In this document: piece after piece, positions 1 to 64,000 of the stretch
Layout of the letters: each line of letters starts with the position of its first letter
Numbering within the stretch: the stretch's first letter is position 1
Source of the DNA: Anaerolineales bacterium
Lineage (GTDB): Bacteria > Chloroflexota > Anaerolineae > Anaerolineales > UBA6668
Length of the DNA stretch: 64,000 nt
NCBI GenBank assembly: GCA_020630175.1
Contig: JAHDBW010000003.1
Span: 11,982-75,981 of the forward strand
Reading direction: 5' to 3'
The notes under the pieces: model-generated
The model's input: only the letters and a program-made list of their open reading frames with translations
The model's database searches: none
What the model was told of the DNA's origin: nothing
Made by a program: the position numbers and the translations under genes

Positions 1-996
1 GCGCCGCTGCATTTGATTCGGGCCATTCAGGTCAAGCAAACGTTTATTGAAAAAGCTCTCAACTATGGTGATGTAACAATTCAAACGTTTACCGGTGCGA
101 TTGTGTTTCGTGATGTTGCCTCGCCCAATGCCATTATTGACTTTATTCGTGAGCAGCAAGAGCGGGCTATTAGCCAGCGCAAGATTGATGACACCGAAAC
201 GCTACAGCGCCGGGTGCGCCAAGGGATCGGCTGGGATGAGCCCATGCCAGAGGCTGCGGCCACAGCCGCCGCTGGAGAGGCCGAAGAGGATGATGAGTTC
301 TTTGATGAACCGTATTTACCACGGCGCTCATTTTTGAGCATATTGGCCGATTTCTTACCGCGTTTCCGTGAAGAACGGGCGGGTGAAGTGATTATGCGCA
401 AACACTGGCTAGTGCTGGTGTGGGATTTAGGGATTTCAATTGTTGGGTTTCCGACCCTGTTTATTGTGTCTGCGCTACCATTCTTTGGGATTGGGGCTGA
501 GATTATCCGGCTGATTTGTGGCCTAACTGCAATTTTAGGGGCTGCACTGCTTGGTTGGACTTGGTTTCAATATGAAGACTGGCGCAATGATATATATAGT
601 ATTTCCTCTTCCAAAGTGGTTGACTCGGAGCGTTCACCACTCGGGTTGAATTCGCAGCAGCGGGTTGCGCCAATTGATTCGATCTTGAATGTAAAATATT
701 CACGTCCCAACCTGCTTGCCAATCTGTTTAATTACGGTACGATTACCATTCAGACTGGTGGTGACACTGGTGAGCTTACCTTCCTTTGGGTACGCGATCC
801 GGTCAGCATGCAGCAGCTAATTTTCCGTTACATGCAAGAACACCGTGTAAGAGAAGAAAAACAACGCCAATTACAAATGGGCGATGACATCGTAAAGTGG
901 CTCAGGGCCTATACTGATGTCGCAAAAATTGAAAATCCGACACATATCGTAAATCCGTTAGACAATGACAATCCTGAAAATAATCCCACCGGCTAA
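1..996 (+). CDS. bPH_2 (YdbT-like) membrane protein, 5' end cut by window edge
   Basis: Frame 1 is open to base 1. Two bPH_2-like modules (NYGDVTIQTFTGAIVFRDV and NYGTITIQTGGDTGELTFLWVRDP) are separated by an acidic linker and two TM helices. Confidence 0.6.
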   Translation, partial: APLHLIRAIQVKQTFIEKALNYGDVTIQTFTGAIVFRDVASPNAIIDFIREQQERAISQRKIDDTETLQRRVRQGIGWDEPMPEAAATAAAGEAEEDDEFFDEPYLPRRSFLSILADFLPRFREERAGEVIMRKHWLVLVWDLGISIVGFPTLFIVSALPFFGIGAEIIRLICGLTAILGAALLGWTWFQYEDWRNDIYSISSSKVVDSERSPLGLNSQQRVAPIDSILNVKYSRPNLLANLFNYGTITIQTGGDTGELTFLWVRDPVSMQQLIFRYMQEHRVREEKQRQLQMGDDIVKWLRAYTDVAKIENPTHIVNPLDNDNPENNPTG

Positions 997-1507
997 CCCG
1001 GTATTACGGCAAAAAGCGAAAAAAGTAAAAGCGCTAACGCCAAAAATTCAAACCCTAATCGATAACATGTTTGAGACCATGTACGACTCATACGGCGTTG
1101 GTCTGGCTGCACCGCAAGTTGCCCAGCCACTGCGGATGTTTGTCGCTTATCTGGCCGAAGACCCGTTAGTTGAAGATGGGATTGAAGCCGAGCCAGCCCC
1201 CGGTATTGGGCAAGAACTTGTAATGATCAACCCTGAAATTATTCATAACTCAGACGTTATGGCGCTAGGGAATGAAGGGTGTTTGTCTATTCCAGGCTAT
1301 CAAGGCACGGTTGAGCGCCCAGACGGGATCACAATCAAGTATTTGGACCGTAAAGGGAACAAGCAGCGCCTCACCACGCACGGCTGGATGGCGCGCGTTC
1401 TGCAGCACGAGTATGACCATCTCGATGGGGTGCTGTTTATTGATAAAGCCCTTGAAATTTGGGAACTTGGCGCTGAAGACGAAGACGACTTAGAAGACGA
1501 CGCCTAA
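965..1507 (+). CDS. def: peptide deformylase
   Basis: EGCLSIPG and QHEYDHLDG metal-site motifs; 180 aa, typical length. Confidence 0.9.
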   Translation: MTILKIIPPANPVLRQKAKKVKALTPKIQTLIDNMFETMYDSYGVGLAAPQVAQPLRMFVAYLAEDPLVEDGIEAEPAPGIGQELVMINPEIIHNSDVMALGNEGCLSIPGYQGTVERPDGITIKYLDRKGNKQRLTTHGWMARVLQHEYDHLDGVLFIDKALEIWELGAEDEDDLEDDA

Positions 1508-1601
1508 GTGCCTGGCCGCACTACGCTGTAGCCGCATATAACTAACCTCAATTTTGAATAAGAGAGCCAAAGCGGCTTGCTTTTCTCGGTTTATTGCAGA
1601 A

Positions 1602-1618
1602 GAGACCACCTTGGTCTC
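1602..1618. repeat. 7-bp-stem hairpin GAGACCA-CCT-TGGTCTC, member of a dispersed hairpin family
   Basis: Same core ACCACCTTGGT and same flanks (CARA...GGYG) as hairpins at 41641-41657 and 41710-41726, with compensatory outer base pairs. Confidence 0.5.
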
Positions 1619-1743
1619 GGTGAAACCAACAGAAGCAAATTAGGATTATGTTTACGTCGCTAGCCTAGCCTGCGTATAAAAGACGCTTTATAGATCACTT
1701 GGCAGCGCATCGCGTTATTCAGAATTCAGGTTAACTAAGACTC

Positions 1744-1782
1744 AAAAAGCCCTTCTTTGAAATCATCAAAGAAGGGCTTTTA
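1744..1782. terminator. bidirectional intrinsic terminator between convergent genes
   Basis: 13-bp perfect stem AGCCCTTCTTTGA/TCAAAGAAGGGCT with a 5-nt loop, an A-run upstream and a T-run downstream. Confidence 0.7.
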
Positions 1783-1801
1783 TTGTTAATCGAAAGCTAC
1801 G

Positions 1802-4114
1802 TTACTGTGTCGTTAGCCGGGTGGGGTTATCGCCAATTGGCGTACTGACGTAAATTTCAGCGTTGCCATCGCGCTGGGAGACAAATACAACGCCGCTGTT
1901 GTCAAATGCCCAACTTGGCGCGGTGTCATTTGTTGCGTTGTTGGTGATATTTGCCAAGCCTGTGCCGCTAATATTGATGGTGTAAATATCAGCAACGCTA
2001 TTCTTGATGCCAACGAACGCCATTTTTAGCCCATCGGCGCGCCAGCTTAGCGTGTTTTCATCCACATCGGTGGTGGTAGTGATGCGCGTTTCTACTAATG
2101 TGGTGTAGTCCACAATATACACTTCAGTGTTGCCATCGCGGTTTGAAAGGTACGCGATTGTTGGGCTAGATGGCACTGGCGACCAAACCGGATTGAAGTT
2201 ATTGCCGCCCGCAATGTTAGTGACTTGGAATTCACTCACTGCTGGTAAGCCGCTCAAATCCGCAATCCATAGGTCTTGGTTGCCATCGCGGTCGGATACA
2301 AATGCGATCTTATTGCCTTCAGTTGACCATGTTGGCGCGCTGTCTGTGGCAGCATTGGTTGTGATGCGGGCGACATTACTGCCGTCTTTATCCATGATAT
2401 AGATTTCGCTGTTGCCGTCTCGCGTTGAGGTAAATGCGATTTTGTTCCCACCCGGTGCCCACACTGCGTTGGCATCGTCTCCGGGACTGTTGGTAATGTT
2501 TGTCACATTTGTGCCGTCAGCATTCATTGTGTAAAGTTCCAGATTCCCATCTCGGTTACTTTCAAACACAATCAAGTTTGACCCGCTAACCGGGCTCCAA
2601 ATCGGATTGTCATCTAACGCGCCATTGTTGGAAATATTTGCCTGACCGGTGCCATCAGCAGCCATCACGTAAATTTCTTTATTCCCGTCTTTTTCAGCCA
2701 CAAATGCAATACGGTTGCTTTCTGGTGCCCAGTTCGGGGCGGTGTCTGATGTGCCGGATGGGGCGCTGGTTGCCGTTGCTGCTGCGGTTGGTTCTACTGT
2801 TGCCGTCTGTGCAGTGCCGTCTGGCGTAACAGTTCCGGCGACAATGGCCGTTGCTTCGGCAGTCCCTTCGGCCGTTTCTGCTGCTGTTGCCGTAACGGTA
2901 ACAGATGGATCCAGCGTTGGGGCTTCAGTAGCAGCGGGGGTGCCATTTGCAATGTCCGTTTCATTCGGCGTTGGAACGGCAGTCCCTTCAACAACATCTG
3001 TCGCTTCAGTTGTTTCTGAAACGTCAGTTTCTTCTGGTGTAACTGAGGCCTCAAGCGTTGCGGTTGCGGCTTCGGTGGCAGTTGCTTCTAGCGTGGCAGT
3101 GGCTGGTGGCGTTAGTGTGACCACTTCGGCTACATTGTTGGCCCAAGCGAGTAGCTCCACGCCTTCAATATCACGTGGCTCTTTTGGCGCGCCGCCTTGC
3201 TCAGATTCGGTTTGTTGCAGGGCGGACATGGTTACGCCGCCTTCTTCATTTTGGTACAAGCAGTTGTCGCCAAATAAACAGGTCACAATTGCCAATTCGC
3301 TGGCCGAGTTCCACTCAACGCTCATGTACGTTGGGCCGCTTGGAATTGTAGCGACGCCTTCTGGCATCACAATCGTAAAGCGTGATTGGCCGGGCGTGCC
3401 GGGGTAAGGGACAACTGCCCAAAGCTTGCCAAATTCAACTTTGAGCTGCACGACCGGCGCACCATCGATCATTGTCATTTTGTCAATAATCACCTTGGTT
3501 TGCGACCCTAAGCGCACAGTCGAGCCGTCTGAGAGTTCAAGCTTGGCACCGCTGTTTTCATTGGTGAGGATTTCTGTACCGACGACTAAGCCAACTTCAC
3601 GTTCGACCTTGATTTGTGAGCCAAGCGCTTCGGTAAAAATGCTTACATCCCCGCGTACTTCAGACAGTTTGGCAGTGCCAAATTGGTCTGGTGGCGCAGC
3701 ATCCTCTTGGACAGGCAATGGCGTTGCTGTTGGCAATGGAGTAGCTGTCACAATATCCACCACGCTCAAATTAGGGATGGTTACCGTTGGCGCTTGGGTT
3801 GGCGGCACCACAATGGTCGGCTCTCCAATCGCAGCGCTGCGCAATAGGCGTTGGCCGTTAGGGCTTTCTAAAAAGACGTACGTCCCTACTAAACAACTGC
3901 ATAGGATCAGCATTGCGCCGATCATACTTACAATCACGGCCGGTTCTTTAAATAGGTTGCGGCGTTCCTGCGCGGGGGGCGGGGGATCGTATTCGTCGTC
4001 TAGGAATTCATCAAAATCAACATTGTTCTCGTTGATTCCGTCGTAGGCAGCATATTGGGGTTGGGTTACATCCGCGTAGGCGCGAATGTCATCTTCAGAA
4101 TATTCAGGTTCCAA
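1802..4114 (-). CDS. membrane-anchored FecR-domain / seven-bladed PD40 (TolB-like) beta-propeller protein
   Basis: Acidic cytoplasmic N-tail, one TM helix, FecR-like region, a Thr/Ala/Glu-rich linker, then 7 repeats of the W(S/A)P...IAF.S.RDGN.EIY type. Confidence 0.7.
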   Translation of the reverse strand: MEPEYSEDDIRAYADVTQPQYAAYDGINENNVDFDEFLDDEYDPPPPAQERRNLFKEPAVIVSMIGAMLILCSCLVGTYVFLESPNGQRLLRSAAIGEPTIVVPPTQAPTVTIPNLSVVDIVTATPLPTATPLPVQEDAAPPDQFGTAKLSEVRGDVSIFTEALGSQIKVEREVGLVVGTEILTNENSGAKLELSDGSTVRLGSQTKVIIDKMTMIDGAPVVQLKVEFGKLWAVVPYPGTPGQSRFTIVMPEGVATIPSGPTYMSVEWNSASELAIVTCLFGDNCLYQNEEGGVTMSALQQTESEQGGAPKEPRDIEGVELLAWANNVAEVVTLTPPATATLEATATEAATATLEASVTPEETDVSETTEATDVVEGTAVPTPNETDIANGTPAATEAPTLDPSVTVTATAAETAEGTAEATAIVAGTVTPDGTAQTATVEPTAAATATSAPSGTSDTAPNWAPESNRIAFVAEKDGNKEIYVMAADGTGQANISNNGALDDNPIWSPVSGSNLIVFESNRDGNLELYTMNADGTNVTNITNSPGDDANAVWAPGGNKIAFTSTRDGNSEIYIMDKDGSNVARITTNAATDSAPTWSTEGNKIAFVSDRDGNQDLWIADLSGLPAVSEFQVTNIAGGNNFNPVWSPVPSSPTIAYLSNRDGNTEVYIVDYTTLVETRITTTTDVDENTLSWRADGLKMAFVGIKNSVADIYTINISGTGLANITNNATNDTAPSWAFDNSGVVFVSQRDGNAEIYVSTPIGDNPTRLTTQ

Positions 4115-4359
4115 TTTATCACCATGTGTTAGATGGAAGTTGCGCTGGCAGAAGTTAATTGTTGCATCTTATTGCTAACGCATCCGATCTATGGGCAGAG
4201 TCACTAAAGCTAAATGGGCATGCTTTGTGACTGTGTAGAGCGTAAAAGTTGGCCTGCATGGTGCTCTACAGTCAGCATTGGGGCGCAGGCGCTAAAGGAA
4301 AAAGTGGTCCAATGCTGTTTTGCTGGTTGTTATCAAAGTTTGTTTACAGTTTGATAAAT

Positions 4360-4878
4360 TTATAATACCAGTAATCCAATACCCGTTGCTAGTATCATGC
4401 CAAATAGAAATCCAACGACAATATCGCTCACGTAATGCACATTCATTGCAACGCGGGCTAATGCCACGAGCGGCCCCCAAATGATGCCAACAATTGCCAG
4501 CCACGTTGGCCCGGTGAAGATTGCAAGGAGCATCATGAGCCCGGCTCTGGTGGCGTGCCCAGAAGGAAAAGAGTGCGGGTCTGTTTTTCGATAAACCTCG
4601 CCCCAATCCCCTTGTGGGCGCGGGCGTTTGAAGATAGATTTGATCCCAAAGACCAGCAATGCCGTAACCACAATCGCGACGCTAAATACAATTGCGCGGA
4701 ATTTCCAGGTCTCGTCACCAATAAACCAGACGACTGCAAACACAGGCAGCATAAACCAACTGTCGCCGGAATGGGCAAAAAAAGAAGCCGCTGATCGCAA
4801 CGGCCCTGGTGTTTCTGCTACGTTGAATTTGCGACCCCAACGGCGGTCGAAGTTGTCTAAGCGTTCAAAAAATGTCAT
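4360..4878 (-). CDS. PAP2-family phosphatase (membrane)
   Basis: The three PAP2 motifs are present: KSIFKRPRP, PSGH, and RVAMNVHYVSD (RX5HX3D). Multiple TM helices. Confidence 0.7.
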   Translation of the reverse strand: MTFFERLDNFDRRWGRKFNVAETPGPLRSAASFFAHSGDSWFMLPVFAVVWFIGDETWKFRAIVFSVAIVVTALLVFGIKSIFKRPRPQGDWGEVYRKTDPHSFPSGHATRAGLMMLLAIFTGPTWLAIVGIIWGPLVALARVAMNVHYVSDIVVGFLFGMILATGIGLLVL

Positions 4879-4882
4879 TGCG

Positions 4883-5659
4883 TTATAAGTTTTCCAGCGT
4901 CTGGCGAGCGATTTCGTACTGGTAGTGTTTGTCTACATCCATGCCGACTTCAGCGTGTGGGCACAGCACAAACTTTGTGTGGAGTTCCACCCGTTTATGC
5001 AGAATTTCTGCGCCTTTTTCCATTGTCATTTGGCGCGTTAGCAGCAAGATGGCGGGCCATAAGCCCACGAGCTGCGCTTGCCGTAAAACGTTTTTACGCG
5101 CCGCCGTCATCTTTTCAACTGCTGGATGCACTGTCGTTGCCAGCTTGATATCAAAAATGTTGATGTCGCCGCCGCACACTTCTTGACCCTTGAGCTTGGT
5201 AAAGGTGCGTTTAGAATTTGGGAAGCGGGCTTCCATTGTTTGTTTTTCAATCAGCGTATAGAACAGCTCGTGATCGGCCGCTGCGGCTTGGGTAATGCAC
5301 CAATCCAGCATTGCGGTACTGATCATGGGAATGTCGGCGCTAATCCACGCGACTTGTTTGTGGGTTGGGCTAATGTTGCCTGAAGCTTTACCACCAGCTT
5401 TGACGTTTTCAAACAAGCTGCCGTGATCTGCTACAAAATGCAGAGGTTTGCCATGACTGTTGAGGTTGTCGGCTTCAGTCAGCCCCACAACAATGATGTT
5501 ATCAACCTTTTCACTGGCTGCAACGGCGTCTAGGACCCAGTCCACCATGCGCTTGCCAGCGATGGTTAGCAGCGCTTTAGGGGTGCCGACGGTTGCAATT
5601 TCTGCCAGCGACTCATCAGGTTTGATCGCGCCGCCAGCGCCAATAATTGCGTTGATCAT
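4883..5659 (-). CDS. MobA/GlmU-like nucleotidyltransferase
   Basis: Start moved to ATG 5657-5659 (MINAIIGAGG..., glycine-rich NTP loop), 1 nt after the upstream stop. The track ORF extends to 5704. Confidence 0.6.
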   Translation of the reverse strand: MINAIIGAGGAIKPDESLAEIATVGTPKALLTIAGKRMVDWVLDAVAASEKVDNIIVVGLTEADNLNSHGKPLHFVADHGSLFENVKAGGKASGNISPTHKQVAWISADIPMISTAMLDWCITQAAAADHELFYTLIEKQTMEARFPNSKRTFTKLKGQEVCGGDINIFDIKLATTVHPAVEKMTAARKNVLRQAQLVGLWPAILLLTRQMTMEKGAEILHKRVELHTKFVLCPHAEVGMDVDKHYQYEIARQTLENL

Positions 5660-5660
5660 G

Positions 5661-6560
5661 TTAGTTGAGCTTGGTGATTTCTGGCACAAAGCCGAGCTGG
5701 TCAAGCAAATCGTCGAGTTCGGCGTGGGTAAGTTCGCGGCCTTTGCCTGCTAGCGCAACGAGAGCAGCTTCCATCATGTTTGTGCCAAAGGTGCGCCCGT
5801 CTAAGTTGACTGTACTGGTGACCAAATAACTTGCCCCGCGTTGCCGGAGCAGCTCCATGTCGTCTGGGGTGGTGGTGTTTGTGATGATAATTTTGCCGGG
5901 CAGCTCTAGCGGCATGTTGCGCTTGATATAGAGCCAGTCACCGGCAATGATGGCGTTGCCCAGATAGTGCTTTTGATACTTAGGCACGATTTCTTCTTGC
6001 TTATCACCGGTTGGGTAGAGCATGCTGAGCGGCAACCGGCCTGCGATTGGCATCAGCAGTTTGCCGGCCATGTTCACCGCGCCAATGCTGTTGAGCGCAA
6101 TTGGAATGTCTAAGCCGGTCATGAGGTCACCATAGGTGCAGTCATAGCCGCGCTCCACAAAGGACATCGTCATGCCATAGCGCGAAATCCCATTGACAAG
6201 ATACACAGATTTTTCTGGAATATCACTGCCAAGTTGCGCTTCGACATAGCCCAAAACGCGGGCTTCGAGCGTTTCACGTAAGCCGCCACCATCAACAACT
6301 GGCGTTTGTTTGACGTCTGTAATTAGCTTGTGGGCGGCGTGCAGTGGGTAATTCTTCCACGGCGTGTAGATATAAAGATCAATCCCGCCAACGCCAAAGG
6401 CATCAACTTTATCGTCTAGGTCGGCGAAAGTTTTTCGCGCTAAGGCCTCATCGCCGTTCACGCCAATGCGCTCAATCCGGATCTGTTCCCCAAGTAATTC
6501 AACGTCAATGACTTTGTCACGCGTTGGTGACCCAAGGCTTACGCTTACAGCTCGCTTCAT
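5661..6560 (-). CDS. conserved hypothetical protein (299 aa), family not recognised
   Basis: Long ORF tightly packed in an operon, with a 4-nt overlap upstream and a 1-nt gap downstream. No motif I can name. Confidence 0.5.
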   Translation of the reverse strand: MKRAVSVSLGSPTRDKVIDVELLGEQIRIERIGVNGDEALARKTFADLDDKVDAFGVGGIDLYIYTPWKNYPLHAAHKLITDVKQTPVVDGGGLRETLEARVLGYVEAQLGSDIPEKSVYLVNGISRYGMTMSFVERGYDCTYGDLMTGLDIPIALNSIGAVNMAGKLLMPIAGRLPLSMLYPTGDKQEEIVPKYQKHYLGNAIIAGDWLYIKRNMPLELPGKIIITNTTTPDDMELLRQRGASYLVTSTVNLDGRTFGTNMMEAALVALAGKGRELTHAELDDLLDQLGFVPEITKLN

Positions 6561-7357
6561 GATGTTTCCTCTGGAAAGGGCAGTGGGGCTTCCGCTGGGA
6601 CGTCTGGCGGAATAGAAACTGGCAGTTGTTCTGGTTGGTCAAATCCGATCAGGCTATGCAGAATAGAAAGCATCACATACAAATTCGGAAATGAACTTAG
6701 GCGCAGCTTCATCAACGGCATCACCACGCCTTTTTGGCGAATAATCAGTAATCCGTCATGAATGGCAACTGGCGCGAGGGCGTCCCATTGAATTTGATGT
6801 TCGCCTTTTTGTAAGCCAGATTGCCGCAAGGTTAGCGGGCCAAATACTACAGCTTGCCCACTTTCAAATTTGGCTTTGCTGATTTGGTATTGATGATGCG
6901 TTACATGCTTTTGAATTGATGTGCCCAACTGATTGACGCCCGGCAGGCGGTTGTCGATGACGTAAGGTCCATTGGTTTTGGTCTTAATGCGATAGGAATA
7001 GAGCATCTCTTTATCCGTTGGCGCATTGACCATTTGCTGAACTTCTTCAATTTCATCCCATGGGATGGCGTCTTCGCGTTTGCCTTGCCGAATGACCAGC
7101 CCTTCTAAATATTCAAAGACGTGAATATCACGCCAAGACCACCAGTTGAGCAGTGCCCAAACGCCACAAACGCCAGCTAATGGCCCTAGGATCATTGCGG
7201 GACGCATTTGGTTGTAGACAAAACTTCGGTAAGACAAGACGCCTAAGAAACTCAGGCCAATGCCAAGCAAAAAGAAGAAAATGCCAAGCAGTAACCAAAA
7301 TCGAATTCGGGCGCGTGATGTGTGATATTCCGCTAACGGCGTTTGTAAGTCAGTCAT
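6557..7357 (-). CDS. membrane protein with two N-terminal TM helices and a soluble C-terminal region
   Basis: Hydrophobic segments RFWLLLGIFFFLLGIGLSFLGVL and ILGPLAGVCGVWALLNWW. First gene of a four-gene minus-strand operon. Confidence 0.5.
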   Translation of the reverse strand: MTDLQTPLAEYHTSRARIRFWLLLGIFFFLLGIGLSFLGVLSYRSFVYNQMRPAMILGPLAGVCGVWALLNWWSWRDIHVFEYLEGLVIRQGKREDAIPWDEIEEVQQMVNAPTDKEMLYSYRIKTKTNGPYVIDNRLPGVNQLGTSIQKHVTHHQYQISKAKFESGQAVVFGPLTLRQSGLQKGEHQIQWDALAPVAIHDGLLIIRQKGVVMPLMKLRLSSFPNLYVMLSILHSLIGFDQPEQLPVSIPPDVPAEAPLPFPEETS

Positions 7358-7428
7358 TAGTGCTTATTTTAGCAAAGCCATGCTTGATTCCATACTGATA
7401 TTCAGGACGAATTTCGTTGAACTGCGGC

Positions 7429-9228
7429 TTATTCTTCCCACGGTTTGTAATCCAGCGATTGATGCCGGAAATAGGTGTTGTACAGTTCAGCATAGTGGCC
7501 GTCTTGCGCGATCAATTGCGCGTGGCTGCCTTGTTCAATAATTGCGCCGTCTGAAAGCACAATAATCCGGTCTGCGCTGCGGACGGTTGAAAGGCGGTGT
7601 GCAATTAGAATGCTTGTCCGTCCGGCCAGTACGAGATCTAGCGCGTCTTGAATTTGCGTTTCTGTAAACGGATCAATGCTGGCGGTGGCTTCATCTAGAA
7701 TGAAAATGGCTGGGTTTTGCACCAACACACGGGTCAGTGCAACGAGCTGCCGCTGTCCCATTGATAGCCGTCCGCCGCGTTCGCCAACGTCACTATCTAG
7801 GCCGTTTGGTAAGGTTTCTAGCCATTCCCCATTCCCAATCTGGTTGGCAACATTGACGATGTCTGTCCGGTTAATATCGGGCGCACCGTAGCGAATGTTG
7901 TCTGCAACTGTGCCGCTAAACAAGAAAGGCACTTGCGACACAATCCCCAATTGCTGGCGGTAGGCTTCGAGGTCAAAGCTGCGAATGTTGGCATCATCAA
8001 TGCGGATTTCACCGCCTTGGAATTCATAAAAGCGCGAGATCAGCTTGGCAAGTGATGACTTACCCGCACCAGTGTGGCCCACAAGGGCAATGCTTTCACC
8101 GGGTTTGATGTCGAGCGAAAATTGCTCAAGGATACGCTCTTGTTCAGTGTAACGGAAATCTACAGCGTCAAACTCGATATGGCCTTTTAGCGTCGGCGGC
8201 TTGTTATCTGCGATTTGTTTGACGGTTGGTTCAGCATCAATCAAGGCAAAAATCCGTTCAGCGGCAGATAGACCACCTTGCAACTGGCTCCAAAATGCTG
8301 AGAGTTGGATCATTGGGAAGAAGAACCGATCTACCGTGCTGAGGAATAAGAACCAGGCGCCCGCCGTAATGGTGCCTGCGCCAGCGGCCAAGCCACCAAA
8401 CCAGATCAGCGCCCCAAACGTCACCGCAGACATGGTGCTTAGCGCTGGAAAGACGGTTGCGAACAATGCGCCACGCTTTAGGTTGACAACATAAGACGAC
8501 TGATTGATTGCATTGAACTCGGTATAGAGTGAGGCTTCTTGGCGGAAGTTTTTGGCAACGCTAATGCCGGTGACCGCTTCTTGAATAGATGCATTCACAT
8601 TGCCAATTGCGCGGAAGCCGTCGCCGGTCATGCGGCGGGCTGCTCGGCGCCAGCCTAGTGCCATCAAGAAAATGATCGGTGACACAACCAGCAAGACTGT
8701 TGTTAGTGAAAATGAAATGCGTGACAGCACAAACAGCAAGATAAAAATAACGGCGACTTGATTCAAGATATCGCCAATTAGGCGCAGCACGTTGCCAAAT
8801 TCTTGCGTGTCTGAGGTGATACGCGAAATAATGCGCCCTGATGAGAACGAGTCATAGAATGACATGTCCCGCTCTAGGGCGGCCTCAAACGCATCGCTGC
8901 GCATGTTTAGCACAATATTGGCGGCGGCTCTCGCGAACAAAATGGTCTTGATGTAGTTCAAGCACCAGATGCCAATGCCCAGCCCCAAGAAATAGAGCAG
9001 GAAGGTTTCGACTGGTACGGCTTGGTCGGTCTCAATCAGCTCAACGGCCTGACCGGCCAAAATCGGGATTGTTGCTTGGGCGATTGCGATAATGGTGATG
9101 ACAACCGTCACCCCAAGAAAGAGCCATTTCTCACGGCTTAGGTACGTGCCAATCCGTTTGACCAAATCACGATCGGTATATTGGCGGTCGTAAGCTTCTG
9201 CGTTTAGATTTCCAAAGAAACTAGCCAT
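7429..9228 (-). CDS. ABC exporter, fused permease/ATPase (MdlB-like half transporter)
   Basis: N-terminal 6-TM domain, Walker A GHTGAGKSS, signature LSMGQRQ, Walker B ILDEAT. Confidence 0.9.
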   Translation of the reverse strand: MASFFGNLNAEAYDRQYTDRDLVKRIGTYLSREKWLFLGVTVVITIIAIAQATIPILAGQAVELIETDQAVPVETFLLYFLGLGIGIWCLNYIKTILFARAAANIVLNMRSDAFEAALERDMSFYDSFSSGRIISRITSDTQEFGNVLRLIGDILNQVAVIFILLFVLSRISFSLTTVLLVVSPIIFLMALGWRRAARRMTGDGFRAIGNVNASIQEAVTGISVAKNFRQEASLYTEFNAINQSSYVVNLKRGALFATVFPALSTMSAVTFGALIWFGGLAAGAGTITAGAWFLFLSTVDRFFFPMIQLSAFWSQLQGGLSAAERIFALIDAEPTVKQIADNKPPTLKGHIEFDAVDFRYTEQERILEQFSLDIKPGESIALVGHTGAGKSSLAKLISRFYEFQGGEIRIDDANIRSFDLEAYRQQLGIVSQVPFLFSGTVADNIRYGAPDINRTDIVNVANQIGNGEWLETLPNGLDSDVGERGGRLSMGQRQLVALTRVLVQNPAIFILDEATASIDPFTETQIQDALDLVLAGRTSILIAHRLSTVRSADRIIVLSDGAIIEQGSHAQLIAQDGHYAELYNTYFRHQSLDYKPWEE

Positions 9229-9230
9229 GC

Positions 9231-10997
9231 TTAGGCCTCCTCAATGCGTTGGAAAATACGGCGGTAGGCGTCTGAGGTTTCGATCAAGGACTCGTGGGTG
9301 CCTGCGGCCACAATTTGGCCATGCCGCAGCACGACAATCTTGTCTGCCCAGCGAATTTGGGAGAGCCGATGCGTAATCAACAGCGTGGTTTGACCTTGGG
9401 AGGCCTCCCGAATGGCGCGTTGAATTTGGTCTTCGGTGGCGCTGTCGATGGCACTGGTGGAATCATCCAAGATAAGAATGCGCGGTTTGATCAGAAATGC
9501 CCGCGCTAAGGCAATCCGCTGCCGTTGACCGCCGGAAAGCGTGACGCCCCGTTCACCGATGACGGTTTCATAGCCATCTTTGAAGCCGCTAATAAAATCA
9601 TGGGCTTGGGCTTTCTTGGCGGCGTCCCGAATCATTTCTGGGGTTGCGTTGGCGTTACCAAAAGCGATGTTATCTGCAATAGAGCGCGAGAATAGAAAGA
9701 TGTCTTGCTCAATAATTGAAACTTGTTGGCGCAAAGACGCCATGTTCCAGTCGCGTACATTGACCCCATCTACCAGCACATTGCCTTGTGAGACATCATA
9801 AATACGATTGACGAGCTTGACTAACGTGGTCTTGCCGGTGCCGGTTTGGCCAACAATGGCAACGGTTTCACCGGGTTCCACTTGCAAATTGATCCCGTTG
9901 AGCACGCTAACCTCCGGCACGTAACCAAAGCTGACATTGTCGAATGTAATCGCTCCAGCAATTTCTGCGTCGTGTCCGGCCGTATTTTGATCTAGCTCGG
10001 TTTTTTTATTCATTAGCTCCAATATCCGCTTGGCGCCAGCTAGGCCAAGGGCCACTTGTGAATAGGCGAATAGAGAAACAAATACGGGGAACCCAAATAA
10101 TTGCAGCAAGATCATATAGTCTGGAATTGCCCCAATTGCTACCGTGCCTTGCTCAAACAAGGTTGTGACATGCCAAAAGCCGATTGCGTTGGCAATCCCG
10201 AACATCAACAGTGGAATGTAACGGGCTTCGATGAAGCTCTGCGCAACCACGGCGTCGCGATACTCGGTGGCGTTCTTTTTGAACAAGGCCATTTCGGCTT
10301 TTTCTTGGGCAGTCCCTTTGACAATTTCAATGCCGTCGATTGCTTCTGCTAAGCGGGCGTTGAGGTTACCAAACGCGGTGCGGGCGCGTTCTGCAACTGG
10401 ATTTAGCATTTGCAAATAGCGCGCGAGTGCAATCAAGTACAGCACTGTAAATGCTGCGGGCAACAGGGCAAGCTGCGGATGAATCCGCAGTGAGAAAATG
10501 ATCGGCATAATCAAAAACATGAAGGAGCCAATCACTAAGTTCAACCCCGGATTAGACAGCAGGTTGATTTCACGCACGTCATTTGTGGCGCGGGCCATAG
10601 TGTCGCCTACAGGGTGCAGATCATGAAAGGTCATGCTCTTGCCAACCAACTCCCCATAAAATTCATCACGGGTATCACGCTCTAGGCGTTGGCCGACGAC
10701 TTCAGCTGAATAGTTGCGCAGGAATTGGAGCAGGGCGCGTAGAAATTGGCTAGCCAAGACGCCACCAGCCGCCCACCAAACGGTGTCATAGTCTGGCGTG
10801 TCGTTTAGCACAATTGCGTTGAAGGCCATCCCAATCATCAACGGCACAACCGCGGCCAGCATTGCATTGGCGACAGCCCCAATGAAAATGCCAATAAAGG
10901 GCAGCCACTGTCGCTTGATGTGGGCGGCAATCCAGCTTGCGGGGCTGCTGCGGTTTGTGTTGTATTGTTTATCGATTGAAAATTCTGATGCGCTCAT
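9231..10997 (-). CDS. ABC exporter, fused permease/ATPase (MdlA-like partner)
   Basis: Walker A GQTGTGKTT, signature LSGGQRQR, Walker B ILDDST. Lies 2 nt from its partner gene. Confidence 0.9.
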   Translation of the reverse strand: MSASEFSIDKQYNTNRSSPASWIAAHIKRQWLPFIGIFIGAVANAMLAAVVPLMIGMAFNAIVLNDTPDYDTVWWAAGGVLASQFLRALLQFLRNYSAEVVGQRLERDTRDEFYGELVGKSMTFHDLHPVGDTMARATNDVREINLLSNPGLNLVIGSFMFLIMPIIFSLRIHPQLALLPAAFTVLYLIALARYLQMLNPVAERARTAFGNLNARLAEAIDGIEIVKGTAQEKAEMALFKKNATEYRDAVVAQSFIEARYIPLLMFGIANAIGFWHVTTLFEQGTVAIGAIPDYMILLQLFGFPVFVSLFAYSQVALGLAGAKRILELMNKKTELDQNTAGHDAEIAGAITFDNVSFGYVPEVSVLNGINLQVEPGETVAIVGQTGTGKTTLVKLVNRIYDVSQGNVLVDGVNVRDWNMASLRQQVSIIEQDIFLFSRSIADNIAFGNANATPEMIRDAAKKAQAHDFISGFKDGYETVIGERGVTLSGGQRQRIALARAFLIKPRILILDDSTSAIDSATEDQIQRAIREASQGQTTLLITHRLSQIRWADKIVVLRHGQIVAAGTHESLIETSDAYRRIFQRIEEA

Positions 10998-11012
10998 AAA
11001 AGTAAAGTGAAG

Positions 11013-11408
11013 CTACGAAAGCTCAAGTAAATCCCACAAATTGCCGTACAGGTCTTCAAAAACTGCCACTGTGCCGTAGTCGGCAACTTTTGGTTCTCTT
11101 ACAAAGGTAATGCCTTTGGCTAGCATAGCGTTGTAGTCACGCCAGAAATCGTCTGTTTGCAAGAAGAGGAACACGCGTCCGCCGGTTTGGCGGCCAATAA
11201 ATGGCTCTTGCTCTGGCTTAGAGGCGCGCGCTAGCAATAAATTTGCGCCATCTGCGCCGCCCGGTGGGCGCACCACAACCCAACGTTTGTCTTGCTCAGG
11301 TTGATATGTGTCATCTATCAAGGTGAAATTGAGTTTGTTGCAGTAAAAATCAATTGCGTCGTCATAGTCTTGGACGACTAATGCAACATGGAGCAAGCGT
11401 TGTTTCAT
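11013..11408 (-). CDS. VOC/glyoxalase-family protein
   Basis: 131 aa with the paired beta-alpha-beta-beta-beta pattern (HVALVVQDYDDAIDFY ... FEDLYGNLWDL). Confidence 0.75.
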   Translation of the reverse strand: MKQRLLHVALVVQDYDDAIDFYCNKLNFTLIDDTYQPEQDKRWVVVRPPGGADGANLLLARASKPEQEPFIGRQTGGRVFLFLQTDDFWRDYNAMLAKGITFVREPKVADYGTVAVFEDLYGNLWDLLELS

Positions 11409-11544
11409 GATCGTAAATGTTGTGTAAGCAGGTTGGGTGTTGCTGCGGATTGCGTGTGTTTCACGCTAAGGTGCGGCAAGTTTTGTTGTTGTAAGTGCGC
11501 TGTTTGCCAACTGTAGCGTAACAGTTAGTATACAGTGAATGTAC

Positions 11545-14106
11545 TTAATTTACGGCGAAAACCCAAGCCAATCCATTGCTGAAGACAAGAGAATAGTGCG
11601 CTGAATTGAGGAATTTATCTGGGGTGAAGTGTTGGCCTTGTGGACCAATGTAAACGTGCGTGACGCCTTCCGTTGCAAGCGCACTCAAGAATTCGGGCGT
11701 GTTGACGTCAGTTGTTTCCCAGGCGATGGTGCCAAAGTCAAAAACACGCTGGGCATAGGGCTTGTTATAGGTGTACCAGAAGGTTGGCGTGGTTGTGGTG
11801 CGGCCAGTGACCGCCGGAATCCAATACCCCGCATCTGCGCCAGCCCAGACGGTTCCGTCATACCAAGGCCACAGATTGATTAGAAAGTGATCGTCCAGCG
11901 TGGTGTTGGCATTGATCCAGTCTAGGGCGGCCATATCAGCTTCTGTGCCTAGCACTGCGCCCGGTTCAATCACGTCTAGGCTGTGGCGCAGGCCAAAAAT
12001 AGTGACCGTCCCAATTAATATGCCTAGCGCTAATCTGGCAAACGTGTGCTGTAGCGCTGGAAACAGGGTTGCTTCACGCTTGGTCAACGCAGTGTAGAGC
12101 GGTTGTGCAAATGCAATGTACAGCAAGAACGCAAAGCGAACGAAGACAATTTGGCTGTCAATTAGCCAGTCTGGGGCGAGGGCTAGCCATGTGATGCCCG
12201 CCCAAATAATCTCTACTAGCATCCACAAGATCAGCCCTAACTTAGTGTTGATGAGGTGCCAAACGGCATAGCCCACAGCAATACAGGCGGGGACAAAGAG
12301 CGTAATGTAGAACGTGTGGTTTGTGATGACCCACGTTGTGCGTAGCCCAAACTGGTCAAGGTTCAAGATTACAAATTGCAAGACCAGCCAAGCCGTAATA
12401 ACAAAGCCCCAGCGTTGACGGTGCCAAATCGCGAGGATCAACCCTAAGATTGCTAATGGCAGCCAGTAAGGCTCTACAAAAGAGGTGACATAGTCAACTG
12501 GGAATTTGGTGTAAGACGTGGTGCCGGATGAGAGTGCCTTTTGGGCCGATTCTGCCTGACGTACAACGTTGCTATACACACGCCACATCCACGGGCTAGA
12601 GAGGCCTAGCGTGATTGCGCCCGCAATGGTCCAGAGGGGTAAACGGCGCCAGTTGAAGAGGGCACAGGCCACGGCGAACACAATGAAGAATGCAATAACG
12701 CGAATATGAACAATGCTTAGCCCCGCCGCTAAACAGCCAATGATTAGCGCCAGCTGCCAACGTTTTTCGATTGATTTTGTTTGCGGTAACGCGATGCCAA
12801 TCCACATGAGCACGAGCAGCGTGATTTGTCCGGCTAACTGCGTAATGCGCCCCCAGTCTGTGAATTGATTAGGGAAGCGCGAGATAAACCCAACAAATAT
12901 GAGAGCAATGATGCCAATCCAACGGGTCTTTGTGATATTTGCGGTGAACGCATAAGCTGCCAGTGCCGCGCCAATTACAAGTAATTGAGTGAAAACTAAG
13001 AAAATATCTGTCAGGGCAAGGTGCGGCAACATCAGTTGTAGCGTGCCCACAATCGCGTGTAACCCAATGTGATAGTAGAGCGGTGTCTCAAATAATTGTG
13101 GCCCAAGCGTTGGCGCAATGTTGCCCGCCTCTAGCAGAATGCGCGTGAGTAAGGCGTGGTTGGGCACATCTACCAGCGCTGGTAACACTAGATGTTGCAC
13201 ATTGAGGATGCGGGTCAGAAAGAGCAGGCCGGTGAGGACGAGCAGGGTGATTGTGGCTGAATCTGATGCAGGGCGCGCAAAAACGCGCTTGAGCGATTGG
13301 CGCCGTTGCCACAAAAAGATCCCACTAAGCGTGAGCATTAGCAGCCACGTGTTTAGGCTGGTCCAGCGCAGGTTGAGTTGTGTCATCCCCAGCCATAGCA
13401 GGGCGGTGACTGAAATGCCGCTCCCAAACCCGAAGGCAAGCTTGCTAATGCGGTCTAGGCTAGCGTATTGCGGGTGGAGTTGTAGCACCAACAAGCCCGG
13501 CAGGATTAGCCCAATTAGCGTTGCGGCGCTGACCTGTAGCCAGCGCGGTAGCCATTGAAAAACGCCGCTGACAGCTTCTGTTGCGGTGAGCCGATAGCGC
13601 GTTTCAAAACGAATGTCGCCGGGATTAGCGGCGATGGCTGTGCCAGCGTGATAGCTGTCATAATCACTGCCCCAAAGGGCGACAACATCAGCGGTATTGC
13701 TGGCTGTTATTGCAAATTGATATGACTTGTCTTTTGAAAAATGCTGGGCAGGAAAGCCAAATTCGAGGATCGTATTGTGCGCGAGTGCAGTAACGGCTTG
13801 CTGCGTTGTTGCAAGCACAGCGCCATTTTGATCTAGTAGGCTCGCGTTGAAAACAGTGGTTGTGTTGGTGAGCTTATCAGGTTCAAAGACAGCGATCCAA
13901 ACTTTGATTTTGGAAAACCCATGATGGGTTGCGGTAAATGACTGCCGCAGTTGGTTGTCATTATCTTTGAAATGAAAAACTGTTGTATTGCGGCGTTGAA
14001 CTGTATCAATGCGCTCAATGGGTTGCCACCATAGCAGCAGCATCAAGAGCGCGGCCAACCCCGTGCCAACTAGCACCCAAGTTGGTGCTTTGCCCAGCTG
14101 TTTCAA
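11545..14106 (-). CDS. large polytopic membrane protein, possibly a GT-C-type glycosyltransferase
   Basis: 853 aa: N-terminal TM helix, extracytoplasmic domain, more than 12 TM helices, C-terminal soluble domain. The functional assignment is only an architecture-based guess. Confidence 0.55.
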   Translation of the reverse strand: MKQLGKAPTWVLVGTGLAALLMLLLWWQPIERIDTVQRRNTTVFHFKDNDNQLRQSFTATHHGFSKIKVWIAVFEPDKLTNTTTVFNASLLDQNGAVLATTQQAVTALAHNTILEFGFPAQHFSKDKSYQFAITASNTADVVALWGSDYDSYHAGTAIAANPGDIRFETRYRLTATEAVSGVFQWLPRWLQVSAATLIGLILPGLLVLQLHPQYASLDRISKLAFGFGSGISVTALLWLGMTQLNLRWTSLNTWLLMLTLSGIFLWQRRQSLKRVFARPASDSATITLLVLTGLLFLTRILNVQHLVLPALVDVPNHALLTRILLEAGNIAPTLGPQLFETPLYYHIGLHAIVGTLQLMLPHLALTDIFLVFTQLLVIGAALAAYAFTANITKTRWIGIIALIFVGFISRFPNQFTDWGRITQLAGQITLLVLMWIGIALPQTKSIEKRWQLALIIGCLAAGLSIVHIRVIAFFIVFAVACALFNWRRLPLWTIAGAITLGLSSPWMWRVYSNVVRQAESAQKALSSGTTSYTKFPVDYVTSFVEPYWLPLAILGLILAIWHRQRWGFVITAWLVLQFVILNLDQFGLRTTWVITNHTFYITLFVPACIAVGYAVWHLINTKLGLILWMLVEIIWAGITWLALAPDWLIDSQIVFVRFAFLLYIAFAQPLYTALTKREATLFPALQHTFARLALGILIGTVTIFGLRHSLDVIEPGAVLGTEADMAALDWINANTTLDDHFLINLWPWYDGTVWAGADAGYWIPAVTGRTTTTPTFWYTYNKPYAQRVFDFGTIAWETTDVNTPEFLSALATEGVTHVYIGPQGQHFTPDKFLNSAHYSLVFSNGLAWVFAVN

Positions 14107-14112
14107 ATTGAA

Positions 14113-14331
14113 TTACCCTTGTGGGGTTGGGGGCGTCATTGGGACTGGTGTTGCCGGGTAGGCGGTTGGGCCAGCGGTCGGTGGGCCAACTGTTGCTGGC
14201 GCTGACGCATTGTCCCCGTTTGTAGGGGTGACAGAATTGTTTGATTTACAGCCGGCAAGGCCAATTGCCAACGCAATTAGCAAAGCTGAGATTAGAGTTG
14301 AAAGCTTTTTGAATGTAAGTGAAGAATGCAT
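14113..14331 (-). CDS. small Pro/Thr-rich lipoprotein
   Basis: Signal peptide with lipobox LAGC. Lies 6 nt upstream of the 853-aa membrane protein gene. Confidence 0.55.
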   Translation of the reverse strand: MHSSLTFKKLSTLISALLIALAIGLAGCKSNNSVTPTNGDNASAPATVGPPTAGPTAYPATPVPMTPPTPQG

Positions 14332-14455
14332 AGCACTTGAAAAACGATACTGTTTGGAACCACCAGAATTGTTATGGTCGTCATAACAATTTTCTAACTT
14401 TGATTATCGTACTCTGCTCAAGCCTTCGATGCAAGCGGCAGTCTGGATGGGTTAA

Positions 14456-14490
14456 ATAAAAAAGCACTGCATTAGTACAGTGCTTTCTTT
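14456..14490 (-). terminator. intrinsic terminator after the 121-aa membrane protein gene
   Basis: Stem AGCACTG/CAGTGCT with an 8-nt loop. On the minus strand it is followed by a T-run. Confidence 0.6.
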
Positions 14491-14509
14491 ATAGCTTACT
14501 TGTTTGTGC

Positions 14510-14875
14510 TTACGCGGTGACGGGTGCCCCGTCTGAAAACCAATCGATGAGCAGTGCCCAACGAACTTGAGCAGCTTCACGATTGCGCGAGAAGATGCCC
14601 ATCAGGGCAAACATTACGCTAAGTAACAAGACAAACCCTAACGCAGGTGCTAGAAATACAATTCCAATAAGCGGAATGCCTTCTGTAACTTTGTGGCGCA
14701 CCATGCGGATCCCGTTGCCAAAACTGACCATGTCAGATGACACATATAGGGAGACAAAAATCAAAAACGTAATTAGTGCGCAGACGGTATATAAGCCACT
14801 GATACTTTGAACAACGGCAATTGGCCACAGCACTGCACCGCTAAAAAATGCGGCTGTAAGAACTTTTCCTGTCAT
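14510..14875 (-). CDS. small integral membrane protein (about 4 TM)
   Basis: 121 aa, mostly hydrophobic helices. No recognisable family. Confidence 0.5.
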   Translation of the reverse strand: MTGKVLTAAFFSGAVLWPIAVVQSISGLYTVCALITFLIFVSLYVSSDMVSFGNGIRMVRHKVTEGIPLIGIVFLAPALGFVLLLSVMFALMGIFSRNREAAQVRWALLIDWFSDGAPVTA

Positions 14876-15056
14876 AAAATACCTCTTCTAAAATACGGAC
14901 TACAACTACGTGTGTATTACCTCCTTAATAGTAAAGGGCAAGCCTTGTTTTTATATTCAGATTTAGTATTAGTTTGGTAATAAAACTGTTCGAGTATTTT
15001 GCTTTTGTCAACTGATGCGTGTTGCTTGCCGATATTTGGCATGTTATGATGCTTTT

Positions 15057-16256
15057 ATGACGTCTGAAGAAAGAATTCTTGTCATTGATCAAGACGAAGC
15101 AGCCCGCGAGCTGCTCATGTATGAAACGCTACAGCCCGCAGGCTATGCGGTTGTTGCTGTTGATTCGGCTGCAAGCGCTTTAGAAATGCTGGGCGAATTT
15201 CCGCCGGATTTGCTGATTACCGATCTGCAAACTTCTGGGTTTAGCGGCAAAGACCTTATCACCGCATTAAAAGCACAAGGTGTTGATGCGCCGGTAATTG
15301 TCTTAGTTGAAGATGGCAATGAGCAAAGCGCGTTGGATGCCTTCCGGCTTGGCGCGGTAGATTACCTGACAAAGCCATTGCGTGAAGCTGAAGTTGTTGC
15401 TGCGGTAGACCGCGCAATGCAGAGCATTCGCATTCAACGCGAAAGCACTGCGATGGCGGGTAAGCTGCAATTGGCTAACACCTCGTTAGAAAAGCGCGTT
15501 CGCGAGCTTACAACGCTGATTGGGGTTGCGAAAAGCATTACGAACCTTAATAACGTTGAGGCGCTGTTCAATCGCTTGGTCAGTGCTGGCTTGTATGTCA
15601 CAAATGCCGATGTAGGCTGGCTACTTTTGCTCGATGATAAAACAGGCGAGTTGCGTTATGAAACATCGCAAAACCTGCCTGATGATCTGCCAAAGAAATT
15701 TGTGCCGCAGCGTGGCGCAAAATGGCATGCTGGCATGTCGCCAATGATTATGTTGTCTGGTCAGCCCTTGATGTTACATGGGTCGCGGCTTGAGAAGTTC
15801 TTGCTTGGCCGCTTTGCAAAAACAGCGTTGGTTGTGCCGATTATGGTAAAAGATCAGCCGGTTGGCACGATTGTGATGGCCCGGCATGAAGATCAACCGT
15901 TTGGCGATCGTGATAAAACGATGTTAGCCGCAGTTGCAGACTATGCGTCAGCAGCCGTTGTTAATATTCGTTTATTCCAAGCCTTGGAATTGCGTGCTGA
16001 AAAATTAGACATGCTCAATCAAGAGATTATCTCTGGCGAAAAAGGCCGTGATGATATGCTGATTAGGCTTGGCGAGATTTTAGATAAACCGGTCAAAAAG
16101 GCACTTTCTGGCATTGAAAGCCTAGCCCAAGGGGATTTAGGCGATTTGACCGATGATCAGACCCAAGCGCTCTCAACAGTGTGGGAACATCTTGGCTTAG
16201 CCGATGAACTTATCGATACGCTGCGGGCGGGCACGTCTCAGATCATTGAGCAATAA
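15057..16256 (+). CDS. response-regulator receiver + GAF + DHp-like C-terminal domain
   Basis: Start at ATG 15057. REC hallmarks (DQDE, ITDL, LTKPL), a coiled coil, a GAF-like core and a C-terminal HisKA-like helix pair lacking His. Confidence 0.8.
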   Translation: MTSEERILVIDQDEAARELLMYETLQPAGYAVVAVDSAASALEMLGEFPPDLLITDLQTSGFSGKDLITALKAQGVDAPVIVLVEDGNEQSALDAFRLGAVDYLTKPLREAEVVAAVDRAMQSIRIQRESTAMAGKLQLANTSLEKRVRELTTLIGVAKSITNLNNVEALFNRLVSAGLYVTNADVGWLLLLDDKTGELRYETSQNLPDDLPKKFVPQRGAKWHAGMSPMIMLSGQPLMLHGSRLEKFLLGRFAKTALVVPIMVKDQPVGTIVMARHEDQPFGDRDKTMLAAVADYASAAVVNIRLFQALELRAEKLDMLNQEIISGEKGRDDMLIRLGEILDKPVKKALSGIESLAQGDLGDLTDDQTQALSTVWEHLGLADELIDTLRAGTSQIIEQ

Positions 16257-16282
16257 CCGCTAAATTGCAAAGCTAATAGAAA

Positions 16283-16315
16283 TAAAAAAGGCGCTCCAGT
16301 TGGAGCGCCTTTTTC
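16283..16315. terminator. bidirectional intrinsic terminator
   Basis: GGCGCTCCA-GT-TGGAGCGCC stem flanked by an A-run and a T-run, between convergent genes. Confidence 0.75.
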
Positions 16316-16335
16316 GTTTAAGTTTCACTGCAATG

Positions 16336-16800
16336 TTATTGCAACACTAGCTCTTGGGCAGGCTGGGGATATGGGCTGAAGTGAAAGTCTTCAACCTTTG
16401 TAAGATCAATGCTTGTGGTAAGCACGTTATCCCAAGCCAGCGCAACTGCGCGAATTTGAGTCATGATGTTGTCACGCGTTTCGCGCTCAAATTTATTGAG
16501 CTCTTGCCAGCGACTGGTGTAGTTGAAACCGGCAACCAAAATCCCAGAGATTGCATATTGCAGCGCATAGGGAAGTTCACAAGGAACATAATTTTCAGTT
16601 TGTGGGTTGTGGTGTTGTTCGATAACACGGAGGCAGCGAAGTATGTCTTCAACGTGGGGGGTGATATCGACGCGTTTACCAGTGACATCTGCGCAGTGTA
16701 GGGCATAAACAAAACTGCGGTCTGAGTGTGGATGGCCTTGGATTTGACCAGCGGGATTGGCGTGTTCCTGCAAACGTATTAAAGCATCTGGGTAATTCAT
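16336..16800 (-). CDS. hypothetical protein (154 aa)
   Basis: Clean ORF with its own AT-rich upstream region. No motif recognised. Confidence 0.5.
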   Translation of the reverse strand: MNYPDALIRLQEHANPAGQIQGHPHSDRSFVYALHCADVTGKRVDITPHVEDILRCLRVIEQHHNPQTENYVPCELPYALQYAISGILVAGFNYTSRWQELNKFERETRDNIMTQIRAVALAWDNVLTTSIDLTKVEDFHFSPYPQPAQELVLQ

Positions 16801-17114
16801 AATTAATATTGTCTAGAAACCGAAACTTTTTGATTAGCTGTGTCTTATTTGCATCAAGTCGATGTAAATAAAGGGATTAGATGTGGAAACAACAAGCGCC
16901 TGTTTAAGGTAGTTTCAAAGTCTTGGTTGAAAGATTGACTTGAACTATAAATTTTTCATTGTGACGCGAGCAATATCCACGTTGTGTTTTTTGTGCATCA
17001 TGACAAAAACACACGGGTTACAAACTAAATAGTAACCATTTCTAACCTCAGATGCAAGTGATATTTATACTAGTGGTTCACTAAGGTTAGATAAAGGTTT
17101 GTTTATTGAAGTAT

Positions 17115-17930
17115 CTAAAGCGCCTGTTTTGAAGGGGGAAATGCGTTTCCAGATGCAATAGGGGTCACTGATCCAGTTAACAGAATAGTGTTTTGGTTAG
17201 AAATATCAACATTAAGCAATCCACCGCAGGTTTGTACAGTTACCTGATTTTTTACATATTGCAACTGATTTGCGGCGGCAGCGGCGGCGCAACTGCTGCT
17301 GCCAGATGACAATGTGTAACCAGCGCCGCGCTCCCAAATTTCAATTTTGATAGTGTCTTGATCAACGCGTTCTAAGAACTGAACGTTGGTTCGATTAGGG
17401 AAGTTGGCGTGGGTTTCGATAGATGGACCGAGCGCTAGCGCAGTCGCTTTTGTTGCGGGCTGGCCTAACACAACACAGTGTGGGTTACCCATTGAGACCG
17501 GTAGGTATTGAATTTGCGTTTGATCTGGCAGGGTGAGGCTTTTTATTGCGGGGGCAATGGTTGCAGTGCCCATCTCAATTTTGATTAATGCATTAGATAG
17601 CTTAGTGGCACGCCTTTTAGCAAATGGGGTTTGCAGGACGATGGTGGTTAAGGCTGGGTCAGCGTCGAATAAGTACCGCGCAAAAATTCTTAGGCCGTTG
17701 CCGCTGGTTTCTGCTTCGCTGCCATCTGGATTGAAAATGCGCAGTTTTGCCACGCCAGCCGCAGCGGAGCCATAATCAATAAGCAGGCCGTCACTGCCTA
17801 CGCCAAAGTCAGTGTGGCATAGCCAGCGTGCAATGTCTGCTTCGGTATGCGTTGCGACTGCACTGGCTGGCACCACAATGTACGTGTTGCCAAGCGCCTG
17901 ATATTTTGAAAACTGAATGGAATGAGGCAA
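17115..17930 (-). CDS. DapF-fold (diaminopimelate epimerase family) protein with Ser at both catalytic Cys positions
   Basis: Collinear with DapF: FSKYQALGNTY, RIFNPDGSEAETSGNGLR, SMGNPHCV, ERGAGYTLSSGSSSCAA. The TTG start directly abuts the kinase stop codon. Confidence 0.8.
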   Translation of the reverse strand: MPHSIQFSKYQALGNTYIVVPASAVATHTEADIARWLCHTDFGVGSDGLLIDYGSAAAGVAKLRIFNPDGSEAETSGNGLRIFARYLFDADPALTTIVLQTPFAKRRATKLSNALIKIEMGTATIAPAIKSLTLPDQTQIQYLPVSMGNPHCVVLGQPATKATALALGPSIETHANFPNRTNVQFLERVDQDTIKIEIWERGAGYTLSSGSSSCAAAAAANQLQYVKNQVTVQTCGGLLNVDISNQNTILLTGSVTPIASGNAFPPSKQAL

Positions 17931-19970
17931 CTAATAAATTGAGCCAGTTGTTGCAGGTTGTGCAATTTGTCGCGTGGTGTGCACAAGGGAGTTGGTTGTA
18001 TCTAAGTTGTTGGTTGCAATTGTTGTGTCGTAGCGGGCAGGTAGCGTAATGCTGAACTGCGAGCCCTTCCCAGGGATGCTCTGTAAAGTAACTTCGCCTT
18101 GATGCAACTCTGCAAGTCGCTTTACTAGTGCCAGCCCTAAGCCTGATCCATCGTGGCGGCGGTCTAGCCCAGCGTCTAGCTGTACAAACGGCTGAAATAG
18201 CCGCTGTTGATCTGCGACAGGAATGCCGGGGCCGGTATCACCCACCATAAACTTGATTTGCGACGTATTGCGGTTCAAGCTTGTTTTTAGCCCAATGCGA
18301 CCGCCGGGAGGGGTAAATTTCACGGCGTTGTTGAGCAAGATAAGCAGCATTTGACGCAAGCGTTGCTCATCAGCATAAATTGATGTGATGTCAGGTGAAG
18401 GTGAGTATTTGACGCGGATGTTTTTCTCTTTTGCGGTTTCCGCAATAACATCTAGCGCGCTTTGGCAAATGTCACTGACCAAAAATTCATCTGGAAAAAT
18501 TTCTAATTCACGCGTGTCACTGCGCGTAATATCTAGAATGACATTGATAAGGTCGAGCAGGGCGCTGCCACTTTGATGAATCAAATTGACGGATTTGCGC
18601 TGTTCTGGACTGAGGGCACCGTAAATATCTGCATCTAACGACTCAGACATGCCTAAGATCGCGTTTAGCGGCGTGCGGAGTTCGTGACCCATGTTGGCCA
18701 AGAACTGATCTTTTGCAAGCAGCGCGCTTTGCAATTCATTGTTTACTGCGCCAAGCTCATGCGTGCGTTCGCTAACGCGTTGGGCCAAGCTATGGCGTTC
18801 CATCTCAAGCTCTTGGTTGACTGTTGCAAGTTCTAATGTGCGTGTTTGTACGTTTGCTTCGAGTTTTTCGTTGGCGTATTCCAATTGGCGGGCAGTGCGT
18901 CGCAATTCTGTAATATCGTGAAACACCAAAATATGCCCAACTGGAATGTTGTCATCTTTGCGGTTTTGAACATGCGAATAGTGCAGATCGTATTCGCGCA
19001 TTTCTGTGGTGCGGATATCAGACTGAATCTCGAGGGCAATTTGCATTTGCTTTGGAACATTGTTCTTTAGCAATTGCAAGACTTGCGGATAGTTTTGGAA
19101 TAACAACGCGGCGGGTTTGCCAAAGTTTCCTTTATCCCCAACGCTAAACATCTCACGTGCAACCGGATTGATTTCAACAGCACGCATTTCTGGGTCTAAT
19201 ACAATCACGGCATCGGCCAAACGGTCTAATACCGCTTGCCGTGCAATTGGGACCACATCCAACAGGCCAAACCAGAACACGCCTAATGCTAGGAAGAATG
19301 CGGTTAGTGTAAATGCAAATGGGGAAGGATCAATTAGCCCAAACGGACTGCGGCCAGAAAGGTATAGTGCGTTGGAAAGCCACGGCACAAGTACACCCAA
19401 GACGATAAAGATAACTTGCCACGAGTAGGTGGTGCGACGCCCTCTAAACAGCTTGCGCACCAGCATAATTGAGCCAATCAGCAGCAATATATAACTGTAA
19501 GCTGCATTAACGTTGAACCATTGCCCATAGCTCAAGACTTCAATTAAGGAGAAACGTGAGAAGCTGACGAGCTGATACTCATCCCAGATCAGGTTGTGAC
19601 TAGCGTTTGTGAACATCAAGAAGATGGTCACGAGCGGCACAATTAGCAGTAAGCCAACGTAGCGGTTGCGGTGTTTTGTAAAGGGTTCATAACCAGCGTA
19701 TTCAGCTGCGAAGCCTAACCACATGACGGGGATTGTGGTGATGCCAATATACTGTACCGCCGCCCAGACAATTTTGGCGTTGACCTCGTCGTTCCAGATT
19801 TCTAACGCATAGCCAAGACACCAAATTGCGCATCCTAGCGTCAATAAGGTAAATGGTTGTGATCCTGGCTTTCCAGAACGTGTGTAGGCGAATACCGCAA
19901 AAAATAGGCACAAACTTGCTGAAATAAGCAGCAAGCCGACCAATGCGTAAGATGGCTCTAGCATGGTCAT
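17931..19970 (-). CDS. sensor histidine kinase with N-terminal 7TM domain
   Basis: 7 TM helices, PAS-like region, coiled coil, H-box GHELRTPLN, and N/G1/G2 boxes (NNAVKFT, DTGPGI, GSGLGL). Confidence 0.9.
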   Translation of the reverse strand: MTMLEPSYALVGLLLISASLCLFFAVFAYTRSGKPGSQPFTLLTLGCAIWCLGYALEIWNDEVNAKIVWAAVQYIGITTIPVMWLGFAAEYAGYEPFTKHRNRYVGLLLIVPLVTIFLMFTNASHNLIWDEYQLVSFSRFSLIEVLSYGQWFNVNAAYSYILLLIGSIMLVRKLFRGRRTTYSWQVIFIVLGVLVPWLSNALYLSGRSPFGLIDPSPFAFTLTAFFLALGVFWFGLLDVVPIARQAVLDRLADAVIVLDPEMRAVEINPVAREMFSVGDKGNFGKPAALLFQNYPQVLQLLKNNVPKQMQIALEIQSDIRTTEMREYDLHYSHVQNRKDDNIPVGHILVFHDITELRRTARQLEYANEKLEANVQTRTLELATVNQELEMERHSLAQRVSERTHELGAVNNELQSALLAKDQFLANMGHELRTPLNAILGMSESLDADIYGALSPEQRKSVNLIHQSGSALLDLINVILDITRSDTRELEIFPDEFLVSDICQSALDVIAETAKEKNIRVKYSPSPDITSIYADEQRLRQMLLILLNNAVKFTPPGGRIGLKTSLNRNTSQIKFMVGDTGPGIPVADQQRLFQPFVQLDAGLDRRHDGSGLGLALVKRLAELHQGEVTLQSIPGKGSQFSITLPARYDTTIATNNLDTTNSLVHTTRQIAQPATTGSIY

Positions 19971-20188
19971 TCAAATATAGCAGAAATTAGAATAAAGTTG
20001 GAATCTAATTGGTTAGGTTTACCTGATTTTGTAAAGTATTTCGAAGAATACATTGTTTATCAGGTGATATTGCTTGTGTTTTTGCAATTTTTGCGCCACG
20101 TTACAAGACTGTCGGTATTGTTACCGGCTGTGTTTTTTTGCTGTTGTCGTAAAGACTAGCTGCTTAGTCTAGACTGTTTGGTGTTGTG

Positions 20189-21898
20189 CTACAGGTACCC
20201 TTCATCGAAATCACTTTTAGCACTTTCATAGGCAGTTTGCTGGTCGTCTTCATTTAGATACCCAACCGCACGATAAAGCGTTTCGTCATAGTCGCGGGTT
20301 TTGATCACAACTGGCATCGGCACTGCATGGCCTAATATCAATGCTTGCTGTTGCGTATCTAGCCGGGCTAACACTTCACGTAGTGAGCTTGCGCCACTAA
20401 CCCCAGAGAACACTGCGCGAATATCAGCTTCGTTATCAAGCAGGGCGGTGACGCGCGTGCCGATCTGGCTCATGACTTCATCATCGATTCCGCTTGGGCG
20501 CTGATCTACGACTAACAAAGTGACGTTGTACTTGCGTAGCTCACGGGCAATCGTGCCAAAAATTGTGTGTTTTGCAATTTCTGGATCAAGAAACTTGTGC
20601 GCTTCTTCGATCACAATCATCAGCGGTTTGGGTTGCGCGCCTTTTTGGGTTGTCGCCTTGTTTTTCGCCTCAACATAACGCTGGTGAACGCGGCGCGTGA
20701 GGTAATTTGCAACCAGCATATAGGCGGGTAGATTATCCCCATGCTTGCCAAATTCGAGCACGACACTGGTGCCATTGGTGAGCTTGTCGAAGATTTCGGT
20801 AACAACATTGTTGCTACTTTTTTCAACGAGAAAATCCATGCGCCGGAATAGTTCAAACTTCCGTTGGATAGCACTCAACGTGCCTTTGACCAACATGCCT
20901 TCATCAATAATCGTGTCGATTTCGTCACTGCCTTTTTCATCAAGTAACTTGGCGACCCAGTCTTTGCCTAATTTGCGGCGTAAATAATAGAGTGCGCCCG
21001 TTTGCACGTCGGACAGGTTCAGCATGCTGCTGAGCATTTCTACATCGGCGGGCTCAATATCTGAATATTGAATTTGGAATTCACCTGAAATTGTGTTGTT
21101 CCGCGCGCGCGATGTTTCTGCATCCAAGGTGTATAGGCTAGGGCGATTGGACGCAAGGATCTGGGTTAGCCCTTTCCACGTTTTGCCACGCTCATTCGTG
21201 ATTTCCCAGCCATAATCGCTGTGCATGTCAAAAATCAGACAAGAGGCTTTTTGCTTTGCAATCACGGCGGCTAACAAGGTCCGGGTGATAAAGGATTTCC
21301 CGGTCCCGCTCTTGCCAAACACGCCTGAAGACCGTTCTACAAAGCGATCTAGATCAAGGTTGACCTTGACGCCATCCATATCCAGCGGTGACCCGATGTA
21401 AAAGTGGTCGTCATCTTCTTCACCAAAGACTTGGTTTACGTCCTCTTCAGTGGCTTTGAAGACCGGTGAAAAGTGCGCTGGAATGGTCTTGTTAGGACGC
21501 GGTTCTTTGGCGTCTTCTTCTAACATCAACATTGGTGAGATGTTGGCGCGACCATAGGCGACGGTTGCGCGATAAATGTCCGCTAAGAATGGGCTGCTTG
21601 GGTCTGGTGGCGTTTGCTCAATGGCTGGATTGGTGTTATCTAAGATGATGTCCGTCACAATTGAGAAGAACTTCCGCTTCGTAAGCCCTTGCGCCACAAC
21701 GTAACGCCCAACGGCCATGTCTTCAATGGTTTGGCCAACGGCAGAACTGCTGTCTAGTTTGACCGTAATGCCCTTAGAAAGCGAACCGCCAACCACAACG
21801 CCGAGGCGTACGCGCGCTTCCTCACTGGCAGTGTCATTTTCTAATCCGATGGGGCGATTGTCTTCATCGCGTGGTAAAAAATCGTCTAAGTCGCTCAT
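20189..21898 (-). CDS. herA: HerA/FtsK-superfamily ATPase (DUF87-type)
   Basis: N-terminal barrel-like segment, Walker A GKSGTGKS, Walker B LMIVIEEAH, and LLVVDQRPS. Confidence 0.8.
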   Translation of the reverse strand: MSDLDDFLPRDEDNRPIGLENDTASEEARVRLGVVVGGSLSKGITVKLDSSSAVGQTIEDMAVGRYVVAQGLTKRKFFSIVTDIILDNTNPAIEQTPPDPSSPFLADIYRATVAYGRANISPMLMLEEDAKEPRPNKTIPAHFSPVFKATEEDVNQVFGEEDDDHFYIGSPLDMDGVKVNLDLDRFVERSSGVFGKSGTGKSFITRTLLAAVIAKQKASCLIFDMHSDYGWEITNERGKTWKGLTQILASNRPSLYTLDAETSRARNNTISGEFQIQYSDIEPADVEMLSSMLNLSDVQTGALYYLRRKLGKDWVAKLLDEKGSDEIDTIIDEGMLVKGTLSAIQRKFELFRRMDFLVEKSSNNVVTEIFDKLTNGTSVVLEFGKHGDNLPAYMLVANYLTRRVHQRYVEAKNKATTQKGAQPKPLMIVIEEAHKFLDPEIAKHTIFGTIARELRKYNVTLLVVDQRPSGIDDEVMSQIGTRVTALLDNEADIRAVFSGVSGASSLREVLARLDTQQQALILGHAVPMPVVIKTRDYDETLYRAVGYLNEDDQQTAYESAKSDFDEGYL

Positions 21899-22482
21899 AG
21901 TAAGCTCTCCAAGCGGCGTAAGATGGTGTCCAGACGTTGGAAGTCGTTCCCCATTAACTGGGCTAAATATTGCCCAGCGGTGCGTAGATATTGCGCCCGA
22001 TTTGGGTGGGCTTGCGCGGCTTGTTCTAGGACGCGCACGGTTAGTTCATCTGTGGGGGCGTCACTGGCTTGGAAGATCAACCTTAGAAAGTTGAAATCAC
22101 TTGTGAGCGCGGCAATTTCGGTATGTTCGCACAGCGCAATGTGGCTCAGCGTGAGCGGCGGTTGCGGTGGCAAGCCCGTGCGTACTTTTGTGCCTTGCAT
22201 ATAGCCAAGCGTTAGCACGCTTACCTCAATCGGCATTTGACGCTGCCGCTGATCTTGAATGATTTCAATCGGCGTGTCTTGATTGCCAACAATCTGCCGC
22301 ACAAGGTCATCATCTTCTAAAACAATGTTATAGATGGTGCCAATGGCGTGCGCAGTGCCGTTTTGAATAGGAACTTTTACAAATGCACCAAAATGGGGCA
22401 TCTCTGGTTTAGGAATAGCACAGCCAAAGGTGAAGCTCTGAATAGAGCTATGTAATAGCTGCCCGATTTGAATAGGCGACAT
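21895..22482 (-). CDS. 195-aa protein of unknown family, N-terminus HAS-barrel-like
   Basis: ATGA overlap with herA and a 5-nt gap after nurA. The N-terminal ~60 aa follow the same hydrophobic/Gly pattern as the HerA N-terminus. Confidence 0.6.
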   Translation of the reverse strand: MSPIQIGQLLHSSIQSFTFGCAIPKPEMPHFGAFVKVPIQNGTAHAIGTIYNIVLEDDDLVRQIVGNQDTPIEIIQDQRQRQMPIEVSVLTLGYMQGTKVRTGLPPQPPLTLSHIALCEHTEIAALTSDFNFLRLIFQASDAPTDELTVRVLEQAAQAHPNRAQYLRTAGQYLAQLMGNDFQRLDTILRRLESLL

Positions 22483-22487
22483 GATAG

Positions 22488-23717
22488 TTATCTACGTTTT
22501 TTGCGGCGTTTGGGTCTGGTAGACCCTTTCAGTTTTAGTTTGGCAGACTTGTGCGGCACGATGTTCTTCTTTAACAGTTCGCGGGTCAGCATATTTTCTA
22601 CGACCGTGCGATCTTGCGTTTGAATGACAGCTTCACCATCGGCGCGTGCCAGTGCATATGGGTAGTGCACGCCAGCGGTGTATTGTGATTGGCTGACCAA
22701 GGTTGCATGTAACAGGGCGATTTGCTCTGGATTGGTCGCAATCCACTCTGGTATTTCTACGCGCACCACGACTGGTGTTTCAGCAACCAAGCTGACATTC
22801 AAATAGAAAATGTGAATGCTATGCGTTTGATTGGCTCTTTCTTGTAAGGTGCGCTTGCGATAGGGCTCATTCCAGCCCGATGTTGTTTGGAAAATGGCGG
22901 ATCGCTCCCCCGGTCCCAAGTGTTTTTGAAACACGGCTCGATCAGAGACACCACCAAAGGGCGGCTCTTTTGCTTCAATTGCAACGTCTAATGCGTCTAT
23001 TTCAAAGCTAGACAGCCACAGCAGATTCAAAACTGGACTGCCGCCAGGTTGGTCTACATAGCCTGCCAACGCGCAGTCGCAATCGGCTAAGCGGTCCATT
23101 GCTTTTAGGTGTCGGTTATAAAGATAGCCAGTTTCACGCGCCGAAATGCCTTCCCCTTGCGTGCGGAGTGCGATTGGCCCGTCGATCAAGCTGACAACTG
23201 GGTGTGGCGAGGCTGTTCCCGTGTCAAGGCTGAGTTCGGTCAGGCCTTCCATTTCTGCCACAGTGCGACGTAAGTTGACCAGCGGCACCGTCACCATACG
23301 TCCGTCTACCAATACATCTTCATTTGATGCGGCAAGCACGGTATTGCGCACAACGGTTGGGGCTTCACCAGAGCCAATCTGGATAATAAAAGCGCCAATG
23401 TTTAACAAGTAGTATTGCAATGCAGAATGTTTATCGGGATAGATTTGAGACCCATCAACAGCGATCACCGTTGCTCTAGGCGTTTGTGCAGGGCAAGGAA
23501 AGGTTGCGGCAACATTTTCACCAGTCGGCTTCGCGCCACTCCATTCTCTGCTGGCGGCCGCGATTTCAGCTTTTGCATGCAAATCTTGCATAGCGCTAGC
23601 GGCGTTGAGTTGAATCAGCGCGGCTGGAATCAATTTGCTGTGTTGCGTAATACGATCTGCAATCGCATTACCAGCGTCTTGAATTTGGTGGGTGATGGCT
23701 TGGATGTTTATACTCAT
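22488..23717 (-). CDS. nurA: NurA-domain nuclease with polybasic C-terminal tail
   Basis: IAVDGSQ, SLIDGPIAL, GYVDQPGGS and YPYALARADGEAV motifs in NurA order. The C-terminus is KLKLKGSTRPKRRKKRR. Confidence 0.75.
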   Translation of the reverse strand: MSINIQAITHQIQDAGNAIADRITQHSKLIPAALIQLNAASAMQDLHAKAEIAAASREWSGAKPTGENVAATFPCPAQTPRATVIAVDGSQIYPDKHSALQYYLLNIGAFIIQIGSGEAPTVVRNTVLAASNEDVLVDGRMVTVPLVNLRRTVAEMEGLTELSLDTGTASPHPVVSLIDGPIALRTQGEGISARETGYLYNRHLKAMDRLADCDCALAGYVDQPGGSPVLNLLWLSSFEIDALDVAIEAKEPPFGGVSDRAVFQKHLGPGERSAIFQTTSGWNEPYRKRTLQERANQTHSIHIFYLNVSLVAETPVVVRVEIPEWIATNPEQIALLHATLVSQSQYTAGVHYPYALARADGEAVIQTQDRTVVENMLTRELLKKNIVPHKSAKLKLKGSTRPKRRKKRR

Positions 23718-23785
23718 GTCTCAGAACACGCGTTCGTATTATAGGCGAAATTTCATAATCTGGATAGGCGGTGAGTACTCCGCGT

Positions 23786-23803
23786 TTATAACAAGGTTAT
23801 AAC
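23786..23803. promoter_or_regulatory. operator-like site 1: TTATAAC-aagg-TTATAAC
   Basis: Lies between divergent -10 boxes: TATAAT at 23825-23830 (+) and TATAAT (reverse complement of 23738-23743) for nurA. One of three copies in the window. Confidence 0.55.
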
Positions 23804-23824
23804 TATGCATGCCTTGTAAATCAC

Positions 23825-24037
23825 TATAATACCCGCGCATCATTTAGTTGTACCCATGATGAAGTAGTGTTCGGCCTTGGCCGAGAGAGGATTCTTTTCG
23901 GAATGACACAACCGATATGGTTCAACAGCAGCAGCTTATAAATGCCCTTGGATGAGGGAAGTTGCCGGACAGTTGCCATCGATGTTTTGGTCTTAGCTTG
24001 ACCGCTAGAGCGCATTGTCTTTTGACAATGCGTTTTT
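23825..24037 (+). ncRNA. candidate small transcription unit (sRNA or 12-codon sORF mRNA)
   Basis: Perfect TATAAT 21 nt after site 1. Then a CUUG-loop hairpin plus GAGAGAGGAT box, ATG 23903 to TAA 23941, ending at a 9-bp-stem terminator with T5. Confidence 0.35.
24011..24037 (+). terminator. intrinsic terminator
   Basis: CGCATTGTC-TTTT-GACAATGCG followed by TTTTT. No A-run upstream, so it is plus-strand specific. Confidence 0.7.
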
Positions 24038-24073
24038 AGATTCTGATTCTGTTGATGGTTGGCGGAGGTGCTT

Positions 24074-24259
24074 ATGTTTTATAACAAACTTATAACAGCA
24101 ATGCTAAAGATCTCTCTCTATAATCAATCACGACACACTCACAGGGGCTTTCCAGCTATTTTTTGTTTAGATGCGGCTTTAAACGCCGAGAGAGGATCTG
24201 AATTGATGCGGCGGAAAGACTTCCTAACTATCCGATTTGATCACAACAATCTTTTGTAA
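24074..24259 (+). CDS. candidate 61-aa ORF (uncertain)
   Basis: Perfect SD GGAGGTG 3 nt before ATG 24074. However, the ORF contains operator site 2 and a TATAAT box and has no recognisable family. Confidence 0.25.
   Translation: MFYNKLITAMLKISLYNQSRHTHRGFPAIFCLDAALNAERGSELMRRKDFLTIRFDHNNLL
24079..24096. promoter_or_regulatory. operator-like site 2: TTATAAC-aaac-TTATAAC
   Basis: Followed after 22 nt by a perfect TATAAT (24119-24124). Same architecture as site 1. Confidence 0.55.
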
Positions 24260-24609
24260 TCACAAAATGTAAATATGCGTTACGACCTATTACAGCGGGT
24301 TTATGTTTCTAGCAACAACAGAGAGAGGCGTTGTTATGAATATTAGATCAGATGTAACCGTTGTAACACGAAGATCGATAGTGTGGTTTATGTTTCCTGC
24401 CAATATATAAGTGGCATAGAGAGGGGAATATAAAACTGCGCAGCTTTCAATAGCGATAGCTTAGAAACGCTCTAAACCAGAGAGGCTATTGGGCAGTGGG
24501 CTGAATGCTACGATCATTCACATATCAATCAGATTGTTATTACTAAGGCGCGGCGTGATCATCTGTGCTTGAGTATCCAGTTGTATTTTAAGAGAACTCA
24601 AAGGTATTT

Positions 24610-25923
24610 ATGAAATTGCTAACTAAATTGAAGCTACAGTTAAGTGTGCTCCTGGTTGTACTAGTGGCAATCTTTGCTGCACCGGTGCTTGCTGCGCCTG
24701 CGGCACAAGACTCGGTTAAGGCAACAACAGAGTATGTTGTGCAAAGTGGAGACAATCTATCCCACCTTGGACGGCGGTTTGGGATGCACCCAAGCGTTAT
24801 CATCGGCGCTAACCCGCAGTTGGTCTTTCGTCCAAACGTGTTGATTCCTGGCGAAACGCTCATCATTCCCGGTGAACATTTTGTAGGGACTGACTCCGTT
24901 GCAGACGTGCTCGCAAGCGATCCGCGCTTGTCTACGTTCCTTATTGCGGCACGCACTGCAGAATTGTTAGACGATTTGGATTATGTGGGGCGATACACGG
25001 TTTTTGTTCCAACAAATGCTGCATTTCAACAGCTTTCATCAAGTGCACGTGGTGACCTGTTGAATAACTTGGCATTTATGAACACGATTGTGCATTACCA
25101 CATTGTGCCAGAGCGTTACACAATGGCAGAGCTTGCTAATCAAAGTGCCGTGGCGTCTTATTCAGGCGCAGGCATTAGCGTGACCGGATCTGGGTCAGCA
25201 TTAGCGGTCAATGGTGTTCCCATCAGTGCGGCAAGCAGTATCGAAACGTCTAACGGCGTTGTCTACCTGCTCCCGGCACTGTTACCATTGCCAGATGATG
25301 CCCAACTCACTACTGACGCAACAACAATTGACTTTGCTTCAACATTTGATGTCAACACAGCGGGCAATGCTACGGCTGTCCAAGCTGAAATTGCTGACGT
25401 TGCTGAGGCATTAGAAGAGGGTGCGGAAACAGATACAGAAGTCCTTGGGGTTGCGCTGCCAACACCTGCCAGCACGACTAACCAAGCGCTGACAGTGGCT
25501 ACAGCCAGCTTGTCTGGGAGTAACCTACGGGTTGCACCAAATTCTGTTGTACTGAGCTGTGGTTCCTTATCAGTTTCATTAAGCGATGTCTTACAGTCAC
25601 TTAGTGGGCCGCTTAGCATAAATACCCTAGATGTTGCATATGTGCATTACCATAATGGATTTAGCCGTGGCAGTACGGAGGCTTGTGTCACCTTCACTGC
25701 TGAGGTTGCGGGGGGTAAAGCGCCACATCGAATTTTGATCAACAACATTCCGATTGTGCCGCGCAATGCCCACCTGAATTCACGGGTCGGGGGCGAATTT
25801 GGTGACATTGAATTTGACGTATTGGCAGACTGCAATCAAGCTTACTCATTTGCACTTACAGTAGAAAGTGGAGATGGTCAGCAAGCCACGCGTGTCTTCA
25901 ACCAGTTCATTCCTTGCCCATAG
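24610..25923 (+). CDS. secreted LysM + fasciclin (FAS1) domain protein
   Basis: Signal peptide; LysM (YVVQSGDNLSHLGRRFG); FAS1 motifs (TVFVPTNAAFQQL, NGVVYLL); Cys-containing C-terminal domain. Confidence 0.8.
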   Translation: MKLLTKLKLQLSVLLVVLVAIFAAPVLAAPAAQDSVKATTEYVVQSGDNLSHLGRRFGMHPSVIIGANPQLVFRPNVLIPGETLIIPGEHFVGTDSVADVLASDPRLSTFLIAARTAELLDDLDYVGRYTVFVPTNAAFQQLSSSARGDLLNNLAFMNTIVHYHIVPERYTMAELANQSAVASYSGAGISVTGSGSALAVNGVPISAASSIETSNGVVYLLPALLPLPDDAQLTTDATTIDFASTFDVNTAGNATAVQAEIADVAEALEEGAETDTEVLGVALPTPASTTNQALTVATASLSGSNLRVAPNSVVLSCGSLSVSLSDVLQSLSGPLSINTLDVAYVHYHNGFSRGSTEACVTFTAEVAGGKAPHRILINNIPIVPRNAHLNSRVGGEFGDIEFDVLADCNQAYSFALTVESGDGQQATRVFNQFIPCP

Positions 25924-25978
25924 CGTGTAAGCAACACTCTTTGTGCAGTTGAAAGACCGTACAATTGAATATCGATCT

Positions 25979-26010
25979 AAAAAGCGCACCTAGCTGGGTG
26001 CGCTTTTTTG
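25979..26010 (+). terminator. intrinsic terminator
   Basis: GCGCACC-TAGCTG-GGTGCGC followed by TTTTTT. Confidence 0.7.
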
Positions 26011-26023
26011 TTATTATGCCTGC

Positions 26024-26410
26024 ATGGCAAACACATTTTCTCAATTTGTAACGTTTATTTATGTTAGTGATCTGAAGGCGTCTGCGGCGTTTTATGGCGG
26101 GCAACTTGGGTTAGAGTTAGTTTTAGATCAAGGCAGTTGCTATATTTTTCGCGTGGCTGGCGATGCGTTCTTAGGGGTTTGTGAAACAAAAAATGCCTTC
26201 ACAAACCGTGAAGGCATTATCATAACGCTCGTTTCAGAGGCAGTAGCGGATTGGGCGCTGCAATTACAAAAGCAGGGCGTTGTAATTGAAAAAGGGCCGT
26301 TACTCAATGCGCAATACAATATTTACCATTGCTTTTTGCGTGACCCCGATGGCTACTTGATTGAAATCCAACAGTTTCTAGATCCAGCTTGGCCAGCGCC
26401 GCTTACTTGA
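26024..26410 (+). CDS. VOC/glyoxalase-family protein
   Basis: 128 aa, VOC-like pattern (FVTFIYVSDLKASAAFY ... LRDPDGYLIEI). Confidence 0.75.
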   Translation: MANTFSQFVTFIYVSDLKASAAFYGGQLGLELVLDQGSCYIFRVAGDAFLGVCETKNAFTNREGIIITLVSEAVADWALQLQKQGVVIEKGPLLNAQYNIYHCFLRDPDGYLIEIQQFLDPAWPAPLT

Positions 26411-27335
26411 CACTACGTGAGAGTTCGTACAATTTATCAATGTATCCCACGATCATATCGCGGTGGGCTAGGGTGTCTAACCATTCGCTAGGAATATCAG
26501 CTTCGCCATAATATGCCCCAGCCAATTGCCCGTAGACAGCCCCAACCGTATCAGCATCATTGCCTAGGTTGACGGCTTTTAGCATACCGTCTTTGAAGTT
26601 GTCTGTGGTGTGGAATGCCCACAGCACGGCTTCAAGCGTATCTACAACATAGCCTGAGCTTTTGATGGCAGGCGGTTCTTTTTCTTTATAGTTACCTGAG
26701 GCGATTGCATCTACGTCTGGCATTAGTGGGTGTTGTTTCCAGTAACCAGCTTTTGGGCAATAGTGATCGCTTAGTAATTTCGCTTTATCGACTTCGTGGA
26801 ATGCGCCGAATAACAACGCGCCGAAGTAACGGCAGCTATCCACTGATGCAGGCGCAGCATGCGTGGTGCGTGAGCTGTTGCCACATAGAACTAATGCCTT
26901 GGCAGCATTGTTTACAAAATACATGGGAACAGGGCACAAGCGCATTAGGGAGCCGTTGCCAGCCGTATCTGGGTCAGTCGGGCCGCAGTAAGGCGTATGC
27001 ACTTCTAAGAATTTTTCTAGTGACCCTTTGGTTATTTTACCAATGTCAAAAGCGCTGCCAGTGCTGCTAAGGCGGCCTTCTTGATACCACTGTACATAGC
27101 GGTTTAGCTGATCTACAGCATCAAAGCGCTGCTTTTCAATTAGGCTTTCGGCCATACAGAGCGCCAATGATGTGTCGTCTGTCCAGTAGCCTGGTTCCAG
27201 ATCAAAAGGCCCGCCCCCACGCATTCCGGTTACTGGCTCAAATGTGCCTGGTTCTTTAAATTCAATTGCTGCACCTAGTGCATCGCCAATGGCTAAACCA
27301 AGCAACGCGCCGCGAAATCTTTCATGCAATTCCAT
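26403..27335 (-). CDS. ADP-ribosylglycohydrolase family protein
   Basis: N-terminal GALLGLAIGDALGA, plus WTDDTS and GNDADTVGAVYGQLAGAYYG metal-site motifs. Confidence 0.85.
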   Translation of the reverse strand: MELHERFRGALLGLAIGDALGAAIEFKEPGTFEPVTGMRGGGPFDLEPGYWTDDTSLALCMAESLIEKQRFDAVDQLNRYVQWYQEGRLSSTGSAFDIGKITKGSLEKFLEVHTPYCGPTDPDTAGNGSLMRLCPVPMYFVNNAAKALVLCGNSSRTTHAAPASVDSCRYFGALLFGAFHEVDKAKLLSDHYCPKAGYWKQHPLMPDVDAIASGNYKEKEPPAIKSSGYVVDTLEAVLWAFHTTDNFKDGMLKAVNLGNDADTVGAVYGQLAGAYYGEADIPSEWLDTLAHRDMIVGYIDKLYELSRSVK

Positions 27336-27597
27336 TATGGAGTTTGTCCCTTTTCCAACAAGTCAATAAGGTAAGTCAATTTTCTGGATCTAGCTGTTAA
27401 CAACTCAGCAAAATACATATACATCTGAAAAGTGACTGTAAAACGGGAATTCAATACTTAGTGCAAACAATTTGGATTGTTCAAGCAGCAAATTCTTAAA
27501 ACCCATAATAAGATAGCACAGATGTCGTTTGAATGCTATTTGAAAATCACAACATTTTCCACTAAAGTAAGACTTTTCTCAAAGGGAGCCTAAATTT

Positions 27598-28314
27598 ATG
27601 CAACGCAGCGATGGCCGTAAGCCACATCAGATTCGTCCAGTAACAATCACAACAGACTTCATTGACTATCCAGAAGGGTCTTGTTTAATCGAAATGGGCA
27701 ACACACGCGTCCTATGTAACGCCACCTTAGAGGAATCAGTGCCACGTTGGATGAAGGGCTCTGGTAAGGGCTGGATTACGGCTGAATACTCTATGCTGCC
27801 GCGCTCTACGCATACCCGAACGCGCCGCGAAACGTCTGGGCTTTCTGGCCGCACGCAAGAAATCAAACGCCTGATTGGGCGTAGCTTACGGGCTGCGTTT
27901 GATTTGTCAATTATGGGTGAGCGGATGTGCATTGTCGATTGCGACGTTTTACAGGCCGATGGAGGCACACGTACGGCTGCGATTACCGGTAGTTATGTTG
28001 CCGTGGCGCTGGCGTTACAAGGGGCTATTGATGCGGGTAAATTGCCAGCTAGAGTGCTTGGCAATGGCATGGCTGCCATTAGCGTGGGCGTGGTGAGCGG
28101 CAATGTGCTGCTAGACCTTTGTTATAGCGAAGATTCAAAAGCAGACGTGGATGCGAATATTGTTATGACGGCGTCTGGCAAGCTGATTGAAGTGCAGGGC
28201 ACAGCCGAAGGTCAGCCGTTTAGCCGGGGGCACCTGAACAAGATGCTAGATTATGCAGAGCACGGCATTGCAGAGCTCATTGATATTCAAAAAGCGGCGC
28301 TTGGGCGGGGATAG
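27598..28314 (+). CDS. rph: ribonuclease PH
   Basis: RSDGR...R, GSCLIEMGNTRVLC, and DCDVLQADGGTRTAAITG motifs; 238 aa. Confidence 0.95.
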   Translation: MQRSDGRKPHQIRPVTITTDFIDYPEGSCLIEMGNTRVLCNATLEESVPRWMKGSGKGWITAEYSMLPRSTHTRTRRETSGLSGRTQEIKRLIGRSLRAAFDLSIMGERMCIVDCDVLQADGGTRTAAITGSYVAVALALQGAIDAGKLPARVLGNGMAAISVGVVSGNVLLDLCYSEDSKADVDANIVMTASGKLIEVQGTAEGQPFSRGHLNKMLDYAEHGIAELIDIQKAALGRG

Positions 28315-28342
28315 GCTAGCCCAAGCCCTAACATCAAGAATC

Positions 28343-28373
28343 AAAAAACGGAGTGACCTGCACTCCGTTTTTG
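28343..28373. terminator. bidirectional intrinsic terminator
   Basis: ACGGAGTG-ACCTG-CACTCCGT flanked by an A-run and a T-run. Confidence 0.75.
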
Positions 28374-28459
28374 AATTAATTTACATGTGTGCCACAAACG
28401 GGTTGCGGTTACACTGACAAACACGTCATTTTGTTTTCAACGTGCTACCCAGCGCAACT

Positions 28460-28807
28460 TTAACTGGCCAATTGGCGTGGGTGATGTAAACCGCTCATTG
28501 CGTCAACGTCAGCAGCAAGTTTTTCCTGCTGTTTAGGGCTAAGCGTGTGCCATTTGCCAACGATTTGGCGTAATGTTGGATCTGGACGTAAAAGCCCTAA
28601 TACATCATAGACTTCAGGCCCTAAGGTTTCTGCAAGATGGTCAACATGCCGACCAGCTGGCACAACCTTGCCATTCATCCAACGGCTTAGATTTGCCCCG
28701 CTTGTGTTGAGGTAATCAGCAAAGTGGCTCGCGGATCTGGCATGATCACGGTGTTGTTGCCACTCTTCATATTTCTCTTGTAACCAGCGACTAAATGATA
28801 TGGACAT
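28460..28807 (-). CDS. XRE-family helix-turn-helix regulator, probably leaderless
   Basis: HTH FADYLNTSGANLSRWMNGKVVP. ATG 28805-28807 lies 6 nt after a TACAAT -10 box (reverse complement of 28814-28819). The track ORF starts at GTG 28822. Confidence 0.7.
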   Translation of the reverse strand: MSISFSRWLQEKYEEWQQHRDHARSASHFADYLNTSGANLSRWMNGKVVPAGRHVDHLAETLGPEVYDVLGLLRPDPTLRQIVGKWHTLSPKQQEKLAADVDAMSGLHHPRQLAS

Positions 28808-28856
28808 GGCGCGATTGTACACGAGTGTTTTGCCGTTGTTGACCCACTTTTAAGGC

Positions 28857-28874
28857 TTATAACGGACTTATAAC
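28857..28874. promoter_or_regulatory. operator-like site 3: TTATAAC-ggac-TTATAAC
   Basis: Lies 37 nt upstream of the TACAAT -10 box of the XRE gene. Identical half-sites and 11-bp period as sites 1 and 2. Confidence 0.55.
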
Positions 28875-29014
28875 GCAACGTGTAACGCCATACAAACGCG
28901 TTCTTTCTTAAAGAACTCATTTATCGATTTTACCTTTAGAAACTGTTAGAAAAACCATAACTTTTCTAATTCTTCACACAACATTTTTGTACCGCATTTT
29001 AGGCAACAAATTGT

Positions 29015-31990
<2,976 letters not shown>

Positions 31991-32048
31991 CTAGGTGTGC
32001 AATGCTAACGTTCTGAATACTCAAAACGATCAGGAATATGTAATGTAA

Positions 32049-32873
32049 TTAGTTCAGTTTGACAAACTTGTTGAGCACAACGCTCAAGCTGTGCTTAACA
32101 GTGCTGGCATCGGCGGCGTCTGGCGTTTTAGTCAAATATTCACTGAGATGGAAGGCTGTTTTTTGCAGTGATCCAGTTCGGTAGTGCAGCAGGCCTTCAT
32201 CACGTTGTAGGGTGGTTACGGTTGGCTGCAATACGCGTAGATGTTGCACCACAGCGAGGGCTTCTGGCCAAGCTTCTTGTTGAATGTAGATCTGGCGCAA
32301 ATTGTTAAGCATGCGGATCAAGATATCGGCATTGGCTGTCGGCTCAAGCCACTCGGATGAGAATGGTTGGGTAACGCCATGCGTCACGTGCACTAAGCGC
32401 TGACAATCTTCCACGGTCATGATTTGGCCTTGATTGAAGACATCAAAAATCAGTGGGGAATCTTCAGTATGCACGCCGACAACAAAATGGCCCGGCAGGC
32501 TAATACCATAGGCTTCTAGCTCTAAACGGCGGCTGATTTCGATATAAAGCACAGACAAACTAATTGGAATGCCAGTATGCATGTCTAACACCTGATTGAG
32601 AAAGCTATTGTTAGCAGCGTAATAGTCTGCCTCGTTGCCGTGGAAGGGCAGTTCGTTGAATAGATAGTTAATCAATGCCATGGCGCGGTCTTCAATTGTT
32701 GTAAAGATGGGCATGATTTGCGCAGCTTGCAGCGCGAGATTATCTAGCTGGGCTAAGTATTGAGAAACTGAGAGATCAGGAAAAGCGACGTTCTGGGCGA
32801 TCTGTAATGCGGCTAATCCTAAATCAATGTTTTGACTGGCGATATGTGTTTTAAACACGCCAAAATTTTTCAT
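32049..32873 (-). CDS. SirB1/UPF0162-like protein (transglutaminase-like N-domain + TPR-like C-domain)
   Basis: Length and pattern (GIPISLSVLYIEISRRL..., C-terminal helical repeats) fit that family. The call is from memory only. Confidence 0.6.
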   Translation of the reverse strand: MKNFGVFKTHIASQNIDLGLAALQIAQNVAFPDLSVSQYLAQLDNLALQAAQIMPIFTTIEDRAMALINYLFNELPFHGNEADYYAANNSFLNQVLDMHTGIPISLSVLYIEISRRLELEAYGISLPGHFVVGVHTEDSPLIFDVFNQGQIMTVEDCQRLVHVTHGVTQPFSSEWLEPTANADILIRMLNNLRQIYIQQEAWPEALAVVQHLRVLQPTVTTLQRDEGLLHYRTGSLQKTAFHLSEYLTKTPDAADASTVKHSLSVVLNKFVKLN

Positions 32874-33011
32874 AATGTGTTTTTTTGTACAAATGTCTAA
32901 TAAATGCGTTTTTCGTGATCGAAAAAACAGCTTTCTGTTGTATATTTAGAATTAGGTTTAGTGTTAGGTTTACTTAATTGTTCAGAAATGGTTTGCTTTT
33001 TGTAACCACTA

Positions 33012-34772
33012 TTGCTTAAGACAATATTTGCGGAGCTTTGCGCCCGCGGTCGTATGAACACCAAAGAATTATTTTCTATCTCAATCGATGAAAGACTTCA
33101 AGTTGATGATCTTTCTGATTTGAAGAATCGACTTGTGCACAGTGTCCTGATGACTTGTTTAGTGATCGGTATGCTGATTGTTATCCCGGCGGTGTATGCG
33201 GCCTGGGTCGATAATAGCTTTGGGCTTATCGGTGTTTATATTGCGAGCTACATCTTCCTTTGCCTGATTGCGATGCTGCCGATAAAGTATTACAACCTCA
33301 AGGCCGGGTTGCTAGTATTACTGCCTATTTTCCTCACGGTTCAAGAGTTCCTAACCTATGGTATTGCGAGCTCTGGCACCGTTTATGCGATTATCGCGAT
33401 CTTTTTAGCAGCGGCGCTATTTGATCTTAAAATCGGTCTATATGTTACCGGATTTATCAGCGCATCGATGTTAATCATCGGGGCATTGGTGCATTTGGGC
33501 ATGCATAGCTTTGAGCCTATTCGCTTACAAAACTCATTAGAGTTTGTACACTGGATCATCCGCGTGGCGCAAATCACCCTAACAGGCAACCTCTTAGTGC
33601 TGACGTTGCGGTTCCTTGTGATGCGCATCAATTCCTCACTTGAAAAATCAATTGATCTAACAACATCATTACAATCAGAACGCCATCGCTTACGCAGAAT
33701 TATTTCTGCTATTCCGGGGAGCGTGCTGATTTGTGATAATGACTTTTCCGGTGCGGTGTTGTGGTCTAACAACGTTGCCGAACGTGATTTTGGGCTGGGC
33801 GTGCCTAATTTGGTTGGTGAATCGATCGCGCGTTATTTCTATAACGAAGATGATTTTGTTAACGTTTGTGCCCGGGTCAACAACCGGCAGCAGGTTGTTG
33901 GTGAAGAAGTGCAAATTATCCGCCGCGACAATACAACATTCTGGGCGCATGTTTCCGGTAGTGTCATTGAAATGGCCACTGGGCCGGTTGCGATTTACAT
34001 CATTCAAGATGTAGATCAGTTACGCCAAACGCAACAAGCCATGCAGCAAATGAAGAAAATGGAAAGTCTCGGCATGATGGCGGGCGGTATTGCCCACGAC
34101 TTCCGCAACATTCTGACGGCGGTGTCTAGCCATAGCAATATTGCTTTACGGCGCTTAGATGAAGATGCCCCCGCGCGAAAATCCGTTGTCAAAGCCATTA
34201 AGGCTGCGGATAAAGGCGCTGACCTTACCAAGCAATTGTTGCAATATGCGGGCAATAAATCGGCTGAGATTACTGAGATTGACTTGAACGCGCTAATTAC
34301 CGAGAACTTATCGTTATTAGGTGAAGCCGTACCGCCCCATGTCGTTGTGACGGATGAACTTGATTTGTCGCTGCCAAATATTCATGGTGACGGGACCCAA
34401 ATTCAACAAGTTGTCATGAATCTCATTATCAATGCGGCGCAAGCAATGGGTGCGAATGAAGGCACAATTCACCTCGATACAAAACGCGTATTGTTGTCTT
34501 ATGACGACTTAGTGCCGTGGCAAATCGGTGGTGAAGAATTACGACCGGGGGCTTACTTACAGTTACGGATTGATGACACTGGCCCAGGAATGGATGCTAA
34601 AACGTTGAGCTCTATTTTTGACCCCTTCTTTACAACAAAGAAAGAGGGCACCGGCTTGGGGCTGGCAACAGTGCTCGGGATTGTGCGCGGACACAACGGT
34701 GGTATCCGCGTCGACAGTACTGTTGGCAAAGGCACGTGCTTTTGGTTAGTTTTCCCGCTGCCTAAAATTTAG
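33012..34772 (+). CDS. membrane sensor histidine kinase (PAS + HisKA + HATPase)
   Basis: 5-6 TM helices, PAS-like region, H-box GGIAHDFRNIL, NAAQAM, DTGPGM, GTGLGL. The true start may be ATG 33054. Confidence 0.85.
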   Translation: MLKTIFAELCARGRMNTKELFSISIDERLQVDDLSDLKNRLVHSVLMTCLVIGMLIVIPAVYAAWVDNSFGLIGVYIASYIFLCLIAMLPIKYYNLKAGLLVLLPIFLTVQEFLTYGIASSGTVYAIIAIFLAAALFDLKIGLYVTGFISASMLIIGALVHLGMHSFEPIRLQNSLEFVHWIIRVAQITLTGNLLVLTLRFLVMRINSSLEKSIDLTTSLQSERHRLRRIISAIPGSVLICDNDFSGAVLWSNNVAERDFGLGVPNLVGESIARYFYNEDDFVNVCARVNNRQQVVGEEVQIIRRDNTTFWAHVSGSVIEMATGPVAIYIIQDVDQLRQTQQAMQQMKKMESLGMMAGGIAHDFRNILTAVSSHSNIALRRLDEDAPARKSVVKAIKAADKGADLTKQLLQYAGNKSAEITEIDLNALITENLSLLGEAVPPHVVVTDELDLSLPNIHGDGTQIQQVVMNLIINAAQAMGANEGTIHLDTKRVLLSYDDLVPWQIGGEELRPGAYLQLRIDDTGPGMDAKTLSSIFDPFFTTKKEGTGLGLATVLGIVRGHNGGIRVDSTVGKGTCFWLVFPLPKI

Positions 34773-36004
34773 TCTAGTTCAGTGTAAAGGCACTTTAGGT
34801 AAGCGCCTTCTTTGAACCCAATAGGGTGGTCGTCAGCGTGGGTGGTTTCTTGGAAGATATTGATATGGCGTCCGGCGGCTGTCATGCCGCGTAAGGCGGC
34901 GTCAAAGAAGTCAACGGCTGGAATACGACTAGAACAAGACGCTGTAATCAGAAGCCCCGCAGGCGCAACCACTTCAGCCGCCAAGCGATTCAAATCCTCA
35001 TAGGCCTTCAGCGCATTTTCGATATCGCTTTTCTTGCTTGCAAAACTTGGTGGATCAACCACCACCACATCAAACTTACGCCCATTCTTACCAAAATTGA
35101 TTAGCGCCTTGAAGGCGTCTTCAGCGAGCAAGGTGTGCTTACAGTTTGCAACATTGGTGTTGTTCTGATTCGCTGCAAAGTTTGCTTTCGCGTCATTGAG
35201 CGCATGTTGGCTAATATCTAAGCTGACAACAGATGTTGCGCCTGCCTGTGCCGCATACAGTGAGAATCCGCCAGAATAAGCGAATACATTGAGCACAGTT
35301 TTGTTTTTGCAATACTGGCCAACACGCTGCCGATTGTCACGCTGGTCTAGAAAGAAGCCCGTTTTTTGGCCCTTGATGGGATCTACATTGAAGGTTAGCT
35401 TGTTCTCTAAAAATTGCGGTTGGGTAGGCAGCACGCCGTGCAAAATATCCCCATCATTTAGCGGCGTGGGAGTCTTTGAAAAGCGCCTTGAAAGCCGCAG
35501 CACAATGCAGTCTGGATCTAGCGTATTGATCAACAAGCGCACAATTGACTGTAAATCAGGCTGCCAAATTTGTGAATACAGCTTGATAACAATAACCCCA
35601 GCGTAGCGGTCAATAATCAGATCCGGTAGGCCATCATTTTCACCATGCACCAGCCGGTAACCATTGGTGACATTGTCTGCAAAGTTTTTTGTACGCTGTT
35701 CGATGGCGGTCAGCAGCTTGGCTTTCAACCACTCGGTGTCAATTTGCGCCGGTGCGCCACTATGCAGCATTTTGACCCGAATCTGTGAGGTTGCATCGTA
35801 TAAGCCAAGACCTAGAAAACGATTTTTACGGTCAAATAACACGGCATGGTCGCCAATGTTTCCTTCATGACTTTGTTTGCGGATACTGTCTGCAAATAGC
35901 CACGGGTGGCCGCTGCGTACGTGCTTTTCTGCACCTGCATTGACATGAATCGCGACGCGTTTTTTAGAGCGCTTTGGCAAGCGTGTGTAATTAAAAGATG
36001 ACAT
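34769..36004 (-). CDS. class I SAM-dependent RNA methyltransferase (RlmI-like, PUA + MTase)
   Basis: VLNVFAYSGGFSLYAA SAM loop, VVVDPPSFA catalytic motif, and an N-terminal PUA-like region. Confidence 0.8.
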   Translation of the reverse strand: MSSFNYTRLPKRSKKRVAIHVNAGAEKHVRSGHPWLFADSIRKQSHEGNIGDHAVLFDRKNRFLGLGLYDATSQIRVKMLHSGAPAQIDTEWLKAKLLTAIEQRTKNFADNVTNGYRLVHGENDGLPDLIIDRYAGVIVIKLYSQIWQPDLQSIVRLLINTLDPDCIVLRLSRRFSKTPTPLNDGDILHGVLPTQPQFLENKLTFNVDPIKGQKTGFFLDQRDNRQRVGQYCKNKTVLNVFAYSGGFSLYAAQAGATSVVSLDISQHALNDAKANFAANQNNTNVANCKHTLLAEDAFKALINFGKNGRKFDVVVVDPPSFASKKSDIENALKAYEDLNRLAAEVVAPAGLLITASCSSRIPAVDFFDAALRGMTAAGRHINIFQETTHADDHPIGFKEGAYLKCLYTELD

Positions 36005-36015
36005 AAATTAGGGAA

Positions 36016-36051
36016 TAAAAAAACGGCGGACTGCGTAGAGCTGTCCGCCGT
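36016..36051 (-). terminator. intrinsic terminator of the fabG-to-tat minus-strand operon
   Basis: CGGCGGAC/GTCCGCCG stem. On the minus strand it is followed by a T7 run. Confidence 0.65.
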
Positions 36052-36057
36052 AGTGCA

Positions 36058-36549
36058 TTATGCAGTGTCTGTGCTTGCGTCCGGATCGGCTGATGGGAGC
36101 CAAGCGTTGTGTTCAACAGGTTTGCTAGGTGCAGGTGGCGGCGGTGCAATACTATTGTTTTGAATCGGTGGCGCAACTGGCGCAGCGTTTGGTGCTGGCG
36201 GCAAAATATTGTTTTCATCTTGCACATTAGCAATGCTTTGATTGATATCAGCAACAGACTCGCGTACAGATTGATTCAGGTCAGAGGCAATCGCACGTGG
36301 GTTGATAGAGCGTCGGACGTCTTGTAAATCATCGCGCACCTGCTTGAAGCTTTCTAGGGTTTCACCATCATCAATGCCCGCCAATTCATCGCGCAAGGCG
36401 GCCCGCGCTTGGTTGTACACCACCATCATTTTGCGGGTCCATCTGCCAAGCGTAAACATGTGCTTTGCGACCCGTTCTGGTCCTAAAACAATCATGGCAA
36501 TGAGAACAACAAATAGAAGTTCCCAGCCGCCTACGCCAAATATGTTCAT
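36058..36549 (-). CDS. twin-arginine translocase TatA/TatB-family protein
   Basis: N-terminal FGVGGWELLFVVLIAMIVLGPERV TM plus hinge, an amphipathic helix, and a Pro/Ala-rich tail. Confidence 0.75.
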   Translation of the reverse strand: MNIFGVGGWELLFVVLIAMIVLGPERVAKHMFTLGRWTRKMMVVYNQARAALRDELAGIDDGETLESFKQVRDDLQDVRRSINPRAIASDLNQSVRESVADINQSIANVQDENNILPPAPNAAPVAPPIQNNSIAPPPPAPSKPVEHNAWLPSADPDASTDTA

Positions 36550-37010
36550 TCTTCAGTCTCTTGGTCAGTTGCTTTGGCAATTGCGGGTGCAAGCAGGGCT
36601 GCAAATTCAGCTTCTTGCTGCATCATCGCACCAAGTACGCCGTTGATAAAAGCAGGTGCGGTGTCGCTGCCAAACGTTTTTGCCAGTTCAACAGCTTCGT
36701 TAATAACGACCTTGACCGGCGTCTCTTTATAGTCTGCGATTTCCCAAATGGCCATGCGTAAAATGTTACGGTCAACAACCGCCATTTGATCAACCGGATA
36801 CTCAGGTGCGAAATGATGAATGGCGTCATCTGCGGCGTCTTCAAAGTCCACAGTGCCATCTACAATTAGTCGGGCGAAATCCACAACATCGCCTTCTAAA
36901 CGTTCTGAGTGAACGCGGTTCGCAAAGGCCATCCAAATGCCATGGTCACTGCAATCCGCTTCATATAGAACTTGAAGCGCGATAACTCGCGCGGTACTTC
37001 GTGATTTCAA
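36546..37010 (-). CDS. nusB: transcription antitermination factor NusB
   Basis: SRSTARVIALQVLYE start and NusB-like helices (NGVLG); 4-nt overlap with tat. Confidence 0.9.
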   Translation of the reverse strand: MKSRSTARVIALQVLYEADCSDHGIWMAFANRVHSERLEGDVVDFARLIVDGTVDFEDAADDAIHHFAPEYPVDQMAVVDRNILRMAIWEIADYKETPVKVVINEAVELAKTFGSDTAPAFINGVLGAMMQQEAEFAALLAPAIAKATDQETEE

Positions 37011-37066
37011 GGTGCGATACGCTTACTAAGCATTGGGCGGCACAAACTGCACCGGCAACACAAAGT

Positions 37067-37408
37067 CTAAAATTTTACGTCTTCTACAAAGACGTTGATT
37101 GATACAACATCCATCCCAACGCTATCGTGAAATGCGCGGGCGACTTCATTTTGAACGGCTTCACTTACGGTGCGTACATTTTTTGTGCCGTCTACAATCA
37201 TGTACAAGCTGGCAGCAATGCCTTCATCCTGCAAGGTCAATTCAACCCCAGCGCCGGTGGTTTGCCGAATAAGGCGGTTCATACTGCGCGGTGGTGAGGC
37301 TAACTCTAGCACACCCTCTACAGACCGTGTGGCAAGCTGTGCAATTGTTACCAGCACGCTTGGCGCAATCGAGGTGGTGTCCTGTGGGAAAACGTTATCT
37401 TCAGTCAT
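37067..37408 (-). CDS. Asp23/Gls24-family protein
   Basis: 113 aa with a typical Asp23 pattern (IAPSVLVTIAQLA...VEGV..., NVFVEDV). Lies upstream of nusB, as in Firmicutes. Confidence 0.8.
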   Translation of the reverse strand: MTEDNVFPQDTTSIAPSVLVTIAQLATRSVEGVLELASPPRSMNRLIRQTTGAGVELTLQDEGIAASLYMIVDGTKNVRTVSEAVQNEVARAFHDSVGMDVVSINVFVEDVKF

Positions 37409-37413
37409 AGGGA

Positions 37414-38163
37414 CTAGCCAATCGCCATGCCGCCATCAACATTTAGCGTTTGCCCCGTAATATAGGCTGCTTCGTCACTGGCAAGGAAGGCCACTGCGTT
37501 CGCAATTTCTTCAGCCTGACCCCAGCGTGCCAACGGGATCATGGCTAACGTGGCGTCTTGTAAGTCTTCTGGCATGTCACCAGTGAGTTTTGTTGGAATA
37601 AAGCCTGGTGCAACGGCGTTCACAGTAATACTGCGGCCCGCAACTTCACGGGCTAGGGCGCGGGTAAAGCCAATCACGCCTGCTTTTGAGGCTGAATAAT
37701 TGGTTTGGCCTGCATTGCCCAACACACCTGAAACAGATGAAATGTTGATGATCCGGCCATAGCGTTTACGCATCATGGCGCGCACGGCTGGTTTGGCACA
37801 GTTGAACACACCCTTTAAGTTGATGCGCATCACGCTGTCCCAGTCATCTTCAGACATTTTCATGATGAGTTGGTCGCGCGTTGTACCAGCATTGTTGACG
37901 AGGATATCAATCTTGCCATGGTCTTTGGCCACGGCTTTGATCATGGCGGCTGCTGCGTCTATGTCAGACACATCGGCTTGATACGCGTTTGCGGTTCCGC
38001 CAGCGGCTTCAATTTCTGCAACAACGCTAGTTGCGCCGTCTACGTCACGGGCGTAATTCACAACAACGTGTGCGCCTTCACTCGCTAAACGCACGGCGAT
38101 TGCTTTCCCAATCCCGCGTGAAGCGCCAGTCACCAATGCAATTTTATCTGTAAATCTGTTCAA
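37414..38163 (-). CDS. fabG: 3-oxoacyl-ACP reductase (SDR)
   Basis: TGASRGIG, NNAG, YSASKAG catalytic triad context; 249 aa. Confidence 0.85.
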   Translation of the reverse strand: MNRFTDKIALVTGASRGIGKAIAVRLASEGAHVVVNYARDVDGATSVVAEIEAAGGTANAYQADVSDIDAAAAMIKAVAKDHGKIDILVNNAGTTRDQLIMKMSEDDWDSVMRINLKGVFNCAKPAVRAMMRKRYGRIINISSVSGVLGNAGQTNYSASKAGVIGFTRALAREVAGRSITVNAVAPGFIPTKLTGDMPEDLQDATLAMIPLARWGQAEEIANAVAFLASDEAAYITGQTLNVDGGMAIG

Positions 38164-38367
38164 GGTTATTCTCCAAATTTCGCACAGATTATACCTTGCT
38201 AAGGGCGAATGGACTAATGGCTAATCTCGACCAATCTAACTGCATTACTATTAATAGTGGAACCTAGGTTGATGCGCCTAATGATTGCCGTCACAATCCA
38301 ATTTTGCAACCAATCGTGCTAGACTGCGTACAACTTATCAAGAGCAACCATCGGAGCAAAGAGAATT

Positions 38368-39072
38368 ATGGCTGAAAACCTCATTACCCTCGACAATGTC
38401 ATCAAAAATTTTGAAGGCCCAGCAGGCACAATCAATGTATTAAAAGGCATTGATTTGCGTGTTTCTACTGGTGAATTTGTTGGTGTGTGTGGGCCTTCTG
38501 GTAGCGGTAAGTCTACATTGATGAACATGATTACCGGCATTGACCGCCCAACGGATGGCACGGTGACGGTTGCTGGGCAAGTGCTTAATAATATGAGCGA
38601 AAACAAGCTGGCGCGTTGGCGTGGCAAAACGATTGGGGTTATTTTTCAATTCTTCCAGCTGCTGCCAACGCTGACCGTGCTTGAGAACGTGATGTTGCCA
38701 ATGGACTTTTGTCGCGTTTGGACACCGCGTGAGCGCCCAGAACGTGCCATGTTTTTGCTAGACCAAGTTGGGCTAGCCGATCAAGCGCATAAATTGCCAT
38801 CGACCTTGTCTGGTGGTCAGCAGCAACGGGCGGCCATTGCGCGTGCGTTAGCGAATGATCCGCCACTGTTGGTGGGGGATGAGCCGACCGGGAATTTAGA
38901 TTCCAAAACAGCCGATAAGGTGTTCCAACTCTTCAATGAATTGATTGCTGGCGGTAAAACGTTCTTGATGGTGACGCATGACACGTCGCTAGCGGGGCGC
39001 ATTCCGAGAGTAATCAACGTTTTAGACGGCGTGCTTTATGAAACCGACGGCGCTGGCGCGATTGTGGAATAG
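38368..39072 (+). CDS. MacB/LolD-type ABC ATPase
   Basis: Walker A GPSGSGKST, signature LSGGQQQR, Walker B LLVGDEPT, H-loop VTHD. Confidence 0.9.
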   Translation: MAENLITLDNVIKNFEGPAGTINVLKGIDLRVSTGEFVGVCGPSGSGKSTLMNMITGIDRPTDGTVTVAGQVLNNMSENKLARWRGKTIGVIFQFFQLLPTLTVLENVMLPMDFCRVWTPRERPERAMFLLDQVGLADQAHKLPSTLSGGQQQRAAIARALANDPPLLVGDEPTGNLDSKTADKVFQLFNELIAGGKTFLMVTHDTSLAGRIPRVINVLDGVLYETDGAGAIVE

Positions 39073-39173
39073 CCATGGCATTGGAATCCCGCTCAGGATG
39101 TAAATCGTTACGGCATTCCTCTGCACTGATAAAGCATCTAAATTCCGCACTGTAACTTACTAGGAGCTTCCCC

Positions 39174-41567
39174 ATGTCTGTCGCATATCGAAAAGTTTGG
39201 CGCGATTTATGGCGCAACTGGTCACGCACGTTATTAGTGGTGATGAGTATTGCGACGGGCGTAATGGCCTTGGGGATGGTGTTAGCTGCTAACCGCGTCA
39301 TGAATAGCCAAATGTCGAGCAGCTATTCGGCGACGACTCCGGCGCATGCGGTGCTTTACCTCAATCAACGTGTTGATGATGCCACGTTGACCGCCTTACG
39401 CCGCTTGCCAGACGTTGACGATGTGCAAGGTGTGCAATCCTTTAGCCTCAATTGGAAGCGCAATCTCACCGACGAGTGGGAGTCCGACGCCGCAGAATTC
39501 ATCGTCATTGACGACTTTACCGCCCAAAAATATGAACAAGTACGCCTAACTGGCGGCGTTTGGCCAACAAGTAAAACTGTTGCCGTGCCAGATAACCATC
39601 GCACTGATTTTGACATGCCCGAACTTGGCGGCGATTTGTATTTCGAAATCAATGACCGAGCCCGGTCCTATCGGATGGTGGGTCAGGTGTATGCCGCCCA
39701 ATCCTTCTCGCCGCCATTTGATACGCGCCCAGTGTTCTATGTAGACCAAGGCTTTGCCTTACGCACGGTTGGCCGCAGTGGATACAACGAAATTCGGCTA
39801 CGTATTCCAGACTATTCTCCAGAACAACTCGATGCCGCCATTGGGATCGCCAAAGACAAGCTTGAAAACCAAAACGTACGCGTTGGTGGGGTGCATAAGA
39901 ACATCCCCGGCGAACATCCCATTCAAGAAATTTTCAACGGCGTGGGCATGATTTTGTCGGTCATGGCCGTTGCTCTATTGATTCTGAGCTTGTTTTTGGT
40001 GATCAACACCATCAATGCAGTTATTGTGCAGCAGGTGCCGCAAGTGGGCATTATGAAGACAATTGGTGGCGTCACCAAGCAAATCTCGCGCTTGTATTTA
40101 GCGGGCGTGGCGATTTATGGCTTGCTCAGCTTATGTGTTGCGGTGCCTCTAGGGATATTTGGCGCAAATGCGTTAGCTGAATACATGTTGACGATTATCA
40201 ACGTGCCAACCGGCGGCGTTCAAATTCTGCCTGAAATTGTTGCGCTCCAGTTTGCTGCTGGCCTTGTGACGCCGATCTTGGCCGGGCTTTGGCCTATTTT
40301 TCAAGGCGCAGCGGTCTCTGTTCGAGAAGCCCTGCAAAATGGATTCGGCGGCTCAGGCGGCTATGGCAGTAGTCGGTTAGATCGCGCTTTGACCAAGGTC
40401 AAACGCTTGCCACGTATCGTTGTCCTCGCTTTACGTAACACGTTTCGACGCATGTCACGCGTGTTGATGACGCTGCTAGTGCTGACGCTGGCTGGCACCG
40501 TGTTTATGATGGTCTTCGCGACCAATGCCTCGCTAGTTGGCACGATTGATGACATTTGGGAAGGCTTTGGCTTTGATGTGATCATGGGCTTTGAAAAATC
40601 ACAGCGCATTGCCGAAGTAGTGCCGCTGATTGAATCGCGACCGGGTATTGAGGCCGCTGAAATGTGGATCTGGACCTCTGCCACTGGTCGTAAACCGGGT
40701 GAAACGGATATTACAAAAGAAGTCCGCGTGCGTATTCGGGCAGTGCCAAAAGAGTCGAAGCTGTTTGCGCCGCAGTTGGTGGCCGGCCGCGCGTTAGATA
40801 TCAATGATGAACATGCGCTGTTGCTCAATCAAGATATTGCCGGTGAATATGGCTATGCTGTCGGCGACACCATTGAACTCGATTTTGGGTCTGATGGCCT
40901 GATTGAGTGGCAAATCGTGGGCTTGGTTGCAGACATTACCAGTGATCAGAAGACGGCCTACTTACATCTAGAAGTCTTCAACAAATCGCTCAATCAAGTT
41001 GGGCGGGCCAGCGTGGCCGAAATTGTGACCACTGACAAAACATTCGATGGTCAAATTGCCATTCAACGCGACCTAGAAACCTTCTTTGCGGATCAAGGGG
41101 TTGAAGTGGCTTGGGCCTCAAGCGCTGGTGAAGACCGCGCTGAGTCGCAATCGCAGTTCAACATCCTCATCAACATATTGCTGGTGATGACGGTCTTGAT
41201 GGCGCTAGTGGGGAGCATTGGCCTGTCTGGCACGCTCTCAATCAACATTATTGAACGGCGGCGTGAAATTGGCGTGATGCGCGCGGTGGGTGCGTCTTCG
41301 GTTGATGTGGCGCTCATTTTTATTATTGAAGGCTTGCTTGTTGGGCTAGCCAGTTGGGTGATTGCTGTGCCGATTAGCATGATTGCCGGGCGCTATTTTG
41401 TGCAAGGCATTGGCGTCGCGATTGATTTTCCCGCGCAGTATCACATTGATACCGTTGGCGTTTGGCTGTGGCTTGGCATTGTCACATTGCTTTCAATCGT
41501 GTTTAGCATTTTACCGGCGCGCAAAGCAACGCAAATTAGCGTGGCGCAAAGTTTGGCATATGAATAA
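39174..41567 (+). CDS. FtsX/MacB-type ABC permease with two FtsX modules
   Basis: 797 aa: TM1, large extracytoplasmic domain, 3 TM, then a repeat of the same unit. Ends with the typical ...SLAYE. Confidence 0.85.
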   Translation: MSVAYRKVWRDLWRNWSRTLLVVMSIATGVMALGMVLAANRVMNSQMSSSYSATTPAHAVLYLNQRVDDATLTALRRLPDVDDVQGVQSFSLNWKRNLTDEWESDAAEFIVIDDFTAQKYEQVRLTGGVWPTSKTVAVPDNHRTDFDMPELGGDLYFEINDRARSYRMVGQVYAAQSFSPPFDTRPVFYVDQGFALRTVGRSGYNEIRLRIPDYSPEQLDAAIGIAKDKLENQNVRVGGVHKNIPGEHPIQEIFNGVGMILSVMAVALLILSLFLVINTINAVIVQQVPQVGIMKTIGGVTKQISRLYLAGVAIYGLLSLCVAVPLGIFGANALAEYMLTIINVPTGGVQILPEIVALQFAAGLVTPILAGLWPIFQGAAVSVREALQNGFGGSGGYGSSRLDRALTKVKRLPRIVVLALRNTFRRMSRVLMTLLVLTLAGTVFMMVFATNASLVGTIDDIWEGFGFDVIMGFEKSQRIAEVVPLIESRPGIEAAEMWIWTSATGRKPGETDITKEVRVRIRAVPKESKLFAPQLVAGRALDINDEHALLLNQDIAGEYGYAVGDTIELDFGSDGLIEWQIVGLVADITSDQKTAYLHLEVFNKSLNQVGRASVAEIVTTDKTFDGQIAIQRDLETFFADQGVEVAWASSAGEDRAESQSQFNILINILLVMTVLMALVGSIGLSGTLSINIIERRREIGVMRAVGASSVDVALIFIIEGLLVGLASWVIAVPISMIAGRYFVQGIGVAIDFPAQYHIDTVGVWLWLGIVTLLSIVFSILPARKATQISVAQSLAYE

Positions 41568-41600
41568 CGCCTGCTAAGGCTGGTCTGTAAACAACTAAGA

Positions 41601-41852
41601 CGTGTGTGATCAAATGTTGTGAGAGGCTGTTTACTTCGCCGGAACCAAGGTGGTTCCTTTGACGCTGGCCAGCAGAAATAAAAACGCCAAGGTTAGCACC
41701 CATCTCAGAGCGACCACCTTGGTCGCGGTGTTTACCCCCGCAACAATGCGATAGAAAGTGTTGCGGGTTACTTCGCCGAAACCATGATGGTTCTTTCTGA
41801 TCCTGATAATCAATATAATTATGAAGTGTCACAACATTTGATCACACATCCG
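41601..41852. mobile_element. MITE-like element or long-stem structured RNA
   Basis: 20-bp perfect inverted termini (41603-41622 / 41829-41848), CTAAGA on both flanks (41595-41600, 41853-41858), four internal hairpins, and a 34-nt internal direct repeat. Confidence 0.4.
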
Positions 41853-41929
41853 CTAAGATGCTAAGACGGCCTCTCACAAAATCTGCAACTGTCCTTTACA
41901 ATTCATTCAATAGTATTAAGGACACCTCT

Positions 41930-43132
41930 ATGCAAATTCATTCTCCGGCTTCAGTTGGCTTGAGCGCGGATCGGCTCGACCGGATTGGCGCACTCAACCA
42001 ACGTTACGTTGATCAACAAAAACTCCCTGGCTTTATTTCACTTGTCGCTCGGCACGGGAAAATTGCTTACCTCGATACGCGTGGCTACATGGACATTGCC
42101 ACGCAGACGCCCTATCAACCAGACACCATTGTGCGCATGTATTCGATGACAAAACCGATTACAAGCATGGCGCTGCTGATGCTGTATGAACAGTCGTTGT
42201 TTGACTTTTTTGATCCGATCGCAGCGTATTTGCCAGAGTTCAAAGACGTGCAGGTCTACGATGGGGGTGAACTCGCACCGCTTGATCGACCGATTACGAT
42301 TTTTGATCTGTTGACGCATACGTCGGGGCTAACCTATGGGTCTTTTGGGGACCCATTGGCGCACCCAGTGAACCATATGTATGACGCGGCTGATATCTTC
42401 GGGAAGAATAAATACCCCTCATTAGCGGCGGCTGTGAAAAAGATTGCTAGCCTACCGTTACGCTTTCAGCCGGGGCAACAGTGGGAATACAGCGTGTCTA
42501 CCGACGTGCTAGGACGCTTAGTCGAAGTGCTGTCTGGTCAATCTTTGGGCGCGTTTATGGAACAGCATATTTTCCAGCCATTGGGCATGGTGGATACTAT
42601 GTTTGGGTTCTCTGAAGACAAGCAAGATCGGGTGGCAACGCTATACACCGTTACGCCAGAAAATCCATTGGCGGTGGCAGACCATCCTTCGCAAAGCCAT
42701 TTTTCTGCCCCAGCCGCCGCGCATTTTGGTGGAGGCGGCCTGCTGTCTACGGCAGAGGATTATTTCCAATTTGCGTCTTGTTTACTGAATAAAGGCACGC
42801 TGAACGGCAACCGGCTGCTAGGGCGTAAGACAGTAGAGCGCATGCAGATGAATCATATGCCAGAAAGAATGCTGCCCATTGCATGGCAAATGAATGACGT
42901 TATGCACGGCATGGGCTTTGGGCTTGGTCTAAGCGTGGCCATGGATATTACGCAAACGGGCGAAATGGGCACTAACGGTCAGTATGGCTGGGGTGGCTTT
43001 GCCGAAACAACGTTCTGGGTTGATCCCGCTGAGCAACTCATCGCAATGAACCTCACGCAGTGCCTGCCGGCAAGTTTTTACCCTGTCCGAACCCAATTCC
43101 GCACGGCTGTTTACCAATCTTTAGTTGAATAG
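41930..43132 (+). CDS. serine hydrolase (beta-lactamase/PBP4-like family)
   Basis: SMTK active-site motif, YS.S region, and a C-terminal GWGG element. Start moved to ATG 41930, which has an AAGGA SD. Confidence 0.8.
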   Translation: MQIHSPASVGLSADRLDRIGALNQRYVDQQKLPGFISLVARHGKIAYLDTRGYMDIATQTPYQPDTIVRMYSMTKPITSMALLMLYEQSLFDFFDPIAAYLPEFKDVQVYDGGELAPLDRPITIFDLLTHTSGLTYGSFGDPLAHPVNHMYDAADIFGKNKYPSLAAAVKKIASLPLRFQPGQQWEYSVSTDVLGRLVEVLSGQSLGAFMEQHIFQPLGMVDTMFGFSEDKQDRVATLYTVTPENPLAVADHPSQSHFSAPAAAHFGGGGLLSTAEDYFQFASCLLNKGTLNGNRLLGRKTVERMQMNHMPERMLPIAWQMNDVMHGMGFGLGLSVAMDITQTGEMGTNGQYGWGGFAETTFWVDPAEQLIAMNLTQCLPASFYPVRTQFRTAVYQSLVE

Positions 43133-43141
43133 GAGCGCCGG

Positions 43142-43993
43142 ATGTCAGAATTTTCACCACAAGAATTTGTCTCTGATGAAGAGATTGCGCAATTTCAGCG
43201 TGATGGCGTCGTTGTATTGCGGAATAAGTTTTCAAAAGACTGGATCGATTTACTGCGTGAAACGATCGACGAATCACGCAACCGGCCGAGCCCGCATTTA
43301 GTGCGCCACACCAAAGATCCGAATGCGCCGGGCTATTTTGAAGACTTCTGGTCATGGAGTATGTTCGACGGCTTTGAGACGTTTGTGCGTGAATCGCCAA
43401 CGGCAGCGCATGCGCAACAGTTGCTTGGTGGCGAACGCATCAACCTTGTCATGGACAACTGGTTCATGCGTGAAGCGGGTTCAAAATCGCGTCCGCCGTT
43501 TCATCAGGATCTTTCTTATTTCGATTTCTTTGGTTCGATGTGCGTGCTGTGGCTGCCGCTAGAACCGCTCACAAAAGAAAATGGAATTGCCTTTGTGAAA
43601 GGGTCGCACCAGTGGGGCAAACACTTTATGCGTGTGCGCTTTACAGACGGACACGAAGCTGGCTCAGATGGCACAACGACCGTCAATGGCGTGACCTATG
43701 AATTGCCACCAGATATTGCCTCTAATCAAGACGAATATGATCTCGCGACGTTTGACATGGCGCTTGGCGACTGCATCTACTTTGATATGCGCACGCTGCA
43801 TGGTGGTGTCTCAGATGTTATTCCCACTGAAACAATCCGGCGTTATACCTTACGCATGACCAAAGAAGACGGCGAGTTACGTTACCGTGGCGATTGGGCC
43901 AAAGGTGAACGCGAAATGTTTGAAGCCGCTGGCTACAAAGAAGGCGATGCGATTGCTGGTGACTTCTTCCCGCAGTTGTATCCCCGTAAATAA
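43142..43993 (+). CDS. phytanoyl-CoA dioxygenase (PhyH) family Fe/2OG oxygenase
   Basis: FHQD...(H.D) and a distal LHGG histidine in PhyH-like spacing; 283 aa. Confidence 0.7.
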   Translation: MSEFSPQEFVSDEEIAQFQRDGVVVLRNKFSKDWIDLLRETIDESRNRPSPHLVRHTKDPNAPGYFEDFWSWSMFDGFETFVRESPTAAHAQQLLGGERINLVMDNWFMREAGSKSRPPFHQDLSYFDFFGSMCVLWLPLEPLTKENGIAFVKGSHQWGKHFMRVRFTDGHEAGSDGTTTVNGVTYELPPDIASNQDEYDLATFDMALGDCIYFDMRTLHGGVSDVIPTETIRRYTLRMTKEDGELRYRGDWAKGEREMFEAAGYKEGDAIAGDFFPQLYPRK

Positions 43994-44011
43994 TTAGCTG
44001 TCTACTGGCCT

Positions 44012-44049
44012 CTGCGTATGTGCCACCCCTCGGGGTGGCACATACGCAG
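44012..44049 (+). terminator. 17-bp-stem hairpin after the PhyH gene (no T-run)
   Basis: CTGCGTATGTGCCACCC-CTCG-GGGTGGCACATACGCAG. Strong stem, but not a canonical intrinsic terminator. Confidence 0.45.
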
Positions 44050-44126
44050 GAACCTCTTTATTCCCTCACATTTATTCACTTAAATTTCATAGACGCATCG
44101 TCAAAAAATTAGAAGATACTACGCAC

Positions 44127-44204
44127 TTACTGATCGATAAGTAAAATCGTTGACTCTCGGCTGGAATGGCGCTACACTTTGCTTACTAATCGATCGATAA
44201 GTAA
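44127..44204 (+). promoter_or_regulatory. TetR gene promoter with two palindromic operators
   Basis: O1 is TTACTgATCGATaAGTAA (44127-44144); -35 TTGACT (44150-44155); -10 TACACT (44173-44178); O2 is TTACTaATCGATCGATaAGTAA (44183-44204). Confidence 0.55.
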
Positions 44205-44207
44205 ATT

Positions 44208-44807
44208 ATGACAAAACAAAACCTCGGTGAAACCATCATCATGAACGCGGCGCAGCTTTTCAAAAAGCAAGGCTACAAAGCGACTTCAATCAAGCAAATT
44301 GCAAATGCATCTGGCTGTACAACGGCGGCGCTGTATTACTACTTTGAAGGCGGTAAGTCTGAAATTTTAGAGACTGTCATGCGACGGATGCAGCCGGAAC
44401 AAATGCGTGAAGCCAAGTTGCAAGAGCTTCCGCCGCGCTTAGGTGATCTGATTGGCGCGCGCATGGAAATCATGAAAGACAATATGGCCGTCATGGCGGA
44501 CCGTATTCGCTGGCTATTTATGGAAATGGCTAACCTTTCTGATGAAGATAAGCTGCCGTTTCAAAAGCAGTTGCTCGGGTTTCAGTCTGAAATCAAAGCT
44601 GATTTACAGCAGTATATTGCCGACGAAAAACAAGCGGATCAAATCGCATGGATTATGTTTTGCTCCTTTTTTGGCTATCAACAATTGGGCGTCACCATGG
44701 GGCTTGATGCGCATGCGGACTTGACCGTGACTAAATTTACAGAGGCCATGCAGGCAGTTATTTTTGCTGATTTGATGGATCTGCCGAAGCGGGACGATGC
44801 AGCCTAA
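44208..44807 (+). CDS. TetR-family transcriptional regulator
   Basis: N-terminal HTH (GYKATSIKQIANASGCTTAALYYYF) and a helical ligand domain. Confidence 0.85.
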   Translation: MTKQNLGETIIMNAAQLFKKQGYKATSIKQIANASGCTTAALYYYFEGGKSEILETVMRRMQPEQMREAKLQELPPRLGDLIGARMEIMKDNMAVMADRIRWLFMEMANLSDEDKLPFQKQLLGFQSEIKADLQQYIADEKQADQIAWIMFCSFFGYQQLGVTMGLDAHADLTVTKFTEAMQAVIFADLMDLPKRDDAA

Positions 44808-44816
44808 GGCGTCTTT

Positions 44817-46319
44817 ATGAACACAACGAAAACGCCCGTTTTTGAACTCAAAAACGTCTCCAAAATTTACACAACCGGCGCGGGTGACTTTGCGGCGCTT
44901 GATGATGTGTCCTTCAATATTTATCCCGGTGAATTTCTAGGCATTGTAGGGCGCTCTGGGGCGGGTAAATCGACCCTGCTCAACATGCTGTCTGGCGTGA
45001 GCAAGCTGTCTGCTGGGCAGGTGCTTTACAACCAATCTGATGGTACGGCGCTTTCTATTCATGACCTCAATCAAAATCAGTTAGCCACGTGGCGCGGTGA
45101 AAACATTGGCATTGTGTATCAATCGTTTGAACTGCTGCCGATGTTAGATCTGGTCAATAACGTGATGCTGCCGCAAGACTTTTTAGGCGTTTACAACGCC
45201 AAGACCAGCCCCGCGCACGCTTTAGATCTACTCACCCAAGTTGAAATTGGCGAGCATGCTTACAAGATCCCGGCGCATGTGTCTGGCGGACAGAAACAAC
45301 GCGTGGCGATTGCGCGTTCCCTGACCAATGATCCGGCAGTGATCATTGCCGATGAGCCAACGGGTAGCTTAGATAGCAAAACAAAAGAAACCATCTTCAA
45401 GATTTTTGAAGGATTAGTTGCCAACGGTAAAACCGTGGTGATGGTGACGCATGATCAAGGTCTGAAAGGGCGGTTTGATCGGACCTTGCAAATTTCTGAT
45501 GGACGCGTCACTGGTGATGCTGTTTCGTTTGCGGGCGCAAGCGTAGCCAAAGTAGACGAGAAAGGCCCAGATGAGTCGGCACTAGCCACTGCTGAAGATA
45601 CAAATTCTGCCAGTGAAAAAAGCGCCATCAGTCTTGAAAATGTCACTAAGACTTACGTTGGACCTGCCGGTGAATTTACGGCGCTCAAAAACATCAATCT
45701 CGATTTTCACTACGGTGAATTTGTTTCAATAGTGGGGCAATCCGGCAGTGGCAAGTCTACGTTGCTCAATATGCTGACCGGCATTGATCATCCAACGAGC
45801 GGCAATGTCACGATCAATGACCTGGCCGTGTATGGCATGACCGAAAGCCAGCGAGCGCTATGGCGCGGGCGTAATCTAGGCATTGTGTTTCAGTTCTTCC
45901 AACTGCTGCCAATGCTCACGCTGGTTGAAAACATCATGTTGCCGATGGATTACTGCAACACGTACAAGCCGCGTGAACGGCGCGCCAAAGCCATGGAACT
46001 GCTTGACTTAGTGGGGCTGAAAGATTTCGCTCGTAAATTGCCCTCAGCCGTCTCGACTGGGCAACAGCAAAGTGCTGCCATTGCGCGGGCACTTGCTAAT
46101 GATCCGCCCATCATCGTCGCCGATGAACCAACTGGAAACTTAGACACCCGCGCGGCAAACACAATCATCCAATTGTTCCGGCGCTTGGCGCAACAGGGCA
46201 AAACAATTCTGATTGTGACGCATGACCCCGGCCTAACGCGCTTTACCGACCGCACGATTACTTTGGCCGATGGCGAAGTGGTCAACCGTGAACTAGCGCC
46301 TGAGCTTTCGGTGGCCTAG
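44817..46319 (+). CDS. tandem (fused) MacB-type ABC ATPase, second signature degenerate
   Basis: NBD1: GRSGAGKST / VSGGQKQR / IIADEPT. Then a 40-aa linker. NBD2: GQSGSGKST / VSTGQQQS / IVADEPT. Confidence 0.85.
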   Translation: MNTTKTPVFELKNVSKIYTTGAGDFAALDDVSFNIYPGEFLGIVGRSGAGKSTLLNMLSGVSKLSAGQVLYNQSDGTALSIHDLNQNQLATWRGENIGIVYQSFELLPMLDLVNNVMLPQDFLGVYNAKTSPAHALDLLTQVEIGEHAYKIPAHVSGGQKQRVAIARSLTNDPAVIIADEPTGSLDSKTKETIFKIFEGLVANGKTVVMVTHDQGLKGRFDRTLQISDGRVTGDAVSFAGASVAKVDEKGPDESALATAEDTNSASEKSAISLENVTKTYVGPAGEFTALKNINLDFHYGEFVSIVGQSGSGKSTLLNMLTGIDHPTSGNVTINDLAVYGMTESQRALWRGRNLGIVFQFFQLLPMLTLVENIMLPMDYCNTYKPRERRAKAMELLDLVGLKDFARKLPSAVSTGQQQSAAIARALANDPPIIVADEPTGNLDTRAANTIIQLFRRLAQQGKTILIVTHDPGLTRFTDRTITLADGEVVNRELAPELSVA

Positions 46320-46323
46320 TAGT

Positions 46324-48738
46324 ATGAGTAAGACGAAAAAATACCTCACGTCTCCGCGTTGGCTCAAGGTGTTCTTAGACATCTGGGAAAACCGTTCCCG
46401 CACCATTTTGGTGGTAGCGTCAATTACGGTCGGTGTGTTTGCGGTCGGCATGATTATGACGGCCTACAACATCCTTGAAACGGACATGGAAACCGGCTAT
46501 GCGTCGGCTAATCCAGCCAACGTTCAAATTCTGACTGACCCGTTTACCGATGATTTTGTGAGCGCAGTGGAACGGATTGAAGGCGTCAAAGACGTTGAAG
46601 GGCGCTTTAAAACCACTATGCGCATCAGTCATGATGACGGTGTGACTTGGCGCAATTTGGACGTGATTGCCGTTGATGATTTTGCAGCGAGCAAAATTTA
46701 TTTGCGCGGTGCCATTGCAGGCTCAAGTACGCCAGATGATAAAGAAATGCTGCTCGAAGCGCGCATTCTTGATCAGTTAGATGTTGCCGTTGGCGATGAC
46801 TTCTTGATCCAATTGCCGAGCGGCACGCAGCGTGAAGTGCCGTTGGTTGGGCTGGTACGTGATCCCTCTGTGGCCGGTGGCCCAGATGCGGCGGCTGTTA
46901 TTTACATCACAATGGGCACCTTAGAATGGCTCGGCCAGCCGCGCACCATGAACCAGTTGCTGACAACCGTGCACGGTGACGCGAATGATCAAGCCAATCT
47001 TGATACCGTTTCTGCCCGTGTCGAAGACCGCGTCGAAAAGAATCAAGGCACTTTGTATAGCTCGACGACCAACCGGCGTAATGAGCATCCGGCAAGCAAT
47101 ACGATTTTGGCAATTCTAGGCGTGATGGGCGCGTTAGGCGGCTTGATGCTTATTTTAGGGAGTTCACTCATTGCCAATACGCTTACTGCGCTCCTAAATC
47201 AGCAAATGCGGCAGATTGGGGTGATGAAGCTGGTTGGTGCCAAAAGCTTACAGATTGTGGGCATGTATTTGATCCTGATTATTGTGCTGGGTCTGATCTC
47301 ACTCTTGATTTCCGTGCCGTTGGGTGCATATGGTGGGTATCAGTTTGCGCTTTTCTTTGGTGGCATTGTTGGGTTAGATATTGCTGCATTTCGGTTTGTA
47401 CCAACCGCCATGGTGGTGCAAGCGGCTATTGCGGTGATCGTGCCTATTCTGGCCGGAATTATTCCAGTCATGCGCGGGTCGCGTCTAACAGTTGAAGCTG
47501 CAATTTCAGATGGCGATGAAGGTGGCGCTACGGGGCGCTTTGCTTTCTTAGATCGACTTGGCGAAACGGTCGACTGGTTTACCCGTCCGTTACTTATTTC
47601 ATTGCGGAATACGTTTCGTAATTTGCCACGGCTGATGCTGACATTGTTCACGCTAACAGTGGCCGGTGGCATTTTTATCGCGGTGTTCAATATGCAGGCC
47701 TCGCTCGAGAACTTTATTGGGCAAGTGTCCCGCTTGTTTGTGGCTGATGTTTCTATTGATATGGCCAGACCGTATCGTGAAGCTGAAATTGCTAGTTTTA
47801 TAGAAGGCGTGCCCGGCGTGCTAGGCACTGAGGCGTGGGTTTCTGCTGTGGGCGAAGTTGAACATTTTGATGGCAACGATGTTGTCTTCAATATTCAAGC
47901 GCCGCCAGCAGGCAGCGTTTTGGTTGATCCAGAGCTGAAAGCGGGGCGCTTTTTACGGGAAGGCGATCAGTATGCAATTGCCGTTGCGGAAACTGTTTAC
48001 GAAGAATTTCCGGACATGATGCCAGGCGACGTGATCCCGATATCAATCGATGGTGAGCGCGAACAACTGTGGACGGTGGTCGGCATTTATGCGTTCCCTG
48101 GTCGTGATGTGGACGCGATTTTTGCCTACGCACCGTATGAAATCATTGCGCCAATGACCAACCAAATTGGGCAGGCGTCCACCATGAAGGTGCTGACAGA
48201 CAATCACACGATTGAAGCCCAGCGTGAAATGGTCAACGTGCTCGATGCGCGTCTTAAAGATCAGGGCGTGCAATTACGCAACGTATCGGCAGGGTTGACA
48301 ACCGTCGAAGGCATTTCTGAAGGCATTGCAACGTTGGTCACGTTATTCTTAGGGATGGCGGTGCTGACGGCAATTGTGGGCAGCATTGGCTTGGCGGGGA
48401 TGATGTCGATGAACGTGATGGAACGCATTCGCGAGATTGGCATTCTGCGTGCGATTGGCGCTGTAGATGGGGCGATCATGCGCTCTGTCTTATTTGAAGG
48501 CGTGTTTATTGGCGTGCTCAGCTGGTTATTTGGGATTGTTGTCTCATTCCCAATTAGTTCAGGATTGTTAACAATTGTGAGCTTAGCATTGACAAATTCG
48601 GTCATGCCATTGAAATTTAGCCCAACGGGATTTTGGCTTTGGTTAGTTGTGATCTTGGTGCTTTCAACGCTGGCTAGCGTGCTGCCAGCGCGGAATGCGT
48701 CTAAGCTCACTATTCGTGAGGTGTTGGCCTACGAATAA
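46324..48738 (+). CDS. FtsX/MacB-type ABC permease, paralog of 39174-41567
   Basis: 804 aa with the same two-module architecture and the same C-terminal ...VLAYE ending. Confidence 0.85.
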   Translation: MSKTKKYLTSPRWLKVFLDIWENRSRTILVVASITVGVFAVGMIMTAYNILETDMETGYASANPANVQILTDPFTDDFVSAVERIEGVKDVEGRFKTTMRISHDDGVTWRNLDVIAVDDFAASKIYLRGAIAGSSTPDDKEMLLEARILDQLDVAVGDDFLIQLPSGTQREVPLVGLVRDPSVAGGPDAAAVIYITMGTLEWLGQPRTMNQLLTTVHGDANDQANLDTVSARVEDRVEKNQGTLYSSTTNRRNEHPASNTILAILGVMGALGGLMLILGSSLIANTLTALLNQQMRQIGVMKLVGAKSLQIVGMYLILIIVLGLISLLISVPLGAYGGYQFALFFGGIVGLDIAAFRFVPTAMVVQAAIAVIVPILAGIIPVMRGSRLTVEAAISDGDEGGATGRFAFLDRLGETVDWFTRPLLISLRNTFRNLPRLMLTLFTLTVAGGIFIAVFNMQASLENFIGQVSRLFVADVSIDMARPYREAEIASFIEGVPGVLGTEAWVSAVGEVEHFDGNDVVFNIQAPPAGSVLVDPELKAGRFLREGDQYAIAVAETVYEEFPDMMPGDVIPISIDGEREQLWTVVGIYAFPGRDVDAIFAYAPYEIIAPMTNQIGQASTMKVLTDNHTIEAQREMVNVLDARLKDQGVQLRNVSAGLTTVEGISEGIATLVTLFLGMAVLTAIVGSIGLAGMMSMNVMERIREIGILRAIGAVDGAIMRSVLFEGVFIGVLSWLFGIVVSFPISSGLLTIVSLALTNSVMPLKFSPTGFWLWLVVILVLSTLASVLPARNASKLTIREVLAYE

Positions 48739-48933
48739 CTCCCAACACTGGTGCAAAAGCGATAGACTTATTTGCTAAGCACCAAATTAAATAATTGACA
48801 GTAAATTCAAGGTTGTAATTGTGCAACTTACGTGGTCACTATACGTATATATCAACACAATCTACAGATCTTGTAAAAAATCCAGAAGAAAATCAACACA
48901 CACAGTTTTAATAAGGTGTATCAAAATATAATT

Positions 48934-50670
48934 ATGAAATCAATTCAACGTAATTTGCTTGTATTGCTTTTGCTACTTTCGCTAGGTCTAGTAGCTTGTA
49001 GCGGTGCCGATGATGGTAGCGCAGCTGAAGGCGATGCAACTGAAATCCCAATCGTAATCGACGATTTTGATGTTGTTGCAGATGGCCGCATTATTCCAAT
49101 TAATGATGTCAACCTTGCTTTTGAAACAGGCGGTACGCTTTCAGAAGTGCTTGTAAAAGAAGGTGATGTTATTGCGGCTGGCGATGTGATTGCGCGCCTG
49201 ACCAATATTGAACAGCTCGAAGCGGCTGTTGCCGGAGCGGAGCTAGAATTAAAGTCTGCTGAGTTAGAACAACAATCTGCGCAACAAGAGTTGCTAAGCG
49301 CTGAAAAGGCCTACAACGATCTGTTCGAACTTTATGATGTCAATGATCCTGCAATTCAGTTGCAAATTGCGCAATTAGAAGATCAAATCACGGCATCACG
49401 CGACAAGCTAGATGATGCCGAAGATCGACTTGAGTATTACCTTGACAAAGACTCGCGTGATCTTGAATATTACGAAGATTTGGTTGAAGCAGCAGAAGAC
49501 AGAGTAGAAGCTGCCCAAGACGCGATCGAAGATGCCGAACGGGGCCTTCTGACAGCAAATCAAGGCGTGCAAAGTTTTGAGGTTAGCGCTCAACGGGATG
49601 AAACCACAAATCTCAGCGTGCTTGAACAATCGGCAGCGCTCATTGAACTGGGCCCATTGCAAGATGCGGTGCGGGTCATGCAAGATCAGTTGCGTTCAAA
49701 TCAAGAACAGTTAGGGAATGCGCAAGTTGCCCATAACGATAACTGTACCGAGCGTGCAGAAGATGAAGACCTGCCAGCCTGCCGCACAACGGATGCTGTG
49801 CACTTGGGCCAAAGCTTAGAGCAATGGCAGCAAAACGTTCGGGATGCACAAACCAATCTAGACGAAGCTGAACTAACGCTAGAGCAAGCCCGCCAAAACA
49901 ATGCCAATGCGCGCACAGAAGCTGAGATCGCGGCGCAAGAAACGCAAACCAATCGTGAAATTACACGCACTAATAATGCCAATGCAATTTCTGATGCGAA
50001 TGAAGCGATTGCCGATGCGCAAGAACATCTTGTTGATATGCAAGAAGACTTAGCAGAAGCGGTTGAAGACTTGGAGTTGGAACGCAATTATGAAGCAAGT
50101 GAACTCCGGATTTCAGAAACTGAAGCGGATATCACCGTTGCCAAAGCAGAAATCGTAGATGCGACTAACCGGATTGAAGAATTGAAAGCTGGCCCAGAAG
50201 GCGAAGACGTAACTCTAGCAGAAGCGCGCATTCAAACGGCGAACACGCGTCTGGCAACGGTTGAAAACCGTATTTTGACTGGTGAAGCAAATCTGCGCGC
50301 TGCGCAAGCAAACTTGGCAGATCTTGAGTTGGTTGCACCAATTGGTGGCACGGTAACCAATCTGAATTTGAAAGTTGGCGAACAAATTTTGCCGGGTGCG
50401 CCAGCGTTGACGGTTGCAGATGTTTCCGAATGGGTCGTTGAAACTGAAAACCTGACTGAAATCGAAGTTCCAAGTGTCTTTGTGGGTCAGACAGTGACGA
50501 TTGTGCCAGATGCTTTGCCAGACTTAGAACTTGCCGGTGTAGTTGAGTCAGTCGATGACTCCTTCATCGAACGGGCTGGTGACATCACTTATACTGTCAA
50601 TATCAAAATTACTGAAAGTGACCCACGCCTAAAGTGGGGCATGACAGTTGTTGTTACGTTCAAAGAGTAA
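48934..50670 (+). CDS. HlyD-family periplasmic adaptor lipoprotein with very long coiled coil
   Basis: Lipobox LVAC. Lipoyl-like halves (GTLSEVLVKEGDVIAAGDVIARL ... LVAPIGGTVTNLNLKVGE) are separated by about 330 aa of heptad-rich sequence. Confidence 0.75.
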   Translation: MKSIQRNLLVLLLLLSLGLVACSGADDGSAAEGDATEIPIVIDDFDVVADGRIIPINDVNLAFETGGTLSEVLVKEGDVIAAGDVIARLTNIEQLEAAVAGAELELKSAELEQQSAQQELLSAEKAYNDLFELYDVNDPAIQLQIAQLEDQITASRDKLDDAEDRLEYYLDKDSRDLEYYEDLVEAAEDRVEAAQDAIEDAERGLLTANQGVQSFEVSAQRDETTNLSVLEQSAALIELGPLQDAVRVMQDQLRSNQEQLGNAQVAHNDNCTERAEDEDLPACRTTDAVHLGQSLEQWQQNVRDAQTNLDEAELTLEQARQNNANARTEAEIAAQETQTNREITRTNNANAISDANEAIADAQEHLVDMQEDLAEAVEDLELERNYEASELRISETEADITVAKAEIVDATNRIEELKAGPEGEDVTLAEARIQTANTRLATVENRILTGEANLRAAQANLADLELVAPIGGTVTNLNLKVGEQILPGAPALTVADVSEWVVETENLTEIEVPSVFVGQTVTIVPDALPDLELAGVVESVDDSFIERAGDITYTVNIKITESDPRLKWGMTVVVTFKE

Positions 50671-50728
50671 CGTGCGTCAACAACGACCTAATTTATTGTA
50701 AGCGTAACGTTATCTAGAAATTGAACTT

Positions 50729-51856
50729 ATGAAAGCAGATACTAAATTTACAAAACTGATTGTGGGTAGCTTAATGGCAATGCTGGTAAGCGCACTCGCC
50801 ATTCCGGTTTTTGCACAATCAAGCAATAGCACGGCAACTGTTAGCGCCACCTGTGTTGCTAACGTTGCAACCGTAGAGTGGAGCGGCTTCTTTGGCGGCC
50901 GTTACTCTGAGGCCGTGTCTATTTATATTGATGACAAGGTTGTGGCAAGTGGCATGGGCACTTTTGGTGAGTTGCAAAAAGATGTACTCACGCTCAGCCG
51001 GGTCCAAGATACAGCGCCGACGCAAATCAAAGTGAAAGCTTACGGCTCACGCACCGGCTATGTAGATGCCGGCACAATTGCGTGTACAGCGCAACCTGTA
51101 TTTGAAGCTGAAACACCTGCTGCAGCCACTGCTCCACAATTTGCGCCCCCAGAAATAAATGGTAATGGTGCCGGGCAATTGGTTGACGAATTTGGCACAA
51201 CACCCTTTATTGAAGGACTTGCCCACAGTGTGGGTACAGAATTCTCACGTGATGGCACTTGGCGCGTAACGCGCGGTATTGCGATTGATGCTGCAATTGA
51301 ATCAGCAAGAACGGGTGAGCCTGTCTTGGTAATTCTTGAGCGCTGGCGTGAAGAATATTATGCAGACCGTCCTGCATCTTTATATGAAGCGTTGCGCGTT
51401 TACTGCTATCCACCAGGCTATATTGAAGTTTGGCACACCAGCAATGACGAGTCTGGCAACCCAAGCCGCATGATGGGGCAATTCCATATTGCACTTGTTG
51501 CAAATGAAGGCGCAGTTTCTCTGCCAACGCATAACGGCGGCTTTATCATTGCTACTCACGCTGGTGACAATCTCACAATCGATGCGCAAACCGGTGCTGG
51601 GCAAGCCAAGACAATTTCATACGCTGCGTGTTTGGCGTCTGCACATCTAACAGAAGAAACTGTGCCAAAAATGTCTTGTAACGCAGATGCAGTTGTTCAA
51701 CAGCAAGCTTTGATTGCTGAACAACAAGCTTATGTGGCTAAACTTGAACCAATCAAGACTGCTGTTGCCACGCGTGATGAGTATGCATATGCCACTAGCC
51801 ACTTGGCTAAATTGCAAAATGCACTCACCTCAATGCAGGCTGGCTGCGCAGAATAA
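50729..51856 (+). CDS. secreted protein of unknown function
   Basis: Signal peptide ending VFAQSS; 375 aa. Last gene of the TetR-ABC cluster. Confidence 0.55.
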   Translation: MKADTKFTKLIVGSLMAMLVSALAIPVFAQSSNSTATVSATCVANVATVEWSGFFGGRYSEAVSIYIDDKVVASGMGTFGELQKDVLTLSRVQDTAPTQIKVKAYGSRTGYVDAGTIACTAQPVFEAETPAAATAPQFAPPEINGNGAGQLVDEFGTTPFIEGLAHSVGTEFSRDGTWRVTRGIAIDAAIESARTGEPVLVILERWREEYYADRPASLYEALRVYCYPPGYIEVWHTSNDESGNPSRMMGQFHIALVANEGAVSLPTHNGGFIIATHAGDNLTIDAQTGAGQAKTISYAACLASAHLTEETVPKMSCNADAVVQQQALIAEQQAYVAKLEPIKTAVATRDEYAYATSHLAKLQNALTSMQAGCAE

Positions 51857-51887
51857 CCGAATACCGAATAAACCCTAATTGAATTTA

Positions 51888-51915
51888 GCGCCTTCGCCTA
51901 GCGAGGGCGCTTTTT
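51888..51915 (+). terminator. intrinsic terminator
   Basis: 10-bp stem GCGCCTTCGC/GCGAGGGCGC (one G-U pair), loop CTA, then TTTTT. Confidence 0.65.
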
Positions 51916-51935
51916 AATTGGGTAGAATTTGTTGC

Positions 51936-52511
51936 ATGAAAGAACTTGTCCAAAAAATTCAGGAGCATGGTGTCTATCTTGGCAACGGTATCCTAAAAGT
52001 TGATAGTTTTCTAAACCATCAAATTGACGCGGGGCTGATGCACCGTGGCGGGGTTGAATTCGCTAATCGGTTTGCTGCAACCAAGCCAGATGTGATTTTG
52101 ACAGCTGAAATTTCGGGGATTGTGCCAGCCACAATGACTGCGCTGCAAATGCAATTGCCGATTGTGTTTGCACGTAAACATCGCCCAATCACAATGCCCA
52201 AAGACGTCTATAGTAGCTCTGCACCGTCGCATACAAAAGGCAAAATCGTAGAGCTGATGGTTTCTCCTGAATACTTGAAAGCCGGACAGCGCGTCCTAAT
52301 TATTGACGACTTCCTCGCCACCGGAAAGACGCTGCAAGGCCTTGTCCAAATTGTGGGTCAAGCGCAAGCGGAACTGGTCGGCATTGGGGCAGTCATTGAG
52401 AAAAGCTTTGAAGGCGGCCGTGCGTTACTTTCCACGCTGGGCGTGCAAATTGAAAGCTTAGCGATTATTGATGCATTGTCAGATGACGGCATTGAGGTCC
52501 GGGGTGGCTAA
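51936..52511 (+). CDS. xpt: xanthine phosphoribosyltransferase
   Basis: [13 protein letters not shown] and [15 protein letters not shown] motif, collinear with Bacillus Xpt. Start moved to ATG 51936. Confidence 0.9.
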
Positions 52512-52512
52512 T

Positions 52513-54054
52513 ATGGATACAGTTGTTATTTTAGACTTTGGGTCGCAGTATACCCAGCTGATTGTGCGCCGGGTTCGCGAAGCCAATGTCTATTCTGAAT
52601 TACACCCGTTTGATGTTGCTCCAGCCACAATCGCAGCCCTAAACCCTAAAGCCTTTATTATTTCTGGCGGGCCAAGCAGCGTTTATGAAGCAGATGCACC
52701 AACCCTGCCGGATTACATCTTGGCGGCTGGTGTGCCTGTACTTGGCATTTGCTATGGTATGCAACTGCTGGCGCATACGCTGGGCGGCGAAGTGTCTGCC
52801 TCTAATGAAAGAGAATATGGCCGCGCCGCAATTGGCGTGCCGCAACCGGGAACGCTCTTGGATGACGCGGTTCCAACCACATTCAACGCTTGGATGAGCC
52901 ACGGTGACAAAGTTACCCAAGTGCCAGCGGGGTTTCAGGTCTCGGCCACGAGTGCCAACTGTCCAATAGCCGCGATGGAAGATACGCAGCGCAACCTTTA
53001 TGCGGTGCAATTTCACCCAGAAGTCAATCACACTGCCTATGGCCGTAATGTAATTGAGAACTTTCTCAGCGTGGCAGATATTAAGCGTGATTGGAACGCG
53101 AGCTTCATGATTGAGCAAGCTGTTGCGGAAATCAAAGCTAAGGTTGGCGCTAAACGCGTACTGGCTGCTGTGTCTGGTGGCGTGGATTCAACGGTGGCAA
53201 CGGCCTTGGTGAGCAAAGCCATTGGTGATCAACTGACGTGCTTTTATGTCGATACCGGCCTGATGCGCGCTAATGAAACTGAGCAGGTGATTGAGACATT
53301 CACGAAAAATATCGCTGCCGAATTCGAGCCGATCAATGCGGTTGAAGATTTCTTGGGCGCAATTGGCAACGAAACCGATCCCGAAGCAAAGCGCAAAATT
53401 ATTGGTAAGACGTTTATCGATATTTTTGAGCGCGAAGCCCGCCGTCTTGGTAAAGATGCGAGCTTTTTAGTGCAAGGCACGATTTACCCGGACGTTGTGG
53501 AAAGCAGCGGCAAAGGGCGTGAAAAAGCAGCGAAAATCAAAACGCACCATAACGTTGGCGGTTTGCCTGACGATCTGAATTTTGATCTGCTAGAACCGTT
53601 GCGCTTTATGTTCAAAGACGAAGTGCGTAAAGTTGGCGAAGCACTAGGGTTGCCAGACGAAATGGTCTGGCGGCAGCCGTTTCCGGGGCCGGGCTTAGGG
53701 ATCCGCTGCCTAGGTGAAATTACTTGGGAACGCCTTGAAACACTCCGCGCTGCCGATAAAATCCTGCGCGATGAACTGCGCGCTGAAGGCATGTTGCGTG
53801 GCGATACCGCGCAAGCCTTTGCCGTGTTACTCCCTGTAAAATCAGTTGGCGTAATGGGCGATCAGCGGACGTATGAAGAAGTGATTGCACTGCGTGCTGT
53901 TACCACCGATGACTTTATGACGGCTGATTGGGCGCACCTGCCTTATGAATTGTTGGCAAAGATTAGCAGTCGTATTTGTAACGAAGTGCGCGGGGTCAAT
54001 CGGGTGGTGTACGATATCACCAGCAAGCCACCGGGTACAATCGAGTGGGAATAA
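52513..54054 (+). CDS. guaA: GMP synthase (glutamine-hydrolysing)
   Basis: GATase ([19 protein letters not shown]), ATP-PPase loop SGGVDSTV, C-terminal ...KPPGTIEWE. Start at ATG 52513. Confidence 0.95.
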
Positions 54055-54071
54055 TTATCCGCTAACGTCAC

Positions 54072-55331
54072 ATGATAAAACTTATAGGCCGCACGCTCAA
54101 ACATCGCTACCGTATTTACGACCGCCTTGGCGAAAGTAAAATGACCACCGTTTATCTGGCCCGTGACACGTTCACTGGGCGGATTGTTGTTGTTAAAACG
54201 CTGTTTGTGCGGCGCGTTGCCGAAGAAGATGCGCGTAACCTTATTCGTGAAATCGAAGTGCTGCGTCAGATCAACAATCGGCATGTGGTTGCGTTGCTAG
54301 ATTATGCGCTGAATTATGAAGATGTTGATCTGGAACATCCGATCAGCTTCCTAGTTACCAAGTATATTGAAGGGTTGCCGCTCAAGGTTATCTTGCAAAA
54401 ATTGAAGGGGCTGAGCGCGATCAATACGCTAGCGTTAGCCCGTCAACTGCTCGTGGCGCTGTCTCAATTGCACGAACATGGCATTGTGCACCGCGATTTG
54501 AAAACGGATAACGTGCTTGTGACGGCAGAGAATCGCGCTTACCTGATTGATTTTGGAATTGCCAAAATTGTAGACGGGCAAACGCTAACAAATACCGGCC
54601 AGTTTGCTGGCACGGTTGGTTATGCTGCGCCAGAACAACTTGAAAACGCCCGCGCAGTCGATACGCGTGCGGATTTGTATTCACTTGGTGTGATTATGGC
54701 CGAGTCGTTGATGGGCAAACTGCCGAGCCGCAATTTAGATGGGCGTCATCAGCTTGAGATGTCTGGCTTAGGGGCGCGTGAAGGGGAAGAGCACGTCACA
54801 GATGCGTATGCGGTTACGAACCGCTTGCTATCCCTCGCGCCGCGTGATCGCTATCTGGTACCGGGCGTGCTGCATGCTAGGTTAGAAACGTTGCTAGATG
54901 AAACGGTGCTGCTTATCCCGTGGAGCAAGCTTATCTTGCATCAGACGCGCGAATTGGTCACACCGCAAACTGCGCCACAGGCGCCTGTTGCTGAAGACGC
55001 TTTGCCAGATTATGTGCTCAAAGTACAGGAGCACACCATTCTGCTGACCGCGCCAGAAGTGATGATTGGGCGCGCAACACCGTCTGATCCAGATTGGAAG
55101 CCGGAAGTTGATGTGCTTGCCCTTGGTTTGCAAAATGCGGATACGGTTTCTCGCTTACACTGCTGCTTGTTTAGAGACGCAGATGGTAACTATCAGGCCA
55201 GCGATATGGGCAGCTATAACGGCACCGTAATCAATGGCGCATTGGTGCCAAATGGGACGGTCTATTCGCTCCAAGCTGGTGATGAGATTGAATTAGGCGG
55301 GGTTGTATTTACCTTTGAATCGCATGGATAA
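54072..55331 (+). CDS. Ser/Thr protein kinase with C-terminal FHA domain
   Basis: HRDLKTDNVLV, DFGIAK, and the APE region. FHA region: IGRA...SRLHC...D.GS.NGT.ING. Confidence 0.85.
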   Translation: MIKLIGRTLKHRYRIYDRLGESKMTTVYLARDTFTGRIVVVKTLFVRRVAEEDARNLIREIEVLRQINNRHVVALLDYALNYEDVDLEHPISFLVTKYIEGLPLKVILQKLKGLSAINTLALARQLLVALSQLHEHGIVHRDLKTDNVLVTAENRAYLIDFGIAKIVDGQTLTNTGQFAGTVGYAAPEQLENARAVDTRADLYSLGVIMAESLMGKLPSRNLDGRHQLEMSGLGAREGEEHVTDAYAVTNRLLSLAPRDRYLVPGVLHARLETLLDETVLLIPWSKLILHQTRELVTPQTAPQAPVAEDALPDYVLKVQEHTILLTAPEVMIGRATPSDPDWKPEVDVLALGLQNADTVSRLHCCLFRDADGNYQASDMGSYNGTVINGALVPNGTVYSLQAGDEIELGGVVFTFESHG

Positions 55332-55487
55332 ATAGTGCTTCTATGCTAGGCTATAGCTAAGTGTTTTGCAGTGCGTACAAGGCTTTGCAATAGCGCAAGA
55401 GCCGGATCGTTTTATTTCGGATCTCTTTTGTTTGCGAAACGCGTTACTCAATGTCAAGATCAGTGTCTATCTGATTGAGGATTAATA

Positions 55488-56018
55488 ATGGAAAACGGAA
55501 AAGATTTACTCAAGAAACCAATTTATAGCATTGTTGACGGTAAAAAAGTTGGCGAGATCAAAGACTTGTACCTTGATAAAGAAGCGATCCGCGTGTGCGG
55601 TGTTTACTTAGGTCGGGAAGGTTTGCTTAGCCGCAAACATTTAGCTATTGCCAGTGCAGAAGTTGAAGTGATGGGCGTTGACTGTTGGCTTGTATCAAAA
55701 GCGGGCGTTGTGCGTGATGTCAAAGAAATTGAAGGCTCAGCAGATTTTGTCTATTTGGATGAATTCAAAGGTCGCCAAATCGTGACTGATGGCGAGACGG
55801 CCGTTGGGACAGTGGGCGATATTCAAATCAATGAAGAAGGCGAAATCAAGGCGTTTGTCTTGGGCAAGGTCAATATTCAAGGCCCCGTCGGTGACCATAA
55901 ACTGATTGCGCGGGCCGCAGTAACGTTCCTAGGCGATAAGAAACGCCCAATGCGTGTCAATCTGCAAGAAGCAGAGCAGGCCGCAATCATTGCTAAAAAC
56001 AAAGACAAAGCTAGCTAA
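55488..56018 (+). CDS. PRC-barrel domain protein (two barrels)
   Basis: Two repeats of the G..V....G..vG.v.D type. Confidence 0.7.
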   Translation: MENGKDLLKKPIYSIVDGKKVGEIKDLYLDKEAIRVCGVYLGREGLLSRKHLAIASAEVEVMGVDCWLVSKAGVVRDVKEIEGSADFVYLDEFKGRQIVTDGETAVGTVGDIQINEEGEIKAFVLGKVNIQGPVGDHKLIARAAVTFLGDKKRPMRVNLQEAEQAAIIAKNKDKAS

Positions 56019-56044
56019 TTCGCGGCTGTCTTTTGCACTAACCA

Positions 56045-56084
56045 TAAAAAAAGGGCGACTTCGTTACGAAGTCGCCCTTTTTTA
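56045..56084. terminator. bidirectional intrinsic terminator
   Basis: GGGCGACTTCG-TTA-CGAAGTCGCCC flanked by A7 and T6. Confidence 0.75.
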
Positions 56085-56987
56085 TTATGCTTCGGCTTCA
56101 GCGCGTTTTTTCCAATATCGCATAATGCCGTCAATTGACATATCAAATGGCTCGTCGGTGATGTGCTTGTGCCATACATCTTCGGGTACGCCTGCAGATA
56201 GCGCGATGTCAGTTTGGGCTTGCGTATAGCGCGCAATAATTGCCTCGCGCTCCATACCGGCCTGCATGGCATTGCCAACTAATTGCGTTATATGGTTGAG
56301 GTTAGAGACCATCGCTTCAAGGTGGGGCAATGGCGTTTCAACTGGCCCAAAGTGGGTGGGGTAAATTGTCTTGAAATCAAACGCAATGAGTTTTGCCAAG
56401 GTTTCTTGCCAAACTTCTAAGTTATATTCTGGCGGTGGCGCTGGCACTTTTGTGTAAGGGCTTGGCTGGAACATGCGCATCCCGGCAGCATCACCGGTAA
56501 ACGCAATATCGCCCAGTTGAAAGGTCATATGATGCTTAGCGTGGCCCGGCGTATCATGCGCAATTAGCGTGTGTTCGCCAATTTCAATGACGTCTTGATC
56601 GTATAACAGCGTCACTTGCTCACTGGGGATTGGCACCATTTCACCGTACATAGTTTCCATCAGGTCGCCATAAATGCGTAACGCACTGGCGTACAAGCGT
56701 GATGGATCAATCATGTGCTTAGCGCCAAAGTTATGGACGTAGATTTGCGCCCCTTGTTGGCCCCACCAGCCAGCGCCACCAGCGTGATCAAAGTGGATAT
56801 GGGTTAGCAAAACATGTTTGATATCGCTGGCCTGATAGCCATGTGCGGCTAGCCCCGCTTGCAACGCGGCGTTACATGAGGTTGGACCAGTTTCAATAAT
56901 AAATGGGCCAGCTTCGCTTTCAATTAGGTAAGCGGCAATTGCATTTGGATTGCCCATAAACATCAAATCGATGGTGTGAATTTTCAT
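56085..56987 (-). CDS. MBL-fold metallo-hydrolase
   Basis: THIHFDHAGG (HxHxDH) and downstream His/Asp ligands. Confidence 0.8.
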   Translation of the reverse strand: MKIHTIDLMFMGNPNAIAAYLIESEAGPFIIETGPTSCNAALQAGLAAHGYQASDIKHVLLTHIHFDHAGGAGWWGQQGAQIYVHNFGAKHMIDPSRLYASALRIYGDLMETMYGEMVPIPSEQVTLLYDQDVIEIGEHTLIAHDTPGHAKHHMTFQLGDIAFTGDAAGMRMFQPSPYTKVPAPPPEYNLEVWQETLAKLIAFDFKTIYPTHFGPVETPLPHLEAMVSNLNHITQLVGNAMQAGMEREAIIARYTQAQTDIALSAGVPEDVWHKHITDEPFDMSIDGIMRYWKKRAEAEA

Positions 56988-56990
56988 CGT

Positions 56991-57695
56991 TTATTCCTCA
57001 ATCACGCGCCAATTGAATTTGGTCGCAGCGGTGCGTAGTTTCTTGTCGGGGTCAACCGCCACGGCATCGTGGGCAATGTTTAGCATCTCGATATCCTCAC
57101 CCGTGTCACCATAAGCAGCCGCGAGCTTGCCTGCCTGAAGAAAGGGCTTTAGCGTGGCGACTTTGTGCTTTTGCACGTTGAACGGCCCATCAACTTCACC
57201 AGTAAACACGTCATCTTTGTAAATAATGGGTGTACCAATGGCTTCAATGCCGGGTAATCCTTCTAGTACGCGCTTTAGAAATGGCTCTGGCATGCCTGAG
57301 GCAATAACAACGCGCTTTCCGTCTGCAACGTGCGCGTTCAATTCTGCTAAAACTGACTTACGCATGTTGGGTATCAAAATATTGTCAACGCTCCAGTCGA
57401 TCACGCTTTGAAACGTCTCACGTGGGACCCCAGTCCAAATCCGCAGCAGGTCGCGCATGGTTTGTTCTTTAACACGTCTGGCCGCGGGCAGTTCTAGTTT
57501 GATAATGGGATAGTAATGTAACCGTTTCAACAGGAAATTACGTGCGACGCTGCTTTGTCCATGCGTTTGTAAATAAATTAGAAAGCCTTTGTACAACTGT
57601 GAATTCGAAAGCGTTCCTTCAAAATCTACTGCAACTGTGGGGCGCTCATTGCTGGGCGGCGTGTTGAGTAAGGCGAAATCTGTCCGAGCACTCAT
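56991..57695 (-). CDS. HAD-IB-like hydrolase
   Basis: VAVDFEGTL motif I and C-terminal GDTGEDIEM motif IV. Confidence 0.7.
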   Translation of the reverse strand: MSARTDFALLNTPPSNERPTVAVDFEGTLSNSQLYKGFLIYLQTHGQSSVARNFLLKRLHYYPIIKLELPAARRVKEQTMRDLLRIWTGVPRETFQSVIDWSVDNILIPNMRKSVLAELNAHVADGKRVVIASGMPEPFLKRVLEGLPGIEAIGTPIIYKDDVFTGEVDGPFNVQKHKVATLKPFLQAGKLAAAYGDTGEDIEMLNIAHDAVAVDPDKKLRTAATKFNWRVIEE

Positions 57696-58243
57696 AATAA
57701 ATCTGCGGTGTTAAGCACTGTGGCAAATTCTTCATTTAGATTTGCTAATGCGATCATATGGATAGTTTCGGCTGGATGATACACACCATTGTGATCAGTA
57801 CTGTCATGCGCGGCGGTTGCATCGGCGACAAGGTAAGTGTCAAAGCCGAGGTTTTCGGCCATTCGGGTTGTGGTTGAAACACAGTGATTGGTTGTTAATC
57901 CACAAATCACGACTTGGCTAATACCATTGTCGCGTAAATGTGCTTCCAGATTGGTGCCGATAAAGGCGCTGTTCACGTTTTTTGTGATGTGCGTTTCACC
58001 CGGCAACGGTTGCAGAGCCGGTTTGATTGCCACGCCCGGTTTACTCGGGTGCAATGATGACTCGGGGTATTTTGACAAATGTTGAATGTGCACCAGCGGT
58101 CGGCTGTGTGCGCGCCAGTGTTGCAGTAGACGCAGGCAATTGGCCTCAGCATCTGGATTGTTGCGCTTGCCCATTTGGGGATGATCTAAGCCTAGCTGTA
58201 GATCCACTAAGAGCAGGGCTGCGTTTTCAGAAATATTATGCAT
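57692..58243 (-). CDS. isochorismatase-family cysteine hydrolase
   Basis: ALLLVDLQ start region and [11 protein letters not shown] catalytic Cys motif. Start moved to ATG 58241-58243; the track ORF extends into trmD. Confidence 0.75.
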
Positions 58244-58994
58244 TTGGGTTGTCACCAGCGGATTGTGCAGCTTTGAGTTGTGCAAGGGTTTTCTTATCAA
58301 GTTTGGAAAGCTCAACGTGTTCCAATAGGTCTGGACGGCGTTCTAGCGTGCGTTTCAACGACTGGTCACGCCGCCAACGTTGAATATTGGCATGGTGCCC
58401 AGAGGTCAGCATTTCTGGAATGCCCCAGCCCCGATACATTGCGGGGCGCGTGTATTGTGGATACTCTAACAAGCCGCCGCTGCTGTGGCTGTCATCAGCC
58501 GTGGCGGTGGGGTCGCCCAGTACTCCCGGCTGTAAGCGGGTGACGGCATCTGTAATTGCCAAGGCTGGCAGTTCTCCGCCGGTCAATACGAAATCACCCA
58601 ATGAAAGTTCATGCGTGACTAAATTTTCGCGCACGCGCTCGTCAATGCCTTCATAGCGGCCGCAGAGCAGGGCAAAGCGTGGCCAGGTTGCCATTTCACG
58701 CGCAACAGACTGTGTAAATGGTCGGCCTTGCGGCGTGACCATAATCAGCGGAAAGGTAAAGTCTACGCCTAACACCTGTTCAACTGCGTTGAAAATCGGT
58801 TCTGGCTTCATTAGCATGCCGCCACCGCCGCCGTAAGGCGTGTCATCGGTTACGCGGTGTTTACCTTCAGCGTAGTCACGAATATTGTGCACATCTACAT
58901 TGACTGCATTCATCTCGTGGGCCCGTTTGAGGATGCTGGCCGCCAAGTATGGGGCGCACACCTCAGGAAACAGTGTAAAAATGTCGATTTGCAT
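58236..58994 (-). CDS. trmD: tRNA (guanine37-N1)-methyltransferase
   Basis: [19 protein letters not shown], and [13 protein letters not shown] motifs. Confidence 0.92.
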
Positions 58995-59091
58995 AGTTTT
59001 GATTCTACCATCAGAGCGTTTGGATGCCGTTGGTGCACAAGGTGGAAATAGTTATTTTTAACTCATAAGCAGGCGGTATAATCTCAGACAT

Positions 59092-59730
59092 ATGTCGCTA
59101 AAATTAGTGCTTGCATCCCAATCTCCACGCCGTAAAGACTTATTAGCCTTTACTGGCCTTGACTTCGCTATCAAAATTGCCGCGATTGATGAATCCGCGC
59201 TTGAGAACGAAGACCCCGTTGCCTATGTGCGTCGGTTAGCCGCTGCCAAAGCGCAAGCCGTTGCAGACACATTGGACGCAGATGCCGTTGTGCTTGGCTC
59301 TGACACAATCGTGGTCTATGACAATATGCTGCTTGGTAAGCCAGCCGATGCTGCTGATGCCAAGCGCATGCTTTCTATGATCAGAGGCCAGACGCATCAG
59401 GTCGTGACGGCGTTTGCATTCGTCACAAAGTCTGAAGCATTGCTAGTCGCGCATGAATCAGCAGATCTTGTGCTGCGCGATTTTACTGACGCAGAAATTG
59501 ACGCGTACATCGCTTCTGGTGATCCGATGGATAAGGCCGGTGCTTATGCAATTCAAAATCAGGAATTCAAACCAGTTGCAACGCTTAACGGCTGTTTTTC
59601 TGGCGTGATGGGCCTGCCGCTTTGTCAGGTGACGCTAGCCTTGCGCGATCTTGGTTTTGATCCACAAGACAACTTCTCTCTAACCGATTTGCAAGAATGC
59701 GGTTGCAGTAATTTCGCAACTGATGTTTAG
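59092..59730 (+). CDS. maf: Maf-family nucleoside triphosphate pyrophosphatase
   Basis: LASQSPRRKDLL, GSDTIV, KAGAYAIQ motifs. Confidence 0.9.
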   Translation: MSLKLVLASQSPRRKDLLAFTGLDFAIKIAAIDESALENEDPVAYVRRLAAAKAQAVADTLDADAVVLGSDTIVVYDNMLLGKPADAADAKRMLSMIRGQTHQVVTAFAFVTKSEALLVAHESADLVLRDFTDAEIDAYIASGDPMDKAGAYAIQNQEFKPVATLNGCFSGVMGLPLCQVTLALRDLGFDPQDNFSLTDLQECGCSNFATDV

Positions 59731-62145
59731 TTGCGAACGCCAATTATGCCCTTAACTGCCCATACAAAATCAATGATCCGCTGGCTTGGCTTGCTTACAA
59801 TTTTGCTTGTAACAACGGCTTGCGGCACAACTAGCAGCACGCCAATTACTGATGTTGAGCTGTCTGAAACGTTGCAGGCTGCGCCAGCCACTGAACTGCC
59901 AGAGCCGGAAGTTACTATAGTAGAAGCCACGCCTACACCAGAGCCTGTGCAGCCTGAAGCCGTGATTTCAACGTATCTTGAAGCGTGGAATATGCGTGAA
60001 TACAACACCATGTATAGCTTGCTTTCGCCATTTTCACGGTCTGAAATTTCAGAAGAAGACTACATTTTTCGGGTCAAGCAGCAAACGCAGCAACTAACCT
60101 TAGAAGGCTTGGACTACACAATCCTAGGGGCCTTAGCTGAAGGTGTTAGCGGGCAAGTTCAATATAAAGTCAACTTCGACACGCTGCTTGTCGGCCCGCT
60201 AGAACGTGAATTTTCTGCCAATCTCGATTTCACAAACAATCAATGGGGCATTGTCTGGAACGATAATTTGATTATGCCAGAGCTAGAAGGTGGAAACTCC
60301 TTGTATATGGCACACAAAGTTCCGGCACGTGGCAATATTTACGACACGAATGGCCTCGCGTTAGCCGCTCAAGCTGATGCAGTTGGCATGTACATAATCC
60401 CCGGTCAATTGGATTTTGAACGCGAATATGACATGCTTGAAGACCTATCTGATATTACCGGGTTGCACCCAGAAGTGTTGCGGCAGCGCTACATTTATGC
60501 TGGCCCAGACTGGTTCATCCCCGTTGGCGAAGCGTCACTGTCTGAAATCCAAAACAACTATGAGCGCTTAGAGTCTTATCCCGGCTTGTACATCAACACT
60601 TATAACACGCGTTATTACAATTCTGGCGCTGCTGGAGCGCCGCACGCCGTTGGGTACGTGTCATTTATTACTGAAGAAGAGCTAGAGTTTTATATCAACA
60701 ATGGCTATCAGGGTGATGAGAAAGTTGGGCGCTTAGGCGTTGAACGCTGGGGTGAAGAAAATCTAACCGGCGCGCGGGGTGCAACGCTGGTTGTGTTGAA
60801 CCCAGACAATACCGTGCGCATGACGCTAGCCGATAGCGTCTCTTCGCCAGCAGTATCCGTCAATCTGACCTTAGATCGTGAGTTCCAACGCGCGGTACAA
60901 CTTGCCATGCAAGACCTGACCGGCGCCGCAGTTGTGCTAGATGTCAACACTGGGAAGGTGCTAGCGATGGCCTCTAACCCAAGCTTTGACCCGAATTGGT
61001 TCGATCCGGCTAATCCAAATATCAATGCGTTGGGTGAAATCTTCAGTAACCCAAATCGCCCGCTAATCAACCGTGCCACGCAAGGCTTGTATCCGCCAGC
61101 TTCGACTTTCAAGGTGATTGGCGTAGCCGCAGCGCTGGAATCAACGTTGTTCAACTCAGAGCAAATTATTTATTGTGGCCACTACTGGGACAGACTCGGC
61201 GCTGGGTTTGAAAAGCGCGACTGGACCGTTGACAAAGATAAAGAGCCCTCCGGTGATCTTGATATTGTTGGGGCGCTCCGGCGTTCTTGCGATCCGTGGT
61301 TTTATGATATTGGGTATGACCTGTATCAATGGGATCCCAATTACTTTTCTGAAATGTCGCGTGCGTTTGGGTTAGGGGAGCCAACAAACGTGTTGGGTCT
61401 TAGTGCGCAAGCCCAAGAGGAAGTTGGTGGGTTAGTGCCAGACGTGGCGTGGGCAGCAAATTCTGATGGCAATTGGCTGTTAGGCGATAGCGTAAATATG
61501 TCGATTGGGCAGGGTGATTTACTAACAACGCCGCTTCAGATTGCAAATGCGTATGCGGCGATTGCCAACGGCGGAACGCTCTATCAACCGCAACTTATCC
61601 AATCTACAGTGGACTTAGACGGCAACATTCTTGAAGAAATTGAGCCGGTTGTTATCCGCGAACTGCCTATTTCAGATGAAACGATCGATGTGCTGTGGGA
61701 CGGCCTGTATGACGTAATCCGGCACCCTGAAGGCACCGCTTATGACGTGATGGGCGCTTTCCCATTTGAAGTCTATGGCAAGACTGGGACTGCTGAAGAT
61801 CCACCCAATTTACCGCATGCGTGGTTTGCTGGGTTTACAGACGAGCAACGCGCCGATAAACCTGATATCGCTATTGCGGTCATTATTGAAAATAAAGGAG
61901 AGGGGTCAGAATTTGCTGCCCCAATCTACCGCCGGATTGTTGAACTTTATTTCAACGGCAAGCCAATCAACTTATACCCTTGGGAAGACTCTTATGGCCT
62001 ACCAAAGGCGCTTGTAGATGATGGCACCACGGATGAAGGCGCTGATGGCGCTACAACCGAAGGCGACGCAGCAACGACCGATGGTGCTGGTGCCGCTGAC
62101 GATGGAAGCACAAATGACACAGGTACAACCGAAGATGGCGGCTAA
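59731..62145 (+). CDS. class B penicillin-binding protein (PBP2-like) with N-terminal NTF2-like domain
   Basis: STFK, SIGQG-region and KTGTAE motifs, with an Asp/Gly/Thr-rich C-tail. Start is TTG 59731 or ATG 59746. Confidence 0.85.
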   Translation: MRTPIMPLTAHTKSMIRWLGLLTILLVTTACGTTSSTPITDVELSETLQAAPATELPEPEVTIVEATPTPEPVQPEAVISTYLEAWNMREYNTMYSLLSPFSRSEISEEDYIFRVKQQTQQLTLEGLDYTILGALAEGVSGQVQYKVNFDTLLVGPLEREFSANLDFTNNQWGIVWNDNLIMPELEGGNSLYMAHKVPARGNIYDTNGLALAAQADAVGMYIIPGQLDFEREYDMLEDLSDITGLHPEVLRQRYIYAGPDWFIPVGEASLSEIQNNYERLESYPGLYINTYNTRYYNSGAAGAPHAVGYVSFITEEELEFYINNGYQGDEKVGRLGVERWGEENLTGARGATLVVLNPDNTVRMTLADSVSSPAVSVNLTLDREFQRAVQLAMQDLTGAAVVLDVNTGKVLAMASNPSFDPNWFDPANPNINALGEIFSNPNRPLINRATQGLYPPASTFKVIGVAAALESTLFNSEQIIYCGHYWDRLGAGFEKRDWTVDKDKEPSGDLDIVGALRRSCDPWFYDIGYDLYQWDPNYFSEMSRAFGLGEPTNVLGLSAQAQEEVGGLVPDVAWAANSDGNWLLGDSVNMSIGQGDLLTTPLQIANAYAAIANGGTLYQPQLIQSTVDLDGNILEEIEPVVIRELPISDETIDVLWDGLYDVIRHPEGTAYDVMGAFPFEVYGKTGTAEDPPNLPHAWFAGFTDEQRADKPDIAIAVIIENKGEGSEFAAPIYRRIVELYFNGKPINLYPWEDSYGLPKALVDDGTTDEGADGATTEGDAATTDGAGAADDGSTNDTGTTEDGG

Positions 62146-62154
62146 CCCACACGT

Positions 62155-63141
62155 ATGACAGCGCCTAACGCCGAAGCGCCACTGCCTGCTGGGTTGGAGC
62201 TTGAGGGCTTAGTAATTAGCGCCAAGAGCGGCTTTTTTACAGTCCATACTGAACAAGGTGATATTGTCTGCCGTTTACGCGGGCGTATAAAAAAGAAGCG
62301 CTTAGAAAGCGGGTTTGCCACAATTGGCGACCGCGTTGTGCTACAAATCAATGAAGATCAATCTGGCGCAATTACAAAAATCTTGCCCCGCACTAGCGTA
62401 ATTGCGCGCGAAGCCAAACATACCCGCACCCGGCGTTATAAAGATTACAATCGCCGTGAAGAAGCGCAGCTTATTGTTGCCAACCCCGACCAAATCATCT
62501 TAGTGTTTGCCTGTGCAAACCCTAGCCCCAAACCCCGCATGCTTGACCGCTATTTAGTGGTTGCGGAAGCCAACAACATTTCAGTCATTATTTGTGCCAA
62601 CAAAGTTGATCTGGTTGCAGATGCGGATGCGCGGGCTATTTTTGACCCATATAAAAAACTTGGCTATGACGTGATTTATACCAGCACGGTGACTGGCGCA
62701 GGGATTGACGCGTTGGCTGCGACGCTGGAGGGCAAAGTATCTGCGTTGACCGGCCCTTCTGGCGTTGGTAAGTCTTCTCTTTTGAATGTGATTCAACCGG
62801 GGTTAGGCGTCGCGATTGGCGGCGTAAGCGACGCCACCACAAAAGGGAAGCACACCACAGTGCATTCTCAAATGTTCCCTCTATCTACCTCTGGCTGGAT
62901 TGCAGACACGCCTGGCATCCGTTCCCTAGCAATCTATGACATGGAACCAGATGAGATCGATGCGTACTTTGTTGAGATCGCCGACTTTGTGCCAGACTGT
63001 GAATTTAGCGACTGCTCGCATCAACATGAGCCTAAATGTGCGGTTAAGGCTGCGGTTGCCACCGGTGATATTTCCACATTGCGCTATGAGAGCTATCTTG
63101 CAATGCGTTTTGGCTCTGATACTTTATTGGATTTAGAATAG
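62155..63141 (+). CDS. rsgA: ribosome small-subunit-dependent GTPase A
   Basis: Circularly permuted GTPase (NKVDL ... GPSGVGKSS ... DTPG) and zinc knuckle CEFSDCSHQHEPKC. Confidence 0.9.
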   Translation: MTAPNAEAPLPAGLELEGLVISAKSGFFTVHTEQGDIVCRLRGRIKKKRLESGFATIGDRVVLQINEDQSGAITKILPRTSVIAREAKHTRTRRYKDYNRREEAQLIVANPDQIILVFACANPSPKPRMLDRYLVVAEANNISVIICANKVDLVADADARAIFDPYKKLGYDVIYTSTVTGAGIDALAATLEGKVSALTGPSGVGKSSLLNVIQPGLGVAIGGVSDATTKGKHTTVHSQMFPLSTSGWIADTPGIRSLAIYDMEPDEIDAYFVEIADFVPDCEFSDCSHQHEPKCAVKAAVATGDISTLRYESYLAMRFGSDTLLDLE

Positions 63142-63380
63142 CTTGCACGCAAAATAGGGCGTCAACTTCATTTGATCAAATAATTTTGCAGAACGCTCAA
63201 GTGATGATGCGTTCTAATTTACTAATTTGTCAGCTATTCTCTAAGAAAACTTAAGGTAAGGCGAGTGTCTATTATTTAAGCTTCTTAAGGTGGTCTCAAT
63301 TTTTCTTTTAGAAACATTAAGATTAGCAATTTACCTGACATAATTATTAAGATGGGTTCGGGCTATAATCAAAACTGCCC

Positions 63381-64000
63381 ATGATTATCCGACTAATCCT
63401 TAAGCACGCACGCCCAGCGAGCCGGATTGTAGTACCGCGTAATCCATTATTGATTTGCGGCTTATTCTTAGTGTTTGCATTAGGAATTAGCGGCTTTGGT
63501 GTACTACAAGCTGGCACCCCAAGTGATACTGAATCACCACAGGGGTCTGTTCAATACTTCCCAGAAACTGGCTATCAAGTGCAATATGCATTTCTTCAAT
63601 TCTTCAACGCTTATGGCGGTGAGGATGTGTTTGGTTACCCCATTACCAATGAATATCAGGACCCAATCTCTGGGGTTGTGATGCAATATTTTGATAATGC
63701 CCGCTTTGAATGGTGGCCGGATAGCGAAGCTAGTCAACGCGTGAAATTAGGGCTGCTTGGGGATGAATTAGAGCTGCGAAGCGTGGCAGACCCGCGTCAA
63801 GATGGTGAAGTCTGTTGGCCGTCTGATGTGACCGGATACTTCATTTGTGATGACTTCCTGACGTTTTATCAGGCGCACGGGGGCAAGCTTGTGTTTGGCC
63901 CGCCAATTGGTGATGCGTACACAGTGAACAACATACGTGCGCAAAATTTCCAACGCATGCAAATGATTTTGGTGCCAGATTCTGGCGTTGTAGCCATTAG
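63381..64000 (+). CDS. membrane-anchored repeat protein, 3' end cut by window edge
   Basis: ATG 63381 lies 11 nt after a TATAAT box and the frame is open to the window end. One TM helix and two ~60-aa repeats (F..FY...GG...FG.PI). Confidence 0.5.
   Translation, partial: MIIRLILKHARPASRIVVPRNPLLICGLFLVFALGISGFGVLQAGTPSDTESPQGSVQYFPETGYQVQYAFLQFFNAYGGEDVFGYPITNEYQDPISGVVMQYFDNARFEWWPDSEASQRVKLGLLGDELELRSVADPRQDGEVCWPSDVTGYFICDDFLTFYQAHGGKLVFGPPIGDAYTVNNIRAQNFQRMQMILVPDSGVVAI

Follow-up and report, generated by a model that had tools for sequence, protein, structure and literature searches.

Diaminopimelate epimerase (DapF), an enzyme of lysine and cell-wall metabolism and an antibiotic target, is the textbook example of a two-thiol enzyme. 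A hydroxyl group, with a pKa of about 16, is a poor acid or base for epimerisation, which counts against conversion by a thiol-free variant. The residues contacting diaminopimelate (DAP) are known for the Anabaena enzyme: N13, N66, G76, N77, N164, N197, E215, R216, G225 and T226 (PMC12039745). Also counting against thiol-free conversion, DapF-fold racemases in which Cys has been changed to Ser by engineering retain less than 0.1% of their activity (PMC8225329), and such mutants have been chosen for study precisely because they are almost inactive (PMC12039745, PMC11602996). Our searches turned up no paper on a natural DapF with serine at both catalytic positions (Ser/Ser), nor a curated family or solved structure of this kind. 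From the alignments, structural model and gene contexts reported here, we propose that a DapF homolog of an Anaerolineales bacterium is a thiol-free variant that binds DAP, probably converts it and is co-translated with a sensor histidine kinase, a reading to which we assign a probability of roughly 0.45. Membership in a Ser/Ser clade, retention of the DAP site and co-translation, taken together, are highly probable; actual thiol-free epimerisation stands a little short of an even chance.

The gene lies at positions 17115..17930, on the reverse strand, of the window (the whole stretch of 64,000 nucleotides analysed here, from contig JAHDBW010000003.1), and encodes a full-length protein of 271 aa with two DapF-type domains. 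An initial sequence-only reading had described it as a DapF-fold protein from end to end, and the profile searches agree: the TIGR00652 model matches residues 5-263 with 206.7 bits (cut-off 114.65), and PF01678 (DAP_epimerase) scores 141.9 bits (cut-off 34.7; 1.3e-41). The AF2 model (pLDDT 95.5, pTM 0.92) comprises two pseudo-symmetric alpha/beta domains and superimposes on DapF structures in Foldseek with TM scores of 0.85-0.88. The models for the bifunctional DapF/glutamate racemase (NF038284, 67.5 bits, cut-off 350) and the histidine racemase CntK (NF033599, 18.4 bits, cut-off 300) do not reach their thresholds, and DcsC is a distant PDB match. The TTG at 17928-17930 is the sole canonical start that retains the conserved N-terminus FxKYxALGNxY; the NCBI gene call begins 18 codons further in, giving a protein of 253 aa from which this motif is lost. 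No second DapF homolog was found by tblastn in the window or in any of the fetched loci, and an Rfam search of the window gave no match.

The catalytic positions were set by HMMER alignments to solved DapF proteins and by MAFFT alignments with E. coli DapF. Four independent alignments place Ser76 (codon AGC, 17703..17705, reverse strand) at the position of catalytic Cys73 and Ser209 (codon TCT, 17304..17306, reverse strand) at that of Cys217, and the profile alignment puts no cysteine at either. In the AF2 model both serines sit at the N-termini of the two central helices, spanning residues 77-90 and 210-222, respectively. The double replacement suspected from the sequence is thus real, and the E. 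coli motifs quoted in the initial reading proved correct when compared with the E. coli sequence. As the thiol pair is missing from this genuine DapF fold, classical two-thiol epimerisation is impossible for the window protein, as had been anticipated. The predicted change of the GNDF motif to GNTY is also present; the tyrosine of GNxY is shared by six of the ten closest Cys/Cys DapF proteins and is therefore not tied to the loss of the cysteines. The DAP contacts of the Anabaena enzyme align to N15, N67, G77, N78, N149, N182, E200, R201, G210 and S211, and H151 is also retained. Across 139 diverse Ser/Ser representatives, conservation is 97-100% at eight of these contacts (N15, N67, N78, N149, N182, E200, R201 and G210), and the position of Thr226 is Ser or Thr in 138 of the 139. 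Two possible replacements for the lost thiols were considered and rejected. A relocated cysteine pair, C38/C152, is found in Cys/Cys DapF proteins too, and C152 is just 81% conserved; Tyr205 and Lys75, as a new essential base, are each only about 73% conserved, with a MurE fusion carrying Asn at position 75. When the 139 Ser/Ser representatives were compared with Cys/Cys DapF proteins, no clade-specific residue stood out as a new catalytic base.

The window protein is a member of a large, uncharacterised clade of the DapF family and not a one-off. Ser/Ser is found in all 120 nearest homologs, with both serines invariant, and in 141 of the best 150 representatives of clusters at 50% identity; both serines are likewise invariant across the 139 diverse Ser/Ser representatives, so that the state is not due to chance. 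A scan of genome collections with the clade alignment confirmed at least 597 species matches, and clade members carry the annotation "diaminopimelate epimerase". In a neighbor-joining tree the window protein falls inside the Ser/Ser cluster, and at positions 75/76/184/205/209/212 it reads T S Q Y S S, where the clade consensus is K S Q Y S S. Residues specific to the clade are S212 (Gly in Cys/Cys proteins), Q184 (Glu) and K/R75 (Met). K/R75 and GG103-104, present in at least 97% of the nearest 117 members, are absent from the window protein, which has T75 and F103/A104; its two closest relatives have S75, and K75 is 73% conserved across all representatives. The S/C, C/S and S/T variants within the clade have Ser/Ser nearest neighbours, which points to exchange between Ser and Cys. 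Across the main clade, conservation of the protein exceeds that of the products of syntenic neighbouring genes (71-83% vs 48-60% identity; for example 81% vs 60% and 83% vs 48%). Both this conservation and the Ser/Cys exchange fit an enzyme. The genus Pseudomonas has a canonical dapF, so the Ser/Ser gene present in Pseudomonas sp. 21 looks like an extra copy, at least there, a point against the proposed conversion of DAP. Separately, Streptomyces and Agrobacterium vitis plasmids were seen to carry another group of natural DapF-like genes with Ser/Ser; these adjoin genes for 2OG-Fe dioxygenases and have altered distal-site residues. A tblastn search against plasmids returned chiefly canonical dapF on mislabelled chromosome pieces.

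Fusions and operons link this clade to DAP, lysine and peptidoglycan metabolism and not to signalling. Fusions join the Ser/Ser domain to MurE (TIGR01085, 451 bits) in eight cluster members from four sources, to LysA in two proteins (TIGR01048, 360 and 410 bits), and to alanine racemase (Alr) in both domain orders; a LysA::Ser/Ser fusion adjoins NlpC/P60 and Opp transporter genes. In a Bdellovibrionota metagenome-assembled genome lysA overlaps a Ser/Ser::murE gene, and a muropeptide-catabolic operon of alr, the Ser/Ser gene, a second alr, M20, M55 and an LD-carboxypeptidase occurs in two lineages. A role of the clade in DAP metabolism is therefore probable. The suggestion that the Ser/Ser homolog is tied functionally to signalling did not hold at the level of this large clade. 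Clade neighbours are otherwise unrelated housekeeping genes: when neighbours were clustered, and 68 of those on the same strand were classified with Pfam, no family recurred in more than two loci. When the surroundings of 86 Ser/Ser loci were searched for genes of muropeptide catabolism, LysA or MurE lay nearby at one locus only (L060), so that such a context is not general.

How such a protein might work can be sketched from the retained residues. Its two domains would close around LL- or meso-DAP in the fashion of DapF, and DAP is most likely still converted, by stereo-inversion or a related C-alpha proton transfer, through hydroxyl-based acid/base chemistry. Ser209, presumably backed by the retained His151/Glu200 pair, would form a relay on one face of C-alpha, with Ser76, at its helix N-terminus, on the other. 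That the whole Ser/Ser clade consists of working thiol-free DAP epimerases inverting C-alpha is a tentative extension, which we hold to be somewhat less probable than its negation. In many bacteria the Ser/Ser enzyme may then be the supplier of LysA and MurE, and the fast-evolving, kinase-coupled copy may have branched off from it, perhaps to serve as a DAP sensor. In the window organism the protein is probably an enzyme of low abundance and dispensable for flux.

The window gene immediately follows, on the same strand, a gene (17931..19970) for a sensor histidine kinase of 679 aa with HisKA_7TM (13-241), PAS (248-358), HisKA (419-486) and HATPase_c (534-645) domains and a conserved 34-aa C-terminal tail just before the junction. 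The TTG start had been reported to abut the kinase stop, and it does so in frame and with zero spacer (TAG at 17931-17933, TTG at 17928-17930; junction 17928..17933, reverse strand). The layout is kept in two related genomes, as TAG|TTG in L001 and TAA|TTG in L002, which upholds the proposed co-transcription; recoding of the kinase TAG is ruled out by the TAA in L002. The junction is likely a termination-reinitiation site. The window protein would be translated only by ribosomes that have just completed the kinase, so its level would track that of the kinase. The TTG start lacks a Shine-Dalgarno sequence; its absence was dropped as a sign of coupling, since just 15 of the 47 ORFs in the window have one. 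Downstream, a 154-aa conserved protein of unassigned function (16336..16800, reverse strand; 71-72% identical in the two relatives) belongs to the same transcription unit: no terminator-like site separates it from the DapF-like gene, and a strong one lies just past it. This bidirectional intrinsic-terminator-like hairpin (16284..16315, a 13-14 bp stem followed by a T run) would end both the kinase/DapF-like/154-aa unit and the convergent gene for a response regulator with a GAF domain (REC-GAF; 15015..16256, forward strand), which is syntenic in L002 and a candidate partner of the kinase.

This arrangement counts in favour of the main rival explanation, in which the Ser/Ser protein of this lineage serves the 7TM-PAS kinase as a non-catalytic DAP sensor, having been recruited as a ligand-binding accessory in the cytoplasm. 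Its closed or open form, depending on DAP, would dock on the kinase and alter autophosphorylation, with translational coupling setting the stoichiometry. The zero-spacer junction has been kept in three genomes although the N-terminus of the protein and the stop codon itself have changed, the kinase tail just before it is conserved, and E. coli DapF provides a precedent for protein binding, as it binds and activates RppH (PMC6061791; PDB 6D13). However, the kinase adjacency is not seen beyond close relatives: it was found in the window, L001 and L002 only, and since these are close relatives (neighbouring proteins are 80-93% identical), the shared synteny says little by itself. The kinase orthologs (P0124 and P0125) are 100% and 80% identical, the next kinases 28-52% in partial alignments; two more distant 7TM kinases that were sampled (32-33% identical over 92-93% of the query) have no DapF-like neighbour. 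Searches of 5.8 billion proteins and of JGI metagenomes turned up no intermediate relatives, and a metagenome scan with the kinase returned only unrelated kinases (32-38% identical). Moreover, no kinase fusion is present among the clade fusions found, and genes of the clade often overlap or abut the preceding gene, whatever that gene may be, the upstream genes being unrelated.

The evolution of the window lineage also bears on this rival. The DapF-like protein has evolved at 4-7 times the rate of its neighbours (dN 0.30 vs 0.04-0.07) and is 58% identical among the relatives, against 91% for neighbouring proteins, the opposite of what is seen in the main clade. Because dS was saturated or undefined, dN/dS was dropped as a test of selection and replaced by dN and position-specific conservation: the three relatives share the same residue at 81% of family-conserved positions, compared with 22% of other positions (Fisher p = 5e-21). 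Such acceleration with the ligand site kept is compatible with a changed role, although it is no proof of one. Together with a deletion of about 13 residues and the loss of K75, it could mean that selection no longer acts on the ancestral activity. A sensor would account for this focus of selection on ligand-site motifs, for an acceleration not shared by the rest of the clade, and for the loss of the near-invariant K75 and GG103-104 along with the deletion. Nevertheless, all clade-invariant residues have been kept, including both serines and His151, which pure binding would not obviously need. We regard a non-catalytic sensor as possible, though less likely than not, and as the most serious of the alternatives.

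Considerably less probable is a different substrate or chemistry, in which Ser/Ser would mark a thiolate-independent reaction (isomerisation, tautomerisation or dehydration) on an activated DAP-like compound. The 3-hydroxyproline dehydratases share the fold and offer a parallel, being proline-racemase homologs that became dehydratases and carry a catalytic Cys-to-Thr change; the plasmid-borne Ser/Ser genes beside 2OG-Fe dioxygenases, with their altered distal site, and the clade-specific polar residues S212 and Q184 around the site point the same way. Yet the proximal and distal DAP contacts are all unchanged in both the main clade and the window protein, the profiles and structures of DapF-fold enzymes acting on other substrates are remote (for CntK, 18 bits where 300 would be required; DcsC), and the fusion partners use meso-DAP itself. 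Least probable of all is a decaying relic drifting in an accidental position behind the kinase: the elevated non-synonymous divergence, the disagreement of public gene callers on the start and the weak TTG lacking a Shine-Dalgarno sequence would fit it, but the frame is intact and full-length in three genomes despite saturated synonymous sites, family-conserved positions are preferentially retained, the model confidence is high, the junction is conserved, and Shine-Dalgarno sequences are infrequent in this window in any case.

The reading of the window protein as a thiol-free, DAP-binding and probably DAP-converting variant has consequences beyond this locus. Either DapF chemistry can do without the two-thiol mechanism, or a protein has been wrongly labelled in hundreds of genomes; put otherwise, the clade, which is under strong purifying selection, embodies either a new catalytic solution that would be insensitive to oxidation and thiol reagents or a large DAP-binding family of unassigned role. 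If its members are indeed thiol-free epimerases, the view that cofactor-independent amino-acid racemases of the DapF fold cannot do without a thiol/thiolate pair would be overturned. Since curated models of the TIGR00652 type name all of these proteins "diaminopimelate epimerase", reconstructions of the lysine and peptidoglycan pathways may rest on a putative assignment, and those affected may include Verrucomicrobiota, Planctomycetota, Bdellovibrionota, Desulfobacterota, Chloroflexota and some Bacillota. The kinase-coupled copy is, in addition, a candidate case of an enzyme scaffold turned metabolite sensor for two-component signalling.

Among known systems, the closest are the canonical DapF enzymes of E. 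coli, H. influenzae and Anabaena, which share with the window protein the two-domain fold, the length, the DAP contacts and the His/Glu pair, and differ from the clade in their cysteine pair and at positions 212, 184 and 75. The fusion or linkage of the Ser/Ser clade to LysA and MurE is what would be expected of a meso-DAP supplier like canonical DapF. The engineered C73S and C217S forms of DapF (PDB 2Q9H, 2Q9J) and the Cys-to-Ser mutants of PddB and HisR have the same substitution at the same positions; however, they are single, laboratory-made changes that nearly abolish activity and trap the open form, whereas in the clade both serines are natural, invariant and under purifying selection. 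Conversely, DcsC (an O-ureidoserine racemase), the histidine racemases CntK/HisR and PddB, all of the same fold and routinely annotated as DapF, keep the cysteine pair and have altered distal pockets, while the window protein has kept the DAP pocket and lost the pair. In the 3-hydroxyproline dehydratases (PDB 4K7G, 6R76), of the same superfold, replacement of Cys by a hydroxyl residue accompanies a changed reaction, but there a single Cys is replaced, the pocket differs and identity to the window protein is 9-16%. The E. coli DapF-RppH complex shows the DapF fold acting by protein-protein contact, as the kinase-accessory reading needs, although the DapF of that complex has both cysteines and full activity, and it contacts a Nudix hydrolase instead of a kinase. 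Finally, the locus resembles three-component systems, in which a small soluble protein is encoded beside, and co-expressed with, a sensor kinase; here the adjacency belongs to one narrow lineage, and any interaction is hypothetical.

The protein encoded on the reverse strand at 17115-17930 (271 aa) bears serine at both positions that supply the catalytic thiols of DapF, as the sequence-only reading had proposed: in alignments including E. coli DapF, S76 corresponds to Cys73 and S209 to Cys217, and the E. coli motifs quoted in that reading are correct against the fetched E. coli dapF. HMMER alignments to four solved DapFs likewise place serine, and no cysteine, at both sites ("etSgng" vs "qCgng"/"mCgng" at the first; "tlsSgsss" vs "tlaCgtga" at the second). 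The protein matches Pfam DAP_epimerase (1.3e-41), and the NCBIfam DapF equivalog TIGR00652 aligns to residues 5-263 with 206.7 bits, well over its cut-off of 114.65 bits. In a confident AlphaFold2 model built from 120 homologs (pLDDT 95.5, pTM 0.92), S76 and S209 each stand at a helix N-terminus (77-90 and 210-222, respectively), and the top Foldseek matches of the model are DapF structures (TM 0.85-0.88).

In Anabaena DapF, the proximal DAP contacts are made by Asn13, the backbone NH of Gly76, Asn77, Gly225 and Thr226, and the Thr226 hydroxyl, and the distal ones by Asn66, Asn164, Asn197, Glu215 and Arg216 (PMC12039745). Alignment to this structure (9mro) gives N15, G77, N78, G210 and S211, and N67, N149, N182, E200 and R201, respectively, in the window protein. 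All contacts thus keep the DapF residue except Thr226, which is serine as in E. coli, and the tallied contacts together with His151 are 97-100% conserved among 139 diverse representatives with serine at both sites (Ser/Ser). By alignment, then, the protein has the ligand site of a DapF: it is a thiol-less member of the fold whose DAP pocket is intact. Compared with their nearest Cys/Cys relatives, the Ser/Ser proteins are marked by S76, S209, S212 (Gly in Cys/Cys), Q184 (Glu) and K/R75 (Met); in this comparison of the 139 representatives, no replacement catalytic residue special to the clade held up. Y205 and K75 were rejected because each is conserved in only ~73%, and C38 and C152 because they are present in Cys/Cys proteins too.

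The window protein is no singleton. In a search of 5.8 billion proteins, the Cys73 position is serine in 120/120 best matches and the second site in every one where it is readable (typically WERGAGYTL[AS]SGSSSCAA); both serines are invariant alignment columns. Searched exhaustively with phmmer, 1.84 billion cluster representatives at 50% identity yielded 8,360 DapF-superfamily proteins (E<=1e-10); 141 of the best 150 are Ser/Ser, and the best matches also include 10 Cys/Cys proteins, the earliest at rank ~71, and four mixed pairs (S/T, S/C, C/S, R/S). Neighbour-joining puts the Cys/Cys proteins with E. coli and gathers the Ser/Ser proteins into what is essentially a single large group, with the window protein inside. 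The nearest neighbours of the mixed-pair variants (among the cluster representatives P0331, P0374, P0281 and P0291) are Ser/Ser, and another representative, P0383, is Ser/Ser yet has the canonical G212/E184 signature and falls among Cys/Cys proteins; the Cys/Ser exchange has therefore occurred more than once. Relatives are confirmed in at least 597 species (one genome per GTDB species), the matches listed including Verrucomicrobiota (many Opitutaceae), Planctomycetota, Bdellovibrionota, Desulfobacterota, Chloroflexota, Nitrospirota, Bacteroidota, Bacillota (Sporomusa, Desulfosporosinus hippei DSM 8344, Clostridium sp. LS) and Pseudomonas sp. 21. In the latter (L023, 9050-12286), the gene lies between urea transporter and sodium:dicarboxylate symporter genes, in what looks like an accessory island. 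Wherever a source names a Ser/Ser homolog, the name is "diaminopimelate epimerase". We found no NCBIfam model setting the clade apart, no natural member among the PDB matches, where serine occurs only in the engineered mutants C73S and C217S, and no paper on natural Ser/Ser DapF in a full-text search. Two plasmid genes, also annotated dapF and directly 3' of a 2OG-Fe dioxygenase gene, are Ser/Ser as well (Streptomyces sp. NBC_01216, L097 98-1042; Agrobacterium vitis pRvVAT039a, L098 53-949); their distal site is altered (GNPH to GVPH or GTPH; NRTN to EGTN or EGIN), and they are a second natural Ser/Ser group, probably with another substrate.

The clade is large and uncharacterised, and its fusions link it to meso-DAP-using enzymes. 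Fusion partners of the Ser/Ser domain are a DAP-adding MurE (TIGR01085, 451 bits; a cluster of eight members from JGI, NCBI, ENA and Logan), LysA, twice independently (TIGR01048, 360 and 410 bits), alanine racemase, in both domain orders, a methyltransferase and a GGACT domain. In one Bdellovibrionota MAG, the Ser/Ser::murE gene shares 4 nt with an overlapping lysA; a LysA::Ser/Ser gene has Opp peptide transporters on one side and an NlpC/P60-SH3 endopeptidase on the other. An operon of alr, Ser/Ser, alr, peptidase M20, M55 D-aminopeptidase and S66 LD-carboxypeptidase occurs in two lineages, a muropeptide-catabolic set to which one of them adds C26 peptidase, LysA, M19 dipeptidase and Opp (fused and operonic loci: L099 5505-9178; L101 8001-11113; L102 8001-17470; L103 680-6969). 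These associations link the clade with the metabolism of DAP, lysine and peptidoglycan; the functional tie to signalling first suggested does not extend to it. Immediate contexts look like scattered housekeeping genes and are uninformative on role: 68 same-strand neighbours include no Pfam family that is present at more than two loci. In main-clade syntenic pairs, identity is higher for the Ser/Ser protein than for the genes around it (81 vs 60%, 81 vs 51% and 83 vs 48%), and the protein thus behaves as a constrained enzyme.

The proposed abutment with the 7TM-PAS histidine kinase gene (17931-19970, reverse strand) is exact. The kinase ends ...GSIY-TAG, and the next codons are TTG CCT CAT TCC ATT CAG TTT TCA AAA TAT CAG GCG CTT GGC AAC ACG TAC. 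On homology, this TTG is the sole start that agrees and the sole usable one. Public gene calls cut off the N-terminus (17875-17930, reverse strand; 9896-10000 in L002): P0001 starts at GTG codon 19 (253 aa) and P0007 at a later ATG (233 aa), and both lose the conserved GNxY strand. Close relatives occur only in two other genomes, GCA_020630225.1 (L001) and GCA_020630805.1 (L002), with the common order NurA, 195-aa protein, HerA, kinase, Ser/Ser protein, 154-aa protein; a convergent REC-GAF regulator beside the unit is visible in L002 too. The NurA/195-aa/HerA (DUF87) operon (20189-23717, reverse strand), immediately upstream of the kinase, is syntenic in both, with HerA 86% identical. The junctions read TAG|TTG, TAG|TTG and, in L002, TAA|TTG, all without spacer, and the stop change rules out recoding. 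In the 34-residue kinase tail after the HATPase domain (17931-18035, reverse strand), a motif just upstream of the junction, NSL[VI]HTTR, is conserved in 3/3 genomes; it may serve for docking or reflect a constraint on reinitiation at the RNA level. A strong bidirectional terminator 3' of the 154-aa gene (16336-16800, reverse strand), whose product matches nothing in Pfam, NCBIfam or the PDB and is 71-72% identical to its counterparts (mutually 92%), suggests a kinase/Ser-Ser/154-aa transcription unit, and with the zero-spacer junction supports the proposed co-transcription. The geometry is that of co-translation; as a sign of a functional link, however, coupling is weakened because clade members commonly overlap unrelated upstream genes and Shine-Dalgarno use is low throughout the window. 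A second zero-spacer TAG|TTG junction joins a Maf-like gene (59092-59730, forward) to the putative start of an in-frame class B penicillin-binding protein (MecA_N, PBP_dimer and Transpeptidase; 59731-62145, forward), which indicates that the organism makes peptidoglycan. Also in the window are an 853-aa polytopic membrane protein without Pfam match (11545-14106, reverse strand) and, next to it, a 72-aa Pro/Thr-rich putative lipoprotein (14113-14331).

The kinase adjacency is seen in these three genomes only: two sampled, more distant 7TM kinases lack a DapF-like neighbour, and the protein database and JGI metagenomes contain no further kinase orthologs. Since the genomes are closely related (neighbour proteins of the window share 80-86% identity with those of L001/L002, and the latter 90-93% with each other), common order alone is weak evidence. 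The Ser/Ser protein itself is only 48-50% identical to its counterparts (58% between them). Its dN is 0.30, whereas neighbours have 0.04-0.07, the reverse of what the clade otherwise shows. K75, GG103-104 and ~13 residues before the GNPH motif are lost in this lineage; the blocks conserved among the three are exactly the ligand-site motifs, so that acceleration has spared the ligand site.

The best explanation, at a probability of roughly 0.45, is that the window protein has kept DAP binding and probably also DAP conversion, by hydroxyl-based acid/base chemistry in which Ser209 would be backed by His151/Glu200; the enzyme would be made in small amounts, in step with the kinase, and would not be essential. 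Pseudomonas normally has a canonical dapF, and the presence of a Ser/Ser gene there counts against real epimerase activity. So do the unfavourable chemistry of hydroxyl-based epimerisation and the <0.1% activity kept by Cys-to-Ser mutants of the fold (PMC8225329). That the protein instead senses DAP for the kinase, without catalysis, is a rather unlikely alternative; a different substrate or reaction is improbable, the DAP contacts being those of DapF. A relic gene, which the rapid divergence might suggest, is the least probable, since identity among the three relatives is concentrated at positions conserved in ≥90% of the clade (70/86 vs 40/185 elsewhere; Fisher p = 5e-21), and the protein is thus not decaying.

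The window feature is real, and its greater interest lies at the level of the clade rather than in the kinase curiosity. That the Ser/Ser clade epimerises DAP without thiols is a tentative proposition, somewhat short of even odds. If it does, the textbook mechanism of DapF changes; if it is no epimerase, a DAP-binding protein is misnamed in hundreds of genomes.

Follow-up and report, generated by a model that had tools for sequence, protein, structure and literature searches.

The 64,000-nt stretch of Anaerolineales DNA analyzed here (the window) carries a chromosomal, probably DNA damage-inducible operon of three genes, nurA, X, and herA, which we read, on balance, as encoding a NurA-HerA end-resection machine with a previously undescribed extra subunit, protein X. 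The NurA nuclease and the HerA motor are familiar; what is new is a three-gene variant of the NurA-HerA end-resection system with a small, conserved protein that is probably its third subunit. NurA-HerA serves as the archaeal paradigm of DNA-end resection, and several anti-phage systems are driven by HerA rings. As established for the archaeal and Deinococcus complexes, the ring-shaped ATPase HerA translocates double-stranded DNA and feeds it for cleavage to NurA, a nuclease dimer docked on the ring formed by the N-terminal HAS-barrels of HerA. To our knowledge, partner enzymes are recruited to the HAS-barrel ring in every case, in NurA-HerA as in the HerA anti-phage systems, and a conserved free-standing HAS-barrel protein encoded between nurA and herA implies a third component at this platform.

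Organization of the operon

The three minus-strand genes are tightly packed in the order nurA-X-herA, with open reading frames (ORFs) and junctions read from the sequence (Table 1). The original prediction had described this packing, with a 5-nt gap and an ATGA overlap, and its coordinates proved exact. A consensus promoter/terminator scan of the minus strand found no promoter-like or terminator-like sites in the operon interior, and an Rfam search of positions 19500 to 25000 returned no known RNA. The nurA-X junction is short in every Anaerolineae-type locus, often with a 4-nt overlap, and the 4-nt X/herA overlap of the window recurs in loci L005, L006, L087, L088, and L092; the median X-herA gap in the divergent locus set is 12 nt.

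Table 1. Features of the nurA-X-herA operon and its upstream region
Feature	Position	Strand	Description
TATAAT	23738..23743	-	Likely -10 element of the operon; invariant in the alignment with L005 and L006
Palindrome GAACgcgtGTTC	23724..23735	-	LexA/Cheo-box form; downstream of the -10 box and ahead of the nurA ATG
nurA	22488..23717	-	409-aa NurA-family nuclease with conserved basic C-terminal tail
nurA stop/X start gap	22483..22487	-	5 nt; read as TAA ctatc ATG
Gene X	21895..22482	-	195 aa, undescribed; HAS-barrel-like domain and five-helix domain
X residues 1-117	22132..22482	-	HAS-barrel-like beta-barrel; helical hairpin insert at residues 59-80
X residues 118-195	21898..22131	-	Five-helix domain; no known relative detected
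X stop/herA start overlap	21895..21898	-	ATGA; read as cTATGAgc
herA	20189..21898	-	569-aa HerA/FtsK-type ATPase; predicted N-terminal HAS-barrel of its own

NurA and HerA

The nurA product was placed in the NurA family by a Pfam profile search (PF09376, E=2.7e-21, 76.7 bits; gathering cutoff, 21), residues 83 to 365 aligning to positions 2 to 254 of the 254 in the model, and its translation contains the expected motifs IAVDGSQ, LIDGPIAL, GYVDQPGGS, and YPYALARADGEAV, in agreement with the assignment made originally. In 51 orthologs, conservation is at least 90% at D88 (in IAVDGSQ), E155, D179 (in LIDGP), D259, and H337. The acidic and histidine metal-binding residues of the ordered motifs appear to be present, as judged by ortholog conservation; a search of PDB sequences with NurA found no match. 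The polybasic tail, KLKLKGSTRPKRRKKRR, had been considered unusual, which it is not: it is conserved clade-wide among the relatives, with the motif S391-K393-K397 retained, and the final 25 residues contain a median of 7 K/R.

The herA product is a HerA/FtsK-type ATPase, as had been proposed. It contains GKSGTGKS, IVIEEAH, and VVDQRPS, and it matches DUF87 (PF01935, E=1.7e-30), the NCBIfam HerA models (about 1e-23 to 1e-28, with an alignment covering residues 58 to 544), and the PADLOC HerA models (best, 3.9e-36). The Walker A (G195-K201), Walker B (E431/E432), and arginine finger (R467) residues are at least 90% conserved. All NCBIfam matches fall below the equivalog cutoffs, including the best one, to the archaeal HerA_Thermprot (98.8 bits; cutoff, 800), and that to HerA_antiphage (86.7 bits; cutoff, 800); the window protein belongs to a distinct HerA clade. 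Its best matches among PDB sequences are HerA-effector anti-phage complexes (8wiv, 4.2e-23), and both NurA and HerA are only distantly related to characterized enzymes. Because the window HerA has no PF09378 match at E≤1 in Pfam, the prediction of an N-terminal HAS-barrel rests on its orthologs (61 to 68% identity), which carry PF09378 in addition to PF01935.

Protein X is a HAS-barrel protein with a novel helical domain

As the original prediction had it, the 195-aa product belongs to no recognized family: protein X has no match in Pfam (E≤1), NCBIfam, PADLOC, PHROGs, or PDB sequences, and queries of the PDB sequences with X or its profile returned chance matches only. Its relatives form 38 close clusters and, at E≤1e-3, 903 clusters at 50% identity, and they occur in hundreds of Chloroflexota lineages. 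Comparison of X profiles A1 and A2 with hhalign (probability 100%, E=1.9e-58) makes it certain, at the level of sequence, that the window X family is homologous to the wider X set. Protein X, an acidic protein (pI 5.6) with the signature motif LPPQPP...C, represents a real and undescribed family that is without an entry in Pfam, NCBIfam, or the searchable literature. Apparent confinement of the family to the Anaerolineae was an artifact of a single peptide pattern, as searching with divergent members found Dehalococcoidia and Synechococcus. Natural NurA+X fusions were also rejected as evidence of interaction, since the longer members P0148 and P0178 look like frameshifted gene calls.

The AlphaFold model of X (pLDDT 89.6, pTM 0.82) comprises an N-terminal beta-barrel and a five-helix domain. 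A Foldseek search of the PDB with this model returned HerA chains as all of its top 50 matches (E=2.3e-5 to 1.6e-3, probability 1.00, query-normalized TM 0.36 to 0.45, about 135 aligned columns); these are dominated by HerA-effector defense complexes, and drHerA stands at ranks 40 and 50. Ten more distant X homologs match PF09378 (cutoff, 25.2 bits) at 25.0 to 32.8 bits and E=7.5e-8 to 2.1e-5, and most of the alignments span nearly the whole model. Fold and homologs together show that X joins a HAS-barrel resembling that of HerA to a novel five-helix domain and has no ATPase core.

A resemblance of X to the HerA N-terminal barrel had been noticed beforehand, and it stands for the fold and for the homologs but not for direct sequence comparison, in which BLASTP of X against the adjacent HerA found nothing and hhalign gave a probability of 1.5%. 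Three independent X profiles could be aligned with the HerA N-terminus at E=0.0015 to 0.0046, with low probability and in a consistent register (HerA residues about 27 to 92); we regard these alignments as suggestive only. The likeness holds for the barrel and not for the C-terminal domain. Modeled separately (residues 116 to 195, pLDDT 93.0), this domain gave a best Foldseek E of 1.1 against the PDB, to generic helical repeats only. We had considered X to be a HerA lacking its RecA core, that is, the barrel plus the HerA helix bundle, and rejected this for the C-terminal domain because that domain, in isolation, matches neither HerA nor anything else.

Conservation of gene order

Two sets of loci, Anaerolineae-type and divergent, were sampled independently, triads being counted in loci with enough flank, and the metagenome scan was run with alignment A4. 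NurA is encoded directly upstream of X in 51 of 68 Anaerolineae-type loci and HerA downstream in 35 of 54, and the full nurA-X-herA triad is present in 25 of 47. In the divergent set, HerA is adjacent to X in 32 of 33 loci, NurA lies upstream in 42 of 48, and the triad is complete in 23 of 25. The three-gene order is thus conserved in relatives, at 27 to 50% identity in both sets, and the module appears to be broadly inherited across Chloroflexota classes. Three outcomes that would speak against the original prediction, namely, a known unrelated family for X, its absence from orthologous loci, and failure of the NurA and HerA profiles, were looked for, and none was found.

Protein X is encoded alone in 10 of the 47 Anaerolineae-type loci and in Synechococcus; some loci have no NurA or HerA gene in the available flanks, and these may lie elsewhere in the genomes concerned. 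Free-standing copies were also seen in VanW/RtcA contexts and at L084, a second X copy whose neighbors, an integrase, a PLD+SNF2 helicase, and a divergent HerA, have a defense-like look. Insertions of toxin-antitoxin and PDDEXK genes are frequent in the locus. The idea that the ORFs of about 260 aa located between X and herA encode a general fourth subunit was rejected: 8 of the 11 compared form one lineage-specific family with a nucleotidyltransferase fold, and other inserts at this position are varied cargo genes. The inserted cargo differs from locus to locus, and X is constant.

A LexA-box-like site at the promoter

The palindrome upstream of nurA lies 2 nt after the TATAAT element and occupies positions 7 to 18 nt before the nurA ATG; no other intergenic GAAC-N4-GT[T/G]C site occurs in the window. 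Its arms are conserved in L005 and L006 and its spacer is variable. A box with no more than one mismatch occurs in 22 of 81 loci, compared with a background of 3.6%, mostly 23 to 27 nt before the NurA start, an enrichment at a fixed position; most loci of the divergent set do not have it. Our reading of the site as a LexA box presumes that the Chloroflexi LexA uses the Gram-positive box; a search of the accessible literature for a Chloroflexi LexA motif found nothing. GAAC-N4-GTTC is the SOS box of B. subtilis (PMC4234289). A box of this form overlapping the promoter suggests that the operon is under putative LexA repression and inducible by DNA damage. Neither lexA nor recA is present in the window.

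Proposed role of protein X

Translational coupling to both neighbors and the conserved gene order make it probable that X is made in step with NurA and HerA and joins their complex, which it would do at the interface between the HAS ring and NurA. There it could change how NurA docks, as an adaptor, or regulate this docking. The conserved basic tail of NurA may be bound by the acidic X and the acidic N-terminus of HerA, by analogy with the ionic interface in Deinococcus. A more ambitious and rather tentative version of this proposal is that the HAS-barrels of X form a ring of their own, either stacked coaxially on that of HerA or taking its place as the platform for NurA docking, with the helical domain recruiting Mre11-Rad50 or gating DNA entry. 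If this were true, X would create a three-tier translocase-adaptor-nuclease architecture unseen in any solved HerA complex, and it would be a "domain-only paralogue" that reprograms a ring ATPase. The free-standing X copies hint that HAS-barrel adaptors may be reusable with other HerA-type motors.

Protein X could, in principle, be no structural adaptor but a negative regulator or decoy that, as a free HAS-barrel, occupies the NurA docking surface or caps the HerA HAS ring and keeps the machine inactive until damage or a partner, e.g., Mre11-Rad50, releases it. This is what might be expected of a protein that copies the very HerA domain bound by NurA (PMC9960219), has no ATPase core, is acidic like the HerA HAS surface where the NurA tail is basic and conserved, and is sometimes encoded without an adjacent NurA or HerA. 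We nevertheless judge it unlikely, since translational coupling and roughly matched expression are more typical of a stoichiometric subunit, and a conserved C-terminal helical domain implies a function beyond simple mimicry.

Repair or defense

The original prediction had left the choice between an end-resection module with a third subunit and a defense machine, and the evidence now favors the former. The window is collinear with two related species from 15.7 to 28.3 kb, and the flanks are housekeeping genes. In L092, where the order is nurA-X-herA-mre11-rad50, and in several Anaerolineae loci, herA is followed on its own strand by Mre11-like and Rad50/SbcC-like genes; of the 49 loci with 3 kb or more of flank after herA, 7 have Mre11-like genes there, and no Mre11 or Rad50 homolog was found in the 64-kb window. 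A scan of viral contigs returned no relatives. Together with the LexA-box-like operator, the gene order conserved in both locus sets, the collinear flanks, the Mre11/Rad50-like genes, and the absence of relatives from viral contigs favor repair over defense.

An anti-phage operon of the HerA-plus-effector type, with NurA as the nuclease effector and X as an accessory or sensor, would account for the match of HerA to PADLOC models, for the prominence of HerA-effector defense complexes among the structural matches, for the frequent toxin-antitoxin and PDDEXK insertions, and for the second X copy in defense-like surroundings. Such an operon is quite improbable here, however, given that PADLOC has no match for NurA or X, that HerA scores far under the HerA_antiphage cutoff, and that inheritance across Chloroflexota classes appears broad; the locus shows no dedicated defense effector (SIR2, DUF4297, etc.), its partner enzyme being NurA, and no variable or defense-island location. 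Finally, X as a functionally unrelated neighbor, as its occurrence without nearby NurA or HerA in some loci and in Synechococcus and the readiness of the locus to take other genes might suggest, is hardly credible in view of an order kept at such divergence in two independent samples, 4-nt overlaps with both neighbors, a fold shared specifically with the NurA-binding domain of HerA, and constancy where the cargo genes vary.

Significance and comparison with known systems

The Chloroflexota are a large and poorly studied phylum, for which X and the LexA-box-like operator provide a first indication of the organization and regulation of double-strand-break resection. The protein X family needs a name and annotation, and X offers a natural handle on the control of partner docking on HerA rings.

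The system shares a bacterial nurA-herA operon with Deinococcus radiodurans (PDB 7f6d and 7wrw; PMC9960219), whose HerA has the HAS-barrel, RecA-like core, and helix bundle also predicted for the window HerA. The Deinococcus NurA docks on the HerA HAS ring via a basic-on-acidic ionic interface (PMC9960219), and the corresponding parts here have the same character, the NurA tail being basic and conserved and the HerA N-terminus acidic. In sequence, the window HerA and drHerA do not reach E≤1e-5; the model of X matches drHerA in fold. Only two genes make up the Deinococcus system, for which a third, HAS-barrel protein has not been described; the window operon has X in addition.

The core enzymes NurA and HerA are also common to the archaeal herA-mre11-rad50-nurA cluster (Sulfolobus, Pyrococcus, and Thermococcus; PDB 4d2i and 9x1m), and the Mre11- and Rad50-like genes of that cluster have counterparts after herA in L092 and several Anaerolineae loci, although not in the window. 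The order here is instead nurA-X-herA(-mre11-rad50), with the extra gene X, and the host is bacterial, the control apparently of the SOS type, and HerA, at 98.8 bits, far from the 800 of HerA_Thermprot.

In the HerA-effector anti-phage complexes (SIR2-HerA, 8wld; DUF4297-HerA, 8ziq and 9c1m; TdpAB, 8wfd), the HAS ring of a HerA hexamer likewise recruits a partner enzyme, and these complexes are the best structural matches of the X barrel. They differ from the present operon in that the partner here is NurA, outside any defense-island context, and, according to the entries and papers retrieved, they have no free-standing HAS-barrel protein. The PF09378 HAS-barrel occurs at the HerA N-terminus and in F1-ATPase-like rings; the N-terminal domain of X has this fold, and X relatives match the model over its full length. 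In known proteins, PF09378 is fused to an ATPase, whereas in X it forms part of a separate protein of about 200 aa, joined to a novel helical domain.

Organization of the nurA-X-herA cluster

The three minus-strand open reading frames (ORFs) of the cluster lie exactly where the original prediction had placed them. The nurA-X junction reads TAA ctatc ATG and the X-herA junction reads cTATGAgc, which correspond to the predicted 5-nt gap and ATGA overlap, respectively, and all of the quoted motifs were recovered in the ORF translations. A consensus scan of the minus strand identified no promoter-like or terminator-like sites within the cluster, which is consistent with a single transcription unit.

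Coordinates of the genes in the nurA-X-herA cluster
Feature	Position	Strand	Description
nurA	22488-23717	minus	ORF, 409 aa
gene X	21895-22482	minus	ORF, 195 aa
herA	20189-21898	minus	ORF, 569 aa

Profile searches upheld the predicted NurA and HerA assignments. NurA matched the Pfam NurA model with 76.7 bits (threshold, 21; E = 2.7e-21), and conservation among 51 orthologs is at least 90% at D88, E155, D179, D259, and H337; the search against PDB sequences returned no match at 0.01. The basic C-terminal tail of NurA, previously described as unusual, turned out to be a clade feature, with a median of 7 K/R among the last 25 residues and a conserved S391-K393-K397. HerA matched the Pfam HerA central domain (E = 1.7e-30), several NCBIfam HerA models (1e-23 to 1e-28), and the PADLOC HerA models (best, 3.9e-36), while scoring far under all NCBIfam equivalog cutoffs (e.g., 98.8 bits versus 800). 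The Walker A and Walker B motifs and R467 show conservation among the HerA orthologs compared, and many HerA relatives possess their own Pfam HAS-barrel (PF09378). The best PDB sequence match of HerA was 8wiv (4.2e-23), and Deinococcus radiodurans HerA did not reach 1e-5 in this search. Judged from their sequences, both NurA and HerA are distant from characterized proteins. The HerA clade is itself highly conserved, the best 120 relatives sharing 61 to 68% identity and the named ones being Chloroflexi. The pace of evolution differs strongly among the three proteins over the same species pairs (window versus L005-L084, loci carrying X relatives), with identities of ∼55 to 66% for HerA, ∼40 to 50% for X, and ∼30 to 35% for NurA.

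X is a predicted HAS-barrel paralog with an additional helical domain

The protein X was predicted to belong to no recognized family, and searches against Pfam, NCBIfam, PADLOC, and PHROGs indeed gave no match at E ≤ 1; PDB sequences gave chance matches only. Its close relatives form 38 clusters with 39 to 80% identity, all ∼195 to 211 aa long, and an exhaustive profile search extended the family to 903 clusters at 50% identity with E ≤ 1e-3, of which 558 reached ≤1e-10. Such sequence conservation indicates that X is a real, conserved protein. Among the signature motifs are LPPQPP, with an invariant Cys after it, and the acidic patch D57/D58. Alignment of the window X family with the wider divergent X set (hhalign probability, 100%; E = 1.9e-58) unambiguously supports their homology.

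The AlphaFold model of X, which is of high confidence (pLDDT, 89.6; pTM, 0.82), comprises a beta-barrel at residues 1 to 117, with a helical hairpin insert at residues 59 to 80, and a helical domain at residues 118 to 195. The barrel identity of X was demonstrated by its fold and its homologs. In a Foldseek search of this model against PDB, the top 50 matches are HerA chains throughout (E values of 2.3e-5 to 1.6e-3 over ∼135 aligned columns), including those of DUF4297-HerA, Sulfolobus HerA, Thermococcus HerA-NurA, SIR2-HerA, TdpAB, and D. radiodurans HerA. In addition, ten X homologs matched PF09378 with 25.0 to 32.8 bits (cutoff, 25.2), mostly over nearly the full model. The proposed resemblance of X to the barrel of its partner HerA was weak in a direct comparison, yet the alignment fell consistently on HerA residues about 27 to 92, the same likeness that the original prediction had picked out by eye. 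The helical domain, modeled separately as five helices (pLDDT, 93.0), found nothing significant in PDB with Foldseek (best E, 1.1). Collectively, the barrel evidence and the unmatched helical domain indicate that X is a HAS-barrel paralog that lacks the ATPase core and carries a fused, novel helical domain.

Conservation of the gene order

The three-gene order was surveyed in two collections of loci. Set A, from a genome scan, includes 80 species-level loci and is limited to Anaerolineae-type sequences because a single peptide pattern was used; its counts refer to 82 nonduplicate loci, two having been added from other searches. Of the 68 loci with enough upstream room, 51 encode NurA immediately upstream of X, and of the 54 with enough downstream room, 35 encode HerA downstream. 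Both flanks are long enough in 47 loci, of which 25 contain the full triad, 8 NurA and X only, 4 X and HerA only, and 10 X alone. In set A, the nurA-X junction is invariably tight, often with a 4-nt overlap, and the X-herA spacer ranges from an overlap to 1.9 kb, with PDDEXK_3, MNT/HepT toxin-antitoxin pairs, and peptidase M32 as cargo. Set B was drawn from metagenomes by scanning with a divergent subfamily (27 to 45% identical to the window X) and includes 85 loci. HerA lies immediately downstream of X in 32/33 loci (median gap, 12 nt), NurA lies upstream on the same strand in 42/48, and the full triad is found in 23/25; insertions sit between nurA and X, unlike those of set A between X and herA. 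The family extends to Dehalococcoidia and thermophilic Synechococcus. These surveys demonstrate the gene linkage, and the order kept in both sets argues that nurA-X-herA is ancestral to a broad Chloroflexota family, with a linkage that is not absolute.

The operon is an insertion hotspot in L008, L017, L018, L001, L042, L088, and L094, where the cargo includes PDDEXK_3, MNT/HepT or MNT/HEPN toxin-antitoxin pairs, a Y1 transposase-like gene, peptidase M32, and an acetyl-CoA synthetase-like gene. A ∼262-aa nucleotidyltransferase-fold gene is fixed between X and herA in one subclade (L025, L043, L046, L049, L059, L063, L066, and L083), its copies being 57 to 84% identical to each other, with weak matches to Pfam NTP_transf_2 and a match to PADLOC PDC-S09 at 7.9e-8. 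This gene could represent either a fourth component specific to the lineage or an insertion that has been stably inherited. Stand-alone copies of X were also observed in L085/L086 (Synechococcus sp. R55.6 lineage), L038, L044, L068, and L076, with no NurA or HerA within 6 to 7 kb. In thermophilic Synechococcus, X lies between NDH and ftsW/murD genes, and its neighbors in a Thermoflexales-like clade are a VanW-like gene (overlapping X in L044) on one side and rtcA/RNase Z on the other.

A candidate SOS operator upstream of nurA

In the window, the leader of nurA has the sequence TATAAT-ac-GAACgcgtGTTC-tgagac-ATG, and the same leader position in L005/L006 holds GAACacacGTTC, in which the arms are conserved and the spacer is changed. 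No other intergenic sequence of the 64-kb window fits GAAC-N4-GT[T/G]C. Allowing ≤1 mismatch, the box was identified at −120 to +15 in 22 of the 81 loci with an aligned NurA start, against a background of 3.6% per equal-sized window (binomial P of ∼7e-14, inflated by kinship among the loci). Seventeen of the 22 boxes are located at −18 to −27, most of them being GAAC-N4-GTGC at −23 to −27. A GAAC-N4-GTTC box was reportedly described for Dehalococcoides LexA by Fernandez de Henestrosa et al. in J Bacteriol in 2002. The LexA box of Bacillus subtilis is GAAC-N4-GTTC (PMC4234289). The site in the nurA leader would cover the expected transcription start, like a repressor operator, and is likely an SOS (LexA) operator, a candidate that would independently point to a DNA damage role for the operon. 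The other exact GAAC-N4-GTTC in the window (17381-17392) is inside a dapF-like ORF and is probably a chance match.

Only 20 nt separate the end of the conserved TATAAT from the nurA ATG, and a Shine-Dalgarno sequence is not apparent before this ATG (23715-23743); the transcript of the operon probably has a short leader or almost none. Further upstream, a direct repeat, GTTATAA-N4-GTTATAAA, occurs on the minus strand at 23785-23803 and 24078-24096, 293 nt apart, within an ∼890-bp noncoding region. Each copy is inside a duplicated ∼300-nt module that also holds GCCGAGAGAGGAT, and both blocks are invariant in L005/L006. With a third copy at 28856-28874 (one mismatch), the element has 3 matches, versus 0.01 expected by chance. 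The repeat may serve as a regulator binding site or as small-transcript promoters, and its region is probably the neighboring "regulatory hub" of the original prediction.

Repair or defense

Genomic context provides evidence for a repair role. The window is gene-for-gene collinear at 15.7 to 28.3 kb with two related species-level metagenome-assembled genomes (MAGs), those of L005 and L006, and the operon is flanked by housekeeping genes (e.g., DapF and histidine kinase). In L092, nurA-X-herA-mre11(Metallophos)-rad50/SbcC(zinc hook) are encoded on one strand. Eight loci encode Mre11-like proteins after herA (7 of 49 when a minimum of 3 kb past herA is required), and in L024 and L075 these genes directly abut herA; the window contains no Mre11-like gene. 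A scan of viral contigs identified no relatives, and neither NurA nor X matched PADLOC. A single locus points instead toward defense: L084, a second, divergent X copy (36% identity) in the same MAG as L060. This copy adjoins a tyrosine-recombinase-like gene (integrase) and is oriented convergently to genes for a PLD+SNF2 helicase of 975 aa (PADLOC DrmD and HKD+Snf2-like matches) and a divergent HerA of 578 aa, surroundings that resemble a defense island.

Relation to known HerA-NurA complexes

NurA and HerA are enzymes of known kinds, and neither Pfam nor NCBIfam has an entry for the conserved third gene; the retrieved papers on HerA, NurA, the HAS-barrel, and Chloroflexi contain no mention of X. 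In D. radiodurans, a NurA dimer docks on the HAS-barrel ring of HerA in a 6:2 ratio, through an ionic interface where the acidic HAS residues D78/E80/D81 lie opposite basic NurA motifs (PMC9960219). NurA of the window combines an acidic core (pI 5.5 when the tail is excluded) with a conserved basic tail, the HerA N terminus is acidic (pI 4.5), and X is acidic as well (pI 5.6; family median, 5.3), with the conserved D57/D58 patch. We infer a physical interaction of X with the NurA-HerA complex and an effect on it: X probably joins at the interface between the HAS ring and NurA as an adaptor or, alternatively, as a regulator or decoy, and its C-terminal helical domain would provide an extra contact to DNA, NurA, or Mre11-Rad50.

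Follow-up and report, generated by a model that had tools for sequence, protein, structure and literature searches.

We analyzed a 64,000-nt window of an Anaerolineales bacterium genome (GCA_020630175.1 JAHDBW010000003.1:11982-75981; "the window" below is this whole stretch), together with 17 to 27 kb of each of two related Anaerolineales MAGs, L001 and L002. As summarized in Table 1, the locus contains three copies of an 18-bp element, two predicted promoters (P1 and P2) leading into a putative small RNA gene (unit 1) and into the leader of a surface-protein gene (unit 2), and a gene for a small XRE-like protein on the opposite strand. Synteny across the locus was unbroken in all three genomes.

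Table 1. Features of the locus, numbered from the first nucleotide of the window
Feature	Position	Strand	Remarks
Site 1, TTATAACAAGGTTATAAC	23786..23803	+	Exact match; orthologues at L001 15044-15061 and L002 9867-9884, perfect at 14 fixed positions
P1 -10 box, TATAAT	23825..23830	+	21 nt after site 1; TATACT in relatives
Unit 1, small RNA gene (~200 nt)	23837..24039	+	5′ end predicted; 3′ end at intrinsic terminator
Hairpin RNA module, copy 1	23913..23985	+	Within the sRNA; covariance model R1, 73 bits
Unit 1 intrinsic terminator, GCGCATTGTC-TTTT-GACAATGCG then T-run	24010..24039	+	
Site 2, TTATAACAAACTTATAAC	24079..24096	+	Exact match; kept at L001 14756-14773 and L002 9579-9596
P2 -10 box, TATAAT	24119..24124	+	22 nt after site 2; sequence and spacing invariant in three genomes
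Unit 2, predicted transcript/leader (~480 nt)	24131..24609	+	Reaches the fasciclin/LysM gene
Hairpin RNA module, copy 2	24438..24509	+	~100 nt before the fasciclin/LysM ATG; R1, 78.5 bits
Gene for 437-aa LysM + fasciclin-domain protein	24610..25923	+	Pfam LysM and Fasciclin; syntenic in L001 and L002
XRE-like gene, 115-aa Cro/C1-type HTH protein	28460..28807	-	Candidate binder of the element
XRE-like core promoter, TCAACA-17-TACAAT	28814..28842	-	6 nt to ATG; promoter scan
Site 3, TTATAACGGACTTATAAC	28857..28874	+	Exact match; kept at L001 9934-9951 and L002 4857-4874

Copies and conservation of the 18-bp element

The element has the layout TTATAAC-N4-TTATAAC, two direct 7-bp repeats whose starts are 11 bp apart. 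When the whole 64-kb window was searched for TTATAACNNNNTTATAAC, exactly three matches were obtained, all on the plus strand, while 100 dinucleotide-preserving shuffles yielded none (mean 0.00, maximum 0), in agreement with the sequence-only reading that had counted three exact copies and no other. Allowing one or two mismatches retrieved only the reverse reads of the three sites and a single element with two mismatches at 14381. The heptamer TTATAAC by itself was not enriched overall (11 observed versus 5.9 expected), and 6 of these 11 occurrences belonged to sites 1 to 3. Because TTATAA is a palindrome, the element also fits TTATAA-N5-TTATAA, an inverted repeat in which 12 of the 17 positions are symmetric. 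At the level of sequence, the direct-repeat character is marked only by the C that follows each hexamer (positions 7 and 18), which is invariant in 18/18 half-sites and has almost no matching G in front, the symmetric G partner being present in 1/18.

All three sites were found to be perfect in both relatives, such that 9/9 orthologous sites across the three genomes retained the 14 fixed positions. The spacers among them were AAGG, AAAC, GGAC, and AGAC, and the element consensus was TTATAAC-RRAC-TTATAAC. The intergenic DNA around the sites in the window was about 45% identical to that of either relative, with 36% of the columns invariant in the three-way comparison. Perfect sites within flanks of such low identity argue for a selected binding site and against a dispersed repeat, and we consider the element a predicted protein-binding site under purifying selection in this uncultured Chloroflexi lineage. 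Thus, the earlier proposal of an operator-like, nonrandom element was borne out both by the shuffles and by the perfect conservation at orthologous positions in two further genomes.

A REP/MITE-like dispersed repeat was rejected, since each relative's stretch, like the window, contains exactly three copies and the flanks of site 3 have nothing in common with those of sites 1 and 2. More generally, it appears very improbable that the element has no role as a regulator site and is instead a dispersed-repeat remnant, an arm-type site of a recombinase, or a promoter element itself. Such a reading could draw on the match of TATAAC and TATAAG to TATAAT at 5/6 positions, on the single direction of all three copies, and on the paralogy of P1 and P2, which implies common ancestry, yet it would have to accommodate 14 positions and an 11-bp register that stayed invariant while the flanks fully diverged. 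The low copy number and the dissimilar flank of site 3 speak against it as well, no integrase or recombinase is encoded near these syntenic genes, and scans of viral and metagenome collections for the element returned single, unrelated AT-rich matches only.

Promoters P1 and P2 and their predicted RNAs

The 21-nt distance between site 1 and the P1 -10 box is kept in all three genomes. No -35 hexamer was found at P1 (16 to 18 nt from the -10) or at P2, and an extended -10 was absent from both promoters, which are therefore expected to be weak unaided. Lying 21 or 22 nt upstream of a -10 that lacks a -35 hexamer, the sites have their centers near -42/-43. The distances given by the sequence-only reading were all correct, namely, 21 and 22 nt on the plus strand, 42, 40, and 37 nt from sites 1, 2, and 3 to -10-like boxes on the minus strand, and 6 nt from the -10 to the ATG of the XRE gene. 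The two-strand positional logic drawn from them stood in part. The fixed placement of sites before plus-strand -10 boxes holds at the two small transcription units, and the XRE spacing is likewise fixed, so that the geometry of the element relative to three predicted core promoters is conserved. In contrast, the link to the nurA operon was not supported, since site 1 and the nurA -10 are 42 nt apart in the window, whereas insertions bring this distance to ~79 and ~90 nt in the relatives. The conserved promoter block of nurA stops short of site 1, and nurA has a LexA-box-like palindrome of its own (GAAC-N4-GTTC). Nor did the minus-strand box TAAAAA (24033-24038) survive as a -10, being the complement of the unit 1 terminator T-run with no minus-strand gene at this position.

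The 5′ end of unit 1 was placed by a conserved GCATCAT ~7 nt past the -10. At its 3′ end, RNAfold predicted the terminator hairpin and U-run for both the window and L001, and the terminator stem differs in sequence in each of the three genomes while its position is constant. RNAalifold analysis of the three unit 1 orthologues gave 55 pairs, 18 of them with compensatory changes, and the short open reading frame in unit 1 is not conserved (12 aa here versus 25 aa in the relatives). With a promoter, a conserved terminator, a covarying structure, and no conserved ORF, unit 1 has the properties of a terminator-ended structured sRNA and is predicted to be one.

The first ~70 nt of unit 2 are paralogous to unit 1, comprising a small hairpin and GCCGAGAGAGG at 24165-24195, the latter being, with GTTTAGATGCGGC, one of the conserved blocks in unit 2. 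No terminator was found in unit 2, its small ORFs are not kept between genomes, and the LysM/fasciclin gene is likely the protein-coding target of P2. The two units also share the hairpin module, a two-tier stem between conserved UUCAAYAGC and GGRCAGUKG. In the hairpin alignment (A9), 98.7% of the cells were paired, compared with 37 to 56% in slid controls, and 6/13 pairs were changed on both sides; upstream of copy 2, no start codon was present in frame. Rfam searches of the whole window, units 1 and 2 included, gave no match at the gathering score, and those with E values up to 10 were at chance level only. The hairpin common to the predicted sRNA and mRNA leader is a new covarying RNA motif, as judged from the alignment, with no Rfam match.

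The XRE-like gene and candidate binders

Both relatives have an XRE-like promoter of the same layout (TAAACA-17-TACAAT-CGCGCC-ATG). Because the -35 and -10 elements are conserved and the ATG follows the -10 by 6 nt in every case, a leaderless XRE mRNA, as suggested before, is very probable. Site 3 is inverted relative to the gene and lies 13 bp upstream of its -35 in all three genomes, occupying the stretch 52 to 69 nt upstream of the ATG (28805-28807), and it overlaps neither the -35 nor the -10 nor the start of the gene. This orientation and a position at about -57, unlike those of sites 1 and 2, mean that no single unchanged mechanism would serve all three sites.

The XRE-like protein itself scored under the Pfam cutoffs (HTH_31, 14.8 bits against 27; HTH_3, 12.9 bits against 23). 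HTH_3 (PF01381) was matched, however, by 52/61 of its relatives, and its AF2 model (pLDDT, 92.6) gave the 434 repressor, P22 c2, HigA, C.Csp231I, SinR, and DdrO as top Foldseek matches, so that its assignment to the XRE class is upheld by relatives and fold as a Cro/C1-type HTH protein. Its sole close homologue in 5.8 billion protein clusters (P0001; 88% identity) comes from one of the two motif-carrying relatives, and the other, L002, encodes the protein at the same position as well. No TTATAAC repeats were detected upstream of distant family members (35 to 45% identity), and the specificity is therefore untraceable through the family; a tblastn search of phage genomes likewise found nothing similar.

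As to other possible binders, Pfam scans of 37 of the larger ORFs in the window revealed one further predicted DNA-binding protein, a TetR encoded 15 kb away. The P2 C repressor is a Cro/C1-type HTH protein that recognizes nonpalindromic direct repeats (PMC2995052), and a direct-repeat reading is thus compatible with the XRE-like candidate. The mechanism we propose is as follows. A single sequence-specific DNA-binding protein would recognize TTATAAC-RRAC-TTATAAC as its operator, probably with two subunits spaced by one helical turn (11 bp). At P1 and P2, presumed sigma-70-type promoters with a good -10, the bound protein would replace the -35 contact and activate transcription in a class II geometry, and the promoters would drive paralogous RNAs, the terminator-ended ~200-nt sRNA and the ~480-nt leader into the LysM/fasciclin surface-protein gene. 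The XRE-like protein, if it is the binder, would activate both RNA promoters and modulate its own from about -57. We tentatively regard this as the best explanation, in which we infer the start sites, the sign of the effect, and the binder; for the latter, our first choice, equally tentative, is the XRE-like protein. The sites of XRE-type proteins usually show dyad symmetry and extend into the core promoter of the regulator's own gene. Against an XRE binder, we observed the direct-repeat signature of C7/C18 and a site 3 that is clear of the -35 and -10.

The main rival is a tandem-binding response regulator of the OmpR/PhoB/SARP-like winged-helix type, encoded elsewhere, with the XRE-like gene, the sRNA, and the leader/fasciclin gene as members of its regulon. 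This is possible, if doubtful. Direct 7-bp repeats in an 11-bp register, with the C invariant in 18/18 half-sites, would suit such a protein, as would the location over the -35 region of -35-less promoters, which follows pho-box logic, and possible third, degenerate repeats (TGTAAC/TGTAAT/TGCTAAA) lie ~12 nt beyond the element. The neighborhood also encodes a REC-GAF protein and two histidine kinases that are orphans, but the 37 scanned ORFs included no Trans_reg_C or other winged-helix regulator. The element also ends one helical turn upstream of the place of a pho box, and site 3 is inverted and lies at about -57.

Alternatively, the XRE-like protein and the element might form a repressor system in which the protein blocks P1 and P2 from just upstream of the -10 and autoregulates. 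We consider this quite unlikely, as promoters lacking a -35 and an extended -10 should be weak unaided, the element is clear of the -10 and the start site at all three promoters, and 13 bp separate site 3 from the -35. In its favor, distant relatives of the protein occur in prophage-like, CI/Cro-like divergent switches beside integrases, the fold matches are mostly repressors, and the protein matches PHROG 3949, "transcriptional repressor" (E = 2.4e-5). In a further, rather unlikely scenario, a CI-like repressor of a mobile element would have been domesticated in one Anaerolineales lineage and would now be an activator of the paralogous RNA pair that binds head-to-tail to the 11-bp-period direct repeat, with the sRNA acting as a leader mimic or decoy for an RNA-binding factor or ligand.

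Anaerolineae are abundant and largely uncultured members of sludge and sediment communities, and to our knowledge, next to nothing has been described of their transcription control or small RNAs. We describe the locus as a small predicted regulon, new and of an ordinary type, composed of an sRNA gene, a related leader, and the gene of a phage-repressor-like regulator. It is compact and testable: a single 18-bp operator sequence occurs at three promoters, a 115-aa protein is the candidate regulator, and the hairpin is new and covarying. Each of these parts could be made synthetically and assayed in a heterologous host. Should the XRE-like protein prove to bind, it would be the second well-defined direct-repeat-reading Cro/C1 protein after P2 C, and an activator; if it does not, the locus would still provide a clean new response-regulator box. 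Under either binder, the biology would be of a familiar kind.

Comparison with known systems

SARP boxes are heptamers repeated every 11 bp, CtrA-type boxes read TTAA-N7-TTAAC, and both are bound by winged-helix proteins. The element resembles them in having short AT-rich repeats in an 11-bp register beside a -10, whereas those boxes belong to other phyla and their type of regulator was not seen here. PhoB activates promoters with a -10 but without a -35 hexamer by binding the pho box, which covers their -35 region. Like the element, the pho box is made up of two 7-bp direct repeats separated by 4 bp (11-bp period), and the element, too, is placed over the -35 region of predicted promoters that lack a -35 hexamer. 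The sequences are unrelated, however, and the box ends 21 to 22 nt from the -10 here compared with ~10 nt for the pho box; no winged-helix regulator was found nearby, and the third copy is inverted and further upstream.

The half-sites of P2 C are about two helical turns apart, on either side of the -10 of the repressed promoter, while those of the element are one helical turn apart, and P2 C has no detectable sequence relationship to the XRE-like protein. At PRM, lambda CI, a Cro/C1-type HTH protein, provides class II activation of its own, leaderless gene. Lambda operators are dyad symmetric and overlap divergent promoters, in contrast to the direct-repeat reading of the element, and the XRE-like gene is chromosomal, without a Cro partner, and has its own site at about -57. 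What the locus has in common with the lambda system is a small Cro/C1-type HTH protein (here the candidate binder) with prophage-type relatives, an apparently leaderless mRNA, and an operator centered at about -42 at P1 and P2.

The operator element and its conservation

An exact scan of the 64-kb window for the TTATAACNNNNTTATAAC pattern revealed three copies, every one of them on the plus strand, and no further exact copy elsewhere in the window, as the sequence-only reading had claimed, whereas 100 dinucleotide-preserving shuffles yielded zero copies. The distances given in that reading were also right on recheck against the sequence. When up to 3 mismatches were permitted, the extra matches in the window were the same sites read in reverse and a few weak ones, and the lone heptamer TTATAAC was not enriched once the three sites were set aside. 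Since TTATAA reads identically on both strands, the element can also be read as an inverted repeat, TTATAA-N5-TTATAA, a point that had been missed. A C followed the hexamer in 18/18 half-sites examined, and a matching G preceded it in 1/18; judged from these half-sites, the C after each hexamer, with almost never a matching G before it, is the mark of a direct repeat.

Coordinates and layout of the features (L001 and L002, loci of the two related Anaerolineales MAGs)
Feature	Location	Strand	Details
Operator site 1	window 23786-23803	plus	spacer AAGG; L001, GGAC; L002, AGAC
Operator site 2	window 24079-24096	plus	spacer AAAC; L001, AAAC; L002, AGAC
Operator site 3	window 28857-28874	plus	spacer GGAC; L001, AGAC; L002, AGAC
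Two-tier hairpin copy	window 23913-23985		predicted sRNA
Two-tier hairpin copy	window 24438-24509		putative leader of fasciclin/LysM gene
Two-tier hairpin copies	L001 14863-14933, 14357-14428
Two-tier hairpin copies	L002 9685-9755, 9178-9252
nurA promoter block	window, TATAAT at 23738-23743	minus	TATAAT, then GAACACGCGTTC, then ATG; conserved
Site 3 to XRE-like gene	window	minus	GTTATAAGTCCGTTATAAG, 13 nt, TCAACA, 17 nt, TACAAT, CGCGCC, ATG

None of the gene products of the window was on record verbatim. For the 115-aa XRE-like protein, a single close homologue (88% identity) was found; it is encoded on contig JAHDIM010000002.1, from an Anaerolineales MAG, where the gene order is as in the window (lacZ, small gene, rph, ADP-ribosylglycohydrolase, glyoxalase, fasciclin gene, nurA, 195-aa ORF, and herA). 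A NurA scan of species-representative genomes picked up JAHDIM010000002.1 once more, together with JAHDBS010000050.1 from another Anaerolineales MAG; NurA identity to these two relatives was 72-74%, and all other matches in that set were at most 31% identical. This assigns the window to an uncultured bacterium of the Anaerolineales (Chloroflexota). In each relative the pattern occurs three times and no more, once per orthologous position, so that the proposed check on orthologous intergenic regions gave a perfect three-copy match in both. As summarized in the table, the spacers of the three genomes give the consensus TTATAAC-RRAC-TTATAAC.

The 890-bp intergenic region between nurA and the fasciclin gene was aligned across the three genomes. 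Outside the sites, identity between the window and either relative was only ~45%; 36% of the alignment columns were invariant, and sites 1 and 2 belonged to a set of roughly a dozen unchanged blocks of at least 7 nt. Conserved sites in such diverged intergenic DNA constitute, at the level of sequence comparison, a clear phylogenetic footprint, and this orthologous conservation amid ~45% identical flanks rules out both a chance origin and a recent duplication. The element is very likely to be an operator, under selection for protein binding and linked to these three promoters.

A degenerate operator-like element, TCATAACAATTTTCTAAC, was found at window positions 14381-14398, with the orthologue CTAAAACGAATTTCTAAC at 19146-19163 of a further locus, L003. 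It lies directly downstream of a conserved GATAAT box before a lipoprotein-like gene on the minus strand, whose ATG is near 14332; since conservation extends over the whole surrounding block, a weak fourth site is only one possible reading.

Promoters and predicted transcripts at sites 1 and 2

Site 1 is followed after 21 nt by TATAAT or TATACT, the -10 box of the predicted promoter P1, and site 2 after 22 nt by that of P2, and these spacings are exact in all three genomes. No TTGACA-like hexamer was found 16-18 nt upstream of either -10 box, nor was a TG extension. The plus-strand logic of the earlier reading holds at both sites. If transcription is assumed to start ~7 nt past the -10 box, the operator would span about -51 to -34 and be centred near -42/-43.

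The minus-strand assignments at these sites fared differently. In the relatives, the stretch between the nurA promoter block and site 1 is lengthened by insertions (~37 and ~48 bp), and the distance from site 1 to the nurA -10 box was 42, ~79, and ~90 nt in the three genomes, with no helical phasing. This indicated that site 1 belongs to P1 and not to nurA, contrary to the link with the nurA operon claimed earlier; likewise, the TAAAAA that lies upstream of site 2 and had been taken for a minus-strand -10 box corresponds, on the complementary strand, to the T-run of the terminator. Between the nurA TATAAT and ATG lies a GAAC-N4-GTTC palindrome (GAACACGCGTTC, 23724-23743 region; GAACGTGTGTTC in the relatives), which was found elsewhere in the window only within a coding region, at 17381. 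GAAC-N4-GTTC matches the Cheo-type LexA box known from SOS systems of the Gram-positive type, and the palindrome of the nurA/195-aa ORF/herA operon looks like such a box. A putative LexA-type box would fit a nurA-herA repair operon; no usable literature on LexA boxes in Chloroflexi was found. The 195-aa ORF (21895-22482, minus strand) keeps its place between nurA and herA in both relatives, and it matched no Pfam family.

At P1, GCATCAT at the predicted start is common to the three genomes, which then share a small hairpin with CGAGAGAGG after it, and the two-tier hairpin; a strong stem-loop with a T-run follows ~200 nt from the start, constant in position and different in stem sequence in each genome. 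RNAalifold analysis of the three orthologues of this unit (unit 1) gave 55 pairs, 18 of which were kept through changes on both sides. The short ORF from a conserved ATG comprises 12 codons in the window versus 25 in the relatives, and every difference from one relative to the other is non-synonymous; unit 1 is thus predicted to be a ~200-nt sRNA gene. The first ~70 nt after P2 are paralogous to unit 1 (GTTTAGATGCGGC...GCCGAGAGAGG). Since no terminator was found downstream of P2 and the second two-tier hairpin lies ~100 nt before the ATG of the LysM/fasciclin protein gene, unit 2 would most simply be a ~480-nt leader of that gene. A small-protein reading of units 1 and 2 was rejected, as their ORFs vary in length and sequence between genomes.

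The two-tier hairpins were aligned as six copies, two per genome. Within this alignment, 98.7% of cells were paired and 6 of 13 pairs had changed on both sides, while sliding the partners by 1-3 columns reduced pairing to 37-56%. The flanks UUCAAYAGC and GGRCAGUKG are conserved as well. Coding does not account for this conservation, since copy 2 has no in-frame upstream start codon, and a small-protein reading of that copy was rejected on the same ground. The covariance model built from the module (R1) found no copies in the window and other loci past its six training ones, and Rfam gave no match at gathering and E-value thresholds. Viral matches to TTCAAYAGC-N28-48-GGGCAGTGG (L164-L283) were discarded as a widespread conserved phage protein segment unrelated to the hairpin (…RKALFNSIKAGGKGG.PGQWSARKA…; FNSIK...GQWSARKA), read in another frame and varying at third codon positions.

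The heptamer AGAGAGG occurs six times in the window, all on the plus strand, and five of these lie within 23884-24485 (~600 bp), where most are conserved in the relatives. It could pair with a CCUUUCU-type 16S rRNA 3' tail in a Shine-Dalgarno-like manner or be a protein-binding repeat.

The XRE-like gene and its family

At site 3, the promoter layout of the XRE-like gene is retained in both relatives, where the -35 box is TAAACA. The mRNA is thus very probably leaderless, in line with the earlier proposal from an ATG 6 nt past TACAAT. The operator spans about -66 to -49, outside the core promoter and in inverted orientation to the gene, and no -10-like box was present on the plus strand 21-22 nt after site 3.

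Taken alone, the XRE-like protein fell under the Pfam thresholds (HTH_31, 14.8 bits; HTH_3, 12.9 bits). An exhaustive HMMER search returned 879 representative relatives, and HTH_3 was matched by 52 of 61 aligned. AF2 was uninformative from two sequences alone (pLDDT 51) and confident with the relatives' alignment (pLDDT 92.6); the best structural matches of the predicted model were all Cro/C1-type (434 repressor, P22 c2, HigA, C.Csp231I, SinR, ImmR, and DdrO). The protein also matched PHROG 3949, "transcriptional repressor."

Close orthologues were confined to the three motif-bearing genomes. Relatives at 35-45% identity (L028, L031, L034, L156, and L159, metagenome contigs) are divergent from a small gene and neighbor integrase, FtsK-like, and DNA methyltransferase genes, so the family looks like CI/Cro-type switch regulators of mobile elements. 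Several seem leaderless too, e.g., L156, with TAGAAT 7 nt before the ATG. Neither TTATAAC nor a common 11-bp direct repeat was found upstream of these homologues, and a partial resemblance in L156 (AGCATAGCTTA...GGGCAGTGGAC) was dropped because the covariance model did not recover it. A tblastn search with the protein against 50,697 phage genomes gave no match.

A viral-contig scan for TTATAACRRACTTATAAC returned 41 matches, each single and unrelated, so that the reading as a phage operator family was rejected. In a metagenome scan for TTATAACN4TTATAAC-N20-23-TATAMT, the matches listed were AT-rich chance ones, with one similar GC-rich match (L091, also L162 9181-9198 and L308). This is IMG/VR contig Ga0214471_10000233, a 50.8-kb phage contig with tail genes and 54% GC. 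Downstream of the single perfect TTATAACGAACTTATAAC that it carries come 22 nt, TATACT, an ORF-free stretch of ~280 nt, and a strong terminator, an architecture matching that of units 1 and 2. Within 20 kb of the site there is no XRE-like gene; with a single site and no such gene, the match is uninformative and could reflect chance or a phage of this lineage.

Candidate binder and comparison with known systems

The best-supported reading is that one protein would occupy all three operators. At P1 and P2, the bound protein would replace the missing -35 element from about -42 and thereby activate transcription, and at the XRE-like gene it would act from about -57. Activation of P1 and P2 by the operator-bound protein is reasonably probable. 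As to its identity, the XRE-like protein is a tentative candidate, favored because one of the sites is upstream of its own gene, because it occurs with the motif in the same lineage, and because no other regulator is nearby. The chief alternative is a regulator of the OmpR/PhoB/SARP-like class with its gene at another place in the genome; a 7+4 direct repeat over a promoter lacking a -35 box is the typical layout for that class. A Pfam scan of 37 of the larger window ORFs found no winged-helix response regulator; the regulators among them were a REC-GAF protein, two orphan histidine kinases, and a TetR protein 15 kb off. For the XRE-like protein, P2 C is a documented case of a Cro/C1 protein that binds direct repeats (PMC2995052), and the palindromic TTATAA hexamers would also suit a symmetric dimer.

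No relevant literature on TTATAAC direct repeats was found. The pair of sRNA and leader with a common covarying hairpin is previously undescribed, and the system, a lineage-restricted regulator with its operator and a small regulon, is of a familiar type.

Follow-up and report, generated by a model that had tools for sequence, protein, structure and literature searches.

A unit of about 200 nt on the + strand beside nurA, at about 23837-24037 (unit 1), is probably a new, lineage-restricted small RNA (sRNA) gene and a paralogue of the neighbouring leader, as judged from its sequence and that of its relatives. The unit was found in a 64,000-nt stretch of DNA (the window) from an uncultured Anaerolineales (Chloroflexota) bacterium. 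Both known relatives, the metagenome-assembled Anaerolineales genomes L001 and L002, have kept the position of the unit, its signals, and its RNA structure. An earlier sequence-only reading had proposed an independent small gene on this strand, and this part of its proposal is supported by a control site of its own, a -10 box, and a terminator, all conserved in L001 and L002; every sequence feature listed in that reading was found where it had been placed. What that reading missed is a tandem paralogous pair, the second unit of which (unit 2) is the leader of a gene for a LysM-fasciclin protein. The Anaerolineales are mostly uncultured, and the regulatory RNAs of Chloroflexota are, to our knowledge, almost entirely undescribed. 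The features of the locus are as follows.

23786-23803, + strand: site 1, TTATAAC-N4-TTATAAC (TTATAACAAGGTTATAAC), centred about -42.5 from the predicted start
23825-23830, + strand: -10 box TATAAT, about 7 nt upstream of the predicted start
23837-23843, + strand: GCATCAT, predicted RNA 5′ end and 5′ half of the closing helix, invariant in the three genomes
23871-23884, + strand: hairpin TCGGC-CTTG-GCCGA, directly 5′ of AGAGAGG
23884-23890, + strand: AGAGAGG purine element, single-stranded, consensus CGAGAGAGG, invariant in the three genomes
23903-23941, + strand: 12-codon ORF, ATG to TAA (MTQPIWFNSSSL), with conserved ATG and spacing
23917-23979, + strand: hairpin motif copy A, from the alignment of six copies and the RNAalifold consensus fold
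23917-23920 with 23976-23979, + strand: outer helix of copy A (RNAalifold)
23929-23937 with 23959-23967, + strand: helix P1 of copy A (RNAalifold)
23945-23947 with 23956-23958, + strand: helix P2 of copy A (RNAalifold)
23981-23985, + strand: GATGT, 3′ half of the closing helix, invariant in the three genomes
23989-24003, + strand: small hairpin GGUC...GACC, stem kept in the three genomes
24007-24037, + strand: intrinsic terminator, hairpin and U5, at the same place in the three genomes
24079-24096, + strand: site 2, TTATAAC-N4-TTATAAC, of unit 2
24079-24609, + strand: unit 2, the paralogous unit, with a ~480-nt leader upstream of the LysM-fasciclin gene
24119-24124, + strand: -10 box TATAAT of unit 2
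24189, 24322, 24418, and 24479, + strand: four AGAGAGG elements of unit 2
24437-24510, + strand: hairpin motif copy B, placed by the covariance model
24610-25923, + strand: LysM-fasciclin gene, with Pfam LysM and Fasciclin matches
28463-28807, - strand: putative XRE-family helix-turn-helix protein, 115 aa, candidate factor for the three sites
28857-28874, + strand: site 3, TTATAAC-N4-TTATAAC, ~50 nt upstream of the XRE-family gene

Conservation of unit 1 and its terminator

The comparison covers three metagenome-assembled genomes (the window genome, L001, and L002) with six copies of the hairpin motif, two per genome; few independent events stand behind the statistics, and L001 and L002 are related to each other. 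The third codon positions of nurA at identical residues served as a neutral benchmark, with an identity of 0.50 between L001 and L002 and of 0.40-0.46 between the window and either relative. The body of unit 1 shows an identity of 0.84-0.96 between L001 and L002, and the ~40 nt between its terminator and unit 2 show an identity of just 0.20. The earlier reading had made conservation in nurA-bearing relatives a test of its proposal, and L001 and L002 both keep the unit above the neutral rate. It had also held that no ORF of annotated size accounts for the unit, in agreement with our finding that neither strand contains a conserved ORF. On this comparison, we conclude that unit 1 is constrained at the RNA level and not as protein. 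A 63-aa ORF on the minus strand (23824-24015) was rejected: it measures 51 and 73 aa in the relatives, with different starts, its similarity is confined to the conserved DNA, and G-U pairs and the terminator favour the + strand.

The lineage that carries the unit is small. NurA homologues with more than 45% identity were found in the window genome and the two relatives only, and the next NurA relative (L027, 44% identity) has an upstream spacer of 123 bp without the unit. For the LysM-fasciclin protein, one homologue was found.

The closing helix GCAUCAU/AUGAUGU, which joins the two ends of the predicted RNA, is present in the folds of all three RNAs, provided that the terminator 5′ strand is left unpaired. 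The hairpin between CATCAT (23838-23843) and ATGATG (23856-23861), listed in the earlier reading, is present in the window, but as a local hairpin it is specific to the window genome. The strong intrinsic terminator described there is confirmed. It has the stem CGCATTGTC/GACAATGCG at 24011-24032, followed by T5 at 24033-24037, and folds as a hairpin of 13-15 bp. A G+C-rich hairpin followed by a T-run is found in all three genomes, rebuilt with a different stem sequence in each. On the minus strand, the T-run after the terminator hairpin is absent in the three genomes. We note that a generic promoter and terminator scan flagged neither the promoter nor the terminator of unit 1. The promoter was missed because it lacks a -35 hexamer, and the terminator, in our reading, because its stem was extended into the T-run so that too few T were left. 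The fold of the whole RNA, in the window copy, is modestly better than that of shuffles (z = -1.76).

In the classic layout of attenuation, a conserved structured element precedes a terminator, and both lie upstream of the next gene and on its strand, as they do here. Unit 1 could thus be a cis-acting attenuator, riboswitch-like or protein-controlled and the first of two tandem leaders, in which the motif senses a ligand or protein and a conditional terminator allows read-through into unit 2 and the LysM-fasciclin gene. The same motif is present in a true leader, and a second register is available in which the invariant 5′ segment CAAUAGC pairs with the P1 3′ strand (7/7 in window copy B); this could act as a switch. 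However, the folds of the three genomes contain no conserved antiterminator for unit 1 and no conserved alternative pairing between motif and terminator, and no expression platform that competes with an aptamer is conserved in unit 1. The alternative pairings of the terminator 5′ strand gain 2.5-3.6 kcal/mol with partners that differ per genome, and long U-runs are present in all three genomes. Unit 2 also has its own site and -10 box, which, with an identity of 0.84-0.92, are the best-conserved parts of the spacer and stand against the 0.20 of the inter-unit sequence. We regard attenuation as unlikely, and the terminator of unit 1 appears to be constitutive in these folds. No terminator was seen between unit 2 and the LysM-fasciclin ORF. 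The pairings predicted in unit 2 to the ribosome-binding region and first codons are invariant ones only.

The covarying hairpin, the short ORF, and the AGAGAGG element

Unit 1 and unit 2 each contain one copy of a hairpin motif of ~65 nt (copies A and B). The earlier reading had suggested a covariance check on homologous regions; in the motif fold, the six copies from three genomes have 95% of cells paired, with compensatory changes at 8 of the 17 pairs. This pairing was reached in 0 of 500 shuffles, and the slid controls gave 36-58%. The structure is specific to the + strand on account of its G-U pairs. With a covariance model of the motif, copy A scores 70 bits, scores of 70-87 bits are obtained at exactly six places, two per genome, and no further copies were found elsewhere, where scores are at most 23 bits. 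The core of the motif is UCAAUAG/GGCAGUGG in five copies and has diverged to UCAACAG/GACAGUUG in window copy A. Such a conserved, aptamer-like structure, with covariation support from six copies in three genomes, is a riboswitch-like trait. A strict DNA pattern for the motif gave 0 matches in metagenomes; a looser one gave 20 viral and 120 metagenome matches, all of which score at most 22 bits by the motif model and were rejected as chance. The tandem repeat AGTTGCC-ggac-AGTTGCC (23960-23977), which the earlier reading had listed on its own, is present but is not a separate feature, as it consists of the 3′ strands of two motif helices; the relatives have AGTTACT-GGGC-AGTGGAC at this place.

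The modules common to unit 1 and unit 2, together with the diverged core of window copy A, would also fit a decaying tandem duplicate of a promoter and leader, without function and either untranscribed or transcribed as noise. The conservation also spans a limited evolutionary time because the lineage is small. However, L001 and L002 are 84-96% identical in the unit compared with 50% at neutral sites, the helices of copy A are kept by compensatory changes, and the terminator has been remade with sequences that differ between the genomes. We consider it very improbable that the unit is a functionless remnant.

In all three genomes, 12-13 nt separate AGAGAGG from the ATG of the short ORF, and no indel interrupts the 21 nt that run from this ATG to TTC. 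AGAGAGG is complementary, with one G-U pair, to the usual 3′ tail of 16S rRNA, CCUUUCU, which counts in favour of translation; a clear ribosome-binding site was found in few genes of the window. The unit might therefore encode a small protein or a regulatory leader peptide from ATG 23903, with AGAGAGG as its ribosome-binding site. The sequence of the ORF argues against this. Its length is 12 codons in the window but 25 in the relatives, the N-terminal part shows no conservation, and residues 2-6 are unrelated between the window and the relatives. Between L001 and L002, the 25-codon ORF has four differences, each of them altering the amino acid and none synonymous-only, and 23 of its 25 third positions are identical (92%, compared with 50% in nurA). 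The nucleotides that encode 'FNS(G/S)(N/S)L' recur in motif copy B; there the window lacks a start codon, and a stop lies 5 codons upstream. The compensatory changes in P1 alter the encoded residues. We consider it highly unlikely that the unit is a gene for such a product. The 12-codon ORF, offered in the earlier reading as a possible product of the unit, does exist, but its length varies and its third positions are conserved like the rest of the unit; on this evidence, it is incidental to the selected function and is not maintained as a coding sequence. It is worth noting that the ATG conserved after AGAGAGG speaks against a non-coding reading, as AGAGAGG could be a ribosome-binding site and the ORF may be translated.

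AGAGAGG is concentrated in the 892-bp spacer, whose + strand contains five of the six copies in the window; 2.2 copies are expected in the whole 64 kb. In unit 1, the element follows a hairpin described in the earlier reading as having a CUUG tetraloop. The relatives also have a hairpin here, with a different sequence (CGGC-UUAG-GUCG and CGG-GUUUA-CCG); it is the hairpin and not its CUUG loop that is conserved. In unit 2, the elements are displayed in 7-nt bulges or in a hairpin loop, and the stems that flank them differ in sequence between genomes with the pairing kept. Element 5 in the window is AAACCAGAGAGGCU, and the remaining elements are CGAGAGAGG. After GAGAGG, the next base may be A, C, or G, which gives GGA, GGC, or GGG.

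The least probable of the readings is that the AGAGAGG elements are sites of a known system, namely a PyrR-type attenuation protein or a CsrA-type protein. The loop-displayed purine repeats recall CsrB and RsmZ, and the AGAGAGG core and a following terminator are common to this locus and to the PyrR binding site, which we take to be Rfam RF00515. However, AGAGAGG is displayed here as bulges between two helices, from which a PyrR-type hairpin differs; the Rfam PyrR and Csr/Rsm models are unmatched, also at the loose threshold of E <= 10 on 841 nt; no pyrimidine genes are among the neighbours; and no conserved antiterminator accompanies the elements. The many GGA in hairpin loops that mark CsrB and RsmZ are not seen, since unit 1 has a single element, and GGA is not conserved because of the varying base after GAGAGG. 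Element 5 is missing in L001, which has GGAGAAG at that place. PyrR binding loops have the consensus ARUCCAGAGAGGYU (PMC7430163), to be compared with AAACCAGAGAGGCU of element 5 and CGAGAGAGG of the others. Of the PyrR features, which comprise this consensus in a terminal loop or upper stem, an anti-antiterminator hairpin, and pyr genes, the AGAGAGG core alone was found.

The TTATAAC sites, the XRE-family protein, and nurA

The sequence TTATAAC-N4-TTATAAC occurs in three exact copies on the + strand of the window, compared with 0.00 expected from shuffles, and all three places are conserved in L001 and L002. The half-sites form mostly a direct repeat with an 11 bp period. The operator that the earlier reading had placed near the -35 position of unit 1 is site 1, which has an exact copy at two other places. 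That this operator recurs at a regulator gene 4.8 kb away is absent from that reading. The TATAAT box at 23825-23830 was likewise recovered, and the relatives carry TATACT at the same place. The gap between site and -10 box is constant at 21-22 nt in both units and in all three genomes, and no -35 hexamer is recognisable at the unit 1 promoter. A third + strand unit after site 3 was rejected, as no -10 box is found there at the 21-22 nt spacing.

Because the same site precedes unit 1, unit 2, and the XRE-family gene, the XRE-family protein is the likely activator at the three sites, and it probably also regulates its own gene. The protein is 86% identical to that of each relative, compared with 73-75% for NurA. 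Pfam HTH_3 is matched by 22 of 25 relatives linked by HMMER, and the 115-aa protein itself has no Pfam match at E <= 0.01. A profile built from the relatives of the protein matches solved XRE-type structures weakly, with 3op9 as the best (E = 9e-6).

XRE-family activators bound next to the -35 region include lambda cI at PRM and the controller C proteins of restriction-modification systems. The present case resembles them in its small XRE-type protein, in a two-part site near -42, in promoters without a -35 hexamer, and in the extra site at the gene of the protein itself. It is unlike them in the largely direct repeat of its half-sites and in its targets, two of which are RNA units out of three; here, the protein is a candidate for binding, and the sign of regulation is a prediction.

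On the other side of unit 1, a TATAAT that belongs to nurA and a palindrome are found within 30 nt of the nurA start codon. We take this palindrome to be of the LexA type; a literature search on the LexA box in Chloroflexi gave no usable account. The distance between the TTATAAC site and nurA varies by ~45 nt between genomes, and site 1 was rejected as a regulator of nurA because of this variation. The earlier suggestion that unit 1 lies antisense to a transcript reading toward nurA is not supported, given the separate TATAAT and palindrome of nurA and the varying distance to the site.

Proposed mechanism and relation to described regulatory RNAs

In the model that we propose, transcription of unit 1 would start ~7 nt after the -10 box, with the upstream TTATAAC-N4-TTATAAC bound by an XRE-family activator placed like lambda cI at PRM. 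The product would be a non-coding sRNA of ~200 nt, whose ends are closed by GCAUCAU/AUGAUGU and which carries one AGAGAGG, one covarying hairpin of ~65 nt with an invariant core, and the terminator. This sRNA would be a truncated paralogue of the LysM-fasciclin 5′ leader, with the same two elements in both RNAs. The sRNA and the leader may bind the same partner, which could be a protein, for example an Hfq-like one that recognises AG repeats, or a small ligand. The co-induced sRNA would then compete with the leader for this partner or buffer the partner, and would therefore tune the expression of the surface protein. We see the chances of this model as a whole, including the shared partner, as about even. 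The single AGAGAGG in unit 1 speaks against a role as a sponge.

A more tentative possibility, which we would sooner doubt than accept, is that the UCAAUAG/GGCAGUGG hairpin is a new ligand or protein sensor under one XRE-type activator, with leader and decoy forms of the RNA competing for one effector. If this were true, it would be the first worked example of sRNA regulation in Chloroflexota. If the units are transcribed as predicted, the locus would be a compact circuit of an XRE-type regulator, three identical sites, a structured leader, and a paralogous sRNA. It would also add a new structured RNA family and offer a natural case of a leader and a derived sRNA with a common binding partner, within the limited value of a family known from three metagenome-assembled genomes only.

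No Rfam 15 family matches the window, L001, or L002 at the gathering score, and none was found at E <= 5 over 22000-26000. Over 23780-24620, a threshold of E <= 10 gave only chance matches to eukaryotic snoRNAs and lncRNAs at 12-20 bits. Several described systems are nevertheless similar in design. Two of them, EutX/Rli55 (Enterococcus and Listeria; ANTAR protein EutV) and CsrB/RsmZ (CsrA), are sRNAs in which a protein-binding element of an mRNA leader is repeated, and which thereby titrate the regulator of that leader. As in these systems, a terminated sRNA lies beside the regulated gene or is co-regulated with it, the structural elements of the leader are repeated in it, and its promoter has a site for a dedicated factor. 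The differences are that the elements here are AGAGAGG and the ~65-nt hairpin rather than ANTAR dual hairpins or GGA loops, that the sRNA has one copy of each element, that no Rfam model is matched, and that competition is a prediction of our model.

The NMT1/xanthine and nhaA-I riboswitch classes consist of a long hairpin with a conserved internal loop. The motif resembles them in its covarying helices around an invariant internal region and in the location of one copy in a long 5′ leader. Unlike them, it matches no Rfam class, no expression platform was found, a second copy stands in a separate terminated unit, and the downstream gene suggests no ligand.

For an sRNA that acts on targets by pairing, duplex folding with gene 5′ regions produced only long duplexes without meaning. 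By tblastn, hfq, csrA, and pyrR are absent from the 64 kb window, and hfq is also absent from the fetched loci, a result with little bearing on the genome as a whole. The distal face of Bacillus subtilis Hfq selects AG-repeat heptamers of the form (AG)3A as its ligand (PMC3287200). Unlike this ligand, the element has an invariant final GG, which the AG-repeat rule does not need, and no target pairing was found. It resembles Hfq-dependent sRNAs in its single-stranded seven-base AG repeat and in the terminator with a U-tail. By sequence, unit 1 agrees with the rule for Hfq of the Gram-positive type, that is, single-stranded (AG)n with n >= 3 and a U-rich 3′ end (PMC3287200).

Units and upstream sites beside nurA

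nurA and the LysM-fasciclin gene are separated by a spacer of 892 bp, which contains two tandem + strand units, not one. Unit 1 (~23837-24037) is the candidate small RNA gene, and unit 2 is the leader of the LysM-fasciclin gene. All elements listed for unit 1 in the sequence-only reading are present in the window sequence, at the positions given there.

Features of the spacer and of the XRE-family locus (window coordinates, strand; unit 1 elements were read in the sequence)
22488-23717, -, nurA
23723-23736, -, palindrome AGAACACGCGTTCG, between the nurA TATAAT and ATG
23738-23743, -, TATAAT of nurA
23786-23803, +, TTATAAC site 1, TTATAACAAGGTTATAAC
23825-23830, +, unit 1 -10 box TATAAT
23838-23861, +, CATCAT/ATGATG
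23871-23884, +, hairpin TCGGC-CTTG-GCCGA, running into AGAGAGG
23884-23890, +, first AGAGAGG
23903-23941, +, ORF, ATG to TAA
23960-23977, +, AGTTGCC-ggac-AGTTGCC
ending at 24037, +, terminator hairpin plus T5 (stem of 13-15 bp on folding)
24079-24096, +, unit 2 TTATAAC-N4-TTATAAC site
24119-24124, +, unit 2 TATAAT
24185-24197, +, unit 2 13-mer GCCGAGAGAGGAT, repeated from unit 1
24322, 24418 and 24479, +, three more AGAGAGG in unit 2
24610-25923, +, LysM-plus-fasciclin protein gene, N-terminus signal-peptide-like
28463-28807, -, 115-aa ORF, putative XRE-family
28857-28874, +, site 3, ~50 nt upstream of the 115-aa ORF

Two Anaerolineales MAGs, L001 and L002, encode the closest NurA proteins, at 74% and 72% identity, and no other NurA above 45% identity was found among 5.8 billion proteins searched; just one homologue of the LysM-fasciclin protein was found. 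The region proposed as an independent gene is indeed kept in both MAGs, alongside the same gene order and with a spacer of ~900 bp. In L027, the next relative (NurA 44% identity), the spacer upstream of nurA is just 123 bp and holds no such unit; therefore, unit 1 is confined to a narrow lineage and is no general companion of nurA-herA. Comparison of the three genomes shows that unit 1 is a conserved, structured and terminated + strand unit, that it is paralogous with the adjacent leader, and that the upstream site common to both units also marks an XRE-family gene. The blocks of unit 1 conserved in the three-way alignment are the TTATAAC site, the -10 box (TATACT in L001 and L002), GCATCAT, CGAGAGAGG, a ~65-nt block, GATGT, and a GGTC/GACC hairpin.

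The + strand of the window holds exactly three copies of TTATAAC-N4-TTATAAC (0.00 expected), and all three sites are kept in L001 and L002. The 115-aa protein near site 3 shares 86% identity with its counterpart in each relative, which exceeds the conservation of NurA. Among its ~880 HMMER relatives, 22 of 25 sampled match Pfam HTH_3, so it appears to be an XRE-family DNA-binding protein and is the obvious candidate factor for the three sites. In both RNA units and all three genomes, 21-22 nt separate the end of the site from the -10 box, the site is centered near -42, and neither promoter has a -35 hexamer. This geometry is that of an activator replacing the -35 contact, and the XRE-family protein would activate transcription, which in unit 1 would start at ~23837. 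A generic promoter and terminator scan called neither the promoter nor the terminator of unit 1; on our reading, the terminator was missed since the scan lets the stem extend into the T-tract. The geometry at site 3 is unlike that of the RNA units, as its center lies ~58 nt upstream of the 115-aa gene ATG. This gene looks leaderless, with TACAAT (28814-28819) 6 nt ahead of the ATG. Two blocks invariant in all three genomes, TCTTAAAGAACTCA (28906-28919) and GTTAGAAAA (28945-28953), sit in the interval separating site 3 from the 3′ end of a convergent 988-aa ORF.

Site 1 was also considered as a control site of nurA and rejected, because between genomes it shifts by ~45 nt relative to the nurA promoter. 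The palindrome downstream of the nurA TATAAT is conserved (GAACGTGTGTTC in L001 and L002) and matches GAAC-N4-GTTC, the LexA (Cheo) box known from Gram-positive bacteria and Dehalococcoides; SOS control of the nurA-orf195-herA operon is therefore probable. With its own TATAAT and this palindrome, nurA does not need the long minus-strand transcript previously suggested to read toward it. nurA is followed by a 195-aa ORF (21895-22482) and then herA; the 195-198-aa ORF at this place, also present in L027 (9312-9908), has no Pfam match and may represent a third, conserved member of the operon.

Terminator, coding potential and selection

The unit 1 terminator, a G+C-rich hairpin followed by a T-run, lies at the same position in all three genomes with a different stem sequence in each, and no T-run follows the hairpin on the minus strand in any of them. 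The main rival to a discrete small RNA is a tandem-leader attenuator with conditional read-through into unit 2, which has no terminator before the LysM-fasciclin ORF and runs straight into it. We predicted the fold of each RNA as far as the terminator's 5′ strand. Upstream pairing of this strand gained just 2.5-3.6 kcal/mol, with genome-specific partners, and when the strand is kept unpaired all three RNAs close via GCAUCAU/AUGAUGU. On our reading, the terminator would be constitutive and the product of unit 1 a discrete ~200-nt RNA.

A small protein is a weaker explanation. The ATG at 23903 is conserved, as is its distance of 12-13 nt from AGAGAGG. The 12-codon sORF that the sequence-only reading offered as a possible product is not supported: the ORF has 12 codons in the window and 25 in L001 and L002, residues 2-6 are unrelated, and the four nucleotide differences between L001 and L002 are all nonsynonymous, with 23 of 25 third positions the same in both, versus 50% in nurA. 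The nucleotides that encode the conserved "FNS" form the 5′ core of the RNA motif described below. They recur in unit 2, where the window copy (copy B) lacks a start codon and has a stop five codons upstream, and compensatory changes in helix P1 of the motif alter encoded residues. No minus-strand ORF of unit 1 is conserved in the three genomes. These patterns indicate that the object of selection is the RNA; translation of the ORF may still occur as a side effect or a regulatory event.

The neutral benchmark was third-codon positions of nurA within identical residues, where identity is 0.50 for the pair L001-L002 and 0.40-0.46 for the window paired with each of them. In the L001-L002 pair, the body of unit 1 is 0.84-0.96 identical, the terminator 0.64, and the 24 nt beyond 0.20. 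Judged from these values, purifying selection acts on unit 1 and ends at the terminator, and a decaying duplicate is one of the weaker readings.

A structured motif in both units

The ~65-nt block occurs twice per genome, in unit 1 (copy A) and at the end of the unit 2 leader (copy B, window 24437-24510). The RNAalifold consensus of the six copies has three helices. Between the outer helix and the 9-bp P1 lies a core that is invariant (UCAAUAG in the 5′ strand, GGCAGU(GG) in the 3′ strand), and P1 is followed by an asymmetric internal loop and then by a short P2 with a variable loop. The tandem AGTTGCC repeat, previously listed as a separate feature, is really made up of two 3′ strands, one from P1 and one from the outer helix. 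The covariance analysis proposed in the sequence-only reading, done on these copies, found changes on both sides in 8 of 17 pairs, with standard pairs in 95% of cells. None of 500 column shuffles attained the observed values, and pairing falls to 36-58% when partners are slid by 1-3 columns. The structure is specific to the + strand because G-U pairs are frequent. An alternative with part of the core as an imperfect helix (C-G, A.G, A-U, U.G) is equally good, and in window copy A two substitutions make this segment four Watson-Crick pairs. The invariant CAAUAGC of the 5′ core resembles the P1 5′ strand (GAUAGC, GGUAAC; 23921-23937, 24446-24462 and the other copies), and therefore the P1 3′ strand can pair in two registers, the second with 7/7 positions in window copy B, which may allow a register switch.

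Trained on the same six copies that it scores, a covariance model gave them 70-87 bits and gave at most 23 bits elsewhere (window, 27 NurA-linked loci, and 140 pattern-selected viral and metagenome loci). The best extra window match (45716-45762, 20.7 bits, E = 0.012) is length-truncated and lies inside an ORF (44817-46319), and we judged it a chance match. Rfam searches gave no family match at any threshold used, and no additional motif copies turned up. The motif and units are a candidate for a new RNA family, familiar in kind as a small RNA plus a cis-regulatory leader, and so far restricted to three MAGs. Elsewhere in the window, xpt (xanthine phosphoribosyltransferase) and guaA overlap in an apparent operon (51918-54054), with no purine riboswitch or other Rfam family upstream at the gathering threshold.

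AGAGAGG displays and a possible common partner

Five of the six AGAGAGG copies of the 64 kb fall in the 892-bp spacer, all on the + strand. In unit 2 they are single-stranded: elements 2 and 4 form 7-nt bulges that separate an inner hairpin from an outer helix, and element 3 is a hairpin loop. The stems differ in sequence in each genome (element 3: AACAAC/GUUGUU, GACG/CGUC and CAUGAC/GUGAUG). The small hairpin preceding AGAGAGG in unit 1 is also kept with altered sequence. This repeated display looks like a binding site for a protein or the 16S rRNA 3′ end; AGAGAGG is complementary to CCUUUCU, the common 16S rRNA tail, which is one of three leads to its partner. A second lead is that (AG)3A is the SELEX-selected and crystallised ligand of the Bacillus subtilis Hfq distal face (PMC3287200). 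Third, AGAGAGG is the core of the PyrR consensus ARUCCAGAGAGGYU (PMC7430163). A PyrR-type system is a weaker rival that fails the tests made: the PyrR model had no match on 841 nt even at E ≤ 10, the display is different, no pyr genes are nearby, and no antiterminator is conserved. A CsrA-type system is similarly weak, since GGA is not conserved at the AGAGAGG elements.

Most likely, the small RNA and the LysM-fasciclin leader would bind the same partner via AGAGAGG and the hairpin core, and the co-induced small RNA may compete with the leader for this partner or buffer it. The leader (~480 nt, 24079-24609) holds four AGAGAGG displays and motif copy B. Within it, UUGCUU is predicted to pair with the AAGG ribosome-binding region and GGCAGU with codons 3-4 (AUUGCU); both pairings are beyond a covariation test because they are invariant. 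Among the start regions of all window genes, few have a clear Shine-Dalgarno sequence, and several have TATAAT 8-30 nt ahead of the start codon, for example nurA and the ORFs that begin at 59092 and 37414. This pattern points to frequent leaderless or short-leader mRNAs. Against this background, the cluster of strong purine elements in the 892-bp spacer stands out.
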